Assembly: GCF_038025025.1 (NCBI RefSeq)
Contig: NW_027117347.1
Coordinates: 1,426,001-1,490,000 of the forward strand
Source of the DNA: Phyllosticta citribraziliensis
Taxonomy: Eukaryota
Length of the DNA: 64,000 nt
Reading direction: 5' to 3'
The notes beneath the pieces are model-generated. The model did not search any database. It saw only the letters and a list, made by a program, of their open reading frames with translations, and was not told the DNA's origin. Made by a program: the position numbers and the translations under genes. Of this stretch, positions 1 through 64,000 are shown in pieces (the first letter of the stretch is position 1; every line of letters starts with the position of its first letter).

Positions 1-1517
1 GGTGGAAAGCCCACGCCGCAGCCGCTGCGATTTCAGCGAGAATCAGCACAATGCCCAATTTGCGAAAGGTTGTCCGGTATATCCAACAGCCAATGAGCAT
101 ACGGCGAAGGTTTCTATGCCTTGATGCGGCCGTGCTGCACGACACCAGGTACCTACAGCACCTGACACACGCCGGCTGATGGACTCTGAAGAAAAGCCAG
201 GCTGTTAAGGCTGAGGGACCCAACTTCCCCAGCCACCTTCTCGGCGCTGTTGCAAGCGGGTAGACAGATCAACAACGCGGCGCTGTGGAAGCTTTTCCTG
301 GGGCGTTTGGAAAGCGGCCGGCGAACTGAGCCGGATGTGTCGTTCTGAGGAGACTTGATGGCTCCGTCTTTTGAGACTCTCTACCATGCCTCGCGAAAGT
401 TTGTCACTTGGCTCGGCGATGTCGTGCCCTGGGAGCCAAAGATATCCGATGGCCAAGTTCGTGGGTGACATGCGTTGAGTAGTGGGCAAGGAAGCCGAGC
501 GATGCGTGCGTTGCGCCGCCTTTTGGGCAAGACAGCCGCATACGAAAGGCTACGTGGGGATGAGGTCTACTAATGCCAGCCAACACAAGATGTCAAGAGC
601 ACGGATTGTGAGCAAGATGGGAAGGTTAGTAGGAGCCTGCAAGCATGGCATTCGGGCAACGCGTGCGGCGTGTCTGGTCGTCACCGCGTCGATTTTAGAA
701 CACTGGTGTCGAGGTGACAATCAAAGGTGGCAGACCGACACAACAGCCAGGCCAAAAAGGACGTCGGCTAAGGTGCAAAAACCAAAAACGAATATCGTCA
801 TCACCCGCCCGGAATCGAACAGAAGTCAGCTGTTGTGGGATTCCAAACAAGTTGAATGATAACGCCTTTCCTCCCACGACGCCAACATTCGGACGATTGG
901 GGTTCCGGTGCTAGTCAGTCTCGTTGTTTTGGGTTATATATCGGCCTTTGGGCGACTTCTTGCTCATTGCCTGGTTTTCGCCTCTTCTGCCTGGCGGATT
1001 TGCACCTGCGCTCGGTCGATTCCATATTCACTCTTCAAGTCGCCGCCTCGACGGACTTTCACCTCACCATCGCTGGAAAAGGTCAGGTCAACCGTCAAAG
1101 TTCAACGCTGATCGATCCGAGATCGTACGTAAGCAAAGGAAAATCGTTTTATTTTCATTGAAGTTGATCCTACACGCAAGATAATACATCGGAGAACTTC
1201 ATATCTGCCGCTCCTCCGCTTCTTGCCAACCTCTCCATTGCCAACGTTCCGTTTGCATCGGCCTCGCGATCCTCGTGCCATAGCTTCATCCTTGGGACGA
1301 ACTCCCGAGTTCGTCAACTCGACAGCTGAGCGGGGCGGCAGTGATGGACGCTGCGGATAGGTATGACGTGAGGGCATATGAGCCAGCCGGCGCTGCGTTG
1401 CTCGGCAAAGGTTCGTGACTCGCTCATGAGTGTCGCCAAATCCGCGCGACCAGGCCAATGAGTGCCGCATGTTCTTGTTCGCACGTATTTCATTGCGCAT
1501 TGCAACGGGCCAGCTTC

Positions 1518-1781
1518 TCAACGTGCAATCTTCGTCCGCAGCGAATATGCAGAGCTCGAACGCGCAGGACTCGCCCAAGCAAAGCCGCCAAAGGTCAGAA
1601 TAGATGTCGATAGTGACTGCGGCAGTTTGTCAGTTGGCTGGAAGGAGTCGAGTTATGGCTTGGGTCCTCGCACCTTGCTCGAAATCCACGAGGATCGCTT
1701 CGCCACGTTGAAAGCCTTGCCCTCGCCGAGGACGTCGGATGGAATGGGAGCATTGAAGACGTCAATGTGGGACGGATCCAT
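1518..1781 (-). CDS. Candidate small orphan gene (68 aa, 2 exons: 1781-1674, 1616-1518)
   Basis: TATA-like AAATATATA at 1904-1896. ATG in CACAATGG context at 1781. 57-nt intron GTGCGA...CTGAC...CAG (1673-1617). No recognisable homology. Confidence 0.3.
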
Positions 1782-4275
1782 TGTGTGGGAGAGTTTTCAG
1801 ATGATTGATTCTTTAGGGTGTCCGCGAAAGAGTAAGACACAAAGTTGCAGGCTAGCCACTGAGGCATAATTTCTTTCCCCGGCGCCAACGCTTCCTATAT
1901 ATTTCCTGGACCGCACGAAGCAGTAAACACCCCGCAAAAAGGACCTCCCGACTAGCGCCGCCAAATCCGCAGCCAAGCTCTCGCAACAGCACCACCGCAG
2001 CCCCCTGAAACGCCTCGACAGACGCAAATGACGTTTGGCGCCTGCCCTCGAAATTCAGGCTCACGCCATGATTGGACGACCCCGTCGCAACGCGCGCCGG
2101 CGGTTTTCGCTCTGCAGGCTAGCTCGTCGGACTTATGCTCTCCACACCAGCTAGCGCTCGCGTCTTGTGTAGCTACGGCGCAGCCAAGCTACTAGAAGGC
2201 GTGCGTCTCGCTGCATCCCCGTGTGTGCGGCGGTTGATCGCCGCCTTGGCTGGGCAGAGAAGCACTGCCAAGCGTGGTGGTCTGTCGTCTGTTACGTACT
2301 TGTGGGGAAATCGTGTCGATGAGACTCGCCTTGGTATTCTTGGGGGTTCGCTGACGCACTTCCGCGTGTAGGTCGTCAATAGTGCCTTATATTCGCCGCT
2401 GATATTACCTGCTTGTCCAAAGGGGGACCCAGAGACTGGAACAGTTGAGGCATTTGATCAGCGACGACGATGGTGCGTTTTGCGCCGAGCAATTGAAGCG
2501 GTAGTATGTACTTCGAGCCTACATGGTGAGTCTTCCATCTGCCAGAATCGAGTGGCTAGTCGAGACGCGGCATAGACGGCAGTTATCGCAATTTGTTTTG
2601 CATTCGGACTTGTTTGGTCGGGAATTTTCCTTCTGGCTTCTACCGGGCAAATTACTGCGCGCCTTCTATCTTCCAAGCTCTTTCCTGTCCCCTTCTTGGC
2701 CGAATCGTCACCGGCGGATACTTCAACAACTCGAAGCAGAGGAGCTCGAGATTGGAATCCACGGCAATGAGGCTGCGACTGGTCCTTCGATATTTCCAAG
2801 GAGCTTGGCTCTACTATTAGACCATGACAAGATGATCAGAAGCACAGACGAATGCAGGTTTCAAACAAGTAGAGGCGGGTCCAGCCGGCCAAGAGGGTCA
2901 TGCTCCGGATAAGATCACCAAGCACTTGGTAGATGGTTTCAGACCACCGGTACCCGTGAGAAGGCCAAAGGATGATATTCTATGGGAACGAGCGAGTCAA
3001 TGCCGCGAATTGATTTCCAGACAGTGCGGCATTATCCATATGCACATTTGGCGGTTGTGACTGGATCTCGATCGAAGGACTCCGGGACCGCATCTGGCCA
3101 TTATCTTTGCCTTGTGTTTTAAAGTACTGGCGGCAATGTGTGCTTGAGCTTGAGCAGGGGAAGTTAATGAAGAGTCGGTCGTCTTGAATCCACTACGTTC
3201 GAACACTGATATGTGGGAGGCGTCGGACTCCATTGCTGGTCGCCAAGTGATGGGCTGCAAGCTTCTAGTATTCTTGGTGCGAAGGTTGTGTGCAAGAAGA
3301 CATCTGCGAATTTGAAGATGATGTACAAGCCTTCTTGCCTTCTGATTGGCCGAAAGGTCGTATAAGCTTGCCCGAAGGCCAAAGGAACCAATCCACTTTC
3401 TGCACCACCAGTCCAAACCTGCTCCAGCAGACATGGTGCGGACGTTATCTTTACGGCTTCAAATGTCCAGTCATCTATCATCTGTGGTCAAACTCATGCG
3501 TCTGGAGCCTGGGATGGGGATAAGCGAGGATAAGCGCCGGGTGGCTGGCAGTCATGTGCAGCTATATCCAAGGGCGCAGCACACTGCTGACTGTGTGGTA
3601 GCCGACGGCAGCCGTGTTGTGACAGGTAGCCTGCCGCAAGGTACAATGCGCGTAGCTCGCAGTGACATCATCCAGAGCAAGGGATGTAAAGCTTGGCCTG
3701 GAATGCGCTCCGCTTCACTTGACGACGTCGCGATTGAACCGCGCAGAGGCACGGTAGGGGATGGAAAATGTACGGCCGACGCTGCTCATTCTTCAGCTGG
3801 TGGTCTTGCAAAAAGAAATTCAATGTTGCACGTTGGCTTGGCACAGCAATGCCGCAGGCCGTAGGGCTTGTATAGCGTAGGACACAAATAGATAGTCTGG
3901 TACGCCTTTCAAGCCGGCACATGCATTGCACTGATAAGACGACAATTGAACTTGTGCAGATGAAGCGAGAATTGCGATGGCAATGGTCCTGGGCTTTAGA
4001 CTTTCCTTAATCGGAGCAAACTGCGTGGGGGATTCCATGGCCTCGGCTGGCAGGCCAGAAGAATCGCTGGCCCACCGAACGATGCGCAAAAGATTTGTCG
4101 TCTGGAGACAGCGGTGTCGGACGATGACGGGCGTTTATCTGGTCCAGACGGCGAGGGGATGCGGCAGAAGAGGGCGTTTGAAGTAGTTGACAGGCGCAGC
4201 CAAGGTCGGGCTCGGCTCAAAGCCCTGACATGCGCGGCCACGGGACTCCACTCAACACCTGCGCACAGATCCATC

Positions 4276-4330
4276 TTCCCCTAAGTACAGTTGTAGGCGA
4301 CTTCATCGTCTGAACCTGTACTTAGGGGAA
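4276..4330. repeat. 15-bp perfect inverted repeat / 55-nt hairpin upstream of arginase
   Basis: TTCCCCTAAGTACAG (4276-4290) is the exact reverse complement of CTGTACTTAGGGGAA (4316-4330). Confidence 0.9.
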
Positions 4331-4427
4331 ATTCAACACCAACGCGAAAAACTCAGTCCTCCCAATTTACGTAAAGCCCAGGAGATACGGAGAGCCTCAA
4401 TCTAGCCAGCCCGACCGCGACATGGCC

Positions 4428-4434
4428 ATAAATA
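4428..4434 (+). promoter_or_regulatory. TATA-like box of arginase
   Basis: ATAAATA in GC-rich surroundings, followed by a pyrimidine-rich leader and the arginase starts. Confidence 0.5.
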
Positions 4435-4584
4435 GGGTCCCGCGGCTTTTCAGCCGTTCGAACAATGGCAGCAGCGGTCCTCCAGAGTCTCATTCCTCAC
4501 ACACCAAAACCTGCCAAAGCCGCTTCCAACGCTCTTCCACGCCCCGTGCCCTTGTCTCTTCCCCGAATCCCCAGCCCCGTCATC

Positions 4585-5767
4585 ATGACACACGCACCCA
4601 CGCTCCAACCCAAGTTCCTGCCGCACCGCGATGAATTGGGAGTCGTCGCAGTCGGTTACTCCGGCGGACAGGTAAGGTGCACCGATCCAGGCACGTTCCC
4701 AGCTGCATGCTGATGCGGTGCGCTTTCAACAGAGGAAATCTGGCGTTGATGCCGCACCCATGGCACTCATCGAGGCTGGTTTGCTCGACCAGCTCAAGGA
4801 CGACCTCGAATTCAACATCAGCTTCGATGGACAAGTGCACAACTACTCTCACGTCATCCCCAAGCAAGACGCCGACCACCGCAACATGAAGTCGCCGCGG
4901 TCGAGTAGTGCGGTCAACAAAGAGCTCAGCCAGCAGGTCTACGAGCACGCATCGAAAGGGCGGTTCGTCCTGACTCTCGGCGGTGATCATTCCATTGCCA
5001 TCGGGTCCATCTCCGGCACCGCGAAGGCCACCCGCGAAAGGCTGGGACGGGAGATCGCCGTCATCTGGGTCGACGCTCACGCTGACATCAACACGCCCGA
5101 GACGTCGGACAGCGGCAACATTCACGGCATGCCCGTGGCCTTTCTGACGGGCTTGGCCAAGGAAGACCGGGATGACATATTTGGCTGGATCCAGGACGAG
5201 CACCGGATCAACACAAAGAAGCTTGTATACATCGGTCTGCGAGACATTGACAAGGGCGAGAAGAAGATTTTGAGGGACAACGGCATCAAGGCCTTTTCGA
5301 TGCACGACATTGACAGGTCCGTCGTCCTCCTCCTGGGGCCCCTGCGGCCATCAGTCTGACCCCGCGTCATCGGTTCCCCGACTGACTTATTATTAGGTAC
5401 GGCATCGGCAAGGTCGTCGACATGGCTCTCGGGTGGATTGGCAGCGACACTCCCATCCACCTCTCATTCGACATTGACAGTCTCGATCCCCAATGGGCGC
5501 CCAGCACGGGTACTCCCGTTCGAGGGGGTTTGACGCTGCGCGAGGGTGACTTCATCGCCGAGTGCGTGGCCGAGACAGGCAGCCTGATAGCGCTCGATCT
5601 CGTCGAGGTCAATCCCAGCCTCGAAGTGCAGGTACGTAGCAGTTTAAATACCGTCGCCATGGCCGAGCCTTATCCGACTGACTCTAGTTGATCTGCAGGG
5701 CGCGTCTGAAACGATCCGTGCGGGCTGCAGCATCGTCCGCTGCGCATTGGGCGATACGCTGCTGTAA
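4585..5767 (+). CDS. CAR1: Arginase (exons 4585-4671, 4733-5316, 5397-5631, 5699-5767; alternative in-frame ATG at 4465)
   Basis: Ureohydrolase Mn-binding motifs [31 protein letters not shown] and TGTPVRGG. Three GT-AG introns join the ORFs in frame. Confidence 0.97.
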
Positions 5768-6790
5768 TGGCCGTAATCAGACGGCACGTGGTTGGTTCTT
5801 GATACCAGCAATCAAGCCGTCGACGAAGGATTTTTGTTCGGCTAGGGTTCGGCGTCGGCTGGCCACTTTGGTTGAACGGGTTCGTCATTCTCAACGGGGG
5901 ACAGTGCTCGACGGAGCGGGTACGGCGGACGACGAATGCCAATGGGAGCGTTTCTAGACTTGATATCCATAATCTTCGCAGTATTGATAGACAATTGATG
6001 ATGCAACTGACACGGACACGGACTGACAAGAATCGTCTTCAACTCCTTTCTCCTTGAGCGCCTCAACAATCAACGCTCCCGCTTCCGGCGCGACATTGAG
6101 GATCCCGAAAGGCAAGACTCACACTCGGAACCCGATATCGGGTAGAGACAAAAGGAGGGCGCCGGGGGAGGATGACAGAGACAAAACAGCTGGCCCATTC
6201 GAGATTACTCGGCGTAGGTGGAGAGGGTGAGGGTCGAGGCGGGCCCCGAGTACCGTGCAATGGCTTACTCCGAGCTTCGCCGGTCCTCTTTGGCTGAGGG
6301 ACTTGTCCGTAGGGGCTGGCTGAAAATCGCGTATAAATCTAGTAAGCCCTACGGCGCCTGCCGCGGGGCCTGCTAGCTGTACGCCATTTTTTTGTTGCGC
6401 TTGTCGATAAAAAAAAATTTTGGGACGACGCCTCCGTCTCGTTTTCGTCCCCTTCGTCCACGACAACCAACACCACCACCCGCACACCCGAGCTCCCGTT
6501 CCCCTCTTCGTTTTGAGCTTCGCCTCTGCTCTTGCTGCTGGCGCTCGTCGGTAGCCGTTCTCCTCCGCGCAGCGACGCCCGCTCCGAAAACTTTCCCTGG
6601 TCGCCTCCGGGTTCCTCCCTGACTCGCCCCGGCACATCCGCAAGGCGCCATACGTCATTCTGGCTTAAGAGGGCACGCAGACTCGACTTGATCCAGAAAG
6701 GCGCTGCGAGTGCATTACAGTCGTTTACCGTTTCCTAGCAGTTTGCGATTTCCCAATTGAGCGCTTCAGATTTCGGTTTTCACGGCAGCA

Positions 6791-8659
6791 ATGTCTATTG
6801 CTTTGCAGCGCGCCCGCATGGGCAAGCTGGCCAACGGCGTCGCACCCGCGCGCCTGGCAGCACAATGGGGACAGCAGCGGAGAAGCATCTCCGTCGAGGC
6901 ATTGGATGCGCAAAAAGAGGGTGCGGAATCATGTATCCTGAAAATTTCGCGTTCTTGGAGCTGACTGGTGGTCCAGACAGAGAAAGAGTTGTAGTGCTCG
7001 GTTCCGGTACGCTCCCTTGTGACACCCCTGGATTCTTCGTGGTGCCAATGGCCCGGGAGATGATTCGCGAATAAAAGGCTCACATGTACGATTCAACAGG
7101 CTGGGGTGGCTACACTGCTGCGCGCCGACTCGACCCCAAGAAATATCAGGTCGTTGTCGTTTCTCCCCGTTCCTACTTCGTTTTTACTCCTCTTCTCGCC
7201 TCGACCTCGGTTGGCACTCTCGAATTCCGCACCGCGTTAGAACCTGTTCGCAGCAAGCAGACCGACATCAAATTTTTCCAGGGCTGGGCCGACTCGGTCG
7301 ACTTTAAGAGGAAGAAGATTGTTATTGAAGAGGCGGTGGACGACCCCTCCCAGGGCATGGCGTTGACGGCAGACCGTCATGAAAACAAGACTGGCGAGCA
7401 AAGAGCGTTGGAAAAGGCCGAGGAGGCCAAGAAGGGCGACCTGTTTGACCTGTCATATGACAAGATGATCATGTCCGTGGGATGCTACAGCCAAACTTTC
7501 AACACCCCAGGCGTCAAGGAGAACGCATACTTTTTGAAGGACGTTGGTGACGCCAGGAGAATCAGGAACCGTATTCTGGAGTGTGAGTTTTTCCGAAAGA
7601 TGAAAGGGAACAAATGCTGACCAGAAAAAGGCTTTGAGACGGCTGCTCTGCCTACGACCTCGGACCAGATGCGCAGGAACCTGCTCAACTTTGCCGTCGT
7701 TGGAGGTGGTCCCACGGGTATCGAGTTTTCCGCCGAGCTGCACGACATCATCAGGGAGGACCTGGCCAACCTCTACCCCGAGCTGATGTCATACTACAAG
7801 ATTACGGTTTACGACGTTGCGTCCAAGGTCTTGTCCATGTTCGATGAGAACCTCGGCAAGTACGCCATGAACGTGTTCAGGAGAGATGGAATCGACATCA
7901 AGACGTCCCACCACGTCGAGGAGCTCCGCACTGGCGTTCCTACCCACCAGACCGGTATCAAGGATCCCAGGGGTTGCTACACGCTCAAGGTCAGGCAAGA
8001 GGGAGAAATTGGCGTTGGTATGGTCGTCTGGAGTACTGGTCTCATGATGAACCCCTTTGTCAAGAAGGCTCTGTCTCGCTTCAGCGACCTGCCAGCTAGG
8101 AGAGTCGAAGTCCAAGGATCCGACAAGGGCGTTGAAAGCTGGATGGTCAAGAAGCACCCGCGCAGCGGAGCGATCATCACCAACAACCAACTTCGCATGA
8201 TCCTCGAGCCCGAAACCGACGAGGAGACGGGCACCCGTGCCATTCTGAAGGACGTCTACGCCATCGGCGACTGCGCGATGGTCGAGGGCACCATGTACCC
8301 GGCTACGGCGCAGGTCGCATACCAAAAGGGCAAGTGGCTCGCCAAGCAGCTGAACAAGGGAGAAGAGGCCGTAGACCACGGCAAGGGCTTCCGCTGGAAC
8401 AACCTGGGTGTTATGGCGTACCTGGGTAACTGGCGCGCTATCATGCAGAGCGGAGGCGGTGGCCACATTTCTGGCCGCGCTGCGTGGTTCATCTGGCGCG
8501 GTGCCTACCTGACCAAGGCTGTCAGCATCCGCAACAAGATCCTCATCCCGCTCTACTGGTAAGTCTTTCTCTTCCGTGTCTCGAAGACGCAATGGCTAAA
8601 TCTCATCACTCTCTAGGTTCGTCAACTGGGCGTTCGGCAGAGATATCTCTCGCTTTTAG
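6791..8659 (+). CDS. Type II (alternative) NADH:quinone dehydrogenase, NDE/NDA-like (exons 6791-6920, 6977-7006, 7100-7582, 7631-8558, 8617-8659)
   Basis: Motifs RVVVLGSGWGG, FVFTPLLAS, VVGGGPTGIEFSAEL, VYAIGDCA, PATAQVAYQKG and C-terminal FGRDISRF. Arg-rich, acid-poor N-terminus MSIALQRARMGKL. Confidence 0.93.
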
Positions 8660-9448
8660 CAATCACCGCCGGGAACCCGTTCATAAGTAATGATCGGGCG
8701 GCCGCGGCGATTCCCTACAGCCAAGCCGAAAAAAACATAAGGGAAGAAACAACATGAAAGGGAAATCGCAACGCCGCCTCCGCTCCCGCGTCGCCGACAT
8801 GAACGATAACGTCAGCGACAAAATCTCTCCTCATTCTCTCTGTAAAAACAAAACCGCCGCCCCCAACGAACGACAACGACCCGACCAAAACAAAAAATAA
8901 ACCCGACTCAAAACTCCGCAAAGAACAACCCCCCAAAATGTGTACATACGGTTCCGCGTCGTTGCTGCATTTCCAGGAGTCTCTGCTGTTCCCCACGCAC
9001 TTGTCTTTCTTGCTTGTTGGTCTCTCCTTTGTTTTGTTTGGGATAGAACGGTTGGGGTGAATGATCTAGAAGAGAGCATGCCCAGGGAGGGGATGCGGGG
9101 CGTTTGCGCATAGAACAGTTTCCCTTCCTCTTTTTTTGTTTTTCTTGTCATCACTCTCTCTTGTTTTTCTTTCCGGTCTTGGCTTGGATGGCGGAAGCAC
9201 GGCTCGTTTCTGTGAGAGAGAGGCGCCGCGTGGATGCATCCAGCCCTTCTTCGACCGCTCTGGTGAGATTGCGGTCTCCTCTTCTCCTCTTTTTTCCTTT
9301 TTTTGTCTGCTAAGTCGTTGCGCCTGCTGTCGTTGAGCGGGATGTTTGAGCGTTTGTGGTTGCCCTCCTGACGAGAGCGAGCGACCCCTGGGGAACATTC
9401 CTGGCTTTGTGGGCCTGGCATCGAAAAACAAATACCTACTTAAAAGCA

Positions 9449-9560
9449 TCGGATGGGTGGATGCACGGATGGATGGATGGCTGCTTGGATACTTGGATAT
9501 CTAATGATGGAGATATATGGTGGATGGGTATGTGGAAAAGGATTGGCTTGGATGGGATGG
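9449..9560. repeat. Degenerate (GGAT)n microsatellite tract between convergent genes
   Basis: Repeated GGAT/GGATG units. Confidence 0.7.
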
Positions 9561-9953
9561 GAGGAAGGGAGGCATGATTGATTGGTTGATTGTGGGGGGT
9601 TAATATACCAATGATAATTGTTTTGTCGCTTCTGCCTTTGATTCGTTGCCTCGTCCGTTGTCGTTCGAGAATGACTGGTCCATGTGTATGTGCTAGAACT
9701 ACATGATGGCGACATTGAGCGACTACACCAAGTGGCTCGCCAGCGGATCAATCGCAGATGACTGTGAGGGCTTTGGATAGGGACGATTTGAGAAAAGGCA
9801 GCGTGGAAGAGGAGATAGACGCATGGATGGGCTATCCGTTGGAAGAATCAGGGGAATATTCTTCACTCAAAAGTAGAAAAAGTTGTAATTCCTCCAGACA
9901 TTTGGTCAGCTTCAATTGACCCAGCGCTTCTCTCTACCGCTACTTCCCGCATC

Positions 9954-11702
9954 TCAAGACGCAAATTCATCCTGCATGGTTTTCGCCAGCGTCCACATGT
10001 TCTCCATCTTAGCCCTGGTCAACGCATCCTTGGCATCGGTATCCGTCTCGCAGGTCCTCGCGCCCATCCACCTGGAGAAAGCACGCTGCTTCTCCAGACC
10101 CTCCCAAACCAGGACGCAACGATTGCCACTCATGTCCTTGAGCTGGCCCGTGTCGTCCGTCGCCGAGAGCCATGGCTTCTCGGCCTCGCGAGACGACTCT
10201 TGGCGCTCGCTCGTGGGCAGCGCGTTCTCGGTCCACTTGATGCGGTGCAACATGAGCTTCTTGTAGTTTTTGATCGAGTGCGCGCCACCCTCAACAATGA
10301 TGAGGTTGAATTTGGGGTGCAGCACCGTGATTCCTGTCAGCGCGTTTTGCTTGGCATTGATGTCGACTTGGTAGCGGTGCTTGCCGTACGCAAGGCTGTC
10401 GACCTTGAACACGCAGCAGGATATACCCTTGGCTGCATCGCCAGCTTGCTGCTGCTCGAGCTTCTCGTGGCGTTGCTCCTTGGTTAGAGCCCGCTCGTGA
10501 TTCTCGATTTCGTGCTTTGTCGCTCGTTCGGCAATCTCGCGGTTGACGCGTGCCTCGACCGCAGTGGGATCTTTGACGGCCTGTTCACCAAGGACGCGCA
10601 TGAGGTTGCTCTTCTTGACCTTGGGAGGAGGCGGTGGTTCCAGACCCAGACGGATCTTGGCTTGTTGCTCTTTATGCTCCGCCATACGACGCTGGCGACG
10701 CAGCTTCGCTTGCTCCTTGGACGTAAGGGGTAAAGGTTTGGGTGCGGGCGCATTCTTGTCTTGCGGAGGCTCCAAAAGGACGGGATGCTGGACGTAGTGC
10801 GTGATGATGGAATCCGGGGTATCAATTTTGGCCTTTTCGAGATCGTATGCTCCGTCAACGAGGCCTTCATCCCACCATTCGACTTCTGGTGGAGCAGACA
10901 CAAGAAAGGCCTTTTCGTTATCTTCGTCCAGTCCAACCTTCTTCGCCTGCTCCGCAATCCTCTTCTTCATCTGCTCCAAGTGTTCCTGACGCCTCAAGGC
11001 ATTGGCCTGTTGAATGAATTTGCCCTTCTGATTGAACACCAACTGCTTAGACTTTCTTTCTCTTCCACTCGGCGCACTTCCGATGTTCGGGTCAAAGTAC
11101 GGGTTCTTCTTCAGTTCCTCCATGTTCGGCCCACTCAGATCCAACTGCTTCTTGTTTTGTTTCGACCCAGGAGACTCAGTCCTTCTGTTTGCCATTGTGG
11201 TTGCGAATTTCGGCTGCATGGACTTGCTCCCCCTCGCGCCAACACCCTGAGCGGAATCGCCCATGAGCGCTGGGTGAAGGCCAATGTTCAATCCACCGCG
11301 TGCTTTCGAAGTGTCCTCTTCATACTGAGGAGGCTGCCATGAGGGAGCAGGGGCTGGGGTGGAGGCCTTTTTCGTGGCAGCTGCCACGCGAGCCACGCGA
11401 GCCTTCATAGCATCGATCTTTGCCCGAGCAGCCTCGGCAGCAGTCTGCGCCGGTGCTGCTGGCGGGGGCGATGCGGCGGAGCTCGGAGGAGCCGGTGAAG
11501 GAGAAGCTGAGGTGCCATTTCTCTGGGCCTCCAACTTTGCTCTGACTGCAGCGGCGCGTGCGCGAGCCTCAGCTACGGCCTTGGAGATGTCCGGCCTGCT
11601 TGATGCAGTAGTCGGAGGTGCTGGTGAGGCATTGTTCGATCTAGGTCGTTTGCTGTCGGCTTGAGAGTCTCCATTCTCAGGATACGGACGTTTCTCGACC
11701 AT
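9954..11702 (-). CDS. PRP3: U4/U6 snRNP splicing factor Prp3 (582 aa, single exon)
   Basis: Motifs EWWD, ITHYVQHP, KIRLGLEPPPPPKVKKSNLMRVLG, DPTAVEARV, IVEGGAHSIKNYKKLMLHRIKW and CVLVWEG. Confidence 0.96.
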   Translation of the reverse strand: MVEKRPYPENGDSQADSKRPRSNNASPAPPTTASSRPDISKAVAEARARAAAVRAKLEAQRNGTSASPSPAPPSSAASPPPAAPAQTAAEAARAKIDAMKARVARVAAATKKASTPAPAPSWQPPQYEEDTSKARGGLNIGLHPALMGDSAQGVGARGSKSMQPKFATTMANRRTESPGSKQNKKQLDLSGPNMEELKKNPYFDPNIGSAPSGRERKSKQLVFNQKGKFIQQANALRRQEHLEQMKKRIAEQAKKVGLDEDNEKAFLVSAPPEVEWWDEGLVDGAYDLEKAKIDTPDSIITHYVQHPVLLEPPQDKNAPAPKPLPLTSKEQAKLRRQRRMAEHKEQQAKIRLGLEPPPPPKVKKSNLMRVLGEQAVKDPTAVEARVNREIAERATKHEIENHERALTKEQRHEKLEQQQAGDAAKGISCCVFKVDSLAYGKHRYQVDINAKQNALTGITVLHPKFNLIIVEGGAHSIKNYKKLMLHRIKWTENALPTSERQESSREAEKPWLSATDDTGQLKDMSGNRCVLVWEGLEKQRAFSRWMGARTCETDTDAKDALTRAKMENMWTLAKTMQDEFAS

Positions 11703-12008
11703 GGCGAGCGTGGAGGTGGAAGAGCGTGAGAGGGTCGAGTTTTGGGTGATTCGGCGCGGGAGACGCGCAGTTGTTCGTCAGACATCCGCGTTGGCAGAGC
11801 GAAACCACCTCAGGCTGTCACGAGTCTACACCGCCTAACGGCAGAACCAGCCACACCGCCTTCAGACCATGCACGGACGTGAAGCTTGCCCAAATTTTTG
11901 GCGCTCAGAGGCGCGTCTTTTGCGCTCTGAACCTCCAAGCGCGATCCACTGCGCGCTCCCTCTTCCCCTCAACCCAGTACCGAGCACAAGATGCCCTCCT
12001 CGCTCGGT
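11703..12008. promoter_or_regulatory. Short bidirectional promoter region, PRP3 / RPA190
   Basis: Head-to-head starts about 300 bp apart. AAATTTTT (partial RRPE-like) near 11892. Confidence 0.55.
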
Positions 12009-15000
12009 ATGAACATTGCGGAGCCCGTCTCGTCGTCCATTGCGGGCGTCGAGTTCGGCTTCCTTACCTCTGAGGAGATCCGGGCTCTCTCGGTCAAGAG
12101 AGTGACGAACCCTGTAACATTCGACAATCTGCTTCATCCGACCCCCGGTGGATTATACGACGCTGCTCTCGGAGCATTCCTTGACAACCCGTCAGTCCTG
12201 TCCTTGCTTGGGATCTTGCACATAGCTTTTGGCGTACTGGCAGAACTTGCAGACAGCCTTCTAACAACTGCGTAGGTGCTCGACATGCAATCTCAACACC
12301 CGCGATTGCCCAGGTCACTGCGGCCACATCGAACTCCCTGTGCCTGTCTACCACCCAACCTACATGGACCAATTGTTGCGCCTCGTCCGGTCTCAGTGTC
12401 AATATTGCTACGGCCTCAAGATGCCCCGAGTCCTTGTCCACGAGTACACGCTGCGTCTCAAGGCTCTCCGATACGGGCTTTTGAGTACCGAACTAGAAAT
12501 CCACGAGATGAAGCTTCAATCGGATAAAAAGGACCCGAAAGAAGAGGGCGAAGACGTGGAGTCGGACGACAGTGATGTTGCGAAGAGTGACATTATGAAG
12601 AAGCGGGAGGCCCTCTTCAAGCGGGCTCTCAAGTCTATCGGAGGCAGGAAGAGGTCGGAATGGTCGACAGAGAAGACAGAGGCCATCTCGGAGGCGCGAA
12701 GGATCCTCATCAAAAACTTTCTCTTCGACATCAACAAGAACAGGAAGTGCGGAAATTGTGGTGGAGTCAGTCCGTCTTTCAGAAAAGATCGCTACGTCAA
12801 GATTTTCAAGAAGGCGTTGAGCCCAAAGGACAAGGCTGCCATGATTCAAAAGGGAATGAAGATTAAGAACCCCATCGTGGAAGACGCGGAACGACAAAGA
12901 CGCCAACTTGCACTCAAGAACAAGCACAAGGGAGATGCAATGGAGACGGACGAAGGAGTCGCAGACATGGATGCTTCAGAGCTTGAAGACGAAGAAGATG
13001 GCGAGTCAATTGATGTCGACGAGGAAATTACCGACGGAACGGCAATCGCAGTGGAGGCGGCAACGGTGACGGCCTCGAAGAAGTCCAAGGACCAAGGAGA
13101 GCCCGGACAAACCTATGTTACCACTTCTGAGATCAAGGCTTTCCTGGAGCGGCTATTTGAGAAGGAGCAGGAGATCTTGAGCCTCGTCTATGGACCGCGG
13201 ACCCGTGCCAAAAAGTCTGGAAAAATGACACCCGACATGTTCTTCATCAAGACCCTTTGCGTCCCGCCGACCAAGTATCGCCCAGAAGCCAAGACTGGAC
13301 AGGACAATGTTGCCGAAGCCCAAATGAACAACCTCTACAAGAACATTTTGCAAGTTTGCCAGGACGTTGGAACGATCATCGCCGACATCAAGAGGGGCGC
13401 CACCGAGTCTGGCAAGGAGCCCAGAAGCTACAGCGACCTTCAGAACAACATTGTCAAGTTGCAGGACGGTGTCAATTCTCTCATCGATCGCGACCGCAAT
13501 CCTATCCAAGGAGCTGCTGGCAAGAAGAATGAAGACGGCATCAAGCAAAAGCTGGAGAAGAAGGAGGGTCTTTTCCGTAAAAACATGATGGGAAAGCGTG
13601 TCAACTTCGCGGCCCGCAGTGTCATTTCTCCAGACCCCAACATCGAAACCAACGAAATCGGTGTTCCTCCAGTCTTCGCCATGAAGCTGACATATCCTGA
13701 GCCGGTTACCAACCACAACTTTTACGAATTGAAGGAAGCTGTTCAGAATGGACCTTTCAAGTGGCCTGGTGCCTCGGCCATTGAGAACGAGGATGGATCC
13801 GTCATCAACCTTGAACGCAAGAATTTGGAAGAACGCACCGCGCTTTCAAACCAGCTTCTCGCACCGTCCACTACAAGGGTAAATGGTGCAAGAAACAAAA
13901 AGGTCTACCGGCATCTTAACAACGGCGATGTTGTCATTATGAACCGGCAGCCCACGCTCCACAAGCCATCCATGATGTGTCACCGAGCCAGGGTTCTTCC
14001 AGGAGAAAAGACAATTCGCATGCACTACGCCAACTGCAACACCTACAACGCCGACTTCGACGGTGATGAGATGAACATGCACTTTCCACAAAATGAGCTT
14101 GCGCGGGCAGAAGCTGCAACCATTGCAGACACTGATCATCAATATCTCTCTGCCACTGCCGGAGCGCCTTTGCGTGGTCTGATTCAGGATCACATCTCCA
14201 TGGGTGTTTCCCTGACCAACAAAGATACCTTTTTCACGCGCGACGACTACCACCAGCTTCTGTACGCCTGTTTGAGACCCGAGGACAACCACACGACTTC
14301 TGGCAGGCTCTTGACCGTTCCGCCGGCAATTCGGAAACCTAGGCCACTTTGGACGGGAAAGCAGCTTATCACCACTGTCCTGAAGAATATTCAACCCGAA
14401 ACACACGCTGGTCTCACGCTGCATTCCAAATCGACGACTGCCTCCAACCGATGGGGCGAGGGATCTGAGGAGCAAAACGTCATTTTCAAGGACGGAGAAC
14501 TTCTCTGTGGCATTATGGACAAGAAACAGATCGGTCCAGCCAGCGGAGGCTTCGTCAACGCCGTATACGAGGCTTACGGCCACACCGCTGCTGGAAGGCT
14601 TCTGAGCGCGCTCGGTAGAATGCTGACCAAGCTACTGCACATGAGAGCATTCTCTTGCGGTGTTGAGGACCTTGTGCTCACAGCAGAAGGAGAGAAGACG
14701 CGCCGTAAGATTCTACTGGGCGCCGAGAAGGTCGGTCTTGAGGTTGCTGCCAAGTACGTCTCATTAGAAAGTAGCAATCCGACTTCGACGAGCCCCGAGC
14801 TGCTGAAGAGGTTGGAGGGCGTCATGCGCGACGACTCGAAACAGCACGGTCTTGATCAGCTCACCAACCAAGCTACTGCCGGACTTTCTTCCGAGGTGAC
14901 CAAAGCATGTCTTCCGGATGGTTTGATCAAGCCGTTCCCAAAGAACCAGATGCAGTCTATGACTGGTTCTGGTGCCAAGGGTTCTCAGGTTAACGCCAAC

Positions 15001-17258
15001 CTCATTTCTTGCAACCTCGGGCAGCAAGTTTTGGAAGGACGTCGTGTGCCTACAATGGTCAGCGGAAAGACCTTGCCTTGTTTCAAGCCATTCGAGTCAA
15101 GTGTCAGGGCCGGTGGTTACATTGTCGACCGTTTCTTGACTGGTATCCGACCTCAGGAGTACTACTTCCACACCATGGCTGGTCGTGAGGGTTTGATCGA
15201 TACTGCCGTCAAGACTTCGCGTTCTGGTTACCTTCAACGCTGTGTTATCAAGGGAATGGAAGGTTTGAAGGTTGAGTACGACACGTCTGTACGTGATTCA
15301 GACGGCAGTGTTGTCCAATTCTTGTACGGCGAAGATGGTATCGATACGACCAAGGAGAAGTACATGATGGACTTTAAGTTTACCGCAGAGAACTTCCCGT
15401 CCATCGTCCATTCGTTGAACTTGGGTGGTCAGTTCTCAAGGATGATGAGCGACGAAGTCACCGACTACCACAAGGCTGCCACCAAATCCTACAAAAAGAC
15501 GAAAGACTTGGGTGTCATGGACCCTGTTACCTCGGTTTACTCCCCGGCAACACATGCTGGTAGCACGTCTGAAAGATTCTTCCAGGCGAAGAAGAAGGTG
15601 AGAAAGCCCAGCATAAGACGTTCGATCTACTGTTGCTAACGACACTCCAGTACGCTGAAGAGAACCCCGATAGGCTCATCAAGAACAAGAAACAAGGCGT
15701 TGACGGTATCGCACGCAAGACCTTTGACGCCGCCCTTGATGCCAAGTATCTCAAGTCGATTGTCGAGCCCGGTGAGGCCGTTGGTGTTGTTGCTGGCCAA
15801 TCCGTTGGTGAGCCATCGACACAAATGACGCTCAACACTTTCCACTTGGCGGGTCACTCGGCAAAGAACGTCACGCTTGGTATCCCCCGTCTGCGCGAAA
15901 TCGTCATGACTGCAAGTGCAAAGATTGGAACGCCTTCCATGACTTTGTACCTCAATCCTGAACTCAAGAAGGAAGAGGGTGAGAGGTTTGCCAAGGGCAT
16001 CAGCCGGCTCAGTCTTTCCGAGATCATCGACGACGTCACGGTCAATGAGACGGTGGGCAAGGGCGTTGGATACAGCATGGCGAAGATTTACAAGATTCGC
16101 CTCAACTTGTTCCCGTCCGAGGAGTACTGCAAGGAGTACGCCATCAACGTCAAGGATGTCGAGCAGACGATTGAGCGCAAGTTCCTCCCCCGGTTGCAGA
16201 AGATCATCCGCGCCGAGTTGAAGAAGAAGGGTGAGGAGAAGACGCTAAAGGCAGCTGCCAAGACCGACGCCCTGCCGGATATCGGAGAGTCTGCTGGCGT
16301 CATCGAGCAACAGCAGTCGCGGCCGGATGCTGAGGGAGGCAAAGGCGATGACGACGAAGATGAAGATGACGATGGCGATGCGACAAACTCGAAGCAAAAG
16401 GCCAACCGCTCAGAGAACGCTTCCTACGCAATGCCCGACGACGGGGAGGCCGCCATTGAAAAGCAGACCCGAGAGAGAGATGCTACGCCGGACGTTGAGG
16501 ACGAAGGTCTCAAGAGCCGCTCGAGGAGCGCTAGCGACTCTGAAGACGACTCTGAAGACGAGGACATTGGGAAGATGAGCAAGATTGCCAAGGCCGAGAG
16601 GGAGCTGCGCATCAAGGAGAAGGTCCAGGACATCGCGTCTTTCAAGTTTGACGACGAAGACGGCCAGTGGTGCGAGATTGTCTTCGAGTACGACGTGTCG
16701 ACGGCCAAGCTGCTCATGCTCCACCTGGTCGAGACCGCCTGCCACGACGCCGTCATCCAGTCGTGCGGCGGGCTCAACGGCTGTCTCGCGACGACGGAAA
16801 AGATTGACGGCAAGAAGACCAACATCATCGTGACCGAGGGCGTCGACCTCAAGGCCATGTGGGACTACTGCGACGTCATCGAGCCGCACAAGATCTTCAC
16901 CAACGACATCTGCCAGGTGCTCGAGAACTACGGCGTCGAGGCGGCGCGCGCGACCATTGTGCGCGAGATGAACGCCGTCTTCGGCGGCCACGGTATCTCG
17001 GTCGACAACCGCCACCTCAACCTCATCGCCGACACAATGACGCGCGGCGGCGGCTACACGGCCTTCAACCGCATGGGCATGAAGAGCAACCCGTCGCCGT
17101 TCATGAAGATGAGCTTCGAGACGACCGTCGGTTTCTTGAAGGACGCCGTCATGGAGGAGGACGAGGATCTTCTGGAGAACCCGTCGGCCCGCATCGTCGT
17201 CGGCAAGCTCAGCAAGGTCGGCACGGGCTCGTTTGACGTTCTTATGCCTGTCGGTTGA
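12009..17258 (+). CDS. RPA190: RNA polymerase I largest subunit (exons 12009-12190, 12276-15597, 15651-17258)
   Basis: Motifs CPGHCGHIEL, KEGLFRKNMMGKRVN, catalytic YNADFDGDEMN, AVKTSRSGYLQR, EPSTQMTLNTFH, MSFETT and GTGSFDV. Pol I-type acidic insertion. Confidence 0.98.
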
Positions 17259-17296
17259 GCTTGGAGGGCTAGAAAAGAAAGGAAAGTAGATGCAGG

Positions 17297-17312
17297 AAAA
17301 AAAAAAAAAAAA
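17297..17312 (+). repeat. Poly(A) tract (16 nt) in the RPA190 3' region
   Basis: Run of A read directly. Confidence 0.9.
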
Positions 17313-17654
17313 GTTGCGCTCGAGTGTTCTATATGCTCTTGAGCTAACTGGGCGTTTTGAAAAAGGGTTGGGATCCGCATTTATGGCGGGGTTAGGGTGC
17401 TTTTGTGTTGTAAATTAGCTCTGATGCTTTTCATAGGATGGATAGATATGCACTAGATTGCTCTTCTGATGTCTGCGTCTATTGTGCGAGAAGATTCCCA
17501 TTGGGCTGTTGCTCGCATTGAAGAGTCTTGCGCCGGCCTTCCCATGACTATCCGAAAGAATAACGCCTTCTTTTTCTCCACCATGTGCATCGACCAAGCC
17601 CAAACCGAACCTTCTGCCTTGCTCCTCTCGCACCTGGAGTTTCTCGCGGCGGCA

Positions 17655-19067
17655 TCACTGCAACTTATAGCCATCCCCCAAACCATCGACGACACAAATC
17701 TCCAGGCCGACGACCGACTCACGCTGCCGCGCCGGCGACGTCGTTGCAAGAGCCGCTGGCCTGGTCTCGCCAAGCATCTCTGCTGCTGCCGTGCTCGAAC
17801 GCCTCCTCCGCTGCGAGCCGGAAAGCGGCGTTGGCAGCGTGCCCAGGCCACCTCCAGTCAAGACGGCCTGGCTCGACTTGGTCGAGCGGCTGCGCGACGA
17901 GTGCGACGGCTCGCCCAGCGACGTCACTTTGCGGAAGATGGGCCGTAGCGTGATGGCGCAGGCGGTGCAGATGGCGACTTGGACTTCGATGTGGCTCCAG
18001 AGGAGGATCTGCATGAGGGACGAGGATGGGTTGGTTGGGATGTCTGGCTGGCGAGAAGAGAGGGGGCGAGAAGACTTACCCAGATGGCGGTATACGGAGG
18101 GTCGCTGGAGACGCTCCAGTCGTATATGGCGATCAAGCGGGCGATGGAGGCGCAGAGAGAGAGACTGCCGATGAGGAATATGCCAATCACGGCGGCTGCG
18201 ATATGGGATGGGCCAGTCAGAGACGTAAACGAAGAATGTAAAGGGCAGGAGGAGCTTCCTCACCTCGTCGTCGCTTTGGGATTTGCAGCTTGGCCAACAC
18301 GGGCATGGGCAATATCAAAATGACAAAGTCTGTCAGGATGGCCGTGGCGGACCGCGCAAAGTACGCTGCTTCCAGGTTGATACAGCCTCTGGGGAACTCG
18401 TCTACATCCCATGCTCGTGACGGGTTGGAGCATTCAAAGATCTTTGTCGTGGGCATTTGGCGTCAGTGGCGGCGGATTCTCGCAAGACTTTTGAGGAGTC
18501 AGGGTTGCTCACGTTTACGATTTCTGTAATGATGGTGTCGAGTAGGACGAAGTAGGCCACTCCTTTGATCCACATTCTCAGGCGTTGGTGGATGAAGATG
18601 CGGTAGTAGAGAATGAGGATGCTCTGTTTGACAAGGCATAGCGCGAGCGGATAGAGCAGTTGGTACGCGTACCAATGCTTGTATATTGGCACAAAGTTTT
18701 CCCGCGGTATGGTTTCCATGTGGGTCCTAGCAAAGTGTTACCCAGTGCGTCGAAACAGATGAGAAGTTGAAAGTATGCTACCAACCCTGTGCCGTACGTG
18801 ACATGGACGAAACTCTGCACGTTCATACCAACCGCAACGATGAAAGCCGCCAAGATGCAGTAGTCATCCTTGCCAGCTTCTCCAATATGCCGGATGCGAC
18901 AGTAGAGCCTACACTTCTGTTAGCATTCCTACTTTGCTGAGGACGAAAAAATCCTTCCCGCCATCTTACCTCAGCGCGATGAAGATGACATTCAAAATGA
19001 AAAGATTTCCCAACACTACCAAGAATATTGGCTGTCTTGAGCCATTGGCAGCTGTGATATATTGCAT
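17655..19067 (-). CDS. PTH11-like (fungal rhodopsin-domain) 7-TM integral membrane protein, multi-exon, no CFEM domain seen
   Basis: Spliced pieces read IALRLYCR..GKDDY, LCLVKQSILILYYRIF, IFECSNPSRAWD, ILTDFVILILPMPVL, IFLIGSLSLCASIARL and WSHIEVQVAICTAC, which are hallmark PTH11-family motifs. Confidence 0.88.
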
Positions 19068-20159
19068 CCCGTGCGGCAGTGAGCGGTGGTCGTCTTCTCC
19101 TTGCCCCTTTGGTTTAACAGCCAATTATCGCCACGGCCTTCTTTCCGAACAAGGCGCGTAATAAGGTGTTTGAGAGTTTCACCGAGCGACTATGACATAC
19201 AGGGCGGCAGGCCTCCTGTTCACTGAGTCCACGAGTCATTCGTTCGTGCTCCGTTTTCTGCTGCGACAACCTGGTATAAGGTCCCTTGTACTGGCCGACT
19301 GTTCGGTCTTCGGTGTCACTGGTTTCACGGTACGGTCGGTTGCAGTCGCAGTGTCCCTGATACGAGAAGAATGGCAGATGATACTTCAAAGCTCGCCAAT
19401 GATGTCTTGAATCTGGTATCGGGTTCCATTGTTTCTCAACAGTGCAGGCAACGTCGCTCGGCAAACCTTGGCTCTTCGATACCCAATCTCTTCAAAGCCT
19501 CAGATGCGGCTGGCTTGGAGATGGATGTTTACGGTAGGTTGGTACCGATAGACGTCATCCCGTCATCATCTGTGAATCCGTGGGCTTCGTTTGTCCACTT
19601 GAAAATTTTGGTGCCGCGGAGCTGGGAGAACGGGCGCAGGTCACCATAGCCGGCTCAACGAGAGGGACCGCAAACTCTCGGAATTCAGCGTGACAAGAGA
19701 AATCATCTTTTTGGAAGAACCTCGTTTGAGCAAGCAGATTCCGTCGTTGACTGCTTGCCGTATTGCAAACGCCAGTCTCGATGACAAGAGTACGGAGTGG
19801 TCGGACTTCACGTCATCTTCCCCTTCAGCAGCAGCCTTGGATCCATATCGGGGAATGAAAACCAACACAGCAGAGCCCTGTGCTCTGAAGTTGATGGAGC
19901 TTCAACACACGAGGCCAGGGCGGAGGGTTGTTGATGGAAAGGGAACCGCGCGGCAAGACCGCCAACCCAGTCAAGGAACCCGGCGTAGATCGTGCACGGG
20001 CCTCTGGCAGCAACCTGGCTTCATGGAAGCAGTTGATCATCGTCACTTTCACTACCACAAAACCATCTCGATTGAGTGATTGTATTCGCCCTAATCCGAG
20101 TACACACTGATGGGGTCACTCGGGTGATAGTGCTCCACATCTCTCATCGTCCTCCGACC

Positions 20160-21883
20160 ATGTCCTCCGTGCTCTCTGCCTCCGCGAAAGGGGCAACCTT
20201 TCTCATCCTCCTCCAGGTTGGGTCTCGATTTCTTACCTTTGCTGTCAACCAAGTCTTGCTGCGCTATCTATCGCCCGAGCTGCTTGGAGTGTCTGCGCAG
20301 CTCGAGCTGTTCAACATCTCAGTGGTCTACTTTTCTCGCGAAAGTCTGCGAGTAGCCCTGCAGAGACAAGCGACGGGGATCCAAACAGTCATCAACTTGT
20401 CGTACCTGGCCATCTTTCTCGGAACGCCGCTCGCACATGTTCTAGCGTGGACATGGCTTCGAGCTCAAGTTCCAGATGTGGCCTTCTTTCGCCAGTCTTT
20501 GTGGATCTACGCCTATGCGACCATCATTGAGCTGTTCACGGAGCCAGCCTTTACGTCGACGCAACAGCTCCTCTTGTACAAAGTCAGAGCTTCTGCAGAA
20601 AGCGCGGGAACCATTCTCAGGTGCTTTGCTACTTGCGCGTTTGCCATTTGGGCTAGTAGGACTGGATGTGACCCAGGAGCATCGCCATTCGCCGTTGGCC
20701 AGCTTGCTTATGCGGTTGCTTTGCTCGCAACCTATCTGATCAAAGTCATTCCAGTCTCCAAGAGGGAAAAATTTTCCCTGTTGCCCAAGTTTCCAGAAAA
20801 GAGGTATGTCGCTCAATCACTCAACCGAGGAGCGCGCCTGACAAAGTGCAGCAAATCCGACGAAATACCGCTCTTGAAACTCAGTCTCAGCTTGTTCATG
20901 CAGTCGAGCGTGAAGTACATCCTCACCCAAGGGGATGCCATTCTCATCGCCTCATGGGCGTCTCTCCGTGACCAGGGTGCCTACGCCCTCGCATCCAACT
21001 ACGGGGGACTCATTGCCCGCATGCTTTTCCAGCCCATTGAAGAGGCGAGCCGAAACCTCTTCTCCAAGCTCTGCGCCGTGCAAGCTTCAACCCAGAAGCC
21101 GGCCAAGGAGGGATTGAAGCAAGCAAAACAGACGCTGGAGACGATTCTCCACCTCTACAACCTCATCTCCCTCGCTGCCTGCGGACTGGGCCCGACGCTG
21201 GCGCCTTTGTTGCTCAAAATCGTTGCGGGTTCCAAATGGGCGGAGACTGGGGCCGGAGAGACGCTTGCGACGTACTGCTACTACATTCCGTTGCTTGCTC
21301 TCAACGGCGTCACTGAGGCGTTCATTGCATCCGTTGCCACCAACGCGGAACTCGGCGCGCAGTCCTTCTACATGGGATTCTTCTTTGCCGGCTTCGCGGG
21401 TTCGGCATATCTGTTTCTGCAGGTCTTGCAGATGGGAGCTCAGGGCCTAGTGTTCGCGAACTGCGTCAACATGGCGTTGCGCATTGTGTGGGGCTTGAGC
21501 TTCATCAAAAAGTACTTTGGGCGCCACGGCAAAGTATGTTTTGACCCGAATGGCTCTTGTGGGCTCTGCTGACCTAGACCATCAGGACTTTGATTTTCTC
21601 GCGACACTGCCAAAAGGATTGAGCATCGCAGCGGCTGTTTCGGCATCACCTTTGCTCAAGATGACGAATGGCTTGTTTCCTCGGTACGGTGTTCTTGGGG
21701 ACCTTGTGCCGGCAGGTGGCGTAGCAGCCGTGTTTGGATTGGGACTGTGAGTTTTGAGTTGCACCAGTGGAAGGACAAAGCTGACCCTATGACAGTCTTT
21801 TTCTCGAGCGAGACTATCTGGTACAGTGCTACCACATGCTCCGCCCAAAGCGAGAGGCCCAGCCAGACAAGGAAGGAAAGTAG
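20160..21883 (+). CDS. RFT1: Man5GlcNAc2-PP-dolichol translocation protein Rft1 (introns 20804-20851, 21534-21585, ~21746-21794)
   Basis: Motifs [57 protein letters not shown] and [10 protein letters not shown]. Confidence 0.95.
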
Positions 21884-22461
21884 GGCCTCGGTCGCGCCAA
21901 AAAAAAAGTGTACATACAAACAAGCAGCGAAACGTCAAGGCGGCTGTCGACATGAACAAGGGGTGGAAATTTGCCCATTGAGACGCAGTGAAGAGTTGGG
22001 CGCATCCGAAGGGGTTATCTCGGCAAGCAGAGAGCAAGATTGAACGTCGCAAAAGATTCGGTCGCTTTCGCGGATTCCGCGCGCGGCGTCGAGATTGTTC
22101 GAGAGAGGGAGCCCGCAGAATTCCACGTCGATCACCGAGGGGGCCGCCGCGAGTCGAGCAACCTTGCAGAGGCCATGGACGAGGGCTTGACAACGGGTTC
22201 TCATCGAGGGGTTCCATGTGCTGCTCCTGGACATGTGCAAATTTTAGCCTGTCAAGCTTCCCTCTGGTGTCTCAGTGTTGGTGTATGCTTAGCTTGCATG
22301 GTTGCCATCACTTGCATGATCGGCGTAGGGGTCCATCCTGATGTCTCTCCACAGCTGTGGCGGTGCGTCAGCCACTCTTCGCATCCCGGCAAGAAAGTTT
22401 AACCATGTCACGTCGACCGCTACACACTCCCATGTGCCTGACATACCCTCCACCACCGACC

Positions 22462-24153
22462 ATGCTCTCCCTCCGCCTCATCCGCCAGCTGATAGACAGC
22501 ACCCTCCTCGACCGCCCCGTCGTCTCGCAATGCTGTCGACGCAGCGCTGCCCACCTACCTCCGCGCCCTCAAACCCGCCTCTTCGCGTCGTCCTCGCCCG
22601 CCCGTCCGCTTCTTCCTCCGCACGCGCAGCGCCCACAATGTATATCTAGACAAGATGTCCGGCACAAGTCGAACAAGTCGTCGTCAGCGTGGACGAGACG
22701 CCAAGGTCGCGACTCGTTCACGCGCGAAGCTAAAGTCCAAGGCCTCAAGAGCCGGGCGGCCTTCAAACTGCTCGAGGTGCGCGCGACAACAACAACACCA
22801 CCACCACCACCACCAAACCGCCTCGCTGCTCCGAAAATTCTACGCTAACTCTCTCCCTCGCACGCGTCCCAGATCAATGAAAAATACCGCATCTTCCGGC
22901 GGCGCTCGACCGTCGTCGACCTGGGCTACGCGCCGGGCAGCTGGTCGCAAGTCGCCATCTCGTGCACGGCGCCGGGCGGGCGCGTCGTCGGCATCGACGT
23001 GATCCCGGCGCAGCCACCGCGCGGCGTGTCGACGATCCAGGGCAACTTCCTCAGCCCGGCCGTGCAGGCCGAGGTGCGCGCGTACGTGCAGGACCCGGAG
23101 CGCGGGCGCGCCGTCGAGCGGAGGAGCCTGGTGAGAGACGAGACGGCGGCGGGAGCGGGAGAGGACGGGGAAGAGGGCGGCGGCGCGACGGAGGAGGAGC
23201 TCGAGGAGGCGGAGAGGGGCTATGTGGATCGCGAGCGGAGGGCGCGGTTGATGGCGCGGGGCGAGGAAGAGGGTGACGGCGACGGCGCACGACATCAACA
23301 ACAACAGCATGAAGCTGGCAACGAGGGAGACGCGGCGAAGGCCAAGGCCAAAGCGGCGGCGGCGGCTGCTGCGTCGCAAAAGGCGCAGGACAAGGCGGCT
23401 GGCCGCGTCGTCGACGTGGTGCTGAGTGACATGTGCGAGCCCTGGGAGCTGACGAGCGGGTTCCACAAGAGAAGCGTAACTGAGCCGTACTTCAGGATGA
23501 TGAACACGAGCGGGATCCCGTTCCGCGACCACGCGGGGAGCATGGTAAACACTTTTCTCTCTCTCCTCCCACCTCCCTCTTCCCCCTCGTTCCCCTTCTC
23601 CTGGTCCCACACCACAGACAGCTGCCACCAGTATGTATGTAGCTAACCACCACCACCACCACCAGGACCTCTGCAACGCCGCCCTCAACTTCGCCCACGA
23701 CACGCTGCGCACCGGCGGCCACTTCGTCTGCAAATTCTACCAGGGCGCCGAGGACAAGGCGCTCGAGAAGGCGCTGCGGCGCCTCTTTGACCGCGTCCAC
23801 CGCCTCAAGCCCGAGGCCTCGAGGAATGTGCGTCTTTCTATCTTTTTCTCTTCCCGCCTCTCCCCCTCTCTCTCTCTTCTGTGACCAATTTCTCTCCCCT
23901 CCCCCCTTCCCACTGTTTCTCTGCCATCTTTGTTTGCGTACACACGACCGCAACGAGCCGAACTGCGACCACAACTAACCATTGCCCCTCACGCCGGGGA
24001 CGTGACGCGCAGGAGTCCAACGAAGCCTACTTCGTCGCGCTGCGACGCAAAGCCGCGCCGTCCAAAGCCGACGTCTTTGCGCTGCCGCCGGCCAGTCAGG
24101 GTGGCGGTGGTGGTGGGGGAAGCGAGCCGGGCAGCGCTGAAGGGGCTGCGTAG
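22462..24153 (+). CDS. MRM2: Mitochondrial rRNA 2'-O-methyltransferase, FtsJ/RrmE family (4 exons)
   Basis: Motifs KSRAAFKLLE, VVDLGYAPGSWSQ, VDVVLSDM, FVCKFYQG and KPEASR.ES.EAYFV. Arg/Ser-rich presequence. Low-complexity insert in exon 2. Confidence 0.92.
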
Positions 24154-24931
24154 GTAGTTTATGGGATTATAGATTTGAGTGTAGGCAAGAGACAAGATGA
24201 GACAAGACAAGAAGACACGGCCGACGCGAGAAGGCAATGAACGAAGAAAAAGGGACGATTGGGTGCCTGGTGCGTCGAGATAGCCTCCGCACACCAATTC
24301 CTCATCTTTCTTCCAGATGCTGTTGTGATGACAAAGCCGCTATCCATCACAGCTGGCGCATCATCGCACAACTTCATAGACAGCAAGTCGGCTCGGAGCG
24401 CGAACACCTCACGTCAGTCATGACACTTCATTCCAAACCATTTCATCCATAGATGTGCTGCTTCCGTCTACTACTACCGGCACTACTGCTCACTACTGTC
24501 CTGGGTATATGCTCGCGTGCTTGCGTCGTACTTCTGCTTCTGCTTCTCCCCGCCAATCCCTATCCCCATCTCTCTCGTGCTCCCTCTCTGATCCGTACTT
24601 ACTCAGTTACTCGCTCGCCAGCACCTTTCTTTCCCTGCCATCCGATCGAGTCATGCATGACGATGACGTCCGTCTGTTCAGCCCAGCGGCGCATGCGTCT
24701 CGCATCCACCATCGCCACCACCACCACCACAAATACTGCGTCCACCACTACCCTTGCCCATCCCATCTCAGCCCATCCGACTCAAAATGCTCATGACAAC
24801 AGACAAAAAAGAAAGGGGGGCAACCGACCAAGCACCAACAAAACAAACCCGAAACCAACAGGAAAAAAGAAAAACGGCAAACAGCAACGCCAACGCGGAA
24901 AAGAGAGAGACGGGGGAAAGCAAAGGAAGAG

Positions 24932-24935
<4 letters not shown>

Positions 24936-24964
<29 letters not shown>
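24936..24964. repeat. (AG)n microsatellite
   Basis: Uninterrupted AG dinucleotide run. Confidence 0.9.
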
Positions 24965-24968
<4 letters not shown>

Positions 24969-25242
24969 GAAAGAATGGGAAAGAGAAAAAGATCGCCCTT
25001 GCGACCATCTACCGTCCCGGGGAAAAAAGCCAAACCGAAAAGAATTCAACACCAAACCAAACGACCCACAGACCGACCGACCCATGCCCAACGCCAATAA
25101 TCGCCGTCCCCTTCCCCTATTTTTCCCACAATGACCGGTAAGCAATGTTTTAAGCAGCAGCTGCAACGGTGGTCGTGGTGATGTGATAGAAGTAGTTGGT
25201 GGTGGCAGTGGTATGCACTCATATCCACAAACGCCCGCCGCA

Positions 25243-28200
25243 TTACATGAGAACCCACTCGCTGCCCCTCTTGATGAACTTGTCCAGCATGAGCGCCACG
25301 TCGTTGAGGACGAAGCGGCACACGTAGAAGCCAAAGAACTCGGCCGCGTGCCGCGTGCTCAGCTCCAGTCCGACGTGCGTCGGCGAGCTGTGCTTGAGCC
25401 CCGGGTCTTCGACTTGGCGCGCGATTTGGTCTGGAGAGCGAGTTAGCAAGGCAAGGTCGCCGAATGAGGGGGGGAAAGAGAGTGGTGGTCATGTTCGTAC
25501 CCAGTACTTGGACCGCGTCGCACAGCCGCGCCACGGCGCTCATGTAGTTGGCGTTTGGACCCGAGAAATCGGCGCCGGGCACGGCGCCACCCGGCAGCTC
25601 TCGCCGCGCCGCGAAGCGGATGCTGGGCAGGCTGGTCATGGGGAGCGTGCTCATGGTGAGCGAGTCCTTTTCGATGCCAGCACCGGCGCCACTGATGCTG
25701 CCGACGCGGCTCGACGAGCTGGAAAAGTTGTTGGAAAGATTTGCGCCCGAGTTCTTGCTGCGCAGCTTCTTCCAGCTGCTGAGGTAGCGGCTGGAAGAGC
25801 CGAGTTTCGACGGCAGCTCTGAGGCCGTGCTGCCATCTGGACTCATGACGCCCACCGTGTTGGCGTCTTTGAACATGTTGTTGACGCCGTTGGTTCCAAC
25901 GTCGGAGCCAAGCTTCTTGATCAAGACGCTCTGTACTTGATCAAAGACGAGCTCGAGATTTTGCATCTCCTCGAGTACGCCGTCGGCGTCGTTTTGATCG
26001 ATTCGGTTCAGCTTGGCCAAAGCCGCGGTGAGGTAGTCGCAGTTGGAGATTTTCTCCTCAATGGCCTTGATCTTGACGCCCTTGACGTTCCATATGTCGC
26101 GTGGTATGAAGAGTTTGGTGCTCAGATAGCCGCCGCGCGGGTGAACCAACGTTTGGTAGAAGCACCGCATGAGCCAAAACGGTCGCAGGAGGTAGGCGTC
26201 GGGACAGGGTTCGAGGGGTATAGGAGCATTCACGGCCATCGGGTTCGGTGATCCAGGGCTGTACGCGCTATGGATATCTGCTTCGAATAGATGCATCCCG
26301 CCCGTAGGAATGCCATCGAGGTTAAAGTTGGGGATGCTGGGCGTGGCGGTAATTTGGGGATTACTAGTTTTGCGATGAAAGTTGGAAAATGTGGTGCTAA
26401 GGGGAGTCCCAACAGACCCGTCAGAGCCATCGGGGCTAGAAACCGAGACCTGGCGGTTCCGCAAGCTAATGGACGACTTGTTCTTCTTTAGCGGATGAGG
26501 AGCCTTTCGCGAGCCAAGTTCTGGCGTCGACGCGTCGGTTGGAATCGGGTTCAGCGAGGGCGCGAGAGATATTGATGGCATGGTTTCAGCAGGGCTAACG
26601 GCAGTCGAGCCGACTGTAGGCGCCTGCAGGTTAGGTTGTGACGCCGAAGCTGTTGGTTGTTTGAATGTGCTTGCAGGCAAAGTAGGACCGCTGGCAGCTG
26701 GGTTCGCCGTCTTGGGCAAAGCGGGTGCGTCGACGCTCTTGGCTTGACTAGGCTGCGTCAACGGCCCTTTGACATCTTCAGGAATACCAGTCTCAATCTT
26801 GAGCTGTTTGGCATTTTGCGCCGACAGTCGTCTGCTTCTCACGCTCGATTGTGAGTCTGACGCAGCATGCCATGGACCAGATGGCGTTTTTGATTTGCCG
26901 TCTGCCTCGCTCACGGACGGCAAGCCCTGCTGGGATGATGCGACGGCCGTCTTTTGCGACGAGGAAGCATCGTTCTCTGTAACCGTTGAGAGAGACGTCC
27001 CGGCAGTATTGCGAGCTGAAGACATTGAACTGTGCCACGTGCTTCCAGAAAAGGTGCTCGAGTCGGACTGTCGCGGCAGGGCCGATTTTGTTTGAAGGCC
27101 AAAATCAAAATCGTCCAGCAAGTAATCTCTGGTCATCTCTTCCAGCATGCGTTCCTCGTCCTCAGCATCGTCATCATCCATGCTTCCTTCGAAACTGCCT
27201 TCCCGCATGTGCGATCGACGATTTTCCATCATGCGGTCTTTTGCTCGCTGTTTGGCTTCCTCTATTGCCATTTCCCTTTCTGCTTCCCGGACGCGTTCTT
27301 TTGCCCGCTCAAGATTTTTTCGATACGGTGACATGGCGTCAGGATCTTCGTACTCGTCGTCGTAGGCAGCGTCGACCGCAGCGTCCAATGCGGCGTCGAA
27401 TTCGACCTCCGTCACCCCACTCCCATCGCGCACGTGGCCCTTGGTTCGAGTCCCGGCGCGCATGGAACGCACAGAAGACGAGCAGGATGACCCACCAGAT
27501 TCGTCAATGGTGTCCAACCAAGATATTGACTCATTGCTCATACCACGCTGGTGTTGCTGGCTGTTGCTCTGGCTGTTTCCTTGGCTGTTGGATCTACTCC
27601 TGGCGGAACCTGGGGCGCTGTACTGATCAAACTCGTCATTCGGACCGTTGGGTGTGGCTGGACGGCGTGGGGACAGCGGGGGTGGCATGAAGCTTCGATC
27701 CATCGGAGATTCAAGATTTCCCTTGAGCCGCGCTTGTCCGGTCTTGCCAGGAGGTGGCTGCAGGTGGAAACGGGGGGAGTCGGACGGAGGGATAGAGTTT
27801 TCAACGTCGCGAATGGCCGAGCTGATGATCGACTCCCTTGCGGGCCTCTTGCTAAAGTTTTGCTCCCGCGATGGTTTGTCGGCAGACTTGTCGTTGACGA
27901 TGCGCGTTACAGTCGCCGTCTCAATCACGGCGGGATCCTGGTCGTGCTCTACGCTGTGGTCAATCATGTGTTGTGCCTCGGCCAGCGACTCGTTGCTCAT
28001 CGGCCGCGAGGGCAGAGCCTTTTCGCCGTTTTCACGCCAAGCAGGGTCGAGCTGCTTGAGTTCCTGGATGCGATTCGTGTACGTCATCCGCTGCGTGTCT
28101 CAGTCAGAAACATACTTTATCAGACCCCACCCAAACGGACTTACAATTGCCTCCAATTTCTTCCGATCCTCTTCGCCGGTGCTTCGCCGCATAACCTGCG

Positions 28201-29311
28201 ACAGCAGCTTGCAGGCGTCGGCGTATGCCTCCATTGCGCCCTCAAAGTTTTGCGCATTGTCGAGCAAGACGGCCGTGTTGGCCTTTTGCAGTGCTCTCGA
28301 CAGCATCGTCTTCTTGTCTTTGTCGCCTCGGTCTCGGTTGCGCGAAGACCTCCTCCGTCGTTCGTCCTCTGACTTGTCGTTGCCTCCGACACTGTGTTCC
28401 CTTTGTTTGCTCCCAGGATGATCCTTGCGTTTGGTGGACAGCTCCTTGGTATGGTGGCTCGTTGAGCTGTCCAAAGCCGACGCCGCGCCAGCTCGCGACG
28501 ACGTTGACGAGTGGAGTCGGGAGTGTTTGTGGCGAGGGGATGTGCTTTCACCGGCGAATGGAGATGCGAGACCTGGTTGTCCCGGCTTGCGGGGTGACGA
28601 TGAGGCGCCAACAATGGGCTTGGTGGTAAAGTAGTCGGTACCCGAGTTGAAGGCAGTGGGAGTGCGATTGCCGTTGGTCGTCGTGGCCGAGTTGGTGAAG
28701 CTGCTGTGATTGTTGTGATTGTTGGCCGAGTTCAAGGGAGGCGAGGACGAGTCGAAGGCGGTGGGCGACAGAATCGGCAGCGCAGGCGGCGGGTCTGGAG
28801 CAGGTATCACGGGAGGAGGAGAATGGGGTCTCTTGGCGCGCGAATTCAAGTCTGGAGGCGACTTTCTCTTGGGGGACGACTGGATAGCGGAGCCATGGAA
28901 AGGGTTTAGGCCAAGACTGAGTCGTCGTTGGGTGGTTGAGAAGCTGCCCTGACGCAGGTCTCGGACAATCGAGGCCCTGCTCGAGGTGGACGACTCGGAC
29001 CAACGATTGACGTTGCCAATGCCCTCGACGACCTCGCCGACGTGGGAGAGGGTGGAGCTGCGGCGGTGAGCCGAGAGGCGCTTGCGGGAGCGAAGCTTGC
29101 GCGCTTGGTTCGGCGACGAGTCGGGGTCGAGATAGGGGTCGGCGGCGGGGTGGTGTGGGGGAAGAGGAGGCGAGGCGTCGTGGACGAGGGAGGCGGCCGA
29201 GGCAGCACGCTTGACGGTGACGATGGACGAGGTCAGGGAGCTGTCCTTGGAGTGGGAGGCCTTGCGATGGTGGTGGTGGTGGTGGTTGTGGTGGTGGGAG
29301 GTGGTGTGCAT
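25243..29311 (-). CDS. Fungal MIT-domain protein (3 exons, about 1300 aa, largely disordered, conserved C-terminal domain)
   Basis: MIT-like helices MLSRALQKANTAVLLDNAQNFEGAMEAYADACKLL..DRKKLEAI/RMTYTNRIQEL. C-terminal RPFWLMR..HPRGGYLSTKLFIP and FVLNDVALMLDKFIKRG. Introns near 28143-28092 and 25503-25433. Confidence 0.85.
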
Positions 29312-31162
29312 GGTCCTAAGGTCGTCGGGCGGTCTGAAACCGTAGTTTGGTCGCGGCTAGTTCATGCATGCGAAGCGGATTGGTGCGGTGGCTAGTTGGG
29401 CGCACGAGAGCAGTGGTCGAGGGCCGAGGGGCAGCTGGGCGTCGAAAAAAGGGGACCGAAACGCGACGAGATATGTTGTGGAATGGGGCCCAGTCGTCGC
29501 TCTTTGGCCGCGCGCAGAGAGGGCTGGGTGTACCCCTGGTTGGCACAGGGGCCGCGTGTGAGGCTGCTGCCAATTGGCGGAACGATGAGCGCCTCGAGCA
29601 GAAGCGGCGATGCGATGCACCAGGCGAGACGTGACGTGACGCGATTTGACGAGACGAGACAAGACGACAATTGAATGACGAGCAGAGGGCGGAGATGAGT
29701 TGCGGATGGAGCAGCGCGCAGGGTGCGGGCGAGGGTCCGGAAGCGGAGAGCAGACGGAGAGGGTCGAAGGCTCCGACGGGGCGCGCTGAGGGCAGAGGGC
29801 GCGTGCCAACGACTGACTTGAGAGGTGATGATCCAGCTAAAGGTGTGGAGGTGAAGTGAGGCGGGCAGCAATCGCTTTTGGGTGGTGGGATGGGTGAGAT
29901 GGCTCCTCATCGGATGGGATGGGATGGGATGGGATGCAGCGGCTAAGCTCCTGTCGAGCGTATCGGCTTCATCGCAAACACTAGCTAGCGCACGACGGGC
30001 CGCTCTTCTTGCAGACGGATACACATTGCGACTCCATGTACATGTAGGTGTTCGGTACTGTACCGTGGTGGTGAGGGAACACGTCTCGTCTGTGCCACCC
30101 ATGCAACTGGGGTTCACGTCTTTTCCAGTTCCTTGGTGGCCTGGCCTGGCCTGGCCGTGAGAGAGGCCGGCTTCAACTCACTTTTTACGCCTGTCCCGCC
30201 CTCGTATCGCCCAACCCAATCTCCATGTCTTAGCGCCACCAGGGCAGTTGGAAAGCCGTACTGTATGTACTGCACACAACGCCTGAGGCAGCCATTCAGG
30301 CACCGCCGGCGGAAAAGGGAGCGAATGGTGAGCTCTGCTGCAGATGCAGACCTGACGGCGTGCAGACAGCCAGCATGCACGTCTTGGGTTCCGTTCTCAG
30401 GAACACCACACGCCCCACGTGGGAACCCTTGCCTTGCGTCAACTTAAACCTAAACCAACTCGACCGCACCGCTTGTCCGCCCGCCTCCCCATAAGCCGAC
30501 GAGAACACCCTACAAAACCCCACGCGTGCCACCACTTCTTCCTCCAGTCCGTCTTGACCTTGCCCTGGCTGACCTCTGTCGGGTCGCGCGACGTCCTGCG
30601 CTCGACCCCGACTAGCTCCAAACGCCCGCTTTGCTTCCCTTCCCTTCCCTTCCCTTCCCTTCCCGCCCGACGGCGGCGACAGCTCAGCCCGTGACCGCCC
30701 ATCACCATTATCGCCGTCCGTCATCGGGCTCGGCCAATTTTTCATTTTTCAATTTTTTCCCTCACCCTCATCCTTCGGCCTGACGAACGCTCGTGGACCC
30801 TGTCCGAACTGCAGATTGTCAAAATCCCGACGTTGCTGATGGTCTGACTTATTGGTCCTCTCATGCCGCCCTGTAAGGAGAGACAGAGGACAGCAGCCAA
30901 CGACCCCAGGGCAGGTTCTGCAAGGAGATAGGTTGGCAGGCTGGCCGGGCGTCCATGGCACGACGCATTGCTACTTGCTCTTGTCAGACTGTGTGCCACG
31001 CTCATGACCGTTGGCTCTCTACACCATTGACACCATGGTGACCTCCGTGCTGAGTACTGGAGCTCGTAGGACAAGGAAGGCTTCCTAGATGATGACATGT
31101 GCAGCGACAGTCAGCCCAGCCCTCGACTCCACCTGCTTACATCAGTTAGTAGCGCACGGTGG

Positions 31163-31195
31163 TGGCGTCTGGCGTCTGGCGTCTGGCGTCTGGCG
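31163..31195. repeat. (TGGCGTC)n heptamer tandem repeat
   Basis: Four full units and one partial unit. Confidence 0.85.
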
Positions 31196-32558
31196 ACATG
31201 GCTTGGCTTGGCTTGCACGGTAGGTACGGTGGGTATGCAGCACGGATACCAGCGTGCGTGCGTGACTGCTACACAAGCAAGGCGGGTGGGCGGGCGGCAG
31301 GGCGCTGCAGATGTTTTCTTCTCTTGCGGTAGGTGCAGAACATTTCTTCACCGTCGGTCGACTTGGTTGGTTGGTCTGGGAGCTGCGTGTGGGGGTGATC
31401 ATGCAAGGGATGGATGGCTGGAATGCACGAGAATGGGGGAGAGAATGAGGACGAGGCGATTGAAGGAGAGCTTGCGTCTGTTGGTGAGCGCTCTCTCGCT
31501 GGCTGATGCAGCGTTGCTTTCCCAAGAACGACAGGTACGGTGTAGGCGGCAGAACCCACCAGAAGAAGCGAGGGAGGCCGTCTTCATGATGGCTACACAA
31601 AACGGTGTGCGTGTAGGAGTACAGAGATGCAGAAAATGTGTCGAGACGGCCGTTTTCTTGGCTTCTTCTCCACGCTGCGTTTGCTCTGAACGAGATACGT
31701 CCGAGGCTTGGTCGCAAAAGTCGTGGCACACACACATATCTCCCACTCACTACAACAATGCTTGAATGCTCTCTATGAGTCGCCAGTAGAGGGTATGAAC
31801 ACTCCCTACATGTGTTAATTACAGGTATTAGGGTCTTGACTTCCCTGACCACATACTCTAGTCTAGAGCAGCTTAAATGCTTCCTAAGGGCAATACTGAT
31901 TCCTGACCTAAATCTTGTGTGTCCCACGACTTTTGGTAACAAGCCTCGGTCGATGGGAAAGAGCTTGGGCAACGTGGTACACAAAGTGACAACCCACTGT
32001 AATCAGGAAACAGCTGCTGCAAATATTTGGCTCCTTGCTTCCCCTGCCCATGTGTACAGACAGACCATCAAGTGCGTTCGAGAGAGCAAGCATCTTGCGG
32101 CGCCGATTCAGCGATGGATGTGGTCATGTGCCGATATTCATTGCGTTTGTCCTGTTCCCCTACATAACTATGCTTGCACGTCTGTCTGTGTCTCTGTGCG
32201 TCCGCCTTCTCTACCCCATCTTTTCATAGATGGGCGCAAAGAGCTCTAGAAGATGAAGAAGGGTGCGCTCAGTGGGTGAAAGAAAGCACCCGATCTACCT
32301 CGAATCACTCGCTGTCGTCACCTTCCGTCGTCGTTGAGAAGAGAAGAGGAAAGAAGAAAATGTAAAAAAGGACGCCCGATATGCATCACCTCAGCTCCCG
32401 AGCCTTCTCTCCATCTACCCACCACCAGTATTCATGCAGTCGCCATTCGTTCATACCTCGTCTCTCCTCAACGTGCAAAGCATACCCCCATTCAAAGGTT
32501 TCCTGGCTCCATGAAGCAACAAAATAGAGCAGCAACGGCGTGCTACCACTGCACGCAC

Positions 32559-34206
32559 TCACAAATCAGCCATCATGTCTTCGTCTTCGTCGTGAGCCTC
32601 CCAGCTCACGTCCATCGTGTCGCCACCGAGACCCGGGTCTGCGCCCTCCTTGTTCTTGTTCCGCCTCTTGACGTGCTCGACGTGCTCGCGCGTCACCGTG
32701 AGCCGGTGCGTCGCAGCCTTGATGTGTTCGGCAAGCTCCTGCGTCTTCTTGACCTGCGTCATGAGCTCTGCCAGCTGCTGCTCCTCGGCGCGCGCCGCCG
32801 GCACGTTGCAGTGGTCTGCGTCATGGAAGCGGAGAATCTTGGCAGCGCTGGCCGAGGGTTGCTCGATGGCCGCGTTGAGGAAGCCTTCGTCGATGAGCGC
32901 TTGCAAGTACTGCTCGACTGCTTCTGGGGTCTTGTTGATCCAAGAGGCGACGGTTGCGAGTGGTGCTGCGGCGTATGTCTTTTGGAGGTTCTTGACAAAG
33001 ACTTTGGATTGGTGCGCTTGCAGCTCCCGCAACAGCCCCGTGTTTCCATCCTAGCTCGAGAGTTAGCCAGGACCTAGGACATGAATGGCGATGCTTGACT
33101 TACCTCATGCCAGATGGAAGCTCCCGCATCAATTTCTGCATGTAACTTGGCCGCGTCTCCCGAACTGAAAGCCTCCACAACTGCATCATACGCCTTGGAT
33201 GCGGCCTTGATGCTTCGCAGCGCCATTGAATTTGCTCCCTTCAGTGAAGAAGTACCTTCGACAAGGCAGCTGACCAGCACCCACTTTCGATACGCCTCGG
33301 CCATCAGTCCACTTGCAACATTCTGTGCCGGCGTCGTGAGAATGTACTCGAGAAACAGCTGGGCCTGTCCCCACTGCCGCAGAGCCAGATACACGTTGGC
33401 GCCAAGAAGAAAGTATTCTTGAACATCGGAAGAGGAGACGTTGGCCGACAGGCCGGACGCTTTTGTAATGTAGCCGGCACTCGTAAAGTGGTCTGCGCAA
33501 GGCAGGGTGAATTCGCCGCCTTTGACTGAGGTTGAGGGAAAGCTGTGGATGTACTGTTCTAGGACGGGGAGAGCTTCGAAGGGTGCTCTGACTTCGTTGC
33601 AGAGACGGAGATAGAGGAGGTGGGTGGAGGTGAATGTGCCAAGGGTGGGATCCATGCGCGTCATGGCATTGCGGATGGGGACCAAGGCGACTGCCGGCTT
33701 GAAAGCAATCGTCAGTTGAGCTACTACCGCGTCACGAGCGGCGAGACTTACCTGGCCTACTGAGCGAACGATGAGGTCCATATGCTCGATAACCTTGCGC
33801 CATGTTTTTCCCACATATCGGATTTGCATCGGATCGAAGGTGTTCAGAAAAGTTGCTAGCTTTGAGAAGAGCTCGCCGCCGGGTCGAATGTTGTCGGGCA
33901 CTGGGCCACTCTTGCGTTGGTCCACAAGCGCGGAGATCTGACTGAACAAGACATAGAGGTAAGGTATCGTGTTTACGGAAGGGTCGAGGATCTGTAGAGC
34001 GTAAGCTACGAAGTATTGCGAGTTTCGACGACACTCACGTCCAGCAGCTTCTCATCGCCCAGTGCTCCCGCGACCCAGAAGTATGGATTGATGCCATCGA
34101 GCGTTTGAATGTAGCTGCGGATTGCCTGGTCGTATTCGTTGGGGGAAAGCTGCTCAAGGCTAGCTCCAGCAGGTGGAAAGTTGAAGAGCGCGGTCGGATC
34201 AGCCAT
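32559..34206 (-). CDS. CSN3: COP9 signalosome subunit 3-like PCI protein (introns 34038-33992, 33751-33698, 33103-33051)
   Basis: Motifs LDPSVNTIPYL, FLNTFDPMQIRYVG, FTSTHL, EAYRKWVLVS and DGNTGLL, then a C-terminal PCI winged-helix-like region. Confidence 0.85.
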
Positions 34207-34708
34207 GAGGGTGGTTGCGGCTGATGGCCGTGATGAGGCGCGAGGTGACGGTAGACAGGAAGAGGTCGGCGGCGTAGCTCTGCGGTGACGGGGCTGCTTG
34301 TGTTAATTGAGCGCGCTCAGCAGCATGTGCTCGGAATAGAGGCGAGGTTTTGTGTGTGCAAGCGCAATAGATTTGCAAAGGGTCCAATCGAGGAATTGAA
34401 AAGGCAGCAAGTCACGTCGTTCCAGGATGATTGGGTGGATTTGGTGAGATGGCAGCTTGATGATGCTTCCCCAGGTTTCCCGTGCTCGGTGATGCCGTCG
34501 GCACCGCGATTCGCCGACAAAGAGCTGGGTGCGCAACCGCCGCTTTGGCTGTAACTACTTTCCCAGGGCCAACATGAGGAATATTGTAAACAACAGGTAC
34601 AGTACCTCTGAGCCTTACTTTACGGTATTTCAATCTAGCTCCAGGAATGTCGACCCTTTTTGGGTTGCTCTGAGCTAACACAACTACCACGACCACAATC
34701 AAGCGTGC

Positions 34709-35547
34709 TCATATCCGCATGCCCTTGCTCCTAAGCATGTTCACTACCGAATGGCCTGTGTAGTCTAGCCATTGCGACACAGCGCCGGTTGTTGTGCCCA
34801 CCGTTCTCAAATCCTCCAGCCTCGAGTCCAAGAAGCTCTCCGTGTCCTTGAAGTTTTTCGACTGGTCCTGGGTCATAAAGACCTCGGCCGCCGCGTAGAT
34901 CGTAGACAGGGTCGCTCTCTTCGTGTACCAACTGCTATCAACGCTACCGTCTCCGGCCAGGAACCATATCTCGTCTGCCAGCTTCGCGAGCTCCGAAAGG
35001 GATGCGGGTACGTAAGATGGTTGTGCCATTATCGCCAAAGCCTACAAAAGCAGTATCGTAAGCTTGCAGTCCATCACACCACGAATGACCATGCCGTTCT
35101 TACCTCTTGCCAACGATGTATGATGGGCGAATTCGCCCGCAGTCTCTCGAGAGTCAGCACCCGGACCTTTGCGCCAACTCCCAATGGTTTGCCCCCGTTG
35201 TTGACATCATTGGCGAACTGCACCGTGTCGCGAAGTGCCAATCGCCTCACGGCGAGGTGGTATTGGATCAAGTCAAAAGCCCCACGCGGAAAGAGGTTTA
35301 CGGATGCCTCCACATAGCCTGCATCGCGCGCGCCGAGTTGCAAGGCGAGATTTGTGAAGCCATGCTTTGGGACTTGTACTAGCGCTGAGGAGAGGATTGC
35401 GGATTCCACGGGAGGGTATGACGGCGACTGAGCGTGATCGTACGAGTGGTAGAGCGCGCGTCGTGCAGCGGCAGCGCTGGCTATGTGTCGGTGGAGGTAT
35501 CGAAGGTGGCCCAATCCGGGGCGGATGCAGCGCGTTGGAGAAGCCAT
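34709..35547 (-). CDS. COQ9: Ubiquinone biosynthesis protein Coq9, mitochondrial (intron 35103-35042)
   Basis: Motifs ILSSALVQVPKHGFT, LADEIWFLAGD, SWYTKRATLSTIY and FMTQDQS. Confidence 0.95.
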
Positions 35548-35774
35548 GACGAGGTTTTGATGGAGGTGGAGCTTTGGCGATGAGCGGGCGGCTGATCTTC
35601 ACGGGAAGCCGGGTTCCTAACTGGCTGGCGTGTAGAGTACTTCGTCTTTTCTCATTCAGCATCTCGTGGAAAACGTGTGCTCGCAGACTTAGATTCGCAC
35701 TTTCTCACAACCATGGTTAATCATTTCATAGTTGGGTATTCGCATTTCTAAACTAAACCGGCCGCCCAAGTTGG

Positions 35775-37010
35775 TTACAGCCCCAGCGCCCCAAGCCCAC
35801 CAACATCCAATTTCTGAGACCGGGCTGCTTGGATGGCTTCAAACTCCAACTTCTCCCGCATCTTTTTGGCCCATCGAGACACTTTCTCCCTGCCCTGTTC
35901 GAAGCGATCCAGGCTTCTGATTTCGTTTCGGAAGAGCGTGCCTGGCATAAAAGCTGGTACTTTTCTGGCCGTGAAGACAATGGAACGAATCATTTCGTAT
36001 GTTGCCTGGTCGAATCGAATGCCTCCATCCTGCATCTCGGTCAAGATTTCATCGATTCCTTGAAAGTCGCCATAGGTGAGCCACGAGATTGCAATGAGCT
36101 CGTTGTACAGCTCTGTGCTCACACCCAGTGCAAAAGACTCGCGGCCAAAGCTCTTGACCGTCGGCAGTACCGACATGGCCAGAGTAGAAGTTGGAAACTC
36201 GATGCGCAGTTGGCGCATGGCATGGAGGAGAAATGTTGGATAGTTGGGGCCGATGATTTCCAGCTCGGAAAAGTCTGCGTCTTCGCTATCGCTTGCCGTG
36301 TCCATCGCGCTCTCCAGCGTGCCAGGTTCGTCCAAGTTCAATCTCCGAATGACGGAAAAGACTTCGTTGTCCAAAACATTCCAGAGCTCAATATCGCTCT
36401 GTGCTGCATTAAACATGGCCACCACGCGGTCGTACTGCTCCGCTTGTTTCCGTCTCAAGAGAACATATCTCCCTCTCATCTCCGCTTCTTTTTTCCGCTT
36501 CTTCGTGGTCGGCCCCAACATGGGTATCAGTTTGGTCGTCGTGCCCGGACCTTCTCTCGTGCTCGATGAGCCCAAGGCGTCGGCCAAGATTTCATCCAGG
36601 GTGCCTTTGTCCGAAAACTCAAAGTCTTTCTCTGCCTCCTCGGTAGCCTCTTTTGCTCTTGATGCATACTGTTCAAAAAGCTTTTTGAATGCTTCTCTCT
36701 CAGTTGCTGTGACAGACGTATCGTTCCTTTCGTGAAGGGCTATGGGACGGTCTTTTTCGTCTTCGAATGGAATTTCAAAATCGAGGTCGTCGTCCAGAGC
36801 ATTGGGGGCATGACTTCTGCCATTGTTGTCGCGTGTGACTCGGCCCAATTCATTCACGACCCTCAAATGTCGCTTTTGCATTCGCCATCTTGGAGGCGTG
36901 ACTGGAGAATGGTGGTGGCTTAGGATCGTGCGTGTGCGGTAGAGAAATGGGCAAAGAGTCGACTGGAGCGGGTTGAGAGCTCTTCGTGCGGCGGTTGTGG
37001 ACGCTGCCAT
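35775..37010 (-). CDS. MTF2: Mitochondrial Mtf2-family protein
   Basis: Presequence with LCPFLYRTRTI, then IPFE, TATEREAFKKLF, SDIELWNVL, SFALGVSTELYNELI and EMQDGGI. Confidence 0.75.
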   Translation of the reverse strand: MAASTTAARRALNPLQSTLCPFLYRTRTILSHHHSPVTPPRWRMQKRHLRVVNELGRVTRDNNGRSHAPNALDDDLDFEIPFEDEKDRPIALHERNDTSVTATEREAFKKLFEQYASRAKEATEEAEKDFEFSDKGTLDEILADALGSSSTREGPGTTTKLIPMLGPTTKKRKKEAEMRGRYVLLRRKQAEQYDRVVAMFNAAQSDIELWNVLDNEVFSVIRRLNLDEPGTLESAMDTASDSEDADFSELEIIGPNYPTFLLHAMRQLRIEFPTSTLAMSVLPTVKSFGRESFALGVSTELYNELIAISWLTYGDFQGIDEILTEMQDGGIRFDQATYEMIRSIVFTARKVPAFMPGTLFRNEIRSLDRFEQGREKVSRWAKKMREKLEFEAIQAARSQKLDVGGLGALGL

Positions 37011-37152
37011 GGCAGATGAGGCGAGAAAGGTTTGGAGTTCGCAGTTTGCGATTGACTCGCAAGCATCTGGGTTTGATTCGCGAGATTTCCGTTCCACGAG
37101 CCAGACCCTGGTCGACGGACTAGCATCCACTACCGAAGAGATGCCGGCCAAA

Positions 37153-37176
37153 ACGCGTGAGTTCGCGTCGACGCGT
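37153..37176. promoter_or_regulatory. Cluster of MCB (MluI cell-cycle box) elements in the MTF2/CMR1 bidirectional promoter
   Basis: ACGCGT (37153-37158), TCGCGT (37163-37168) and ACGCGT (37171-37176) within 24 bp. Confidence 0.7.
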
Positions 37177-37294
37177 CTTCAGTGACGCACTGCATCTTAC
37201 ACCATCATCGCTTCGAGTTGCAAGTCGCTTTCAACCCATCTCTATCTATTCTCGGTATCCCGGGTTTATCGCTCGGACCGGACTCAAATCAGAG

Positions 37295-39017
37295 ATGGCG
37301 CGCGGAACCAAGCAGCAGCTCAACGAATATGAGCTGAAACGACAGGAGCAAATTGCAAAGAACCAAGAACTTCTGCGCAGTCTAGCGCTCGACGCCCAAC
37401 AAGCAGGTCTTGCTCCGTCAGCACCCAAGCCGCGCAGCTCTACGCCCGCCAAAAGAAAACCACCTGTGAAAAAGGAAAAGGAGGAGATTCTCCCTCGGTA
37501 TGACACGTTTGCTCCTCGGCGCGGCTCGCATTAACGTTTCCCAGGAGAACGTCTTCCAGACTGCGCGGCATCGTAGCGGACAGCGAGGTTGCAAAGAGAA
37601 AGGCCGAAGAAGAAAACATAGCACTTCAAGATGCTGAGAGGGCAAAACGACAGCGCATCAGCGATGACTTGAATCTCAGCGATGTCGTCGTTGCGGGACA
37701 GCACTGGGATCAAAGCGGGAATTTTTTGAAAGGTGTTGGCCCGGCAAACCCATACGAGAGAACTTTTACGGCGGAGAATGTTAAGGACACGACGGACAAG
37801 GAATTGCGCGCATTGCGTGAGAAGATGAGTGGCCTTCAACTCTGGGAGGGATTCGAGCCGAGTCGTGAGTCCAATCCAACCAAGTCTCAGAAAAAACAGT
37901 ATGCTAATTTGGCTTTAGAAATCAAAATCACCCCTGAGAGGATTTATGCCATGGAATTCCACCCAACCGCTGACAAGGCTTTGATATTCGCCGGAGATAA
38001 GATGGGCAATCTCGGACTGTTCGATGGCACTCAAAACACTCCAGAAGTAAAGGCTGAAAATGCAGAGGACGACGAGGATGACGACGAAGCTGAGCCGGCA
38101 ATTACTACCTTTAAAATCCACACTCGGACCATATCAGCCATGCAATTCAGCCTCACAGAGTCCAGTTCCCTCTTCTCGTCGTCGTACGACTCTACCATTC
38201 GCCGGCTGGACCTCAACAAAGGGGTGGCTGTCGAGGTTTACGGGCCGCAGGACAAGACTGAAGACGCCCCCCTGTCTGGGCTTGATGTCAACACACCAAA
38301 CATGGTGTATTTCTCCACTCTCGACGGAGGTTTCGGGATGCATGATGTCAGGGCACCACCTAAGAACACTGGCGGCACAGAAATCTTCCAGCTCTCAGAC
38401 AAGAAGATAGGCGGCTTCAGCATGCACCCGATTCACACCCACTTCTTTGCCACCGCCTCGCTAGATCGAACCATGAAGCTTTGGGATCTTCGCAAAATCA
38501 CTGGCAAAGGAGACAACCGGTCACCAGCTCTCCTAGGCGAACACGAGAGCAGACTATCCGTTTCACACGCTGCCTTCAATTCGGCGGGTCAAGTGGCCAC
38601 AGCCTCCTACGACGATACGGTCAAAGTATACGACTTCAATGACTGCGCCTCGTGGAAGGCTGGTGCGAAGCTGACAGAGAACCAAATGGAACCCGCGACA
38701 ATCATTCCCCACAACAACCAAACGGGGAGATGGGTCACCATGTAAGTTGAAACATGCTCACTGCATCGGAGCGCGGCCATTACTAACGCAATCCCAGATT
38801 ACGAGCCCAGTGGCAGATGAACCCGCAAGATGGCGTCCAGCGATTCTGCATTGGCAACATGAACCGATTCGTGGATGTCTACACCAGCAAGGGCGAGCAA
38901 CTAGCGCAGCTCGGAGGCGATGGTATTACGGCGGTTCCCGCGGTAGCACGATTCCATCCAACAATGGACTGGATAGCCGCCGGAACCGCCAGCGGCAAGC
39001 TTTGCTTTTGGCAGTAA
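37295..39017 (+). CDS. CMR1: DNA damage-binding WD40 protein Cmr1/WDR76 (4 exons)
   Basis: Motifs [61 protein letters not shown] and [11 protein letters not shown]. Confidence 0.95.
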
Positions 39018-41275
39018 GGCTTGATTTGGGATTGTGGCACTTGTTCGGCGTTGGGTCTGTTGGCCAGCAAAATATGGCCAGTCGGTGACATTGAATGGTT
39101 GATTTGTCTATTTAATTCCATGTACAGTCTAATTTGGCATTTTCTCGTCCTCTCTCCTTGAGGGTCTGAAGGTGAGGCTGTTCCCTTTACTGCTTGAGCT
39201 CATCTTGTAAAGGAGGCAGTACCGACGAAATGGACGAGGCGCTGACAAAAGTCGACAATACGAGACTTGATTTGTGGCAGTCAGAGCCCGCGAGACATTC
39301 ACAAGAGGAAGGCGCTTATACCAGCTTACGGGTACCTATTTTGTTCAACTTGCCTATTTTGCGGCTGTTGACTCTCCGTTTATTGCCGCTTTGGTCATGG
39401 ACTACTAACAAAGTCCAAGTTGCTTACGCTCGACCTTCACCGAACAGACCATTGGTCCACCTCGCACCGTGTCTGGTACCTTACCTAGACGGGCCAAAGG
39501 ACTTCAACGCTTGCTCCATTGTTCCTCACGATCACACGTGCTTCGGCATCATCTTGAAGGACGAGCTAGGTCATCGGAGGTTGGTTAACGCTGACTAGCC
39601 GCTCGGCTACTTCTGTCCATCATCATTTGCGGCTCGATCGGCCTCTAGCCTTAAAAGACTCTAAGCCTTGTTGATTCCCATAGCTGGTTAATTTGGAAGC
39701 CTGAGCCCTGACTCAGACACGCGCGAGATCAACACCGGTGTCGAGGGGTTTGCAGTCCGCTGAAACGAACTCGGTGGTTTCCGCCCTGTGCTCGACATTT
39801 CTGGAAGAAGCCGCCCCGACACGAAGAAGCCTGCTTCCGGTTTGAGGTCGAGGCACAGCATACGCTGTGTTGGAAGGACAGAAAATGCTGCTGTCCGAGG
39901 CCGTCGGATGCTGACTCGTGAAAACGAACGCCTGCCGAGTCGTTGGAACCTGCAACCCTCGACGGTAGCACCCCTATTACTGTCCATATCGGCTAGGCCG
40001 CGGTTGGATTCCAAGTTGTTCGCCGAAATACCGGTAATGGCAGCCCGACGGCAGGAAATCCGGTCGTGTCCCCGGGCGAGCCACCTAGGAACGTCTAGGC
40101 CGGATTTTTTTTGTGGGCGAGAGAGACGGCCGCCATCATGCAGGCAAACAGCACCGCCTCTGATGTTCATCCAGCCCTGCAGCAGTCCGTCATGGAGTGA
40201 TGCTATATTTGACCGGCCCCAGCCACAATGACGGGGAAATCGGCGGCCTTTTGTGGTTACGTCCGTCGGAGCGCGGCAAGGCAAGGCAAGGCGAGTCCGT
40301 CGCCTTCACCTTTTTGACGACCGAATCTCGGCTTCGTGACATCATGGGTTCACAACCTACTGCTGCTGCGGCGGCGGCGGCGGACGCCAGCCCGGGGGAG
40401 ACCGACGCCACATATACGACGCCAACCTCTCAAGCGCGCCCAGCCGCTGCGCCTGTACGACATGACGAAAGCTTAGGCTGCTGGCAGTGTCACAGAGAGA
40501 GCCGCCTCGGCAATGTTCAGTTGGGAGAAGCAAAAGAAAACATGCGAGAATCCACCCAGGAGGCAAAACCGGGGGGAGGAGGCGCACAGCCGGCCGGGGT
40601 ATCTGGGTGGGCGGTCGGCCGATTAAGCTTGTTCGCAAGGTACGCGGGACCCACAGCTTAAAGTGAAGGTGTTTCGAACGACCCTTGCATGCGCCTTATG
40701 CCAACAGCCACAGAGGAAACGCTGCCATATCACCCTCCATCCACCTTTGGTAGTCGGCCGCTTATTTCGTATTGCGTACAAATCGTGTCATGGTTCTCTT
40801 CCAGCCTGAACCAGAATTTCTGCTTGGGTTGTGTCTCGCTCTTTCCCCCCTATCACAGGTGCTCTCTAGCGGTGGGATCGACCAAGGAATACGAGGGTCG
40901 CGTTGTCAAGAGCCGGAGCCGAGCAGAGGTCTTTCTTCCAGCAGCCTTCCAGTGACGTCGATCTCACCGGGCACACAGAGACAAGTTTTGGTACGGCTGC
41001 GCCGGACGGGGGGCTCCCAGAAACGGGCAAGTGGTTTCCTCTGTTGAAGGTGGCAGTGGCGTCAGGCCTGCAGACAGCGTATCACATCGAGGCACGAAAT
41101 ACGAGATGGCCGTCCGTTGTTGGGCACGGTGGTACGGTGGGTGGGTGGGTGTGGTTCGGCTAAGCGACGTGCAGAGTGGCCGTGTTCCGGTACGGCAGAC
41201 GAGACCGCATGGGCGACCGAGCGTGGAGCACCATCGAAGGGCGATGCAACCTCTGAGGGCAAAAGGGAAATGGAG

Positions 41276-41286
41276 ATATATATAAG
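41276..41286 (+). promoter_or_regulatory. TATA box of the PhiA-like gene
   Basis: ATATATATAAG followed by a CAA/CAC-rich leader and an ATG in CAACCATG context. Confidence 0.75.
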
Positions 41287-41408
41287 GCTGGCTGGCATGG
41301 AGCGTTGCAAGGCCATCAACACCAACAACAACTCTCGACCAACAAAACTCCTCCACAACACTCTCCTCCACATCAACCCAAAACACCACCACCACAACCA
41401 AAGCAACC

Positions 41409-42054
41409 ATGAAGACCGCCGCCGTTGCCGCCACTCTCCTCGCCGCCGCCCCCGCGGCCCTGGCCACCAGCTTCTACGGCCTCTCGGCCCGCTCCGCGTC
41501 GCCCATCCACCTGCAGTCCATCAACGCTGCCGAGTCCGCCTTCTGGATCGGCAAGGACACGGCGTCGTACTGCCCGGAGTCGGTCGTCCAGGACTGCCCG
41601 GCCGGCAACGAGACCATCTTCGCCGGCGGCGACAACACGCTCGCTCTCGACGTCGAGGTTCCCGGCGGCCAGCAGGGTAAGCTTTTTCCCCTTCTTCCCC
41701 TCCCAACTCCGAACATCTTGAAAGCGAGAGAGAGGTAGAGAGGACAGTGAACTAACGCGCCTTACAGTCTACATCAAGCCCACTGGCGAGCTGACCTACA
41801 CGACGGCGCACAGCGGGTACATGGGCGAGGGCGCCATCTCGACGGGCTTCCACCTCAACAACGGCACCAGCAGCAGCGGGCTCGGCTCGCTCAGCTGGAC
41901 CAACGGCTTCGTCGCCTGCCCCGCCGGCAACGCGTCGTACCCGTACCAGATCTACGCCGCCGTCAACGGCTTCAACAAGACCAACTGCCTGGGCTTCGAC
42001 TTCCTCACCAGCACCGTCTTGACCGACAAGATTGGCGCTTGGCAGTACGCTTAA
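41409..42054 (+). CDS. Secreted PhiA-like / IgE-binding-type cell wall protein (184 aa, intron 41677-41767)
   Basis: Signal peptide MKTAAVAATLLAAAPAALA. Motifs SARSASPIH, TASYCP, VEVPGGQQVYI, YTTAHS, GFVACP, CLGF and terminal AWQY. Confidence 0.85.
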
Positions 42055-42635
42055 GCGGTCGTCGTGGATTGTCTCCGCTTGAGCTGTTGATTTTTTCTTG
42101 GTGAAAAGGGGTATCCTGTTGGTAGTAAGAGAGAGAGGGAGGGGCTGTGGATGCATGCATGCATTGTTGATGGAGTTGTTCTTTTTTCTGTAATTTTTCG
42201 ACTACCCTGCTACCTACCTACCTACCAGCCGCCGTTCTTCGGTCTTGTAAATATATATCCTCTGCATTATTGTTCCTACATCTTTCCTCCACGCACGTGA
42301 TTCGTCGCTCGGAGCAGTCAGTGTCTTTGCTGCGCGACAATATAGCTTTACCATTTTATCATCTCTTTTTCCTTCCCTCCTCCAGTCCCTGTCCATAGAC
42401 GGACAGTCGTACAAGTAGATCGATCGATCAATCGACGAAGCACTCTACTTTTACTATCCATCAAGCAAGCAAGCAAGCACGAGACCAGGGAAGTAGGGAA
42501 ATAACAGCAGGCAAGCACTGCAGTTTACCAAAGACAGGAGGGCGCGAGTGAGTGATAGTGGAGAATAGAGTAGAGGATGGAAGGATCGGGGAGGAAAAAG
42601 GGGAACGTGGTAAGCGGGAAGGGGTGTATGCTCTC

Positions 42636-42636
<1 letters not shown>

Positions 42637-42665
<29 letters not shown>
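42637..42665. repeat. (CT)n microsatellite
   Basis: Uninterrupted CT run. Confidence 0.9.
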
Positions 42666-42672
<7 letters not shown>

Positions 42673-44149
42673 AGTCCCTTGTCCTATGCCATGCGCGTGC
42701 TTATATACACATCTGTGTATGTGTGAATTCAGACAGTCTGCCACGGCAAGGCAAGTGAATGGGCGGGTAACTGACCAAGCGAATGAGGAGGGGGAAGGGG
42801 AGTGCACATACCACACAAAACAACATCTCATAAAGTGATCGAAACGATACACTGATGGATATAGGACTACACCGGATAATCTTGTATATACACAGATATA
42901 TACAGCAGCAGCAGAGATACCCACACGCCTCATTCGCACAAGCCCGCTACCACGTAAGAGAGCCGGTGCCGTCAGGATAGCTGTACACACTATACACATG
43001 TACACCCCAGTAGGAGACACGTCGACAAGCGTGGCTGCTTACTACGGCACACAGGCAAGGAAGCGTCGCTGATGATTTGTCTACATGTATTTTGTACACT
43101 AAACTGCAAGCTTTCAGCAAGCTTCAGGCAAGCAAGCAAGCAACGACAGGCTTCAACTGATTCGTCTGTCTGTCTGTATGTTTGTCTCTGTCTTCCCGTT
43201 TTCCCATAGCGATCGTCGAAGAGTAGGTAGGAAGGGAGGCCTAAAGGAAGGAAGTAGCTAGATAGGTAGGCGTGAGGGTAGAGAGAGGGAGCGACAAGAC
43301 AATTCCTCGGGCGGTGATGATGGCATGACGATGACGATGACGATCATGACAATAATGGGACGAGGAGAGACAAGCGGACGGACCGACGGACCGACGTATC
43401 GACGGATGGATGGATGGATGGGTATATCGCTTTACACGCGCGCCCTCCGCAGCAACAACTGCAATGACAACAGCAACAATAAAACGCGCTCCAACACCAC
43501 CGCGCACGCCGCAGCAGCAGCGATTCCAAAAAAGCGAAAGACGGTGGAAGGGACAGACGAACAAATCCCGCTTCCAATTATATATCCACGAAGAAAAGAA
43601 AGAAGTAATAGACAGAGACCCATACAGACAAACACAGAGACTCAAAACCCGTTTCCCACATGATAAAAACGCCCACGTGCCGAAGGAGGGTCGATTCGGC
43701 AGATGCTCTAGGAGGAACGGAGGAGAAGAGAGGTTGAGAGCGCCTCGCTGTCTGGCTGTTCTCTTGATGGTGGTTTGTCGAGAGAGAAAGGGAGAGCCGC
43801 GAGGTCGAGGAGCCCGTGATTGATCGATTAATAGAGTCGAGGTGAGGAGTGTCGTCAGAGTAGTAGCGTATGCTTCGGGTTGGAAATAGTAGAGGCCATC
43901 CCAATCGATCGTTAAAGATGACGAAATTGGTTGTGCGTGCGAGAGTGCAGAGTGATTACAGTTACGCTAATGCAAGGTGTGTGAACTCCGTCCATGCAAA
44001 TGTGGTCATTAGAGGCGTGAGTTGCTCCAGGAAAAAAAGGGCAAAGAGCAGACGACCCAGCCATGTGAAAATCGTGAAACGAATTTCCCGAGGTCAATCC
44101 CGACTAAGACTGGTCAAAAAGGGTCATGACGACCTGCCAGCAGCCGTCA

Positions 44150-45614
44150 TTACCGGTGTTCGCGTTCGTGGTCCGAGGCGGATGCGAGCGTCTCGCCTTC
44201 CCACATGGAGTGATAGCCTTCAGATTCGACAGGGCTGCGAGGGCCGCTCGACGGGCTTCGCGCACCAGACGAAAAGGAGGAGGACGAGCCGATGGTCCAC
44301 TCGTCGCTGTCGGACGCGGGGTGGAACTCTTCGTAAAAGTTGGTCATGTCGTGGCCGTTGCCCTCTTGGGGGTCGCCGAGTTCAGTAAAGTCGTAGTCCC
44401 ATCTCGTCATCTTGTCGGGTTGCATCCGAGGCAAGAATTTTTGTTTGGCGATGAAGAAGATTGTGCCCGCAACTGTGCAAGGATATTAGCGCGCGAATAA
44501 AAACTTGATTTGCCGTTTGGGTCAAACTTACGCAGACTGCCGGCAACGAGATCTACCGCGTAGTGGTGCGAGAGGTACATGGTCGACCACCACAGCCACA
44601 TGACGTAGACGCCGAAGACGGGCCACATTTTGGGAAAGACGTAGCTCAAGAAGAGGGCGTGGATGGTGGCCCAGCCCGAGTGCAGGGACGGGAACGCGCC
44701 AAAGACCATGGGCGACGCGGTAAAGGCGGAGGTGTACAGGTCGAGCCCGAGGAGCTTGTCGATGGCGGCCAGGCCTGCTGGGTCGCCGGGCATGCCGTAG
44801 TTTGCAGGGGCAAGACCGTAGATGTTTTCGTACCAGGGAGGCGAGCAAGGGAAGCAGAGCTGAACCAGGACGCCGATTGTGTTCATGTACCCAAAGGATC
44901 TCGCATAGACAGGGAGCGAGCCCGGGGGACCGAAAATGAACATGACTGCAGAGCAGACAAAGGGAGAGCCAAAATGGGTGATTCCGTAGGGGATCCAAGC
45001 CAGAACGTCGAGGGCGACGTGCTTGTGTGCGGACAGAATGTTGCTCAGATTTGCGCCGTACATGATGTTCTCGAGGGCGGGCAGGACGCGGACCCAGATG
45101 GGCGGACGGTACTCGCCGGATATGAATCTGTGGCACGAGCGGGTTAGCATTGTGATGTGCGGCGGCGGAATGCGGGATTGATTGAGACGTACTTGCACGA
45201 GTAGAACAGGACCAACCAAGTAATTGCAGGAAGGAATGGCAGGAAGAATTGTCTCGTTGCAGGTATGACCATGGAGCCCATGAGGAGCGTCGCCACAAAC
45301 GTCTTGAAAATGGGCCCGGGCTCCTCGATGACGGACAGGGCGAAGATGCCGACAATGGCCAAGAAGATGTATTGGGCGTCATAGTAGGACCACTGGTGGT
45401 TGCGCAGAGAGCGCAGCGTGTCGCTGGGCGAGGTCGACGTCTCGAGCGACGAGACGGACGAGGTGGGCGACTGCCTGCTGCGAATCTTGGACTTTGTTGC
45501 GCGCCATTTCCGGCGCACCTTGTGGGGAACGAGGACGGGCAGCGAGGGCCGCCATGCCGGGAGGGTGGCCTTGCGCGGCAGGTAGTCTTGGTACGAGGGC
45601 AGACGCGTGTGCAT
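44150..45614 (-). CDS. AUR1: Inositol phosphorylceramide synthase (3 exons)
   Basis: Motifs RPPIWVRVLPALENI, CSPPWYE, FGAFPSLHSG, TMYLSHHYAVDL and RWDYD. Confidence 0.97.
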
Positions 45615-48600
45615 CGTGTGGTCTTGGTGTGGAGGCGGAGGAGCGTCGGGCTCCTGGAGCGGTGCGCGGCGGTGGACCGGGGAGTGTGGGCGATGCTATT
45701 GAGCAGCGGTCGAGAGCATGAGAGGGCGACGCAGAGATGGGAGAGGAGAGATGATGTGGGAGGGGAGAGTGGCGGGGTCTCTCTGGTCGTCCTCGAAGTG
45801 GGTGGTGGTGAGGTGAGAGTGAGAGAGAGAGAGGGCGCGAGAGAGAGAGACGGGGATGTAAGTGATGTTATGAGAGCAGAATCGACTGACTGGAGGTGGA
45901 CGGAGGAGATGAGCGGGCTGAGTAAAAGTGGTGGCCCCTCGGCTCGGGCCCAGGCACCTGCGCTGCACCTGCACCACCGCAGCACCGGGGCGCTAACCAA
46001 GGCTTTGTCCCGATGCGCCCGGCGGCATCAAATTGTTACCGTACTGAGAGGATAGCACCACGCGACCACGCCGTGGCACAGACAAACAGTTGCCGTGTCG
46101 CCGCTCGCCGTCTTGGAATGCTTCTATCCTTCTCTCGTGGCTCCAGTCGTGTGCCGCGCCGGCCTCTGACGCTTACATGTGCTTCCGTTGCCCATTGACT
46201 TGACTGCTCCCATGCGCCATGAGGTCAGCGCTAGGCCGCCAGTCCCGCTCTCCGCTACGCTCGCTCGCTACCTTGGCTTAGCCTCTGCGCTCGCTTTTCA
46301 CTGACAGCTGTCGCTCGACCTCTGCCTCAACTCGCATGTTCGCTTTCCCCTTTGGACCGGCTGCCTCGTGTGCGCCATGACACGGCAGCTGGACGCACGC
46401 GAAACGGCCTGCTGCAAAGAGGCTGGCAGTGCGACCTGGTGTCGTGGTGCGAGACTGCGAGCGCCGATGTTTCCGGCTGACGTCCGGCTGCCGCACTGTT
46501 CCGGGCCCGAACGACTGCCAGCGAGTGGACCCCGAGCGAAGATTCTTTTTGGCCCTTGTTCCTCTTGTTCCGCTTGCCGCTGCTCCTCTCATCGCTTGCC
46601 AAACAATGCCAATCTTTGTTCGCTGGTGATGACCGTTGACGGATCCGATGGGCAGCCCGTGGCAAGGGACCCTGCCGTGGGCCTTTGGATCCTCTGTTTC
46701 ACGCTGAACGCCCGCTGCATCAAGTACCGGTAGCTGCAGCCCCGAGTGATCGCCCTCCCTCCCCTCAGTCCTGGGCTGCCCCAGATCCAGATCCCATGCC
46801 TGCGATCGACCACCACCGTCAGCCTCAATGTCCATTGACACCGCTGCTTGACTCGTTTCCCCCTGCGGCAACCCGCGGACACACAAGCAACAACGGTTGC
46901 AACTCTTGCAAACCAGTCCCAGACCCGGACCCTTTGCATCCCGGTCCTGCAGGCCACCTGCATGCACCTTATATTCCCTTCCTCTCTCTAGCCTTGCCTG
47001 TTTGGGCTCCACGGCCCCCACCACCACAATGTCTACACAACAATAATGAACCCCTTCGACACGCCTCTCGTTCCATGCCTGACCAATAACTACTATCGAT
47101 CAAGCTCGGAACTTCCTCGCAAATCACCCCTCCCCGCTGCTACCCCTTCCCGCCCCGAGCCCCGCGGACCATCACCGAAAACCCATCGATGGATCGAGCT
47201 GCCAGCCAAGCGAGGGGAAGGAAAAAATCAGTGCATCCGAAAAATGCGATTGCCCATTGAATCCTGCACGTCCCCCGCCTGCCCGCCCGCCAATCCAAAT
47301 GCTTTGACGCCCGCACGCGTTGTTTTCCCGGCCCCGTCCCCCCCGACATCTCAATTTCAACGACAGCCCGTCAACAGCTCTCCTGGCCGCCGTCTCGGTC
47401 GCTCGTCCGGGCAACCACCGCAGAGCACATGTATCGTATGTAGTCAAGTAATCAAATTCCAGCGACTCGTGCCGTCTCCCAGCCGCCGCCGCCTCCGCCG
47501 CTCCCGCCGCGCCGCATCGCGTCGCTTCGGCTCGGCTGCGCATCCGAGAATCGCGGCGGCAGCGGCGTGGTGGTGGTGGGCTGACTGACTGACTGGCCGC
47601 ACGACGGACGGCTGGGGTTTGCTTTGCCTTGGGGGGGGCTGCTGGCCAGCCAAGCAGGCGGGCCAAGCGCCGTCGTTGTCTTGTCTTGTTGATTGGCGCG
47701 CTGATCGGAGCGCCGGGAGGGCGCGGCGGGGCCTGCGCTTAGAGAGAGAGAAAGTAGGGTTGGCGACGGGAGCAAAAGACGCCCTCCGCCCACCCCCGTC
47801 GCCGACCAGGTGCTGCTGGGCGACTGGGCGGGCGATCAGGGTTCGACGACACGGTGGCCGGTTGTCTCTCTTTTCCTCGTATGTACCTGCTTTGCGCTAC
47901 AGTACTCTGCTCTAGTGCTGCCGTGCCAGCCAGCCCACATACGCACCACCTATGTACCCTCCGCCCCTGTCTCAGTTCTGCAGGTACGGTGCATCTGCTA
48001 CCTACAGTACTTCAGCCTCCTACTCCTCTCACCAGCCCACCCACCTACCTACCTACACACCAACCAACCCCTTTCCCCACACTTGTTCCTCTCCCGCGTC
48101 CTTCTTTTTAGTCGTCGAACTAAGGCAGTTATACGAATACGCTCCGGCGGACGAAAGAGACGAAAGAGAATATTCTGGCACCACCAACACACACCAGCCA
48201 GTGCAGCACGTCCCCGCTTCGTTTGTCTCACATGTTTTGATTTGATTTGATTTGCTTTGCTTTCTCTTCCTGGGCACGAGGAAGCCTCTCTGTCGTCTGT
48301 TCGCTCGCTCGCTCGCTTGCTCTGGCTGCTGCCTGCCTGTTGTTTGATTGCACATGGGCTGCCTACCTACGAGTAGCTATTTACCGACCCTTCGCCAGCT
48401 AGTGCTGGCAAGCGAGTAGCAGACGAGAAGCGAAAACGAAAAAAAAAAAACTCGGCGAGGCAGGTAGGTGGCCACAGCAGACGACAAACCAGCGTACTGT
48501 TGTGTGGGCAAGCGGCGTCAGACGCAACATGGCCTTGATGGTTCCCTCCACGCCACAACTCCTTCCCATTTGTCCCGTCATTAGCTGATGACCCTCAAAC

Positions 48601-50358
48601 ACCCCAAGAAAAAAGGTAGCAGTGAAGAAGAGGCGGAAGAGCATGAATTGTACTGACATTTGGCAACGATACGCGAGCAAAAGACAAAAGAGTCATGACA
48701 TGTTGAACGCCCCATCATAGACAGGCAGGTAGACTGGCATGTATGTTTGTAGGTAAGATAGGTAAGTGGCTTGGCTGTATAGGTACTACACCAGACCAGG
48801 GAGGATAAACCGCACTCGTCGTTCTAGTCCCGCTGGCTGGCTGCTCAACTGTCCCTGTCTCTGTCCCACATGCTCTCGCCTCCCTTCTCCCTCCTTTGTC
48901 ACCGCAGCCTAAGAGCTGCGAGGCATGATGCCAGCCCTAGAGCCAGTCAGCCAGCCCAGCTGGCGAACGAAGCTGCAAGTGGCCATCTAGGTATGTAGGC
49001 AGGCAGGCGAGAGAGCGGGTAGAGCCAGCGTCTCTTTTTCTTCTTTTTCTTCCCCTTCTCCTTTTCCTTCTCCCTCCTATTGTCCGTCCGTCCATTCACA
49101 CCTCATACCCTGCAATCCGCCACGGCACCTGCCACCTACCACCTGCCACCGCACAGAGAAAAGGACCGAGAGACGAGTGAGCCAGCGAACAGAGAGGACA
49201 CAGAAGAAGCCAAGCCAAACCCAGTCAGCGCACTACACGGCGCAAACACCATCAATTGATCATCCCACAAGCACACCAACACAGCACACACGAGAGAAGG
49301 AAAGAAGGAGGGAGAGAGAGAGAGAGAGAATGAAGATTCAAAAAGAGGTACAGCTCAGATAACAAATAAACAGAGAAAAGGAGAGAAGGGAGTGTCATAA
49401 CCACGCAAAAGACAACTAAAAGACAAGAAAGCGACAACGCCGACACCGACACCGACGCCGACGCCTGCAACGCAACGCAACGCACGACACGCACATCTCT
49501 CGCCTCGGACCCAGCCACCTCACGCACTTCAAAGACAACGACCGACGAGCTAACGGACAGACAGGCAGGCAGACATGCAGGCGGACATACAAACGTACCA
49601 ACGACAAAAGTAAAGGAGGGGTAAGGAATGACAGGCACGCCACGCCACGCCATGCCATGCAATGCCACGACAGGCCAGCAGGCGGGCACAGTAAGAGAAG
49701 AGAAGGGAAGAAAAGGTGTTGGAGGAGAAGGGTGGAGAGGCGACATCCACGGTCAGCCGCCGGCTCACAACCCCCCACCCACCCAACGAACGAACGAACG
49801 AATCGAAAACGACTTCAATCCGCAACCCACAATCCGCACGAAAGCAAAAGAAGAGAAAAAGAGAATAAGAGAAAAGGGGTGAAAATAGAAGAAAAGAGAC
49901 AGTCCCAAATTCGTCATCCGCACATCATCACCATCTCACATATATACGCTGATACGAAACCCCGCCGGCAAAACAAAAGAAATGAACGACCTTGCCGTTT
50001 CCCCTTTCCATTCCGTTTCGTAAACTTTCCCACCCCCCAAAAGTTTTCCCCGCTTCTCGCTCGCTCAAGGCTTTCTTCTTGTTCATATCGTCGTAGTAGT
50101 TGAATTGACCAGACGGACAACAGACAACAGACAGGAAAGGCGAACGCCCATGGGAAAGAGAAAGAAAGAGGAAAAAAAAGAAAGAAAGAAAAAAAAAAGC
50201 TCCACGTCAAAGACAGTAGTACAACACAACATATACGGTCCGACTGTCCCATCTTACACAATTTCAACCCTCCTGCCACATCAATTCATGAAAAACAAAA
50301 AGGCGGCCGAATCGCCGCTCTTGCTTTCCAATCACACAGACAGGCAACGACAAAAAAC

Positions 50359-52839
50359 TCACTGCTCCATCTCGCCAAAATCCCACGAGTAATCGCCAGC
50401 ACCGCCGCTCATCTCCCCGGCCCCCGCAAGCACGCTGTCCATGCCCTCCTCAAACGGATCCCACATGGCCCCCAAGCTGGCCCCGCCCTCGCCGCCAAAC
50501 GCGCCCGCGCCCCCGCACGACACGGGGATGAGCGGGTCGCCGAGCGGCTGCAGGTCGAAGCCGGCCCCGGCGTTGCCAGCGCTCGCCGCGTCGGCGAAGA
50601 AGCTGCCGCCGGCGGCCATGGGCGGAGGCGACGAGGGAGGCGTCGAGAAGGGGTTGCTGACTGTGCGGCCCGACGACGTGCGCTTGGGCTTGCTGGGCGA
50701 CGACGCTCGCGCGCTGGCGCGGGCGCTGGAGCCCTTGGGCACGCACAGCATGTTGTCTGAGGATGAGTCTTTGGCGGGAGAGGAGGTGCCGTGGAGGTAG
50801 TCGTCGTGGTCGGGGACGGGGGACATGGGCGGCGTGGCGACGCCGTCAAAGGGATGCGAGGACTGGAGTTGGAGGAGGTCCGATTCGTCGTTGTTGACGG
50901 GGTCGGAAAGTTCGAGGTCGAGTTTGCTGTCGTCGACTGGCTGGGGCGCAGGCGAGAGTTGTGGGTCGAACGGGCTCGAGGCAGCTTCGGCGTTGAAACT
51001 GTTTGGCAACGACGTTAGGCTTGGGTCAACTGGGCTGGTTGAAGAAGCTGGTGACAAGACGGCTGACAGTGCAGAGTGCAGAGAACGCTCCAAAGACTCG
51101 TTGGGCTTGAAATCTGATAGTGCTGAAGGGGCCACGCAATCTGAAGGCGCTGAAAGAGTCGCAAACGCTGATGGTGTTGTGGAAGCAGCTGGCAATGGGG
51201 ACGCTGGGGAATCCAAATCAAGTGCTGAAGGTGACGATGCTGGGAATTCTGATTCTGCTGACCTTGAGCTGAACGAGGAAGGGACGTCAGAGTGGTGCAG
51301 GGCATGGAGGTTCGTAAACCTCGCAGAGTCGCACTCGTGGACGTTTGCTGCTGGTGAGTAACCAGACGAGCCGGGCGAGTCGTCCGACGACGCGGACGAC
51401 TCGTAATTGGAGGCCAGGGCCTTGCGCGTCCTGCTGGACTTTTCGAGACGCTCCTCCATCTCGGGCCTGTGCTTGCGAGGGCGGCCACGGCGGGCCTGCT
51501 TCTTGACGGCGCCGGGAAAGGCGCCATCGCACATGCCACGCTGACGATGTCGGGTCAGAGCGTCTTGACGCGCAAAGCCGGCGCCACAAGGACACTTGTA
51601 CGGTTTGTCGCCCGTGTGAATCTTTGCGTGGCGCTTGAGGTCGTGCTGGCGGACGAAGCACTTGCCGCAATGGTTGCAGCGGTACTGACGGTCTCCCAGA
51701 TGTGTTTGGACGTGGGAGCGAATATTCTCCCGGCGCCCAAACGTCTTGCCGCAATCTGGGAAGAGGCAGGTCCAGCGGTGGTTATTGGGATCCTGCTCAC
51801 TGATGTAGGCTTGAATCTCTTCGGTAGTGATTCCCGTCTCTTCAATTGAACCGTCGAGGTTGAGCTCGGCAAACGGCATGGCTTGTGGCGACATGTCGTG
51901 CTTTACGGGGACTGGAGAGAGCAGTCCGTCCATTTCCGTGCTACTTCTTGACATGGGCACAAGAGACGGACGGCGTGAGAGAGACAGTTGAGGGCCAGGA
52001 GCGAGGTGACCATGGTGCTGGAAAGCCCTCTGGCGGGGCGAGGTCGACGGCGAGCAGCCAGGCGATATTGCATCGGACGAGTACAGCGACGAGTCGTAGC
52101 CATTGTCGCTCTCGTGGGTGGCCAAGCTGAAGTTGAAGCCGTGGTCGTCGGCCGGGGGCTGAAGATTGATCTCGCAGGCATCGCTGAAGCTCGATGGCAT
52201 TGGCGCGATGTCGAGGTGGTCGAGGGGCGTCATTGGTGATGACTTGTTGGACTGCGTGACCTGTGGCGGCAGGATGCTGACTTGTACAGTTGCACTTGTG
52301 CCGTAGACGGCGCGAATGTGCCGCTCGAGATCATGCAGTTGTTGAGGAGAGGGTTGAAGAGGATGAGGAGGAGGAGCATGTTGAAGAGGAGGTGGAGGAG
52401 GGTGAGGCCCACCCTGGCCTAGAGGTGGCTGGGCGGGCGAGAGAGGGTGGTGAGGGTGAGGTTGAGGTTGATTGAGGTGAGCTGCTGGATCCTGAAAGTG
52501 CGGGAACGGGGGTCCCGGCTGAGCCATGCTGTGCTGCTGCGCTACTTGCAAGGTATGCTGTGGGTGGGTTTGTCCTATGTTAGTACCGTTACTTACCTGG
52601 TTGTCGCCCTGGGGAATTGTGCTTGGCTGGTGGTTAGCTGGGGGGCCCATCCGGTCCGGGAATGGCGACAGAAGCTGGGGCTTCTGGTCGACGCTCATTC
52701 CCCTTCGGTGGAAGTGTTGTCGTTGAGCCATGTTGGGCATAGGTTGTACTTGTGGCGCCTCGAATATGGTTGGCGTGGAGTTTTGACGGCGGTGCATTTG
52801 CCTCCGCTGTTGGATACTCGAGGTCGGATTGGACAGCAT
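50359..52839 (-). CDS. ACE2: Ace2/Swi5-like C2H2 zinc-finger transcription factor; 5'UTR intron 53023-52911
   Basis: Zinc fingers CLFPDCGKTFGRRENIRSHVQTH, CNHCGKCFVRQHDLKRHAKIH and CPCGAGFARQDALTRHRQRGMC, then RGRPRK. N-terminal HRRQNS and HRRGMS. Confidence 0.88.
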   Translation of the reverse strand: MLSNPTSSIQQRRQMHRRQNSTPTIFEAPQVQPMPNMAQRQHFHRRGMSVDQKPQLLSPFPDRMGPPANHQPSTIPQGDNQVSNGTNIGQTHPQHTLQVAQQHSMAQPGPPFPHFQDPAAHLNQPQPHPHHPLSPAQPPLGQGGPHPPPPPLQHAPPPHPLQPSPQQLHDLERHIRAVYGTSATVQVSILPPQVTQSNKSSPMTPLDHLDIAPMPSSFSDACEINLQPPADDHGFNFSLATHESDNGYDSSLYSSDAISPGCSPSTSPRQRAFQHHGHLAPGPQLSLSRRPSLVPMSRSSTEMDGLLSPVPVKHDMSPQAMPFAELNLDGSIEETGITTEEIQAYISEQDPNNHRWTCLFPDCGKTFGRRENIRSHVQTHLGDRQYRCNHCGKCFVRQHDLKRHAKIHTGDKPYKCPCGAGFARQDALTRHRQRGMCDGAFPGAVKKQARRGRPRKHRPEMEERLEKSSRTRKALASNYESSASSDDSPGSSGYSPAANVHECDSARFTNLHALHHSDVPSSFSSRSAESEFPASSPSALDLDSPASPLPAASTTPSAFATLSAPSDCVAPSALSDFKPNESLERSLHSALSAVLSPASSTSPVDPSLTSLPNSFNAEAASSPFDPQLSPAPQPVDDSKLDLELSDPVNNDESDLLQLQSSHPFDGVATPPMSPVPDHDDYLHGTSSPAKDSSSDNMLCVPKGSSARASARASSPSKPKRTSSGRTVSNPFSTPPSSPPPMAAGGSFFADAASAGNAGAGFDLQPLGDPLIPVSCGGAGAFGGEGGASLGAMWDPFEEGMDSVLAGAGEMSGGAGDYSWDFGEMEQ

Positions 52840-53482
52840 TTTCGATGCAGGTCGAGTCCGGAAAGGGCGCTTTTGTAGAAGACGTTTCGGATATCCTCCG
52901 TGTTCCGAATCTGCATCGTGAGAGTCAGTCGTGGTGTTGTGGTCGCGGCGACGACATGATCCGCGGGATGATCTACGAATGCTCCGAGCTCGAGCTCGAG
53001 CTCGATAGATAAAATGCACTCACCTCGCGCAGTGCAAGCGGCGCCCGCCGGGCTATAGGAAAGGTCGGGTTCCGCTCAGCAGAAGTGTAGGGGTTGAAAT
53101 TCGCAGCAGCTCAGAGATGCAGGTGTGGGCTTGGCAGCCTCAGCTTCGTGCAGGAGAGACGGACGGCGAGCTCTCCCCGGAAGAGGGTCTTGAGAGGTTG
53201 TCTTGTGGTTTGTTGTGGTGGGAAGAGTGGTGGAGTGGAAGCCAATTGAAGACGGAGTCTCGACGGCAGAGGAGTGTACACGAGGAGCAGAGCAGAGCAG
53301 AAGGTGCAGATGTGAGATGGGAGAGGAGTTGATGTAGGCGGCACGCCAAAACAGTCAACAGCTCAGAAGCTGTCCGGGTAACCAAACGTCAGGACCGGGG
53401 TGACGCACCAGCCACTGGACGACGCCCCGACCAGCGCAGGCAGGCGACACCCGGACCCGGACCCGCGACGATCGTGCCTGCC

Positions 53483-53517
53483 GTGGCTGCCTGGCTGCCT
53501 GGCTGCCTGGCTGCCTG
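53483..53517. repeat. (TGGCTGCC)n octamer tandem repeat in the ACE2/RPS31 divergent spacer
   Basis: About four units read directly. Confidence 0.8.
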
Positions 53518-53726
53518 ACATCGCTGGTCCTGACCGCCCTGGCAGAATCCAGTCGCGCTGATTCAGCATTCTCGCCCACGGAGCTGGCCCGAGCGCCCAC
53601 ACAGACGCAAAATCGCCGGCCCGTCGCCCTTCAACTTCTCTCCTCACACGACGACTGAGGAAGACATCCACGACACCGGTTGTCTAGGTACGCCCTCCCT
53701 CTGCCGCTCGTCAATCGCACTGCTAA

Positions 53727-54340
<614 letters not shown>

Positions 54341-54617
54341 ACGACGGCTTCATCTGTCCGTTTGTGCGCTGGGAAGGGCGGACCTTGTTCCGACAGGATC
54401 CACCGGGAGTTACGCAACGTATCTTCCTTCAGCTAGCAAATGAAAAAAAGACTTCAAGCTGAACTACGACGACCCAATCGTGACACTGACATTGATGATT
54501 GATTGGTTTCGAGGAGGAAAGAAAATTCAATTCTGAACAGTGCGCGCCAGCTATGATGGTATCGGCAGCCCAAAACACCCAAACGCCATCCCATCCCATC
54601 CCAGTCCCAACCTCCCC

Positions 54618-55506
54618 TCACCGTCCTGCCCTGCTCCCATCCTCCCTCCCCTCAACATATCCCACAACGCCATTCGCGCGCTCAACCCGCGCAACCGTCT
54701 CCGTCAAGCCCCTCTTCAACGCGACCAACCCCTCCGTGCCCCTCTCCCACATAGCCCTAACCTCATCGCCCGCCTCGCCCTGCAGCGGCCACAGCTCCGC
54801 CTGCTCCAAGAGCCGCGCATCGGCCGCCGCCGCCGCGAGCGCCGCGTCTTTGGCCTCCAGCTGGCGCGCCTGCTGCGACGCGGTTTGCGCGTCGAAGCGC
54901 GTGGCCCAGGCGTCGGCGGCGCGCGAGGGCCCGTCGCGCCGTAGGTCGGCCAGCTTCTCGGTTAGCGAGTCTTTTTGCGCTTCCAGCGTGCGGATGCGCG
55001 TGGCGATGTGTGTGTTGTATGGTTCGTATTCTGATGGGCAGAGAGGGTTTTGTGTTAGCTGGATGGGTGGGTGGGTTTGGCAAGAGGGCATGAACGGGCG
55101 AGGGAGGGAGAGGGAGAGGGAGAGGGAGAGACGGACCTTGGGTGTCTTCTTGCTCTTGCGGCAGGTCTTCTGGGGACATGCCGTTGATGCTGATGCCGTG
55201 GCGGGCGCTGGCGAACGTGTTGCGGATATACTGTGTAGCCGTCAATGTTAGCCTTCTCCCCTCATCTCTGCGCTGGATGATGTCTGCGTATCCGTCTGCA
55301 AAGATCGTTCCCAACCAAGGGAGACTACGCACCTCGTCAACCAGCTCCTCGACCTTCCTCCTCAGCACGTCCTCGCCCCCCTCGGGCGCCGCGCTCGGCG
55401 GCAAGTGCAAGTCAATCTTCTGCCGCGCAGCGCGCTTGACATTGGCGACGAGGTACGTCAAGTCAGCCGGCGACTGCAGCTCGACGCGACGGTGTGCAGT
55501 CTCCAT
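54618..55506 (-). CDS. NSL1: Kinetochore Mis12-complex subunit Mis14/Nsl1 (3 exons)
   Basis: Motifs HRRVELQSPADLTYL, KIDLHLPPSA, ISINGM, EYEPYN, LADLRR and LTETVARVERA. Confidence 0.82.
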
Positions 55507-55791
55507 TTCCAAGCTTCAATCTTCTTCCGTGCAGGCTGCGTGCCCTTTTCCGTTTCCACGCCGCTCTCGTCGATTTGCGGGTTTGGACAAGGTCTGGAGA
55601 GGCGCCTAGGTAAAGCCCTGTTGTCGGACCAAGGGGGCAGACCGGGGAGGCCGTGTCGTCTGGTCGTCTTCTCGTCTCGTCCAGTGCCGTGCCCGCCTCG
55701 CCTTCAGCCTCAGCTTGGCCAAGCTGCCTAGGTTTCCAGCCGCCGTTGGCGCAACAACGACTATCGCTGCCGTTGCCGTTGCCGTATGCAC

Positions 55792-55803
55792 GAAACGCGT
55801 TTC
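55792..55803. promoter_or_regulatory. MCB element within a 12-bp palindrome upstream of NSL1
   Basis: GAAACGCGTTTC about 290 bp upstream of the ATG. Confidence 0.45.
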
Positions 55804-57895
55804 AAATCGCACCTTGTCCTGCCTCTTGATATCCTGTCTTGTCTGCGAGTCTGGCCGCCTGCGCGTCTGCGGTGGTGGTAGTGGGCGTGCTCGACAATCG
55901 CGGTAGCAATCCTGGTACCAGCTCTTCAACCACCCTCTTGCCGTGTGTCCCTAGCCTGTCGCGCGCTTTTTCCCCTCTTCTTTGCTATTGCTCTTCTTTT
56001 CTCCAGCGACTCCAAGCCAGCCAGATAGGAACCGAGTCGTAGGTCAATCACTCGTCGTTGTCCAGCGCAACCAGCCAAGCCCTCAACTCTTCATGCGCGG
56101 TCGCTGCGACAGTCGTAGGTAGGAAAGGAAGCCCAAGAGCGTAGATGGAAGGAAGCTTCTGCGAACGTGGAGACCACAAGCCTCCAAACCCGCGCACGGC
56201 GCAAGAAGCCAATCAGCCAGTCCAGCAATGCGCAGCCAATGGCAGAAAAAAGACGTCTCGGATGGATGCGATTCGCGTTTCGATGCGCACTGCCAAGAGG
56301 AAGCAGGCAAGGGGAGTGTAGGCAAGGCAGGGATCGAAGTCGACAGGGCGGCGCAGGTTGGTTGCCGGCCACTCGGTCGTCGTCGTCGTGGTTGGCAGTG
56401 GTGTTGATGTTTTGGGTCGCCTCACCTTACCGCTCGCCGACCAAACACTCGCCGACTTTCCTTGCTGCCCGGCGGACCTGAACATCGGGACGGGAGCCGG
56501 GCGTCGGGGTGCGCGCGGCCGAGATGCCCGCCGGTTCTCCGAGCTGCGGTGCGCTACCTTAGCCCGACTGACGGTCGTGCTCTCGATGCTCGTGCTCGGC
56601 AGCGCTCGGCAGGCAACGGAAGGCTCCCGTCCAACCAAACCCTCCTAACCGCCCAAACTACACCCAGTACCTCCCGTCCCATCGGCTACCACCGGCAAAG
56701 AACATGAAAGCAGAGCACCTGACAGCCGCCCAGCCCCAGCACAGCTCAGCTCGAGCCCCAGAAAGGAGCAGATAAGGGCCAGACGATAAGGAACGACAAG
56801 GGGCCAAATCGACACGATACGGCAGCAGAGGTCCCGACACCGCCAGGCAAGCCATCATGGTGTCCATCCGCCGATGCAGTGACTGGGGGCTATCTGTCTA
56901 CAGGTATCTATCCACACCGGGGGCACAAACAGTGTTGTTGTGAGCACCGCCACATGATCGGAGACTTTGCGTCTGCAGGTCTCACACTTTATGTGGGTGG
57001 GTGCTTGGTTGCTGTTGGTTTCGTCGCGTGTTGGTTGGTTGGTTCGTTGGTCGGTCGCCCGGTCGGGCGTGATGGGCGGGTGACGTATGCAGGGCGCGGA
57101 CCTACATTGCCTTCATGTTCCTACCCACCTGCACCTACAACATAGATGCAGTTGAAGTGGAGCAAGACCAGCACACCAACACGACACAATACGACACAAC
57201 ACACGGCGTGGATGGTCGCTTACCAAACGAAGTGATAGACAGACTAAACAACAGAGTGAGACGTCACAGGCCAGCGGATGACATGCAGAGCGGTGTGATT
57301 TGTATTTGAATAGTGGTTCGCAAACCAACCAACCGGCCTGTCTGCCTGCCTACCTAGGTACCTACATGCCTATCTACGGTGGGTGAACCTATCTACCGAC
57401 ACAAAACCAGAAAAAAAAGTCGAGCGGAGATCAATCCATCAACAGCAAGAAGAACAACAAAGACAACAAGCAGGAAAATAAGCAGACGCGCGCCATATCC
57501 TTCCGTCGCCGTACAACCAAACAAACAAGCAAGCAAAAGCCAGTCCAAACGCCATGCCGTCCATCGTGAAGAAGACGTCTGTCTGCGCCTCCCAGTCCGT
57601 CCGTCCGTCCACCTCTCCCGCCCAAATTACCCATGAAAGATGAAAAAACTAGGCACTTGAACGGCAAGAAAAGGGAAATGTTGGTGAGGAGCATCCCCTC
57701 CAAAGTCATCGTAATCGCTCGCCGTGTGCTGCCCGTCTTTCGCCCAAAGAACGCTCCTCGGACCTCGCCCCACTCGCTGTGTGTCAACAAACTAAAAGCG
57801 GACTGCGCCATCACCCGACTGTTGGATCGGGCAGGCCGAATGCGATCGTCGCGATGTGCCATGCGGCGCGTGTAGTAGTGAAGTCATGCATCATG

Positions 57896-58667
57896 TCATG
57901 ACTGGTGCTGGCGTTGCGGCTGGGGAAACATGTCGGCAATCTCCTCGTCGGTGAGGGTGATTTCGTCGACGGGGTCGGGACGGCGGTCGATGTCGGACGT
58001 GTCGTAGTCTGCATACGAGGGGAGAAAAATGTCTGCGAGGCCGAGCCAGTGGTCAGCGGTCGTATATGGCTCAACCGCGGGCGGACGTCGTAATTAATTA
58101 AGCAAAGAGGGAGGGAGGATGTCGTCGTCGCGGCTGTGCACTTGCCTTGGTTCCAATCGAAGCCTTGGGATGCCTTGACGCACGTAATCTGGCACACGCC
58201 CAAAGGGTCAACTATTGCTCGTGCTGCTGTCTCGCCGCCTCTGTGCTGTCGCTCATTCGGCGGCGCGATGACGTCTTACCAGGCGCGGAGCATCAGGGTG
58301 CCCGACGTTCACTACGATATGCTCGGATTTCGAAATCGAGGAGCCTGCATCCACAGCAATCAGCTTGCGCCCTCTGACGTCTTGCCACTGCCATGTCGAC
58401 TGCTCTCCGCCAGAGCCGCTCGCCGCTCGCGCCTCTTGTCTGATCAACGGGCGGGCCCAACTCACTCAGCATGGACGGGCGGCGCGTGAAGTAGCTGTGG
58501 GGATGCTGCGCCGGCGTCGAGCTGGACGGCGAGCTCGCGGAGCTGGTGCTGGCGCTGGCGCCGTACTGGAACGAGGCTCCGGCGGAGCTGGCTGGACTGC
58601 AGGAGCTCGAGGTCGTCGCAGCCTGCTTGTTCTTCTTGGGCTTCGGGATGGCGATCGAGGAAGACAT
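57896..58667 (-). CDS. Small fungal hypothetical protein (4 exons, third intron GC-AG)
   Basis: Spliced frame reads MSSSIAIP..RRPSML / SSISKSEHIVVNVG / ITCVKASQGFDWNQ / DIFLPSY..VDEITLTDEEIADMFP. Three introns with branch points keep the frame. Confidence 0.8.
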
Positions 58668-60014
58668 GGCCGTGCGGTGGTGAGAGCGTGCGTAGTCAGG
58701 TATGGTACAAGGACGACGTGAGCTGATACGAGGAGAGAGGGGAGGGAGGTTGCACTGGGGACGAAATAGCGAAGCCAAGGCGAGTGAAGGAGGTGGAGGA
58801 GGAGGCTGGAGGCAAGCGGAGAGCGGAGCAAGCAGTCAGTTGCTAAGTAGATCCCGGTGGGTAGTGTTGGTGACTGGGCTGGGTGACTTGTCTGGGCGAC
58901 CCGGAAGATCGGAGGGAGGGCAGCGAGCAGCGGTGCCGTCCGCGGGCAGGGTTCAATTATGCAGATGACTGCAAGGTAAGGTAAGGTAGGTAGGTAGGTA
59001 ACCAAACGGTCACCGTTCCGAGCCTCGCCAGGCGCGCCCGTTTCCCTACCACAGTTGACACACGCACGGCTAGGACATGGATGCTCACTCCGCCGCCTCT
59101 GACTGATCCCCTCATTTCACCCGCGAACCTATGACGTACATGGTGTCAATCAAGCTCCCGATTCCCTCATTGGAAACGGACCTGTGATTTGTCTATCCTA
59201 CAACTGGAGTTTTCTGATTCGACGGCAACAGCTTCAAAGAAATCAGAATAAGGGACCCAAGACTCCGTCCAATAGACGACGACAAAGCAGACAACCCCAC
59301 CGCAGCTCCCCATGCTGCTCCCTTTGGCCCATCTTGTTGTTCACCTCAGGCGCGCATCACCCCGCAACTCTCGTCACGTATTAGTATTTCAATCTTTGTT
59401 CCGATCTCGCTCTGCCGGTCCCGCCGTGCTGGCTTCCTTTCTTTCTGCGCTCCGGCCCAAGCCTATCGGCAACAAGGGACCCGTTCTGTCCCTTGCACCG
59501 GATTGCCGTGGTGGGAGAGAATAAGGGCATAGAGAAAGGAGATCGGGGAGGGCTGTAGGATGAATAGCGGCGCCCCCTCTTTTCCACCAAATAAAGAGCT
59601 CATCAACAGAGAAACATGACTGGCAGGAAAGCAACGACACGACAAACCCGTAGGCCTCTGAACTTGGAGCGCCAGCACGAATAAACCCCCCGAGAAAGCC
59701 AAGAAAACAAGCAAAAAAGTCTTGAACTGAACGTGCAGACTGAAGGACCCCGACAGGCCTCTTGCTGCGCCTGGCTCGCGATGCGAGGTAATCGAAGAAA
59801 ACAACCCTGAATCGTGCCTTTCCATTTCCCCGGCCACACCCATTTGGATCATACAAGCCGCACAACGCTCCTCAGGGTATCCCAAAGTATCCGATCCGTA
59901 TACAATCCCAAAGAGAACACCGAAGAGAAACCGTCCGGATATTCCGAAAACTAGAGTTTTGCGGAGCTTTTCAGAAACATCAAACAAAAGGACCCGACAA
60001 GCCACCATGTCGGC

Positions 60015-62606
60015 TCACCACCCCTTTTTCCGGGCAAAGCGTTTGTTGAGCAGGTTGAGAACCTTTGTCACGTTAAACTGGACGTACTCGAGATCGAGAT
60101 CTTCCTGGTTGTCCTTTTGCATCTCGAGCAAGTCGTCCAGCTTGAGATCGAGTTCCAGAAGACCGCGGCTCCGACCTGACGAGATTTCAGCTTTCTGATC
60201 TGCGAAAGGACTCTTGGCGCGGTACGTACCCTTGTAATGCAGAGAAATGACAAAAGTGCCAGGGAGGGGGCTTGTAAAGTTGAAGAAGATGTTTGCGCGC
60301 CGATTTTCTGGAACGTTGGATTTTTGAATGACTCCCTCCTTTTCGAGCTGCTGGTGCGTGAATTTGTACGGGCCCAAGACCGTTTGCTTTTGCTGTCTCT
60401 TGCTTTTGCCTTCAGATTGACTCCGCACATTTTGGAGGTACGACTTGTAAGTCTCGAGTTGACCGACGAGGTATGCGTTGTGGTCCTTGATGGTCTTCAA
60501 GACTTGCTCCAGCTTCCTTGTTTCGTCCAGCACCTTGTCTTTGAGTGAGCCAAGATGGACCAACTCTTGCTCGACTTCGTCCCGGAGGAGTGCAAATCCA
60601 TCCTCCTTGTCAATGACGCCATTCTCTTGCAGCTGGCTGAGCAGCTCCATGGCCCTGATGCCCTTCTTCACCATGACGGAATCATTCTTCGTCGTGGCAG
60701 CAGCTTCGGCGATCCTATCGAGCCGCAGCGGCCGTCTCATGATGGATGTGTTTGGCGGAAGCGAGCGAAGGATCATGACATACGTCGACTTTGCTTCCAT
60801 GAAGTAGACTTCGTCCTGGGTAATATCCAAGGCCGAGGTCATGTCGTCAATGGGCGTCTCCCACTTGCTGAACAGCGGAAGATTGATGGTCCTATTTTCT
60901 TTTCTTGGCAATTGATTGGGAGCGCTGCCAAGTTCCTGGAGCAAGACTGCCAAGTGCGAGTTTTCGTCCCGAGTCTAGAAAATGTTAGTCGCAGTCTGCT
61001 AATAATCCAAGCAAGTACTTACCAATGCATCCGCGTGGCGCTCAAGCAGTGCGTGTGTCGCGTAGACCTCGTTGAGCGTGATGGACAGCTCTAGATCCCG
61101 CTTTGAGAGCGCCACGTAGTTGTCCATTTCCAAGCTCTCGTAAAAATCTTGAACTTCGCACAGGTCAAGCATGAACTTGTTGATACGGTCCTTGTTCTGC
61201 TGAAGGAAAGGTTGCAGTTTGATCATGTACGGCTCCTTTGCGTAGGACGGCTTGTTGGCCAAATTTTGCAGCATCTTGGCAATGTACGTGAGCGTCCTCT
61301 TGGGATTCTCTGCCGGCGTCGCATCGATGAGCATGTACGAGCGGGGCGTTACGATGGCCGGGTTGATGAACCGGAGAAAGAAGAAGCCGCCAATCAAGGT
61401 ACATATCGTGGCGTCCGAGGCGTCGGGGTATTTGCGCTTCGACAAACTTCGAATCTGCTTGCAGATCCACCGGATTCCGTATGGGGTCTCCTCCAGCCCG
61501 TCAATGATTGTGGACAGGAACGAGTTGGCAATTTCCATGAGCATAGTCAGGCGAGGCGCAATGATTTGCTGGACCGTCTCATTTTCAGCAGCTTGCTCGG
61601 CTGTAACTCCACGAGGCAGGTGCGCAGGAAGGCGGCCTTCGCTGTCCTCAATTTCTTGAATCATCTTCTCGTACACCTTGAGAGGGTTGATCTCCAAGTC
61701 GAGGTCCTTGAGCTCAATCAGCGAATTGATGCGCTCAGCCAACACTACCTTCAAGTAGCTTTGTCCTGGACCTCGCCTGGTGTAGGTGGTCATCATTCTC
61801 GAGACCGGGGTGTTGGCTCTGAGGAGCGACGAATGATCCATGGTGTTTTCGAATTGGTACGTGAGGACAGACTGTGGGCGGTTAGCAGGTCCCGTGAATA
61901 AGTTACGGGATCGCACTCACCTGGAACATGGTGAGCAAAAGATGCTCTTCTCTGCTCTCGTACTGGTTTCCATAGATGGTGAACATGACCGTCTGGAGCA
62001 ACGAATCGATTTCGGCCATGGAGACGAGGCGACAGAGGTGAGCAATGTGCCTAGGCTCAGATTGCAGCAGAAACAAGAGATTTCCGTACTTCTGAGTCTG
62101 GTCATCATTAGGAAAGAAGCCTTCCTGAATTTCTGCAGACTCATCAAGGTGGCTAGCAACTTCGTTTTGCTGCGGCTTTGTTAGCATGGCTCAGGGTCCG
62201 CAGGGGCAGAGGCGCTCACCTCCTCCAAAGCCATCCGGTTCTGAATCAGAAGTGCTATCCGCGAGTCCAAATATCTGACGTCCTTTTCCAAAACAAAGTT
62301 CTTTTTTGATTGTGCTGAGATGCGCGACTTGAGTTCGCGCAGGTTTTTCTGAGCTGCGCCGCGTCAGTGCCGAACAATGATGGAGGATGCGAGTCAAATA
62401 CCTCTGGCCAAGTCGTCTTCGATTTCCAGGTCCTTCTCCTTGGCGGACATGGAAAGATACAGGGCCGTGACCGAGTATCGCTTGGATTGGCGCATGGAGC
62501 GCGAGCCATCGTGTGAGGACATGGTGTTTTGCCTGGAAACGGGAATGTACGAAGAGGATGAGGAGGTGGAGGCCCGCGATGGAGCATGCAGCATGGCTAT
62601 GGACAT
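60015..62606 (-). CDS. gapA: Ras GTPase-activating protein, GapA/Gap1 type (6 exons)
   Basis: Motifs [66 protein letters not shown] and RasGAP_C-type [16 protein letters not shown]. Confidence 0.96.
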
Positions 62607-63143
62607 TTCTCGGCCAGAGGACGCAACTGGCAAGAATGTTCTGCGCCGGCACGCTGCAATCGAGCGGCGACTCTGATCGATGCCGCAGAGGATGCTTTTG
62701 GCCGGGACAGTCAGGTACAGTTGCACGACGCTACTGCAGAAGCGATGATGGCGCTGATTTGTGCGTAGGGCGGCGGACAAAGAAAGCGTCGGGACGGCGG
62801 TACACCCTTGGAGCCAGTGCAACGGGCGCTATCGCGGTGTGGTCGATTCCACAGCTTTGTTCTTGACCAAGTTCCGGCGCAGATCAGATCAGGTATCTGA
62901 GAGGCTCTTTGTCGGGGTCGGGCGGGCAGGGATGGGTGGATGGATAGCGGTCGAGAGGCGAGGGGTAGGAGATTGGACGAGAGGCGACGAATGACAGCAG
63001 AGGATGGTGAGGCTGTCTGTCTGTCTTGTATGGTGTGGTGTGTGTGGGCGGACGGTGGGAGGGAAACGAATGTGGTTTGCTTTGGGGATCTGCAACGGCC
63101 AAGGGCGAAGTTGGAAGGATGGGTGGCCGGCTGGTTGGCGACG

Positions 63144-63183
63144 AGCAGAGCGGAGCAGAGCAGAGCAGAGCAGAGCAGAGCAG
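63144..63183. repeat. (GCAGA)n pentamer microsatellite
   Basis: Repeated GCAGA units. Confidence 0.85.
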
Positions 63184-63440
63184 CGTCGGTGTAGAGTGAC
63201 GAGGTGCGAGAGGGAGGGATTCGTCGCGGCAAGGAGGAGGAGGAGGTGGAGTGGAGTGGAGTGGGATGTGTGGAGGGGGGAGGAGAGATGGTAGGTGGTA
63301 GGGAGCGATAGGTGGTAGGTGGTGGAGGGGACGTTTCAGGAGGAGCTCGTCCTCGCACACGCAGATCGCTGCATACGAGGCCCAAAATTGAATCCGGCAA
63401 GCCCCCGCCCTCCGGCTCAGGCGCAGGCGTGGGCGTGGGT

Positions 63441-63508
63441 GGGCTCAGGCTCAGGCTCCGGCTCAGGCTCAGGCGCAGGCGCAGGCTCAGGCTCAGGCTC
63501 AGGCTCAG
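63441..63508. repeat. (AGGCTC)n hexamer tandem repeat
   Basis: About eleven AGGCTC/AGGCGC units. Confidence 0.85.
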
Positions 63509-64000
63509 GGGCAAGGAATGCTCCAGCGCCGCCGACTACATACATGTTCGGAATACATGTACGTTGTCTACACCATCGTCCACAGCTTCGCCATGTTGGC
63601 GTGCCTCACTTCAGCTCTACTGTAGTCGTCGGTCGAACGCAGAGTCCCTCAGTGGCGGATCCCAGCCTGAGGCACCACTACTGCACACCACTGTAGCTGC
63701 TACACTTTCTGCCCCTGTCAAGTCTCCATTCTTCCTCATCTCCCTTTGCTTCTCTCGCGCATCCGCCGTGCACCGCCTGCTGCACCTCGTGCTGCATCTT
63801 GCATCTTCCTTCCGTTCTTCCCACTATTGACTGACCATCGATGAGACACGCTTCGTCGCGCCGACAAGCTTACCTCGCGCCGACGTCTCGACTCGCCAAC
63901 CATCCCGCTGCACTTGGTTGAAACGTCGCCCTCGTCGGCCCAGCCCGCACTGCTTAGGTTGTCTGCACCAAACACGCGGCTAATGCGGCGCAACCAAAAT

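What the first reader, a model, noticed from the sequence alone, without database searches (positions are those of the whole stretch)
52558..52599. Perfect donor, branch point and acceptor packed into 22 nt inside the ACE2 coding frame: candidate overlapping-intron isoform switch
Seen: the minus strand reads CAG|GTAAGT-AACGG-TACTAAC-ATAG|G. That is an ideal donor (52596), an ideal branch point (52585-52579) and an AG (52575), with a second CAG at 52558. The reading frame stays open through it (Q-V-S-N-G-T-N-I-G). The donor is only about 16 nt from the branch A, too close for a normal intron. Inference: the signals may belong to two mutually exclusive overlapping introns. In route A the 5'UTR donor at 53023 splices to this acceptor and skips the ATG exon with both HxRxxS sites (HRRQNS, HRRGMS), so translation would start at the later MAQPG. 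In route B GTAAGT splices to a downstream acceptor, such as the in-frame CAG at 52261 or the CTAAC..CAG at 50999, which removes the zinc fingers. Established: yeast Ace2 is controlled by the NDR kinase Cbk1 at N-terminal HxRxxS sites, so route A would give a kinase-independent factor. My unverified recollection is that filamentous-fungal Ace2 homologues keep a similar VS..TN.G peptide, which could be the protein shadow of conserved splice signals.
Basis: partly seen in the sequence, partly recalled or inferred. Interest (0 to 1): 0.72.

Follow-up and report, generated by a model that had tools for sequence, protein, structure and literature searches.

The report
Conserved splice signals inside ACE2 codons
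A perfect intron start and branch site sit inside the protein-coding part of a fungal ACE2-type regulator gene and have been kept letter for letter across four fungal classes, which suggests that the splicing machinery acts on this stretch, although the main messenger RNA keeps it.

Summary
The minus strand reads CAG|GTAAGT-AACGG-TACTAAC-ATAG|G, with CAG ending at 52558, inside an open ACE2/SWI5-type zinc-finger gene of Phyllosticta.

In 40 distinct orthologue DNAs from metagenome contigs:
- Val is GTA in 40/40, Ser AGT in 39/40, Thr ACT in 34/35 and the following Gly GGA in 38/40.
- The base before GT is G in 33/37.
- In the zinc fingers of the same genes, 0 of 48 conserved columns reach 95% for one codon.

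The element is never frame-broken (0 of 37 contexts). A normal nearby intron shifts the frame in 4 of 5. Eight of eight cDNA-like ORFs from relatives keep the element. No RNA fold is conserved.

Best reading: a selected but weak or conditional mini-intron, GT 52596 to AG 52558, 39 nt and in frame, removing residues 82-94. Retention is the default.

No read-level RNA test was possible. Eight paper searches found nothing in print.

The parts
50359..52839 (-). Coding sequence of the ACE2/SWI5-type C2H2 transcription factor. It is 826 aa when read straight through, with ATG at 52839 and the stop codon at 50361-50359.
   Evidence: Searches show the open frame. One search gives Pfam zf-C2H2 and zf-H2C2_2 hits. 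In one search the N-terminal 330 aa are 100% identical to a Phyllosticta citribraziliensis protein, and relatives are named ACE2, SWI5 or metallothionein expression activator.
52777..52794 (-). HRRQNS, residues 16-21: first site matching the NDR-kinase (Cbk1) consensus HxRRxS.
   Evidence: The motif is conserved in alignments A1 and A2. Its codons vary freely among orthologues. Phosphorylation was not tested.
52693..52710 (-). HRRGMS, residues 44-49: second HxRRxS site.
52609..52611 (-). Upstream CAG of a purine-rich CAGG(A/G) stretch, fixed at the synonymous site.
   Evidence: Gln is CAG in 35/35. One search gives the consensus.
52591..52597 (-). Donor G|GTAAGT. The last exon base G is 52597 and the intron G1 is 52596. 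It is read as Val82-Ser83.
   Evidence: GTA 40/40, AGT 39/40; the -1 base is G in 33/37 although the amino acid there varies. GTA is used in 3/40 and 1/40 at the two zinc-finger Val columns.
52579..52585 (-). Branch-site consensus TACTAAC, with the branch A at 52580. It is read as (G)T-N.
   Evidence: the donor-plus-ACTAAC pair (GTAAG[TC], 0-15 nt, ACTAAC) is present exactly once in 50 of 80 loci; variants keep a branch consensus (ACTGAC in L064, TTGAC in L047-55).
52573..52576 (-). Proximal AG|GA, with the AG ending 5 nt after the branch A. It would close a 22-nt micro-intron of 3k+1 length.
   Evidence: A in 38/40 and GGA in 38/40; the AG lies 5 nt after the branch A in 30/37; models P0180 and P0219 excise the equivalent 19 nt.
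52558..52596 (-). Candidate in-frame mini-intron (exitron): 39 nt, 13 codons, residues 82-94 (VSNGTNIGQTHPQ). It closes with ACAG| at 52561-52558.
   Evidence: the closing Gln is CAG in 37/40 and the codon before it ends in A; the equivalent lengths in relatives are 30-45 nt, all multiples of 3 and never with a stop; gene models in Botrytis, Fusarium, Glarea, Coleophoma, Venustampulla, Rutstroemia and Parahypoxylon remove exactly this segment.
52537..52538 (-). Second in-frame AG (GCGCAG|CAG). With the same donor it would close a 60-nt intron.
   Evidence: CGCA is invariant in 32/32. Models P0008, P0129 and P0206 use the equivalent acceptor.
52514..52557 (-). Downstream coding block with unexplained synonymous constraint, from ..TG CAA GTA GCG CAG.. 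to ..CCG GG.
   Evidence: GCG 29/29, AGA 28/28, CCG 38/38, GGC 38/40; these codons are rare outside the block; no conserved fold.
52911..53023 (-). Candidate ordinary 5'UTR intron of 113 nt (GAG|GTGAGT .. GACTGAC .. TGCAG|A).
   Evidence: Sequence signals only. Not tested.

Best explanation
The stretch is a splicing-machinery recognition element written into the codons of the ACE2 gene. It holds a perfect 5' splice site (G|GTAAGT), a perfect branch site (TACTAAC) 5 nt later, and AG dinucleotides behind it.

Shown: purifying selection has held these letters at synonymous positions across Dothideomycete-, Leotiomycete-, Lecanoromycete- and Chaetothyriales-like genes. The same selection keeps the stretch translatable, with length always a multiple of three and never a stop.

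Shown indirectly in relatives: the mature mRNA normally keeps the stretch.

Inferred: the element works as a weak or conditional mini-intron. In this window GT 52596 would be joined to the first AG at a workable distance from the branch A (CAG, 52560-52558). This would remove 39 nt in frame, that is residues 82-94. These residues lie between the two Cbk1-type HxRRxS sites and the conserved Q-H-x-L-Q/R motif. Because the donor lies only 17 nt from the branch A, splicing should be inefficient. Retention would then be the default, and the spliced share could be set by cell state.
For: 1. The signals are present and the frame is open.
2. Synonymous constraint in 40 distinct orthologue segments: GTA 40/40, AGT 39/40, ACT 34/35, GGA 38/40 and the closing CAG 37/40.
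3. Controls show free codon choice elsewhere. The HRRQNSTP and HRRGMSLD columns of the same alignment use 2-6 codons each. In the zinc fingers of the same 40 genes the median top-codon share is 0.54 over 48 columns, and 0 of 48 reach 0.95. Outside the block AGT makes up 5% of Ser codons.
4. The base before GT is G in 33/37 although the residue there is T, M, S, R, Q, A or L. The background share of G at third positions is 18%.
5. L064 changes Asn to Asp but keeps ACTGAC, a standard branch variant.
6. The element occurs once per locus, at a fixed place, in 50 of the 65 loci that hold the N-terminal region.
7. Zero of 37 distinct contexts have a stop or a frame shift between GT and the in-frame CAG. 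The ordinary 46-48-nt intron further down the Leotiomycete genes shifts the frame in 4 of 5 distinct copies.
8. Gene models of one species disagree exactly here. Botrytis cinerea has models of 768 aa and of 755 aa. Fusarium avenaceum has models of 806 or 786 aa and of 789 aa.
9. The branch-to-CAG distance is 19-28 nt, which is ordinary for Pezizomycotina. The proximal AG lies closer than the 4-nt minimum used in a published Pezizomycotina intron model (PMC9024468, passages seen).
10. There is a precedent. The yeast PTC7 intron is a multiple of three, has no stop and is both retained and spliced (PMC7491326, passages seen).
Against: 1. No spliced transcript was seen. All 8 cDNA-like ORFs from relatives keep the element: P0041, P0044, P0251, P0048, P0182, P0183, P0208 and P0119. 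They come from short contigs that lack the neighbouring intron. Assembled contigs drop minor forms, and that these contigs are RNA-derived is my inference.
2. At 39 nt here, and 30-45 nt in relatives, the candidate is at or below the 42-nt minimum used for Pezizomycotina introns. Its donor-branch spacer of 0-6 nt is far shorter than its branch-acceptor spacer, the reverse of the rule stated in PMC9024468.
3. The three Chaetothyriales-like sequences lack the in-frame CAG (they have CAA) yet keep the donor, the branch site and AG|GA.
4. The fixed 'A GGA' behind the branch site and the roughly 45-nt constrained block downstream (52514-52557) are not explained by this reading.
5. The gene models that remove the segment may be purely ab initio.
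Confidence: 0.42

Rival explanations
1. Spliceosome docking without productive splicing. U1 and the branch-site factors, or a full spliceosome doing only the first step, bind the in-ORF 5' splice site and branch site. This would lower or delay ACE2 mRNA by spliceosome-mediated decay or nuclear retention. No second protein isoform is made.
For: - The donor and the branch site are the two invariant parts. The acceptors are not universal: the in-frame CAG is missing in 3 of 37 contexts and the proximal AG in 1 of 37.
- The geometry looks unfit for a complete reaction.
- Eight of 8 cDNA-like ORFs keep the element.
- There is a precedent. [quoted passage not shown] The spliceosome cuts it and the products are degraded (PMC3792478, passages seen).
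Against: - A lariat loop of only 11-17 nt would be needed even for the first step.
- This reading does not explain why ACAG|CA and AG|GA are also fixed.
- No RNA data were obtained.
Confidence: 0.2
2. A true micro-intron of 3k+1 nt is excised: 22 nt here (52596-52575), and 16, 19 or 22 nt in relatives. This shifts the frame, so that splicing switches ACE2 off. In this window a stop would follow after 10 codons.
For: - An AG ends 5 nt after the branch A in 30/37 contexts and 8 nt after it in 5/37.
- 'nnA GGA' is fixed in 38/40, which the 39-nt reading leaves unexplained.
- Two NCBI gene models (P0180 Cadophora malorum, P0219 Leptodophora sp.) excise exactly the 19-nt unit.
- In the window and all 20 other distinct contexts that carry CAA GTA GCG, the shifted frame ends after 9-12 codons at a TAG inside that invariant stretch.
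Against: - The AG is closer to the branch site than the 4-nt minimum of the published Pezizomycotina model.
- Many Leotiomycete copies have AAG, a poor acceptor.
- L070 has no proximal AG at all.
- To my knowledge (recalled) no spliceosomal intron this short is known in Pezizomycotina.
- The upstream alternative frame used by P0180 and P0219 carries stops in L037, L080, L066, L051 and L063, so those models look like predictor artefacts.
- In the other classes the shifted frame stays open for 27-116 codons, so the outcome is not uniform.
Confidence: 0.15
3. One reading: two mutually exclusive overlapping introns. The branch site and AG serve an upstream (5'UTR) donor and skip the ATG exon with both kinase sites. 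GTAAGT serves a far downstream acceptor and removes central parts of the protein.
For: - Three lineages keep T-ACTAAC-nnA-GGA although the donor is lost (L032, L034, L059). The branch and AG half may therefore have a use of its own.
- Models P0009 and P0011 pair the donor with a far acceptor.
Against: - The restart Met (MAQPG) is not conserved.
- The far acceptor of P0009 and P0011 is CAA in this window.
- No upstream donor shows synonymous constraint in the coding part.
- No model or contig shows a 5'UTR-to-52574 junction among the 262 proteins fetched and scanned by script.
Confidence: 0.05
4. The letters are fixed for a reason unrelated to splicing. This could be a DNA or RNA binding site for another factor, or a second coded product, laid over a conserved peptide. 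On this view the likeness to splice signals is coincidental.
For: - The constraint runs about 45 nt (52514-52557) beyond any splice signal.
- 'AGGA' occurs on both sides of the core.
- The main mRNA keeps the stretch.
Against: - Three separate consensus signals stand in the right order, with a -1 G and with a branch variant that stays within the consensus.
- The donor-branch spacing varies (0, 3 or 6 nt), which argues against a rigid protein site or a hairpin.
- There is no conserved fold: -1.41 kcal/mol and 0 covarying pairs.
- The other two frames are closed by TAA within the motif itself.
- Dual coding fails in Dothideomycetes, where the constraint continues past the shifted-frame stop.
Confidence: 0.15

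Closest known systems
PTC7 intron of Saccharomyces and relatives: an in-frame, translated, alternatively retained intron
   Same: - It lies inside coding sequence.
- Its length is a multiple of three and it has no stop in each species.
- The retained form is translated.
- Its splice sites are at or near consensus.
(PMC7491326, passages seen.)
   Different: - PTC7 has an ordinary intron geometry, and both isoforms are shown by RNA-seq.
- Here the donor-branch spacer is 0-6 nt, the whole unit is 30-45 nt, only the retained form is seen (indirectly), and the conservation spans four classes of Pezizomycotina.
Exitrons: introns within protein-coding exons, described in plants and humans (concept recalled; the original paper was not read here)
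   Same: An internal part of a coding exon with splicing potential, a length divisible by three, and effects on a disordered protein region.
   Different: - Exitrons usually have weak splice sites. Here the sites are perfect but too close together.
- In one search, 24 papers held both 'exitron' and 'fungi'. None of the 15 listed concerns a fungal exitron, judging by title and the start of the abstract.
Spliceosome-mediated decay of BDF2 mRNA in budding yeast
   Same: [quoted passage not shown] The signals are badly placed for the second step, and the spliceosome acts as a repressor (PMC3792478, passages seen).
   Different: - In BDF2 the problem is a long branch-to-3' splice site distance. Here it is an extremely short donor-to-branch distance.
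- No decay products were examined here.
Ultra-short spliceosomal introns of microsporidia, ciliates and myxozoans (recalled; one search gave search listings only)
   Same: A donor, a branch-like A and an AG packed into 15-30 nt.
   Different: Those lineages have genome-wide short introns and adapted machinery. In this window, pattern-defined introns are 38-119 nt long with a donor-branch distance of 28 nt or more.
Two Ace2 isoforms of Candida albicans (PMC4398349; search listing and start of abstract only; the mechanism is recalled as alternative translation starts)
   Same: The same transcription-factor family makes two N-terminally different forms with different behaviour.
   Different: It is not made by splicing, and no sequence relation to this element was tested.

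Membership tests
Ace2/Swi5-type C2H2 transcription factor (RAM pathway effector) | Three consecutive C-terminal-half C2H2 zinc fingers of the Swi5/Ace2 type | tested here: met
   Pfam zf-C2H2 (E 5e-10) and zf-H2C2_2. The finger region is nearly invariant in alignment A1 and in all 40 orthologue DNAs.
Ace2/Swi5-type C2H2 transcription factor (RAM pathway effector) | N-terminal HxRRxS sites for the NDR kinase Cbk1 (feature recalled from the yeast literature) | tested here: met
   HRRQNS (residues 16-21) and HRRGMS (residues 44-49). They are conserved in A1 and A2. Phosphorylation itself cannot be tested with these tools.
Ace2/Swi5-type C2H2 transcription factor (RAM pathway effector) | Relatives named as ACE2 or SWI5 by their sources | tested here: met
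   P0008 is named 'Cell wall transcription factor ACE2'. JGI names members 'regulatory protein SWI5'. Others are named 'metallothionein expression activator'. These are source names, not tests of function.
Ordinary U2-type GT-AG intron of Pezizomycotina | Consensus donor GTRNGT, branch CTRAC and a YAG acceptor in that order | tested here: met
   GTAAGT, TACTAAC, and TAG or CAG. They are conserved in orthologues.
Ordinary U2-type GT-AG intron of Pezizomycotina | Length of about 42 nt or more, with the donor-branch spacer longer than the branch-acceptor spacer | tested here: not met
   The candidate is 39 nt (or 22 nt) here, with a donor-branch spacer of 5 nt. Relatives have spacers of 0, 3 or 6 nt and lengths of 30-45 nt. 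The rule comes from PMC9024468.
Ordinary U2-type GT-AG intron of Pezizomycotina | Absent from mature mRNA, with frame and stops not preserved | tested here: not met
   Eight of 8 cDNA-like ORFs of relatives keep the element. Zero of 37 contexts break the frame, against 4 of 5 for the neighbouring true intron.
In-frame translated alternative intron (exitron or PTC7 type) | Lies inside a coding exon, with a length divisible by three and no stop in every orthologue | tested here: met
   Thirty-four of 37 distinct contexts have an in-frame CAG|CA 19-28 nt after the branch A. All 37 are open through it.
In-frame translated alternative intron (exitron or PTC7 type) | Both the retained and the spliced mRNA exist | tested here: inconclusive
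   The retained form is supported indirectly in relatives. The spliced form is seen only in gene models of unknown basis. The read test failed.
Spliceosome-mediated decay target (BDF2 type) | [quoted passage not shown] | tested here: met
   The comparison is with PMC3792478.
Spliceosome-mediated decay target (BDF2 type) | First-step products (free exon 1, lariat intermediate) and a rise of the mRNA when the signals are mutated | not testable with these tools
   This needs RNA from debranching- or exosome-deficient strains.
Ire1-type unconventional intron (HAC1/XBP1; feature recalled) | Twin stem-loops with CNGCNGN loops at both cut sites | tested here: not met
   No conserved fold was found in 32 aligned sequences. 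The borders are G|GTAAGT and AG|G.
Spliceosomal twin intron (stwintron) | An inner intron interrupts a donor, branch or acceptor of an outer intron | tested here: not met
   All three signals are intact and contiguous, and the whole stretch is open reading frame. The definition comes from abstracts listed.

The most novel reading that the evidence does not exclude
Pezizomycotina carry, in ACE2 and perhaps nowhere else, a spliceosomal micro-intron of 16-22 nt with a lariat loop of 11-17 nt. Its excision or abortive first step frameshifts or destroys the mRNA. This would be an ancient splicing-based off switch or dosage control for the RAM-pathway transcription factor. It would also be the shortest spliceosomal substrate known in filamentous fungi.
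Probability: 0.2. Interest if true: 0.9.

Novelty: new variant of a known kind. Interest (0 to 1): 0.74.

Why it matters
Ace2 is the output of the RAM/NDR-kinase pathway, which controls septation, cell separation and conidiation in fungi.

A splice-signal cassette held fixed at synonymous sites across at least four classes suggests an unrecognised RNA-level layer of control on this regulator. The cassette sits right between the kinase sites and the next conserved motif.

It also offers a natural test of how close a 5' splice site and a branch site can be and still engage the fungal spliceosome.

On the practical side, it explains why automatic annotations of this gene disagree within a single species. 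They differ by 13-17 residues, or by a wholly different N-terminus. The finding therefore flags a recurring annotation error or isoform.

Tried and rejected
1. Read-level test. The look-up of sequencing runs listed 22 runs, 3 of them recorded as RNA.
2. The whole genome is not held, so no genome-wide count of such packed signals or of intron lengths was possible.
3. A conserved RNA structure is rejected. RNAalifold on 32 sequences gave 3 invariant pairs, -1.41 kcal/mol and no covariation.
4. A hairpin between GTAAGT and ACTAAC is rejected, because the spacer is 0 nt in two distinct contexts.
5. Dual coding after a 3k+1 excision as the cause of the downstream constraint is rejected as a general cause.
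6. An overlapping ORF in other frames is rejected, since TAA lies inside both signals in the other two sense frames.
7. An antisense reading (GTTAGT .. ACTTAC) has the same overly close geometry and a poorer branch match, so it was not pursued.
8. An Ire1-type intron and a stwintron are rejected (see the membership tests).
9. +1 frameshifting at GTA-AGT was considered by inspection. In the window the +1 frame meets a TAG within about 7 codons, but the result is not uniform across relatives. No call was devoted to this.
10. ENA, JGI and Logan proteins as cDNA evidence. Many turned out to be read-through ORFs of genomic contigs (P0036, P0040, P0054 and others). Only those lacking the neighbouring intron were counted.
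11. Literature. Searches found no paper on splice signals or isoforms at this place in ACE2. Passages read in PMC6761320, PMC6076916 and PMC5248491 were not relevant to the element. Supplementary tables of fungal alternative-splicing surveys were not searched and might list this event.
12. Earlier notes of this scan held nothing on this gene.
Full report
**What is in the window**

On the minus strand a frame is open from 53019 to 50359. From the ATG at 52839 it gives an 826-residue protein. The protein has C2H2 zinc fingers (Pfam) and two HxRRxS sites, HRRQNS at residues 16-21 and HRRGMS at residues 44-49.

Its first 330 residues are 100% identical to a Phyllosticta citribraziliensis protein. 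They are 90-99% identical to proteins of sister Phyllosticta species. More distant relatives are named ACE2, SWI5 or metallothionein expression activator by their sources.

Inside this frame the sequence reads CAG|GTAAGT (52596-52591), AACGG, TACTAAC (52585-52579), ATAG (to 52575), G, and 17 nt later CAG (52560-52558).

The packed pattern occurs once in the window, against 0.03 expected. That alone would not exclude chance on a genome scale.

No whole genome is held for this window. A scan of metagenome contigs with the protein alignment gave 80 loci that encode relatives. By nearest named protein they fall with Dothideomycetes (38), Leotiomycetes (22), Lecanoromycetes (13) and Chaetothyriales (7).

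GTAAG[TC]-N(0-15)-ACTAAC occurs exactly once in 50 of the 80 loci. It always lies 770-1270 nt upstream of the zinc fingers and is always read as GTA-AGT .. ACT-AAC. Of the other 30 loci, 15 do not hold the N-terminal region and 15 hold variants.

In 40 distinct N-terminal segments, the window included, the codon counts are as follows:

| Position | Codon count |
|---|---|
| Val of the donor | GTA 40/40 |
| Ser of the donor | AGT 39/40 (AGC once) |
| Thr of the branch site | ACT 34/35 |
| Gly after the branch site | GGA 38/40 |
| Closing Gln | CAG 37/40 |

Two controls show that codons are otherwise free. In the same alignment the equally conserved residues of the two kinase sites use 2-6 codons each. 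In the zinc fingers of the same 40 genes, 48 conserved columns have a median top-codon share of 0.54, and none reaches 0.95. GTA is used 3/40 and 1/40 times at the two Val columns there. Outside the block AGT makes up 5% of Ser codons.

The base before GT is G in 33 of 37 distinct contexts, although the residue there varies. The background share of G at third positions is 18%. The nominal binomial P is about 1e-20, which ignores relatedness.

The VS..TN peptide is in large part the protein shadow of nucleotide signals.

**What the variants say**

- L064 keeps GTAAGT and has ACT-GAC. The residue changes from Asn to Asp, but the branch consensus CTRAC is kept.
- Seven Lecanoromycete-like loci keep GTAAGT and have TTGAC.
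- L062 and L039 weaken the donor to GTAAAT and keep ACTAAC.
- L032, L034 and L059 have lost the donor but keep T-ACTAAC-nnA-GGA.
- L035 has GTATGG and no branch site.
- L061 has lost everything. It also shows relaxed codons further downstream (CGA in place of AGA, CTG in place of TTG).
- At the protein level the motif is degraded in powdery mildews and in Venturia.

**It is also coding**

Between GT and the in-frame CAG none of the 37 distinct contexts has a stop or a length that is not a multiple of three. The lengths are 30, 33, 36, 39, 42 and 45 nt, and the donor-branch spacers are 0, 3 or 6 nt.

The ordinary intron that Leotiomycete genes carry further down makes a useful contrast. It is 46-48 nt long, with its branch site 9-13 nt from the acceptor. 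Its sequence is unrelated between species, and it shifts the frame in 4 of 5 distinct copies.

**Is it spliced?**

The read test failed. The single read-laying run laid nothing, and the cap barred a second call.

Indirect evidence comes from the protein collection. Many ENA, JGI and Logan proteins are plain ORFs of contigs. On long contigs the gene is split at the ordinary intron, for example 260 aa plus 532 aa, or 247 aa plus 537 aa. On some other contigs it is read through that intron. On short contigs of 2.7-4.5 kb there are full-length ORFs that lack the ordinary intron. These are P0041, P0044, P0251, P0048, P0182, P0183, P0208 and P0119. I take them to be assembled from RNA, and all 8 keep the mini-element.

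The element is therefore not a constitutive intron, and retention is the main form. Contigs cannot show minor isoforms.

Deposited gene models disagree exactly at this place:

- Botrytis cinerea has models of 768 aa, and of 755 aa that lack exactly the 13 residues from VS to Q.
- Fusarium avenaceum has models of 806 or 786 aa and of 789 aa.
- Models of Fusarium beomiforme, Glarea, Coleophoma, Venustampulla, Rutstroemia and Parahypoxylon also drop the segment.
- Lasiodiplodia, Cudoniella and Cylindrodendrum models end the intron at the next in-frame CAG.
- Diplodia and Neofusicoccum models pair the donor with a far acceptor.
- Two models (Cadophora malorum and Leptodophora sp.) excise exactly the 19-nt unit GTAAGT..ACTAAC..CAG and start in an upstream alternative frame. 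That frame carries stops in L037, L080, L066, L051 and L063.

The basis of these models is unknown to me. They show that predictors see an intron here, not that cells splice it.

**Geometry**

The branch A lies 11, 14 or 17 nt from the donor G. An AG follows the branch A by 5 nt in 30/37 contexts. The next usable AG is the in-frame CAG at 19-28 nt in 34/37.

A published search model for Pezizomycotina introns sets 42 nt as the minimum length and 4 nt as the minimum branch-acceptor spacer. It also states that the donor-branch distance is always the longer of the two (PMC9024468, passages seen). Pattern-defined introns in this window have donor-branch distances of 28 nt or more.

The element thus has perfect signals in an imperfect arrangement. 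That fits inefficient or conditional use.

**Other explanations examined**

- There is no conserved RNA fold.
- The other sense frames are closed by TAA inside both signals.
- Dual coding after a 3k+1 excision gives a shared shifted-frame peptide in three classes. In the window and all 20 other distinct contexts with CAA GTA GCG, that frame stops after 9-12 codons while the constraint continues. It therefore cannot be the general cause.

Two things remain unexplained. One is the fixed 'A GGA' after the branch site. The other is about 45 nt of synonymous constraint beyond the CAG, between 52557 and 52514: GCG 29/29, AGA 28/28, CCG 38/38 and GGC 38/40.

**Verdict**

- I put about 0.8 on the signals being selected because the splicing machinery recognises them.
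- Within that, the most likely route is an in-frame 39-nt excision (52596-52558) that removes residues 82-94, with retention as the default (0.42).
- Docking or first-step decay of the BDF2 kind (PMC3792478) gets 0.2.
- A 22-nt frameshifting micro-intron gets 0.15.
- A role unrelated to splicing gets 0.15.

The closest precedent is the in-frame, translated PTC7 intron of yeasts (PMC7491326).

Eight paper searches found nothing on this element. Supplementary tables of splicing surveys were not searched.

Noticed in passing
window 50999-51262 (-): A 264-nt in-frame, stop-free candidate intron (AAG|GTCAGC .. CTAAC at 51018-51014 .. AACAG|T). Models of sister Phyllosticta species (P0003, P0004, P0005) remove it, while P0002 and P0006 keep it. 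The 88 residues are absent from all non-Phyllosticta orthologues in alignment A1.
   Followed up: partly
window about 50437-50520 (-): The deposited model P0002 of the same species drops 28 residues near the C-terminus that the models of sister species keep. I did not work out the borders.
   Followed up: no
window 52911-53023 (-): Candidate 113-nt 5'UTR intron (GAG|GTGAGT .. GACTGAC .. TGCAG|A). It holds a run of GAGCTC hexamers at about 52984-53004.
   Followed up: no
window about 53486-53517: A run of the octamer CAGGCAGC upstream of the ACE2 gene.
   Followed up: no
window from about 53741 (+): A ubiquitin-fusion gene lies head to head with ACE2 (translations). The Botrytis cluster of the ACE2 orthologue also contains a 77-aa ubiquitin-like protein and a 1042-aa fused model. 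The neighbourhood may therefore be old.
   Followed up: no
L037 about 4700-4745; L044, L051, L066, L068: Leotiomycete orthologues have an ordinary 46-48-nt intron between ..NQNV and YFPLTP.. that Dothideomycete genes lack. In L066 it happens to be open, and database proteins such as P0036 are read-throughs of it.
   Followed up: yes
L076 and L078 3877-4186: In Cadophora-like loci an alternative frame over the ACE2 N-terminal exon is open for 104 codons from an upstream ATG. Two NCBI models use it. It carries stops in five other Leotiomycete loci.
   Followed up: partly
L002 about 3190-3215: This locus has a second ACT-ACT-AAC-CTA-G copy about 30 nt upstream of the regular element (peptide TTNLA). 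It may be a local duplication of the branch and AG half.
   Followed up: no
proteins P0047, P0048, P0055, P0059, P0254, P0255: Oidiodendron-like relatives read T-A-S-T-T-N where others read V-S. If the codons are GCA-AGT this would be a GC-AG type donor. No DNA was available to check.
   Followed up: no
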